IMG/VR virus record: IMGVR_UViG_3300045988_005604
Location: 1 to 5,651 of that record
Source: a virus
Reading direction: 5' to 3' (one strand)
Length of the DNA: 5,651 nt
Shown here: piece by piece, positions 1 through 5,651 of the stretch
Layout: the number at the start of each line of letters is the position of its first letter
Position numbering within the stretch: position 1 is the stretch's first letter
Made by a program: the position numbers and the translations under genes
Notes under the pieces: model-generated
The model's input: the letters and a program-made list of their open reading frames with translations, nothing else
Databases searched by the model: none
What the model was told of the DNA's origin: nothing

Positions 1-55
1 AATCGGCAGCGCACTACTCGGAATCGGCAAACAACTACTTCCAACAATCGCCGGA
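1..55. repeat. Terminal direct repeat, copy 1 (identical to 5597-5651); overlap of a circular genome, unit length 5,596 nt
   Basis: Base-by-base comparison: nt 1-55 (aatcggcagcgcactactcggaatcggcaaacaactacttccaacaatcgccgga) equal nt 5597-5651. The repeat lies inside an open reading frame that continues across the junction. Confidence 0.95.
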
Positions 56-835
56 GGACTCATAAACAAATTCCTAGGCGGGAATCTGATGGAAAGCAAT
101 GGAGGGAGCAGTCAGCACAACGAGAGTTCGAGCCAAGGAGGCGGATACAGCAGCGCCGCCAGCGGCGTAAACCGAGAGCAAAATCTGCAAGACTGGAACA
201 GTATGCTAGGGGCAATTCAAAGCAATATGCAAAGCCAGCAGAAGTTTAACCGTAAAAGCATGTTCGAGCAAATGGGCTATAACACCATGGCGGCAATCAC
301 TCAGGGTGTATATAACCAGATAAGTAACAACGCGGCGATGTCCTACAACAGCGCGCAGGCAGCCAAAAACAGAGCTTGGCAAGAGCAAATGAGCAATACA
401 GCTTATCAACGAGCTGTGGAAGATATGCGAAAAGCAGGCATCAACCCTATCTTAGCATATCAACAAGGCGGTGCGAGCACGCCAGGAGGCGCACAAGGCA
501 CTATCAGCGGGGCAAGTATGGGTCTCGCAAGCAGCAGTGCCGCAAATGCAAGCGCTCTCGGAGTAAGCCAGAACCACAACAACACATGGAGCAAAAGTGA
601 AAGCAACTGGTACAACGCCGCACAAGCAGTTGGAGACGCTACAAGCTGGTCGCACACAAGCGCAGACAAAGCGTTTAATGCATTCAAGGACGTCTTCAAC
701 GACCTCAGCAACCTAAACGGTGGCGTCGGCGGAGGTGCAGGGAGAAAACCGACCAAAGATGAACTCCAATACAAACCAGGAAGAGACTTTATCGGAAGCA
801 AAAACGTCGAATTTTGGAAAGGAAAAATTAAATAA
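1..835 (+). CDS. VP2: DNA pilot / minor capsid protein VP2, main part; the CDS starts at ATG 5583 and wraps across the circular junction (5583..5596 + 1..835, 282 aa)
   Basis: The frame is open from the window edge, with codons in register from nt 2 (IGSALLGIGKQLLPTIAGGLINKFLGGNL, then MESNGG...). Stop is TAA 833-835. The same frame begins at ATG 5583 (MGLAAIGSALLG...). It has a hydrophobic Gly/Ala/Leu N-terminus and a Gly/Ser/Ala/Asn/Gln-rich body. The motif MSNTAYQRAVEDMRKAGINPILAY (nt 389-460) is characteristic of gokushovirus VP2. The ATG at 89 in the ORF track is an internal Met. Confidence 0.9.
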   Translation, partial: IGSALLGIGKQLLPTIAGGLINKFLGGNLMESNGGSSQHNESSSQGGGYSSAASGVNREQNLQDWNSMLGAIQSNMQSQQKFNRKSMFEQMGYNTMAAITQGVYNQISNNAAMSYNSAQAAKNRAWQEQMSNTAYQRAVEDMRKAGINPILAYQQGGASTPGGAQGTISGASMGLASSSAANASALGVSQNHNNTWSKSESNWYNAAQAVGDATSWSHTSADKAFNAFKDVFNDLSNLNGGVGGGAGRKPTKDELQYKPGRDFIGSKNVEFWKGKIK

Positions 836-1855
836 ATGGGATGCAATAAACCGTTAATCCGGTTTTATGTACCTCATAACAGGGAGGCGAGCGGGCGAGT
901 GTACTCGCTCGCTTCTTTTAACGAGATACATAAGACCAAAATGAAGTATGAAGACCTGATGCGCCGCAAAGATGTAATGATGATACCGTGCGGACAATGC
1001 ACAGGATGCAAACTACGCAAACGCAAAGACTGGGCTACACGAATGGAGCTAGAAGCATACGGCCACAACAAGAAAAGCATCTGGTTTATCACGTTAACCT
1101 ATGATGACGACCATGTGCCAACACAGGACACGAAAACAGGGGAAATCTTCAAAGGAGGCGTGAACGTATGGAGAGGCGCCTCAGAGCGTCCCAGAACGGT
1201 GCAAACTTTAAGCGTAGAGGATGTCCAGTTATTCATAAAAAGGCTTAGAAAGGCCGTCAACGAGCCTCTCAGGTACTTTCTGGCAGGAGAGTACGGAGAT
1301 AACACCTCAAGACCACACTATCACATGATACTTTACGGGTGGTATCCAGACGACTTAAAGCCGATTCACAGACTGTCAAAGTTTGGACACTACACGAGCG
1401 ATAAACTGGTCAAAGTCTGGGGGCAAGGCACAGTTGATATAGCTCAAGCAACGCCGGAAACGTACAACTATGTAGCTGGGTATGTGACCAAGAAGCTATA
1501 CGGAAACGACAGAGACAGGTATAGGAAGATGGGGCTCATACCGCCATTCTGCGTGATGAGCCGAAAACCAGGACTTGGAGATACATGGTTTCAAGAAAAC
1601 CAGGAGCGACTCTGGCAGCAGGGATACATCCAGCTGACAAACGGCAAGAGAGCAGCCATTCCAGAGTATTATTGGCGAAAACTAGAAGCTGAAAATCCTG
1701 AAAAGGCGTGGAGAATCAAAAAGTACCGGCAAGAAAAAGCCATCGCATCCCTAATCGAAAGAAACATGGAAACTGACAAACAGTATGCCGAGCAACTGGC
1801 CGATAAAGAAGCAATCATGAAGAAGAAGATGTCTAAAGCAAAGGGCGTTTTTTAG
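836..1855 (+). CDS. VP4: Replication initiation protein VP4 (HUH rolling-circle endonuclease), 339 aa
   Basis: The ATG directly abuts the VP2 stop (TAAATG). RCR motif I is FITLTY (1085-1102). The HUH motif is RPHYHMILYG (HYH at 1316-1324). The catalytic Tyr motif is YVAGYVTKK (1469-1495). An N-terminal Cys cluster PCGQCTGC (989-1009) is typical of gokushovirus Rep proteins. Confidence 0.95.
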   Translation: MGCNKPLIRFYVPHNREASGRVYSLASFNEIHKTKMKYEDLMRRKDVMMIPCGQCTGCKLRKRKDWATRMELEAYGHNKKSIWFITLTYDDDHVPTQDTKTGEIFKGGVNVWRGASERPRTVQTLSVEDVQLFIKRLRKAVNEPLRYFLAGEYGDNTSRPHYHMILYGWYPDDLKPIHRLSKFGHYTSDKLVKVWGQGTVDIAQATPETYNYVAGYVTKKLYGNDRDRYRKMGLIPPFCVMSRKPGLGDTWFQENQERLWQQGYIQLTNGKRAAIPEYYWRKLEAENPEKAWRIKKYRQEKAIASLIERNMETDKQYAEQLADKEAIMKKKMSKAKGVF

Positions 1856-1864
1856 CTCTGGTGT

Positions 1865-1913
1865 CACTCAGCCAAGTAACTATCAAGTATAGATACTTGG
1901 CTGAGTGTTTTTT
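1865..1913 (+). terminator. Rho-independent terminator after VP4
   Basis: A perfect 14-bp stem pairs cactcagccaagta (1865-1878) with tacttggctgagtg (1894-1907). The loop can add 4 more pairs (ctat 1880-1883 with atag 1889-1892). TTTTTT (1908-1913) follows immediately, 10 nt after the VP4 stop. Confidence 0.8.
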
Positions 1914-1923
1914 ACGTTTATCA

Positions 1924-1966
1924 ACACGCGCGCGCACGCGCGCATAATTGCGCACGTACACGCACG
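1924..1966. repeat. Alternating purine-pyrimidine CG/CA tract with three CGCACG copies; Z-DNA-prone and hairpin-prone in ssDNA
   Basis: Perfect Pu/Py alternation runs over 1924-1946 (23 nt, acacgcgcgcgcacgcgcgcata) and 1949-1966 (18 nt, tgcgcacgtacacgcacg). CGCACG occurs at 1933, 1951 and 1961. Self-complementary CGCGCG blocks can fold on the single-stranded virion DNA. Confidence 0.85.
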
Positions 1967-2010
1967 ATTTTTATTATATTATTATTTATTTGTTGTAGTC
2001 GTAGTAGTAG
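1967..2010 (+). promoter_or_regulatory. A/T-only tract (1967-1991) followed by an in-register trinucleotide run TTG TTG TAG TCG TAG TAG TAG (1990-2010); candidate DNA-unwinding element plus DnaA-trio-like run
   Basis: 25 consecutive A/T bases are followed by four 5'-TAG-3' triplets in one register (1996, 2002, 2005, 2008), with one TCG interruption. GGAG and two tandem box-like 8-mers follow. The functional call is an inference by analogy with bacterial oriC. Confidence 0.4.
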
Positions 2011-2088
2011 GGAGTGTTGAAATGTTGAATACTATGAATTTCCATCCTTGGAACGATATTTTTTTGCTAATTTTAATGTTGATAATTT

Positions 2089-2097
2089 TGTGGATAA
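2089..2097 (-). promoter_or_regulatory. Perfect consensus DnaA box (TTATCCACA on the - strand; TGTGGATAA on +)
   Basis: Exact 9/9 match to the canonical DnaA box. The expected count in this genome is about 0.04 under uniform composition. It sits within the iteron array, 12 nt after the one-mismatch copy TGTTGATAA (2077-2085). Actual binding is untested. Confidence 0.55.
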
Positions 2098-2152
2098 CTT
2101 GTTGAATTGTTGAAAGTGTAGCAATATGCACAAAACCATTTGTGCAACTTTT

Positions 2153-2161
2153 TGTGGAAAA
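2153..2161 (-). promoter_or_regulatory. Second DnaA-box match (TTTTCCACA, fits the relaxed consensus TTWTNCACA)
   Basis: TGTGGAAAA on the + strand, in the same orientation as the box at 2089. A further one-mismatch box, ATATGCACA, lies on the + strand at 2124-2132. Confidence 0.4.
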
Positions 2162-2229
2162 CCTGTTGAAAGTGTTGAAAGTGTTGAAAATGTAACTAGA
2201 GGCAGTTCGGCAGCTAGCCGGAAAGTCAC

Positions 2230-2269
2230 GTCATGCTCTTCGTACGGCGCACCGCGCCTAGCGCATGAC
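2230..2269 (+). other. Compound GC-rich stem-loop in the non-coding region
   Basis: The outer 7-bp stem pairs gtcatgc (2230-2236) with gcatgac (2263-2269). The inner 5-bp stem pairs ggcgc (2246-2250) with gcgcc (2254-2258) around a 3-nt loop. No T-run follows, so it is not a classic terminator. Confidence 0.5.
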
Positions 2270-2278
2270 CTTCAATGC

Positions 2279-2322
2279 AAAATTCTTCTAAATTTCTTCA
2301 AAAAATCTTGAAAAAATCTTGA
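2279..2322. promoter_or_regulatory. Helically phased A-tracts and an 11-bp perfect tandem repeat (aaaaatcttga x2) upstream of promoter P1; curved-DNA / UP-element-like
   Basis: A-tracts start at 2279, 2290, 2300 and 2311, a spacing of 11, 10 and 11 bp. The tandem repeat is 2301-2311 and 2312-2322, and its second copy supplies the -35 TTGAC. Confidence 0.6.
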
Positions 2323-2347
2323 CTTTTTTCTAAAAATATGGTACAAT
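2319..2347 (+). promoter_or_regulatory. Promoter P1 (sigma70/sigmaA type, extended -10)
   Basis: -35 is TTGACT (2319-2324), followed by a 17-nt spacer. The TG of the extended -10 is at 2339-2340, and -10 is TACAAT (2342-2347). It lies about 30 nt upstream of the SD and ATG of the 61-aa ORF. Confidence 0.7.
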
Positions 2348-2375
2348 AAAATCACAGAAAGGAAAGGTGAATATC

Positions 2376-2561
2376 ATGGTACACTGCTACGAGATTCAAA
2401 GATTTGAAGAAAACGGAGACATAAATATTGTCCAATGGCTTAAGGAAGAACCGAAAGTCGCAAAACAAAAGCTTAAAGAATACGCAGAAAAAAATCCCGG
2501 CATATACTCGCTATACCAAGTTAAATACACGGCAAGCTGTTTCACGGTAAATGAAACTTGA
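2376..2561 (+). CDS. Hypothetical small protein, 61 aa (MVHCYEIQRFEENGDINIVQWLKEEPKVAKQKLKEYAEKNPGIYSLYQVKYTASCFTVNET)
   Basis: ATG 2376 is preceded by the SD-like aaaggaaaggtga (aggtga 2365-2370, 5-nt spacer), directly downstream of P1. The GTG at 2367 in the ORF track lies inside the SD and is less likely. No family is recognisable by eye. Confidence 0.6.
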   Translation: MVHCYEIQRFEENGDINIVQWLKEEPKVAKQKLKEYAEKNPGIYSLYQVKYTASCFTVNET

Positions 2562-2586
2562 CAAACCCTTTTTCCTTTGGTATAAC
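2558..2586 (+). promoter_or_regulatory. Promoter P2 (sigma70/sigmaA type, extended -10)
   Basis: -35 is TTGACA (2558-2563, overlapping the TGA stop of the 61-aa ORF), followed by a 17-nt spacer. TG is at 2578-2579 and -10 is TATAAC (2581-2586). Confidence 0.7.
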
Positions 2587-2666
2587 GTAAATAGTCAAGC
2601 AGCGCAGAAATGTGTTCAACAAACTCTGTTTATACAAAAATAACTTTATGAAAGAGGTGAACTGCC

Positions 2667-2771
2667 CTGACTCTCCAAGAAATCAAGACGCTGTTTGAAA
2701 ACATTCAGAAAATCCTGGCAATGCTGGACAAAATTTACCATGCAGTGACAGGCAACGATCCGGAGGCTTAA
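2667..2771 (+). CDS. Possible 34-codon ORF with a non-canonical CTG start (LTLQEIKTLFENIQKILAMLDKIYHAVTGNDPEA); speculative
   Basis: A near-perfect SD, GAGGTGA (2654-2660), sits 6 nt upstream of CTG 2667. The frame opens just after TGA 2658-2660 and ends at TAA 2769-2771, 1 nt before the next ATG. The only in-frame ATG (2721) has no SD. Confidence 0.2.
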   Translation: MTLQEIKTLFENIQKILAMLDKIYHAVTGNDPEA

Positions 2772-2772
2772 C

Positions 2773-3000
2773 ATGGAGAACAAACCTTGGAATGTAAGAG
2801 ACCAGACCGACGAGAACCTTATGCGGGAATTGACGAAAATCTACAAGGCAATAGACGCCACTTACAGTATGCTCAGAAAGGCCGCAACAATCGAAGACGC
2901 AAAATATTACGTTGACCTTGTGTTTCGCAAGAAGGCGGCAGCAAACAACATTGAGCTGGAAATTCTTAGGAGGGACATCAACCATGGCAAAGAGGAGTAA
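2773..3000 (+). CDS. Hypothetical protein, 75 aa, predicted helical and charged
   Basis: ATG 2773 has the SD GGAGG (2762-2766) with a 6-nt spacer. Its end overlaps the next gene by 17 nt, a compact arrangement typical of microviruses. No family is recognisable by eye. Confidence 0.6.
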   Translation: MENKPWNVRDQTDENLMRELTKIYKAIDATYSMLRKAATIEDAKYYVDLVFRKKAAANNIELEILRRDINHGKEE

Positions 3001-3103
3001 AGTGCGAAAATCCAAAGACGCAAAAATCTACAACAAGACCGCACGCAAGACCAAAGCCATTAACCTTAGCGGCGGCGCAATGAGAGGGGGCATCCGGCTG
3101 TGA
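2984..3103 (+). CDS. Small basic DNA-binding / packaging protein (phiX174 J-like, gokushovirus ORF8/VP8-like), 39 aa
   Basis: The sequence is MAKRSKVRKSKDAKIYNKTARKTKAINLSGGAMRGGIRL. 13 of 39 residues are K/R. The C-terminal MRGGIRL is, as I recall it, the conserved end of these gokushovirus proteins. SD AGGAGG (2968-2973) lies 10 nt upstream of ATG 2984. The longer ORF-track start at 2912 is unlikely. Confidence 0.8.
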   Translation: MAKRSKVRKSKDAKIYNKTARKTKAINLSGGAMRGGIRL

Positions 3104-3126
3104 GCACAGTATACGCAGGAGTAACA

Positions 3127-3198
3127 ATGGCGTGCATTGCGGCAGGCTTTGTCTTCATCGTCTTCGCAATCGACATCATCAAAGAATGGTTTAAATAA
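3127..3198 (+). CDS. Tiny hydrophobic (single transmembrane helix) peptide, 23 aa, or 32 aa from GTG 3100
   Basis: The sequence is MACIAAGFVFIVFAIDIIKEWFK. SD AGGAG (3117-3121) lies 5 nt before ATG 3127. An alternative in-frame GTG at 3100 overlaps the preceding stop as GTGA and has the G-rich SD gagggggg upstream, giving VSTVYAGVTMAC.... It fills the gap between two well-supported genes. Confidence 0.4.
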   Translation: MACIAAGFVFIVFAIDIIKEWFK

Positions 3199-3210
3199 GG
3201 AGAAAACCAT

Positions 3211-3447
3211 ATGAACGTATACGGAATTTTCGATAACTGCGTGATGGGCTATATCACCATCTTCACGGAACGTGACAACAAGGTGGCCGAACGCAATTTC
3301 AAAATCGCGCTGACTGATGAACGGAACATCATGAGCAAGACTCCGAGCGACTACCGGCTGGTAAAGCTGGCAAAGTTTGACGAGAAAACGGGTCTGTTTG
3401 AGAACGAAAAGGAGAACATCTACGATGGCGTATCGCTCGGTAAGTAA
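3211..3447 (+). CDS. VP5: VP5-like non-structural protein (ORF5 family, proposed role in ssDNA synthesis/packaging), 78 aa
   Basis: SD AAGGAG (3197-3202) lies 8 nt before ATG 3211. The pattern YGIFD...I.F...D.VAERNF....P.DY.LVKLAKFDEKTG matches my recollection of the conserved gokushovirus ORF5/VP5 signature. Its position directly upstream of VP3 and VP1 fits. Confidence 0.65.
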   Translation: MNVYGIFDNCVMGYITIFTERDNKVAERNFKIALTDERNIMSKTPSDYRLVKLAKFDEKTGLFENEKENIYDGVSLGK

Positions 3448-3904
3448 CTTCAGAGAGACTGCAACAGCAAAGCCCACAGAGGCCGGAGAGACCATCAGAC
3501 GGACATACCTTTGGCAGCTCAACGAGAAGGGCGAAAAGGTACTGACGCTTGACCAAATCATCGACCAGCAGGCGGAAATCGACAGCTATCTAGAAGAGAC
3601 CAAGCTTGAAAACATCATCCGCCGAACATCCATCGACCCTGACCTTGCGGCTAGACTGGTGCCAGACATAGGTGGCGGGCTTCAGGACGCAACTGAGATG
3701 CCGGAGAATCTTATGGAACTTCAGAACATCATGCTCCGGGCAGAGCAAATCTGGGATGAAATCCCAAAGGAAATCAAGCTCAAGTTTGATAATGACGTTG
3801 ACAAGTTCGTTGCAAGCTTTGGCACTATCGACTGGGCAAAAAAACTGGGCATCTATCAGGAAGAAGAGCTTGAAGAGCCTAAAAAGGAGGAAACCACTGA
3901 ATGA
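3425..3904 (+). CDS. VP3: Internal scaffolding protein VP3, 159 aa
   Basis: ATG 3425 has SD AAGGAG (3409-3414) and overlaps the end of VP5 by 23 nt. The acidic protein carries EMPENLMELQNIMLRAEQIWDEIPKEIKLKFDNDVDKFVASF, which resembles the gokushovirus scaffold motif (...P..I...F.N....F). Its stop overlaps the VP1 start as ATGA (3901-3904). The ORF-track start at 3377 lacks an SD. Confidence 0.8.
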   Translation: MAYRSVSNFRETATAKPTEAGETIRRTYLWQLNEKGEKVLTLDQIIDQQAEIDSYLEETKLENIIRRTSIDPDLAARLVPDIGGGLQDATEMPENLMELQNIMLRAEQIWDEIPKEIKLKFDNDVDKFVASFGTIDWAKKLGIYQEEELEEPKKEETTE

Positions 3905-5541
3905 ACAGGAACAAAGACGCAGGGTTTAACCAAGTTCCGCGACTGGACATTACGCGAAGTCGCTTCAAACGGCGGCAGGACGTAAAGCTCACGCTCAATG
4001 CTGGACAGCTTATTCCGTTCTATGTAGATGAAGTACTCCCGGGCGACACCTTCAGCATCGACCAAGCAGCAATTATCCGTATGACAACCCCTATCTTCCC
4101 GGTTATGGACAACTGCCACATGGATATTTACTACTTCAGCGTGCCGTGCCGTATCCTCTGGGAGCACTTTAAGCGCTTTATGGGTGAAAACGACTCTGGA
4201 CCGTGGGCCCTAATTCAAGAGTACACCATTCCACAGGTCAAAGTAACTGGCACAGCCGACAAGCCGGCACCTTATGAAGGAAGCATCATGGACTACATGG
4301 GCATTCCTACCAAGGTGAGCAAAGGAGCTGATAGTGCATTCAGCGTTAATGCACTGCCATTCAGAGCCTACGCTATGATTTGGCAGGAGTGGTTCCGAGA
4401 CCAGAACGTGGACAATCCGGCCATCAACAGCACCACGGACGCAACCGTAAACTATACGGACGATGAAACCAAGGGCATGGACGCAACAACTCCTGACCTT
4501 GAGTATATCCTTAAGAACGCATACACAGGCGGCAGACCACTGCCGGTAAATAAATACCACGACTACTTCACATCGGCTTTACCTTCCCCTCAGAAAAGCC
4601 CCAGCGTACAACTTCCATTAGAAGGAAACGCTCCGATATTCGGATACAAAGAAACCACAAGAACAAATATAAGCACTTCAGCGCTAATCGAAAATCTTAA
4701 AAACGAAAACAGCCCGCTCGGCGTTATGGGAACCAAACCATCCGGAGAAGAAGTGTTCCTGGGTGCAAGAATGGATAGAGTAACATCCGCAACGATCAAT
4801 CAGCTGAGGCAAGCATTCCAGGTACAGAAGTACTATGAACAGCTGGCACGAGGCGGCAGCCGCTACCGCGAGATGATTTACAGTTTGTTCCACACCAGGA
4901 TTTCGGACAAAACTGTACAGATTCCGGAATATCTGGGTGGTACGCGTATCACCATCAACATGAGTCAGGTCATCCAGACCAGCAGCACGACTACAGAGAG
5001 TCCGCAGGGCAACACCGCAGCAATAAGTGTTACGCCGTACAATGGCAGCATGTTCACCAAGAGCTTCGAAGAGCACGGCTATGTTATCGGAGTGTGTTGT
5101 ATCCGGCATGACCATACCTACCAGCAGGGCTTGGAGCGTATGTGGAGCCGCAAGACTAATCTGGATTTCTATTATCCCGTCTTCGCAAATCTGGGCGAGC
5201 AGGCCATTCTGAAAAAGGAGCTGTATCTCACTGGTACGAGCACCGACAATCAAGCCTTTGGATATCAGGAAGCTTGGGCAGAGTACCGGATGAAACCAAA
5301 CCGCATCAGCGGCAAGTTCCGGTCAAATGCAAAAGGAACTCTGGACAGCTGGCACTACGGCGACAACTACAAGGAGGTTCCGACCCTGAGTCAGGCATGG
5401 ATGAAGGAGGGAGACTCCGAAATTCAGAGGACTCTGGCCGTGGACAACGAGCCTCAGTTTATCATAGATACCGTCATCGACAATACGTCCGTAAGACCTA
5501 TGCCTATGTACAGCGTTCCGGGTCTCGTGGATCATCACTAA
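3901..5541 (+). CDS. VP1: Major capsid protein VP1 (phiX174 F-protein family), 546 aa
   Basis: SD AAGGAGG (3884-3890). The N-terminal region FNQVPRLDITRSRFKRRQDVKLTLNAGQLIPFYVDEVLPGDTF...YYFSVPCRILWEHFKRFMGEN, together with HDYFTSALPSPQK and TINQLRQAFQVQKYYEQLARGGSRY, are hallmark gokushovirus VP1 blocks. Confidence 0.97.
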   Translation: MNRNKDAGFNQVPRLDITRSRFKRRQDVKLTLNAGQLIPFYVDEVLPGDTFSIDQAAIIRMTTPIFPVMDNCHMDIYYFSVPCRILWEHFKRFMGENDSGPWALIQEYTIPQVKVTGTADKPAPYEGSIMDYMGIPTKVSKGADSAFSVNALPFRAYAMIWQEWFRDQNVDNPAINSTTDATVNYTDDETKGMDATTPDLEYILKNAYTGGRPLPVNKYHDYFTSALPSPQKSPSVQLPLEGNAPIFGYKETTRTNISTSALIENLKNENSPLGVMGTKPSGEEVFLGARMDRVTSATINQLRQAFQVQKYYEQLARGGSRYREMIYSLFHTRISDKTVQIPEYLGGTRITINMSQVIQTSSTTTESPQGNTAAISVTPYNGSMFTKSFEEHGYVIGVCCIRHDHTYQQGLERMWSRKTNLDFYYPVFANLGEQAILKKELYLTGTSTDNQAFGYQEAWAEYRMKPNRISGKFRSNAKGTLDSWHYGDNYKEVPTLSQAWMKEGDSEIQRTLAVDNEPQFIIDTVIDNTSVRPMPMYSVPGLVDHH

Positions 5542-5551
5542 GAAAGGGGGA

Positions 5552-5579
5552 AGCCCGGGGCAAAACCCCGGGCTATTTT
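5552..5579 (+). terminator. GC-rich hairpin plus short T-run between VP1 and VP2; leaky terminator/attenuator or translational structure
   Basis: A perfect 9-bp stem pairs agcccgggg (5552-5560) with ccccgggct (5566-5574) around the loop caaaa, followed by attttg. It lies 11 nt after the VP1 stop and 4 nt before the VP2 ATG at 5583. Confidence 0.5.
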
Positions 5580-5582
5580 GCT

Positions 5583-5651
5583 ATGGGATTAGCAGCAATC
5601 GGCAGCGCACTACTCGGAATCGGCAAACAACTACTTCCAACAATCGCCGGA
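5583..5651 (+). CDS. VP2: VP2 N-terminus (MGLAAIGSALLGIGKQLLPTIAG...), continuing at nt 1 on the circle
   Basis: ATG 5583 is the first ATG in the frame that is contiguous, through the 55-nt terminal repeat, with the 1-835 ORF. Confidence 0.8.
   Translation, partial: MGLAAIGSALLGIGKQLLPTIAG
5597..5651. repeat. Terminal direct repeat, copy 2 (identical to 1-55)
   Basis: Exact 55/55 identity with the window start. Confidence 0.95.

Follow-up and report, generated by a model that had tools for sequence, protein, structure and literature searches.

A segment of a gokushovirus genome, at positions 1967 to 2190, is probably a miniature look-alike of a host DnaA-dependent origin that recruits DnaA on the double-stranded replicative form. 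Judging from sequence comparisons, the origin type mimicked is most likely the dnaA-dnaN spacer of Ruminococcus-like Clostridia. The window, meaning the whole stretch of 5,651 nucleotides that was analysed (IMG/VR record IMGVR_UViG_3300045988_005604), holds a complete gokushovirus genome of 5596 nt with an intact HUH Rep and no encoded theta initiator. The location of the module is not that of a chromosomal oriC: it lies in this circular genome between VP4 and the small ORFs. Its parts and neighbouring elements are given below. The A/T tract, triplets, GGAG and two adjoining boxes were all confirmed at the positions assigned to them in a preliminary description of this DNA.

1860-1907, + strand: flanking hairpin, an inverted repeat with GGTGTCA, then a 19-bp stem, the loop motif CTATCAAG and then a T-run
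1925-1966: alternating purine-pyrimidine, G+C-rich block, Z-DNA-prone, bordering the A/T tract (39 of 41 steps alternate)
1967-1991: A/T-only tract of 25 nt, pure A/T, candidate DNA unwinding element (DUE)
1990-2010, + strand: in-register triplets TTG TTG TAG TCG TAG TAG TAG
1990-1995, + strand: TTGTTG, in the same triplet register as the trios, no role assigned
1996-2010, + strand: DnaA-trio array TAG TCG TAG TAG TAG (5'-TAG-3' is 3'-GAT-5')
2011-2014, + strand: G-rich spacer GGAG, 4 nt
2015-2022, + strand: proximal BUS box, the 8-mer TGTTGAAA
2023-2031, + strand: distal BUS box, the 9-mer TGTTGAATA, which is TGTTGAAT(A), 12 nt from the trios
2077-2116, + strand: second cluster of co-oriented DnaA boxes, TGTTGATAA, TGTGGATAA (perfect), TGTTGAAT and TGTTGAAAG
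2089-2097, + strand: the perfect TGTGGATAA box
2127-2146: 8-bp palindrome TGCACAAA-acca-TTTGTGCA, an inverted repeat between box clusters 2 and 3
2153-2190, + strand: third cluster, TGTGGAAAA-cc-TGTTGAAAG TGTTGAAAG TGTTGAAAA, a tandem repeat with a period of 9 nt

Between 2015 and 2190 (176 nt), ten sites fit the box-like pattern TGT[TG]GA[AT]A, every one on the + strand; eight lie beyond the tandem pair in the same orientation and reach position 2190. Better boxes had been noted further downstream, a perfect one among them, and the box at 2089-2097 bears this out. The two trio-adjacent boxes had been described as two positions away from consensus; the count is three mismatches to TGTGGATAA, the E. 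coli consensus. These two boxes may be adequate because the same variants occur in predicted clostridial origins. A BUS calls for three or more DnaA-trios in a row (3'-G/A-A-T-5', middle A) on the strand whose box reads 5'-TGTGGATAA-3'; in the phage the run TAG TAG TAG at 2002-2010 adjoins the spacer, in the correct strand relationship. An extra TAG trio stands at 1996-1998, and the second trio (TCG) departs from the NAN rule. The arms of the palindrome at 2127-2146 carry the DnaA-box-like TGTGCA on both strands.

Read 5' to 3', the trio strand of bacterial origins has an AT-rich stretch, then TAG trios, then a G/C spacer and lastly boxes of the TGTGGATAA type (Tables S1/S2 of Pelliciari 2021, PMC8287927). 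This order is listed for B. subtilis, C. acetobutylicum, C. botulinum, C. difficile and E. coli (PMC8287927). The claim that the phage segment follows this basal unwinding (BUS) layout of oriC in order and orientation holds: the strand logic is correct, the spacing is the Firmicutes mode, and the strand orientation of boxes and trios, which could have been incompatible with that of the host, is compatible. A BUS box was taken to have at most two mismatches to TTATCCACA or to a species-specific motif; such boxes usually come as a tandem pair, the better of the two being the farther from the trios. The distance between that better box and the trios was expected to be no more than 16 nt (mode 10-13) and to include a GC cluster some 4 nt long. 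In the phage, GGAG (4 nt) and the proximal 8-mer give 12 nt, the pair matches species-type motifs in the form of boxes of the chromosomal origins L182 and L164, and an A/T-rich element lies beyond the trios at 1967-1991. A distal box-trio distance of 12 is found in B. subtilis, Listeria, S. aureus, C. botulinum and C. acetobutylicum (PMC8287927). Spacers of 4 nt include GGCC in B. subtilis, GGCT in C. botulinum and GGAG in C. acetobutylicum (PMC8287927), the last being identical to the phage spacer letter for letter. In C. acetobutylicum, C. botulinum and C. difficile, boxes of the TGTTGATAA type have been predicted to form the BUS (Pelliciari 2021, PMC8287927). The tandem BUS boxes of B. subtilis have an 8+9 format, TGTGGATT followed by TGTGGATAA (PMC8287927). 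On its minus strand, the phage module runs TATTCAACA, TTTCAACA, CTCC, CTACTACTACGACTA... and the A/T tract; for comparison, B. subtilis runs TTATCCACA, AATCCACA, GGCC, CTACTATTACTTCTACTA and a T-rich stretch.

The closest matches to the phage module are dnaA-dnaN origins of Ruminococcus-type bacteria, a taxonomy that for the metagenomic origins was drawn from an R. albus 21-mer alone. The metagenomic loci L164, L182 and L190 carry dnaA-dnaN-recF, and the identities of DnaA, DnaN and RecF were confirmed. An example of these chromosomal origins reads TAG TAT TAG TAG TAG, TGTG, TGTTGAAA, a, TGTTGGAAA, with TGTTGAAAAACCTGTTGAAAATGTTGATAA at the dnaA end; the parts are ordered and oriented as in the phage. 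The best local alignment between the phage and dnaA-dnaN spacers falls on the BUS, a stretch that was not in the pattern used to find these loci, and is identical at 31 of 36 positions (score 45 vs 22 +/- 2.9 shuffled). The phage shares its proximal box, TGTTGAAA, with the BUS of L182, where it is proximal too, and its distal box, TGTTGAATA, with that of L164, again in distal position. The phage trio array aligns with those of L182 and L190, in which ...TTTG stands immediately 5' of the first TAG and the spacer is TGTG. Further along, the third box cluster (2153-2190) aligns at 22 of 24 positions to the dnaA-proximal cluster TGTTGAAAAACCTGTTGAAAATGTTGA of Ruminococcus-type origins.

A chance origin of the composite arrangement is excluded. 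Three trios, a 2-6 nt spacer and two tandem boxes were found together in 0 of 5000 dinucleotide shuffles; a (TAG/TAA)x3 run by itself is unremarkable and appeared in 19% of them. If one mismatch is allowed, TGTTGAAA occurs 17 times in the whole window, compared to 6.5 +/- 2.5 in shuffled sequence (17 was reached in 0 of 200). No other duplex segment of the genome is as unstable as the A/T tract, which has a 20-mer dG of -15.8 kcal/mol (genome mean -26.3, sd 2.7) and is also the least stable at windows of 30 and 40 nt.

Among related gut gokushoviruses, the module was found in 107 of 114 genomes, and none of the remaining seven shows a clean loss. A set of 80 loci gathered by VP4 similarity has it in 75; the other five are truncated, broken within the module or aberrant contigs. 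L099 and L119 were rejected as module-less genomes, their junctions being linear contig ends with assembly breaks inside repeats. An arrangement absent or scrambled in close relatives would have spoken against an origin, and neither scrambling nor clear loss was seen among the informative relatives. Among sequences picked by a nearby 19-mer, column conservation is 96% for the trios and 95% for the boxes, compared to 71-74% in the neighbouring GC block and A/T tract. In 70 module sequences, the middle A of trios 1, 3, 4 and 5 is invariant, third-base changes in these trios are solely G to A, and no indels were found in the trio register. Trio 2 varies in the same sequences between TAG, TCG, CAG, ACG and CCG, with TCG in about half of the genomes. 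TTGTTG (1990-1995) shows no change in any of the 70 module sequences, a set picked by the nearby 19-mer, and an A/T tract of 13-28 nt lies ahead of the trios in nearly all relatives.

In L001, L005-L007 and L110 the distal box is TGTTGATAA, a single mismatch away from consensus, and second-cluster positions in clades B and C hold TGTTGAAAA or TGTGGAAAA. Since TGTGGATAA, TGTGGAAAA and TGTTGAAAA replace each other at homologous positions, these variants are interchangeable. Across 104 unique modules, 784 boxes point one way and 1 the other. The palindrome at 2127-2146 has an invariant stem and a variable loop in clade A; another palindrome, cgtca-aaa-tgacg, takes its place in clade B. The purine-pyrimidine alternation of 1925-1966 is kept in clades A and B despite varying sequence (71% column conservation) and is absent in clade C. 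The module is the most conserved segment of these 5.5-kb, size-limited genomes, and it has been retained across lineages with Rep 33-95% identical and from human, pig, monkey and other faeces.

The identity of the module does not follow that of the phage proteins. It is 96-97% where VP4 is 43%, VP1 50% and VP2 39% identical, and 75-82% where VP4 is 33% identical. In L009, L012 and L062 a module identity of 96-97% goes with a VP4 identity of 43-44%, VP5 of L062 is just 25% identical, and no co-variation of the module with VP5 was found. The binder is probably not a phage protein because module identity does not track VP4, VP1, VP2 or VP5. The module is inverted in four genomes (L118, L133, L134 and L135), whose coding strand therefore bears the CTA repeats and TTTCAACA, and in L134 and L135 the inverted module has been relocated to between VP2 and VP4. 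In 103 of 107 genomes the trios stand on the coding strand, presumably the packaged one. These comparisons show that the module is orientation-independent, extremely conserved and horizontally spread; the emphasis placed earlier on the virion strand is not supported in view of the four inversions and two relocations.

Other elements flank the module. The hairpin at 1860-1907 is kept in the centroid ssDNA fold, and its stems co-vary across clades A, B and C with the loop CTATCAAG constant. It is a candidate VP4 terminator and/or rolling-circle nick site and lies outside the BUS. A coupling between BUS and hairpin was not relied on: the two are adjacent in the window, in clade C and in L135, but not in L118 or L133. 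An upstream inverted box, TTATCAACA (1918-1926), was considered for possible pairing with a box in ssDNA and set aside, as it is not conserved in relatives. A strong promoter, TTGACT-17-TGgTACAAT, lies downstream of the module at 2319-2347.

From this arrangement we infer DnaA binding, duplex opening, helicase loading and a biological role, for which Rep-independent initiation, carriage and DnaA capture are candidates. Of the roles put forward in the preliminary description, hijacking or titration of DnaA and theta-type maintenance are both possible. Host DnaA would occupy the ten co-oriented boxes of the replicative form. Lying 4 nt from the trios, the tandem boxes of 2015-2031 would seed a DnaA-ATP filament on the TAG trios of the same strand, and this filament would stretch the duplex, opening it into the adjoining 25-nt A/T tract. 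The complementary CTA-repeat strand resembles the DnaD recognition element (TnnT repeats), a concept that has been described before (PMC10201434). The open region could then admit the host helicase loaders (DnaD, DnaB, DnaI-DnaC) and primase, allowing synthesis without the phage Rep. The outcome would be replicative-form amplification or carriage, and the phage could not avoid competing with host oriC over DnaA. A plasmid-borne oriC of B. subtilis needs box clusters on both sides of dnaA, so a single 230-bp module may be an insufficient origin. There is also no demonstrated need for a second initiation mode in a rolling-circle phage with an intact Rep.

Could the boxes bind DnaA on the multicopy replicative form with no origin firing? 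Such a DnaA sink or sensor might shut down host initiation, through the inc effect of extra oriC box clusters or in a datA-like manner, or it might couple the promoter at 2319-2347 to the DnaA-ATP status of the host. Ten co-oriented boxes within 176 nt, and a place between the terminator-like VP4 hairpin and a strong promoter, agree with this reading. Orientation would not matter to a sink, and any DnaA-binding module on a multicopy circle would presumably titrate DnaA. Titration needs boxes only, however, and leaves unexplained why the trios hardly vary and keep their register, why the spacer is fixed at 4 nt, why the tandem boxes have the 8+9 format and why the A/T tract is the genome's least stable duplex. 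Trios, spacer, tandem format and A/T tract are features specific to duplex opening. A datA-like titration locus would have the box cluster that is seen here; it does not need trios, a fixed spacer or an A/T tract but is compatible with their presence. For promoter coupling in particular, the position of the module between VP2 and VP4 in L134 and L135 means that a fixed relationship to the promoter is not conserved. A sink or sensor is possible but rather unlikely. The module might instead be a complementary-strand origin, where DnaA (or DnaD) on the incoming virion ssDNA would build a primosome for minus-strand priming. A host priming site is a need of ssDNA phages, the trio strand coincides with the coding strand in all but the inverted genomes, and trios are a single-strand recognition motif (PMC8287927). 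DnaA loading on trios nevertheless requires adjoining double-stranded boxes (PMC8287927), and the ssDNA fold of 1960-2200 is unstructured (-14.7 kcal/mol vs -13.9 +/- 2.9 shuffled; z -0.26), with no DnaA box in its stems, the perfect TGTGGATAA included. Strongly folded elements, of a kind that would be suited to such an origin, stand outside the module at 1865-1907 and 2230-2269. Single-strand origins are orientation-dependent, whereas the module occurs inverted in L118, L133, L134 and L135. The earlier proposal that DnaA-box hairpins prime the complementary strand is not supported by this fold. The module seems not to serve for priming on the virion strand, and a complementary-strand origin is quite improbable.

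A coincidental likeness to DnaA boxes would have to be assumed if the repeats were iterons for Rep/VP4 or for the small DNA-binding VP5, of the kind known from CRESS-DNA viruses and iteron plasmids. The repeats do lie 110-330 nt from the conserved hairpin, a possible Rep nick site, and VP5 belongs to a PHROG annotated as DNA-binding. Iterons are very improbable all the same: the repeat sequence co-varies with no phage protein, as in L009, L012 and L062, box variants interchange at homologous positions, and identical variants, spacer and trios occur in chromosomal origins without phage genes. A functionless passenger, whether recently captured host origin DNA or a product of trinucleotide slippage, is scarcely credible. 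Its sequence resembles host origin DNA and short triplet runs arise readily, as the shuffles indicate, but a passenger does not account for the most conserved segment of size-limited genomes, for retention over so wide a range of Rep identity and several faecal sources, for the lack of indels in the trio register, or for survival of inversion and relocation.

On the reading as a look-alike of a DnaA-dependent origin, the host would be a Ruminococcus-like member of the Clostridia, as the origin sequences suggest. No prophage or CRISPR link to a host was obtained. The invariant 19-mer TGTAGCAATATGCACAAAA had 7 matches in 596 Gb of genomes, where about 4-9 are expected by chance. One match is in a phage contig in a 'Prevotella' MAG, and the others are intergenic, in Oscillospirales MAGs and one Methylococcaceae. 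These matches were rejected as host evidence, as they show no flanking similarity and their count is at chance level; the phage contig binned in the 'Prevotella' MAG is a host clue that is weak either way. An Rfam scan of the window returned nothing relevant, and BLAST of the intergenic region against plasmids gave no match. Spo0A boxes (TGTCGAA) and cre sites were considered for the TGTTGAA repeats and the 19-mer and rejected, the key CG being missing in every copy. A trio-only pattern had many matches in large viral contigs, all of them coding low-complexity repeats without boxes. BUS-like modules of canonical form also turn up in dsDNA phage contigs, so that, more tentatively, phage origins that mimic a host origin of the BUS type might make up a class that has gone unrecognised.

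The module suggests DnaA recruitment by a Microviridae phage, which would be new to the family. No earlier description was found in the literature on Microviridae or gokushoviruses with DnaA, on phage DnaA-trios or on oriC-like phage modules. If the reading is true, this is to our knowledge the first virus found with a full module of DnaA boxes, DnaA-trios and unwinding element. Such a module is unexpected in a rolling-circle ssDNA phage and would imply use or capture of the host master initiator and a second mode of initiation on the replicative form. As a more tentative extension, these gut gokushoviruses might be dual replicons, combining Rep-driven rolling circle with a mobile ~230-bp host-origin cassette that supports a DnaA-dependent, minichromosome-like carrier state in Ruminococcus-like hosts. 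The cassette would, equally tentatively, be swapped between phage lineages, with its sequence reporting the host. This would offer a testable account of the long-lasting persistence of gokushoviruses in gut communities. The match to the host origin dialect (TGTTGA-type boxes of Ruminococcus-like Clostridia) could serve as a host predictor for uncultured microviruses, and a naturally minimised candidate origin of ~230 bp could become a tool for gut Clostridia that are hard to manipulate. The DnaA-trio/BUS concept would also be extended past chromosomes, with register and spacing held by selection.

Several known systems resemble the module in part. The origins of P1 (oriR), pSC101, F, RK2 and R6K are DnaA-assisted; each requires its own iteron-binding initiator, with DnaA as an accessory, and we know of no description of DnaA-trios in BUS register in them. 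These origins share with the phage an extrachromosomal replicon and DnaA boxes beside an A/T-rich region, but the phage is without a theta initiator and its repeats are themselves DnaA-type boxes. The iterons of CRESS-DNA viruses and geminiviruses are likewise short direct repeats by a conserved hairpin in a small HUH-Rep replicon. Those iterons co-vary with their Rep, whereas the phage repeats do not. The A site of the ABC primosome, reportedly described by Masai and Arai as a DnaA box inside an ssDNA hairpin, is similar in that a small replicon uses host priming machinery through a DnaA box. The A site needs its box in a duplex stem, while the phage boxes are unpaired and the module is found in both orientations.

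The likeness to chromosomal origins is closer. With the B. subtilis incC BUS (boxes 6 and 7; Richardson 2016/2019; Pelliciari 2021, PMC8287927), all parts, their order and their strand relationship are shared, as are the 8+9 tandem boxes, the 4-nt spacer and the distal box 12 nt from the trios. The phage module differs in its carrier, a rolling-circle ssDNA phage, in having no flanking dnaA or dnaN, in the T at position 4 of most boxes (TGTTGA) and in one trio, TCG. Compared to the Ruminococcus-type origins (R. albus 7, Pelliciari Table S1; L164, L182, L190/L214), the phage module is compressed (~230 vs ~480 nt), its boxes are packed more tightly, and its spacer is GGAG where theirs is TGTG or GGGC. 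Shared with these origins are the box variants TGTTGAAA, TGTTGAATA and TGTTGATAA, the motif ...AAAACC TGTTGAAA, a spacer length of 4 nt and TAG trios after TTTG; the distal box cluster, the BUS and the A/T tract also follow one another in the same order.

The 5596-nt circular genome of a gokushovirus is present in full in the window, whose positions 1-55 recur at 5597-5651. All of its genes lie on the + strand. The oriC-like module is placed in the untranslated gap, immediately 3' of a hairpin and T-run downstream of VP4 (Rep). The coordinates assigned to it in the preliminary description were all correct when checked against the window sequence.

Features of the genome and module (coordinates, strand, feature)
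5583 wrapping to 835, +, VP2 pilot protein
836-1855, +, VP4 Rep (Pfam REP_ORF2-G2P, HUH motif PHYHMILY)
1856-2366, untranslated gap between VP4 and the small ORFs
1967-1991, A/T-only tract of 25 nt
1990-2010, +, TTG TTG TAG TCG TAG TAG TAG
2011-2014, +, spacer GGAG
2015-2022, +, proximal tandem box TGTTGAAA
2023-2031, +, distal tandem box TGTTGAATA
2077, 2089 (perfect TGTGGATAA), 2100, 2108, 2153, 2164, 2173 and 2182, all +, more box-like sites
between the gap and VP5, +, small ORFs
3211-3447, +, VP5
ending at 3904, +, VP3 scaffold protein
3901-5541, +, VP1 capsid protein

Among dinucleotide shuffles, 19% contain a bare run of three TAG/TAA triplets; 0 of 5000 contain the whole composite, with trios, a short spacer and a tandem pair of boxes. 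The A/T tract is the genome's least stable duplex segment in 20-, 30- and 40-nt windows.

The basal unwinding system (BUS) of bacterial origins has been tabulated, 3' to 5', as box, spacer and trios for many species (Pelliciari et al., 2021; PMC8287927). These entries were recast 5' to 3' on the trio strand for comparison with the window.

Basal unwinding systems written as trios / spacer / boxes (the four named species from PMC8287927; L182, L190 and L164 are metagenomic dnaA-dnaN loci)
B. subtilis: TAG TAG AAG TAA TAG TAG / GGCC / TGTGGATT / TGTGGATAA
C. acetobutylicum: ...TAG TAG TAG / GGAG / TGTGGATT / TGTTGATAA
C. botulinum: (TAG)6 / GGCT / TGTTGATA / TGTTAATAA
C. difficile R20291: ...TAG TAG TAG / GTGT / TGTTGATAA / TGTTAATAA
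Window: TAG TCG TAG TAG TAG / GGAG / TGTTGAAA / TGTTGAATA
L182: TAG TAT TAG TAG TAG / TGTG / TGTTGAAA / a / TGTTGGAAA
L190: (TAG)5 / TGTG / TGTTGATT / t / TGTTGGAAA
L164: TAT TAT TAT TAG / GGGC / TGTTGATT / c / TGTTGAATA

The strand relationship, the 4-nt spacer and the 8-mer-then-9-mer box format are alike in the window and the Firmicutes systems, and the distal box of the window lies the usual Firmicutes distance of 12 nt from the trios. The oriC-like order and orientation proposed earlier thus agree with these origins. The T at box position 4 had been scored as a mismatch; predicted clostridial origins normally have it. The complement of the window trios (CTACTACTA...) forms TnnT repeats, as in the DnaD recognition element (PMC10201434).

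A closer counterpart was found in the likely host group. Metagenomes were scanned with the 21-mer TGTTGAAAA-ACC-TGTTGAAAA, the Ruminococcus albus 7 entry of Table S1 (Pelliciari et al., 2021; PMC8287927), which has no exact copy in the phage. L164, L182 and L190 (identical to L214) are related loci with dnaA, a spacer of ~480 nt, dnaN and recF (NCBIfam equivalogs), and their DnaN proteins are 91-95% identical among themselves. Each carries its BUS just upstream of dnaN, ~300 nt from the search 21-mer, with an A/T-rich tract beyond the trios. Aligned locally to these spacers, the phage module scores best on the BUS itself (31/36 identical in L182; score 45 versus 22 +/- 2.9 for shuffles), and the third phage box cluster, TGTGGAAAACCTGTTGAAAGTGTTGA, aligns to the dnaA-proximal cluster. 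Phage and Ruminococcus-type origins have one part order in common: distal cluster, BUS boxes, spacer, trios, A/T tract. By this alignment and order, the phage module resembles a Ruminococcus-type dnaA-dnaN origin in compressed form. The Shine-Dalgarno sequences of the window, which are strong, and its extended -10 promoters would also suit a Firmicutes host, here a predicted group rather than a proven one.

In domain IV of DnaA, the helix region that reads DNA is IGDAL-NKNHSTM in the Ruminococcus-type proteins (L190 865-2241, L182 6360-7736, L164) and IGxxFGGRDHTTV in E. coli and B. subtilis, a difference that may be linked to TGTTGA-type boxes. Directly 5' of the trios, TTGTTG (1990-1995) is invariant in 70/70 phage sequences though not an NAN trio; L182 and L190 have TTTG there.

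Eight gokushovirus records in GenBank, derived from faeces of humans, pigs and monkeys and ~80% identical overall with divergent downstream DNA, share the module, as do 107 of 114 unique related genomes. Among loci picked by VP4 similarity alone it is present in 75/80, the others being truncated contigs, contigs ending inside the module and one aberrant 8.8-kb contig. A further genome, L136, has the module, but with its trio register disturbed by 2 nt. Column conservation in a 70-sequence alignment is 96% for the trios, 95% for the tandem boxes, 74% for the adjacent A/T tract and 71% for the GC block, absolute values that are inflated by selection via a nearby 19-mer while the contrast between neighbouring segments holds. 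Four trios keep an invariant middle A, the third base varies solely by G-to-A change, and indels number zero. Across 104 unique modules, 784 boxes point one way and 1 the opposite. Where VP4, VP1 and VP2 have fallen to 43%, 50% and 39% identity, the module is still 96-97% identical to that of the window; at 33% VP4 identity it is 75-82% identical. It does not track VP5. These comparisons point to a host factor that is conserved, rather than a phage protein, as its probable partner. Evidently the cassette has been transferred from one phage lineage to another. GenBank phage records with the module number 34, in gut Gokushovirinae only.

Several related genomes (L009, L012, L062) are mosaics relative to the window. 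L009 matches it at 96% nt in the module and 83% aa in VP5, but 43% in VP4 and 50% in VP1, and the module (97%) is the only part that L062 has in common with it. L131 has a duplicated third box cluster. The phage-invariant 19-mer TGTAGCAATATGCACAAAA (2117-2135) occurs exactly in Oscillospirales MAG contigs (L072, L075-L078; Saccharofermentans, Ruminococcus, Ruminococcaceae), intergenic and 30-45 nt upstream of unrelated genes' promoters; independent matches equal the number expected by chance in 596 Gb.

A total of 79 viral contigs contain the pattern (TAG)3-N3-14-TGTGGATAA; with the box inverted as a control, 28 do. Of the 79, about 18 are larger IMG/VR phage contigs of 9-160 kb with a textbook BUS (L338/L351/L398, L349/L359/L378, L355/L379, L356, L362, L374, L383, L388, L410): A/T-rich DNA, (TAG)3-7, a 4-nt G/C spacer and tandem TGTGGATA(A)TGTGGATAA. 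Their flanks contain no dnaA gene, and the genes alongside are of phage type (SU10 capsid, cell-wall hydrolase).

Other elements lie in the gap and beyond. At 1860-1910 (also in L009, L018, L045, L111 and L136), GGTGTCA precedes a hairpin and T-run; the stem differs wholly between phage clades (co-variation) and the loop motif CTATCAAG is retained. Its reverse complement, ACTTGATA, equals the core sequence around the nick in the phiX174 origin. The hairpin may be a nick site for Rep, a terminator or both; its strand is puzzling. Abutting the A/T tract, 1925-1966 is a G+C-rich, Z-DNA-prone 42-nt stretch of alternating purine-pyrimidine (39/41 steps), a property kept in clades A and B despite sequence drift and absent from clade C. 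The palindrome TGCACAAA-N4-TTTGTGCA at 2127-2146, between box clusters 2 and 3, is replaced in clade B by cgtca-aaa-tgacg, which suggests a dimeric-protein site or cruciform. As ssDNA, the G+C-rich element at 2198-2275 folds strongly, with hairpin arms at 2230-2239 and 2260-2269; it has no Rfam match and could be a complementary-strand origin or a small RNA. Relatives have one of two unrelated versions there. At 2279-2347, four 11-nt repeats (AAAAnTCTTnA) run up to a strong promoter, TTGACT-17-TGgTACAAT. A second promoter-like site, TTGACA-17-TGgTATAAC (~2559-2590, region 2556-2650), precedes a conserved untranslated stretch common to the window and KT264789.

On which form of the DNA would the module act? 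In L118 (a related locus) and MG945447 everything between the A/T tract and the final box, both included, has been flipped exactly, and the flanks are unchanged; in KT264784 and KX513876 the module is inverted and sited between VP2 and VP4. Its ssDNA fold is no better than shuffles (z -0.26), with no box in a stem, and the ssDNA-structured elements lie outside it. A strand-specific role on virion DNA, including the DnaA-box-hairpin primosome considered initially, is therefore unlikely, and the same inversions and lack of structure make a complementary-strand origin within the module quite improbable. These observations are compatible with action on the double-stranded replicative form.

In the reading we favour, the BUS mechanism is carried over to the replicative form: host DnaA would occupy the boxes and seed a filament on the TAG trios, the duplex would open into the A/T tract, and host helicase and primase would be loaded for Rep-independent initiation; as a side effect, the module would compete with host oriC for DnaA. 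That it recruits DnaA and is competent for opening is probable. The full chain through initiation is favoured with some reserve, and any particular biological role is held with less confidence than that. A pure DnaA sink or sensor would account for the boxes but leaves the trios, their register, the spacer and the A/T tract unexplained, and we regard it as unlikely. Iterons for a phage protein should co-vary with it, and since no co-variation was found this is very improbable; conservation speaks so strongly against passenger DNA that it is scarcely credible.

In the full-text literature, no paper was found that ties Microviridae or gokushoviruses to DnaA boxes or trios, nor any description of DnaA-trios in phages. 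The BUS is an element type already known from bacterial origins. What has no counterpart in that literature is a complete BUS carried by a rolling-circle ssDNA phage, one that moves from lineage to lineage of phage and matches the origin dialect of the likely host.

Follow-up and report, generated by a model that had tools for sequence, protein, structure and literature searches.

A host-type DnaA-box and DnaA-trio module in gut gokushoviruses resembles the unwinding half of a clostridial chromosomal origin

An origin-like module between VP4 and the structural gene block

The DNA examined here (the window, 5,651 nucleotides at its full length) represents a circular microvirus genome of 5,596 nt, in which a noncoding module of ~230 bp (about 1967-2190) is located between VP4 and the small-gene/VP5-VP3-VP1 block. 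Read 5' to 3' on the + strand, the module begins with an AT-rich tract and ends in a dense array of TGTTGAA-type repeats. We are confident that it is a DnaA-box/origin-unwinding module, and we consider it likely that the array provides the DnaA boxes within a copy or mimic of the unwinding half of the host origin, which the phage uses in cis. Rolling-circle ssDNA phages of this kind thus appear to recruit DnaA, the initiator of their bacterial hosts. Our reading builds on four features established by sequence comparison, namely architecture, conservation, collinearity with the host oriC and independence of orientation, from which we infer that DnaA binds the module and that the resulting opening is used in cis.

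Organization of the repeat array

A first-pass annotation of this DNA had described seven clustered TGTTGAA copies on one strand, and both direct reading and a pattern search agreed with that count. There are eight copies in the window, seven on the + strand, starting at 2015, 2023, 2100, 2108, 2164, 2173 and 2182 (all within 2015-2188), and one on the - strand. Genome-wide, 1.0 copy is expected and none of 200 dinucleotide-preserving shuffles reached eight, so that the proposed enrichment was borne out. The variant units were located where they had been placed (TGTTGATAA at 2077, TGTGGATAA at 2089, TGTGCAA at 2141 and TGTGGAA at 2153), and the threefold tandem 9-mer was recovered by Tandem Repeats Finder as TGTTGAAAG in 3.3 copies (2164-2193, 95% matches). 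The DnaA-box scan likewise returned the one perfect and the one relaxed box of the annotation, the former as the complement of TTATCCACA at 2089-2097 and the latter as TTTTCCACA at 2153-2161, which fits TTWTNCACA.

The boxes form a proximal pair and two distal sets, all on the + strand. The proximal tandem pair, TGTTGAAAT + TGTTGAATA (2015-2031), was defined by pattern search and alignment with relatives; in other phage clades it reads WGTGGAAAA/AGTTGAAAA. A variable spacer of ~45 nt (2032-2076, conservation 0.3-0.7) separates it from distal set 1 (2077-2116), in which scans placed boxes at 2077, 2089 (the perfect TGTGGATAA), 2100 and 2108, spaced by 12, 11 and 8 nt. Distal set 2 (2153-2190), found by scans and repeat finding, consists of boxes at 2153 (TGTGGAAAA), 2164, 2173 and 2182, the last three being the tandem 9-mer. 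According to repeat comparison it is a duplicate of set 1, and a 64-nt higher-order duplication (2086-2106 versus 2150-2170) is 90% identical. A repeat search also revealed a palindrome, TGCACAAA/TTTGTGCA (2127-2148), that contains the conserved TGTGCAAC (2141-2148) 12 nt ahead of box 2153. Among 49 aligned modules, the G at position 4 of this site is kept in 45 and the box core is matched in none; it may be a weak box or the site of another factor. In total, 10-11 DnaA-type boxes are packed into about 175 bp.

DnaA-trios and an AT-rich tract next to the proximal boxes

The bacterial basal unwinding system (BUS) is characterized by at least three consecutive DnaA-trios (NAN, consensus 3'-GAT-5') (PMC8287927). 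One or more DnaA boxes, usually a tandem pair, lie no more than 16 bp from the first trio, behind a ~4-bp GC-rich gap, and the better box peaks 10-13 bp away; strand separation by such a system depends on ATP-DnaA, on the boxes and on the trios (Pelliciari 2021). Direct reading of the window revealed a 25-nt tract of A/T only (1967-1991), which we propose as the duplex-unwinding element (DUE), and seven in-phase T-N-G triplets, TTG TTG TAG TCG TAG TAG TAG (1990-2010, + strand). Four of the five triplets in the (TAG)n block at 1996-2010 are TAG, with TAG TAG TAG at 2002-2010. Because 5'-TAG-3' is 3'-GAT-5', the last three triplets, and four of the last five, have the sequence of DnaA-trios. They are followed by GGAG (2011-2014), which, from direct reading and the module alignment, corresponds to the 4-bp 'GC-rich' BUS spacer, and the second proximal box (2023) starts 12 nt from the trios. 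The window thus has the trio number, the box distance and gap, and the AT-rich element beyond the trios that are expected of a BUS.

These features recur in the 49 distinct modules that were aligned. The columns of the T-N-G triplets are conserved at 0.9 or higher; at least three exact TAG repeats are present in 45 modules, and the remaining four have TAG x2 or TAG-NAG/TAA-TAG. Of 47 modules, 38 have a 4-nt gap between trios and boxes, and the farther box is 12-13 nt away. The 20 nt located 5' of YTTGTTG have a median A+T content of 80%; the uninterrupted A/T run has a median of 12 nt in the relatives and is short in many of them. The published BUS search rule allows at most two mismatches to the standard DnaA-box motif of the species (Pelliciari 2021). 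Each proximal box of the window has three mismatches to TTATCCACA, the consensus of E. coli, which may not be that of the host, and on that basis both would be rejected by the rule; to TGTKGAAAA, the motif derived from host dnaA-dnaN spacers, they have one or two.

Distal boxes, which origins of the incC/oriC2 type have besides the proximal pair, are present in two sets (2077-2116 and 2141-2190). Such origins are located on the chromosome between dnaA and dnaN; the module is phage-borne and adjacent to VP4. It is therefore a module that works like, or copies, oriC2, and not a chromosomal origin. The 64-nt duplication, as well as the (TAG)n block and the AT-rich tract directly 5' of the first doublet, do not appear in the first-pass annotation, whose account covers the box part alone and not the complete unwinding module that is collinear with the host oriC.

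Conservation of the module among gokushoviruses

The region 2075-2190 is the only one that matches many otherwise diverged gut gokushoviruses at the DNA level. Of 75 relatives picked by VP1 similarity alone, 69 carry the module, and it is present in about 154-159 distinct microvirus contigs. Across the 49 modules, conservation reaches 0.9 or more at trios and boxes, against 0.3-0.7 for spacer positions. The boxes of distal set 1 retain the core NGTKGAW in 40-49 of the 49; site 2089 reads TGTTGAAAA in 32 and TGTGGATAA in 11, and TGTGGATAA, TGTGGAAAA and TGTTGAAAA interchange at homologous sites between phage genomes. The conservation among related phages that the first-pass annotation had proposed to check was found, since the array keeps its position, spacing and sequence down to 41% VP1 identity, in contrast to the diverging spacers around it. 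As for the copy number of the 9-mer, also listed there for checking, the last unit (2182) does vary among relatives. Both this variation and the perfect 3x 9-mer could be taken as signs of neutral slippage expansion of a short, functionless repeat; this explanation is effectively refuted by the conservation data, and we give it next to no weight.

The array could also serve as a set of operators at which a small phage regulator or a host factor (Spo0A, OmpR-family) controls the downstream promoters. A strong promoter (2319-2347) follows about 130 nt downstream of it, and the pattern search placed the single inverted TGTTGAA (2615-2621, - strand) in the leader of the second promoter, P2, where an operator had been suggested. 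Only about 5 of the 20 relatives that could be aligned retain that copy, which is probably fortuitous, given that chance alone would supply one such 7-mer per genome. The suggested autoregulation by a small protein met a similar fate: the 61-aa ORF over the repeats (2126-2311) was rejected as a gene, as the 9-mer repeats are in a different frame in other clades, and an ORF of at least 50 aa over the repeats is absent in 58 of 100 assessable genomes. Moreover, the inverted clade has the opposite end of the module towards the next gene, and the chromosomal counterpart in the host is oriC (see below) and not a promoter region, which makes an operator function very improbable. Among specific candidates, Spo0A 0A boxes (TGTCGAA; core TGNCGAA) were rejected because the frequency of C at position 4 is 0.00 in 539 sites (11 x 49 modules). 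Repeats of the OmpR/PhoP/WalR/ArcA response-regulator type, parS and partition-type repeats were set aside given the match to the host oriC.

A collinear counterpart in bacterial dnaA-dnaN spacers

At least four Oscillospiraceae/Ruminococcus/Clostridiales genomes among the matches listed have loci in which TGTTGAA x3 occurs together with dnaA and dnaN. The arrays of four genomes among these matches fill the dnaA-dnaN spacer with 12-33 boxes each, and for one locus (L159) the identity of dnaA and dnaN was confirmed by Pfam. A profile of the phage module matched L159 with E = 1.5e-16 over positions 8-184. The alignment of phage and host is collinear through the trios, GC spacer, box pair, spacer and distal cluster, and the proximal-to-distal spacer has the same length in both. 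The host proximal pair, TGTTGAAAC TGTTGAAAAC, agrees with that of the phage in position and sequence, GGAG is represented by GGGGG or GGTA, and an AT-rich tract occupies the equivalent place in the host oriC loci. The box matrices are nearly identical (position 4: T 0.75 and G 0.22 in the phage, T 0.83 and G 0.17 in the host), and the variant TGTKGAAAA (= TTTTCMACA) is shared. In the bacterial loci with arrays we found no prophage copies, and they encode neither VP1 nor VP4.

By this comparison, all repeats of the array are host-type DnaA boxes and not iterons of the phage Rep. The graded series of DnaA-box-like units proposed in the first-pass annotation is strongly supported in comparative terms, the units being the oriC box variant of Oscillospiraceae/Ruminococcus; the VP4 iterons, small-protein operator and ssDNA pairing that it also considered found no support. 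Since TGTKGAAAA is the oriC variant of Oscillospiraceae/Ruminococcus bacteria, these are the likely hosts. This offers a sequence-based host assignment, to Oscillospiraceae/Ruminococcus-type Clostridia, for a large and mostly host-less group of gut gokushoviruses from human and animal sources. The lineage box variant TTTTCAACA, as deduced from four metagenome-assembled genomes among the matches listed, may be paired with a change in the initiator itself: the DnaA recognition helix reads RDHSTIVY in all four hosts and RDHTTV(L/I)H in E. coli, B. subtilis and Aquifex. The predicted pairing of TTTTCAACA with the T->S and H->Y changes would represent a natural experiment in initiator-origin co-evolution.

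The post-VP4 hairpin and the orientation of the module

Directly after the VP4 stop codon, an inverted-repeat search identified a hairpin with a 19-bp stem (1865-1907, + strand; folding z = -6.6). More than 50 distinct versions of it were found, in which the stem arms covary in a compensatory manner around a loop conserved as (C)TATCAAG(T/A)A. VP4 is an intact HUH-type Rep, and the hairpin is a candidate for the VP4 (HUH) nick site and/or the VP4 terminator. It is separate from the DnaA module, as it keeps the gene orientation even where the module is inverted. The side of the module that faces the hairpin is the trio/AT (unwinding) side in 147 of 149 genomes, whichever way the module is oriented. 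The two others, L012 and L324, are in-place inversions in which the unwinding side is 355-380 nt from the hairpin, so that close coupling between the two is not a requirement. The interval between the hairpin and the AT-rich element is marked by an alternating purine-pyrimidine GC-rich tract (1925-1962, direct reading), and comparable alternating tracts are present in most relatives. Two short stretches may resemble the phiX174 origin core, a likeness that we treat as a lead only: AACTTG, which falls in CTTGTTG, and, opposite the hairpin loop on the complementary strand, ACTTGATA. The window itself reads TTTG where this likeness needs CTTG.

The vicinity of the hairpin is relevant to the proposal that the TGTTGAAA units are iterons for VP4, as in iteron-plus-stem-loop HUH origins. 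The direct repeats of the array do have a conserved stem-loop at a distance of about 110-280 nt, and VP4 is a Rep of the appropriate type. Rep iterons would, however, be expected to co-vary with their Rep and to keep a fixed orientation towards the nick-site stem-loop. Neither was observed: the box motif is unchanged across VP4 identities of 32-100%, and the orientation relative to the hairpin and the genes is flipped in 10 of 159 genomes. Together with the identical repeats and architecture in bacterial dnaA-dnaN spacers that have neither VP4 nor VP1, this leaves the iteron explanation with very little probability.

Of 159 genomes, 149 have the trios on the coding strand, which is presumably the one packaged, as would be expected if the module acted as a complementary-strand origin on the incoming ssDNA, where a stem-held DnaA box would nucleate a primosome ('A-site'/ABC primosome). 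Masai and Arai reportedly described such a precedent, with DnaA-box hairpins priming ssDNA. The 9-bp perfect inverted repeat on which the first-pass annotation had based a pairing on ssDNA does exist (TTATCAACA at 1918-1926 and 2077-2085); a function for it found no support. The upstream arm, an isolated inverted box detected by the DnaA-box scan (1918-1926, + strand), is lost even in close relatives, at about 92-93% VP4 identity, and L078, L104 and L123 have TTTATCAGCG at this position. The stable ssDNA structure in one orientation that characterizes single-strand origins (sso, pas, G4 ori, A-site) was not seen in the module: folding of 1988-2192 was no better than that of shuffled sequences (z = -1.16), and the inter-box spacers contained no positionally conserved hairpin across relatives. 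The GC-rich segment 2193-2282 also folded no better than shuffled, so that only the post-VP4 hairpin stood out in the folding tests, and an Rfam scan of the whole window gave nothing relevant. With the module on the opposite strand in 10 genomes, we consider an ssDNA origin quite improbable. The inversions and the ordinary ssDNA folding suggest instead that the module probably acts on the duplex replicative form (RF).

Comparison with known systems

The order of elements (AT-rich DUE, DnaA-trios, ~4-bp GC spacer, tandem proximal pair, distal sets) is that of the B. subtilis incC BUS (Richardson 2016/2019; Pelliciari 2021) and of C. difficile/clostridial oriC2 (PMC7561715). The two-tier proximal/distal layout is shared with B. 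subtilis incC, which requires both box sets (Richardson 2019). Unlike incC and oriC2, the phage module is carried by a 5.6-kb rolling-circle ssDNA phage away from dnaA/dnaN; its boxes are of the TTTTCMACA variant and more numerous (10-11 in about 175 bp), a phage-specific conserved CTTGTTG extends the trio phase, and the oriC1 partner is absent. Unwinding of C. difficile oriC2 in vitro required oriC1 as well (PMC7561715), and an oriC2-like module is thus perhaps not a self-sufficient origin. Plasmids with oriC (minichromosomes) and incC 'incompatibility' plasmids are likewise extrachromosomal circles with DnaA elements of a chromosomal origin, and their competition with the chromosome for DnaA is expected for the phage too. 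They are, however, laboratory constructs, whereas the phage module occurs naturally, has been conserved within a virus lineage and coexists with a HUH Rep origin.

At theta origins such as P1 oriR, pSC101, F and RK2, the repeats bind the replicon's own Rep and DnaA boxes are accessory. These origins and the phage have in common a mobile replicon with host DnaA at its origin; in the phage, by contrast, every repeat is DnaA-type, DnaA-trios are present and there is no theta-type initiator gene. The replication signals of phiX174, G4 and M13 (gene-A origin, PriA assembly site, primase/RNAP hairpins) are strand-specific and ssDNA-structured. The likeness here lies in the Microviridae and in the host factors needed to replicate a small ssDNA genome, but none of them is known to be a DnaA-box/trio module, and the module described here is neither strand-specific nor ssDNA-structured. 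Finally, the HUH origins of geminiviruses, circoviruses and pMV158 also have direct repeats near a stem-loop with a conserved loop; those repeats are Rep-specific and fixed in orientation, while the phage repeats match the host oriC and can be flipped.

Possible role of the module in phage replication

The half of the host origin that appears to be imitated is the dnaA-dnaN 'incC/oriC2' region with its BUS. In the mechanism that we propose, host DnaA-ATP would fill the boxes on the double-stranded RF and then oligomerise from the proximal pair along the trio strand. The adjacent AT-rich tract would open, facing the conserved hairpin with its candidate VP4 nick site, and the opening would let in VP4 and/or a host helicase, so that RF replication begins. 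As an unavoidable side effect, the multicopy RF would titrate DnaA off the host origin. The purpose of DnaA-driven opening may be assistance to VP4 in nicking the hairpin, helicase loading for RF replication or DnaA titration. A point against the mechanism is that an intact HUH Rep, VP4, leaves no obvious need for a second initiator.

Alternatively, the module could be a DnaA sink only: the multicopy RF, with 10-11 boxes each, would absorb host DnaA in trans, keeping the chromosome from initiating and making replisome resources available, and the module would have no part in the opening of phage DNA. The large number of boxes with two duplicated distal sets would suit such a sink, orientation independence is compatible with it, and plasmids carrying B. 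subtilis incC are reported to inhibit chromosomal initiation (Moriya 1988, as cited in PMC6669920). However, titration requires boxes alone, whereas the trios, the 4-nt spacer, the exact register of these with the proximal pair and the AT tract are the best-conserved columns. In addition, the natural deletion variant KT264799 has lost the distal boxes and retains the unwinding core (AT tract, trios and box pair), and the unwinding side is towards the hairpin in 147 of 149 genomes. We regard a pure sink as unlikely; by a small margin, we favour cis-acting opening over titration alone as the function under selection.

A more speculative reading, which we hold to be doubtful, is that the RF is a DnaA-controlled minichromosome that, through a captured oriC2-type module, is coupled to the host cell cycle and supports a plasmid-like, non-lytic carrier state; VP4 rolling-circle synthesis would then be reserved for progeny ssDNA. 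If true, this would be a third lifestyle of Microviridae besides lytic growth and XerCD-mediated lysogeny, and it could help to account for long-term persistence in the gut.

Microviridae replication is, in textbook terms, Rep-driven, and a chromosomal-type DnaA unwinding module in a rolling-circle ssDNA phage is unexpected. To our knowledge, no cis replication element has been defined so far for Gokushovirinae, for which the module and the adjacent hairpin now provide two concrete candidates. Our search of the literature on DnaA boxes, oriC-like elements or DnaA-trios in Microviridae and other phages found no prior account. The module may indicate a DnaA route to host takeover or to plasmid-like persistence. 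With regard to other viruses, ~95-kb viral contigs that matched a (TAG)3+box pattern were rejected, being single coincidental matches inside coding sequence. BUS-like modules are also present in unrelated dsDNA phage contigs, so the use of DnaA-trios by phages may extend beyond the gokushovirus lineage.

Genomic setting of the repeat array

The window holds a complete circular gokushovirus (Microviridae) genome with a unit length of 5,596 nt and a terminal redundancy of 55 nt, and its nearest records in a whole-genome megablast search were gokushoviruses of human, pig and monkey faeces (gut). All genes are carried on the + strand: VP2 crosses the circle junction and ends at 835, VP4 (836-1855) shows a Rep_ORF2-G2P Pfam match and HUH-type motifs, and VP1 (3901-5541) is separated from VP4 by small ORFs followed by VP5 and VP3. 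The array sits in the sole long noncoding stretch, 1856-2366, 3' of VP4. A strong sigma-70-type promoter with an extended -10 (TTGACT-17-TGgTACAAT) was located at 2319-2347; about four 11-bp AAAAATCTTGA-like repeats at 2279-2347 reach into its -35 and may be a UP-element-like or regulatory repeat.

The coordinates of the first-pass annotation were all correct on re-examination. TGTTGAA occurs eight times in the window versus 1.0 expected, a count reached in 0 of 200 shuffles, and all seven + strand copies fall inside 174 nt, in agreement with the proposed same-strand clustering. The tandem 9-mer (TGTTGAAAG x3.3 at 2164-2193), the perfect DnaA-box complement at 2089-2097 and the relaxed-consensus match at 2153-2161 were likewise recovered. 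We also noticed a 64-nt higher-order duplication, in which 2086-2106 and 2150-2170 are 90% identical.

Conservation of the module among phages

In the megablast search, 2075-2190 was the only DNA-level match to many otherwise diverged gokushoviruses (82-88% identity), and a more sensitive search with 1856-2375 as the query matched 36 phage records. The module was present in 69 of 75 relatives picked by VP1 similarity alone (54-88% identity; the misses were short contigs) and, with all fetched loci pooled, in 154-159 distinct microvirus contigs. Neutral slippage expansion, raised earlier as an alternative, is difficult to reconcile with an array conserved down to 41% VP1 identity.

Alignments of 13 genomes, and later of 49 distinct versions, revealed a fixed layout over about 215-230 nt. 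A conserved (A)CTTGTTG-TAG-NNG-TAG-TAG-TAG block is followed by a 4-nt gap and a box doublet, a variable spacer of ~45 nt, four boxes spaced by 12, 11 and 8 nt, a variable segment with a conserved TGTGCAAC at its end, and four further boxes spaced by 12, 11, 9 and 9 nt. Among the 49 versions, conservation was at least 0.9 at the triplets and boxes, versus 0.3-0.7 in the spacers. Of the 49 modules, 32 have TGTTGAAAA and 11 have TGTGGATAA at 2089, the site of the perfect DnaA box in the window, and G and T versions are roughly equal in frequency at sites 2015 and 2153; thus, a canonical-looking box and an "iteron" are exchangeable forms of a single type of site. Spo0A boxes are not supported, as C at box position 4 was never seen.

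Two further conserved segments were observed. TGTGCAAC (2141-2148) is kept in 45 of 49 modules and matches the box core in none; it lies 12 nt ahead of box 2153, just as 2077 lies 12 nt ahead of 2089, and may represent a DnaA box that is deliberately weak or the site of another factor. CTTGTTG (1989-1995; conservation >0.9) is phage-specific, being absent from the host oriC loci examined, and carries the triplet phase of the trios on as TTG TTG, which lack the central A.

Comparison with the basal unwinding system

The arrangement of the module matches the basal unwinding system (BUS) of bacterial origins, which needs at least three DnaA-trios and a spacer no longer than 16 bp, about 4 bp of it GC-rich, unwinding taking place past the trios (Pelliciari 2021, PMC8287927). 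In B. subtilis the BUS is located in incC, between dnaA and dnaN, where both the proximal pair and the distal box set are needed (Richardson 2019, PMC6669920); the same paper reports that incC-bearing plasmids inhibit chromosomal initiation.

In the window, an AT-rich tract (25 nt of pure A/T, 1967-1991) precedes the trios on the + strand (1996-2010; TAG in four of five triplets, three of them contiguous), the GC spacer GGAG (2011-2014), tandem proximal boxes at 2015 and 2023 (+) and distal box sets at 2077-2116 and 2141-2190 (+). At least three exact TAG repeats occur in 45 of 49 modules and the 4-nt gap in 38 of 47. Each structural BUS feature is present, the match to the box consensus being less clean: the proximal boxes are three mismatches off the E. 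coli consensus, which leaves the host-lineage motif inferred below as the ground for reading them as DnaA boxes. C. difficile and other clostridia have the same layout in oriC2, in the dnaA-dnaN spacer, and since C. difficile oriC2 alone gave no unwinding in vitro (PMC7561715), opening by the phage module should be considered with caution.

Counterpart in the origins of probable hosts

One bacterial genome per species was scanned for three closely spaced TGTTGAA, and the matches were then searched with the phage-module profile. Among the matches listed, VP1 and VP4 were absent from all TGTTGAA-array loci, several loci aligned to the greater part of the profile, and the best match (E = 1.5e-16) was L159, a locus of an uncultured Oscillospiraceae genome. 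Its array lies between dnaN and dnaA (Pfam-confirmed), with rnpA, yidC and jag farther out. Both dnaA and dnaN were found in at least four loci (L159, L176, L181 and L208; Oscillospiraceae/Ruminococcus/Clostridiales), in each of which 12-33 such boxes fill the dnaA-dnaN spacer. Read on the appropriate strand, these spacers contain an AT-rich tract, (TAG)4-5, GGGGG or GGTA, TGTTGAAAC TGTTGAAAAC, a spacer and a TGTTGAAAA cluster, and a six-way alignment was collinear with the phage module through all elements. The box matrices are near-identical (position 4: T 0.75 / G 0.22 in phage, T 0.83 / G 0.17 in host), positions 7-9 being A-rich in both.

The domain IV recognition helix of all four host DnaA proteins (for L159 at 2330-2680, - strand) reads RDHSTIVY, versus RDHTTV(L/I)H in the DnaA of E. 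coli (1j1v), B. subtilis (8btg) and Aquifex. This may be a specificity change matched to the TTTTCAACA box, and its occurrence in all four proteins supports the host-lineage box motif. In the E. coli DnaA-DNA structure, the Thr and His positions of this helix presumably make base contacts.

A Thermotogota locus (L250, Mesoaciditoga MAG, around 2630-2770) without dnaA carries (TAG)4-GGTAC-TGTTGAA and about 16 boxes nearby, so the TGTTGAA-type box may not be restricted to Clostridia.

Orientation of the module and the post-VP4 hairpin

In 10 of 159 genomes the module runs opposite to the genes. One clade (VP1 about 41% identical), with the module between VP2 and VP4, accounts for eight of them; the other two carry clean in-place flips of just the ~215-nt module (L012, MG945447.1, 3012-3249; L324, 4986-5195), with the hairpin and the GC-rich segments on either side still in gene orientation. 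The single-stranded fold of the module was no better than that of shuffled sequence (z = -1.16), and the 1918/2077 pairing suggested for ssDNA is gone already in relatives at about 92-93% VP4 identity. Together, these observations indicate action on double-stranded DNA. Earlier alternatives to DnaA fared no better: VP4 iterons are not supported, since the repeats are found in host chromosomes as well, change orientation and show no co-variation with VP4; nor is a conserved small protein encoded across the repeats, and the supposed operator at 2615-2621 is retained in only about 5 of 20 relatives.

Directly 3' of the VP4 stop lies the hairpin (1865-1907, z = -6.6), with a conserved loop sequence, (C)TATCAAG(T/A)A, that is replaced by ATAGACAAGG in the divergent clade. 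Its stems covary through compensatory changes, seen across more than 50 distinct versions. Where the module is flipped (ten genomes), the hairpin always remains in gene orientation, and in 147 of 149 genomes the module turns its AT-rich/trio side towards it. We regard it as a candidate VP4 nick site (rolling-circle origin) and/or VP4 terminator. A Z-DNA-prone, GC-rich alternating purine-pyrimidine tract (CACGCGCGCGCACGCGCGCATAATTGCGCACGTACACGCACG, 1925-1962) separates it from the AT-rich element, and (CG/CA)n-like tracts occupy the same place in most relatives.

Proposed role of the module

Judged from the sequence comparisons, the best reading is that host DnaA bound to the boxes would open the AT tract beside the hairpin on the double-stranded replicative form (RF). 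The opening could give the HUH protein VP4 a single-stranded substrate or let the host helicase load, either of which would start RF replication. Alternatively, the boxes could merely titrate DnaA. This is less supported, because the trios and their register are conserved and because a gokushovirus of 5,179 nt (L436, KT264799.1, 400-460) retains no more than the AT tract, (TAG)5, GGGAG and the pair of boxes; it has lost the distal box sets and the noncoding DNA downstream, with coding sequence immediately after the pair. If DnaA opens the module in cis, titration would come about automatically as a by-product.

The element itself, a DnaA-box/DnaA-trio origin module, is of a known type, that of the BUS, incC and oriC2; what is new is its setting, conserved in a rolling-circle ssDNA phage lineage, with a box variant that is probably host-lineage-specific. 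We found no prior report of DnaA, a DnaA box or oriC in gokushoviruses/Microviridae, or of a DnaA-trio in a phage, in a literature coverage that was incomplete, so that absence is not proof.

BUS-like modules were also noticed in seven non-microvirus viral contigs (L365:1150-1300, L332:650-800, L370, L401:330-500, L407:3000-3200, L384:12950-13150 and L380:3650-3800), in loci that lack dnaA and dnaN. Their boxes are canonical: (TAG)3-6 and a GC spacer lead into a pair of TGTGGATAA, with clusters of TGTGGATAA in the distal position, and one module adjoins a RecT-like gene. The use of the DnaA-trio mechanism by phages may therefore extend past the gokushovirus lineage.
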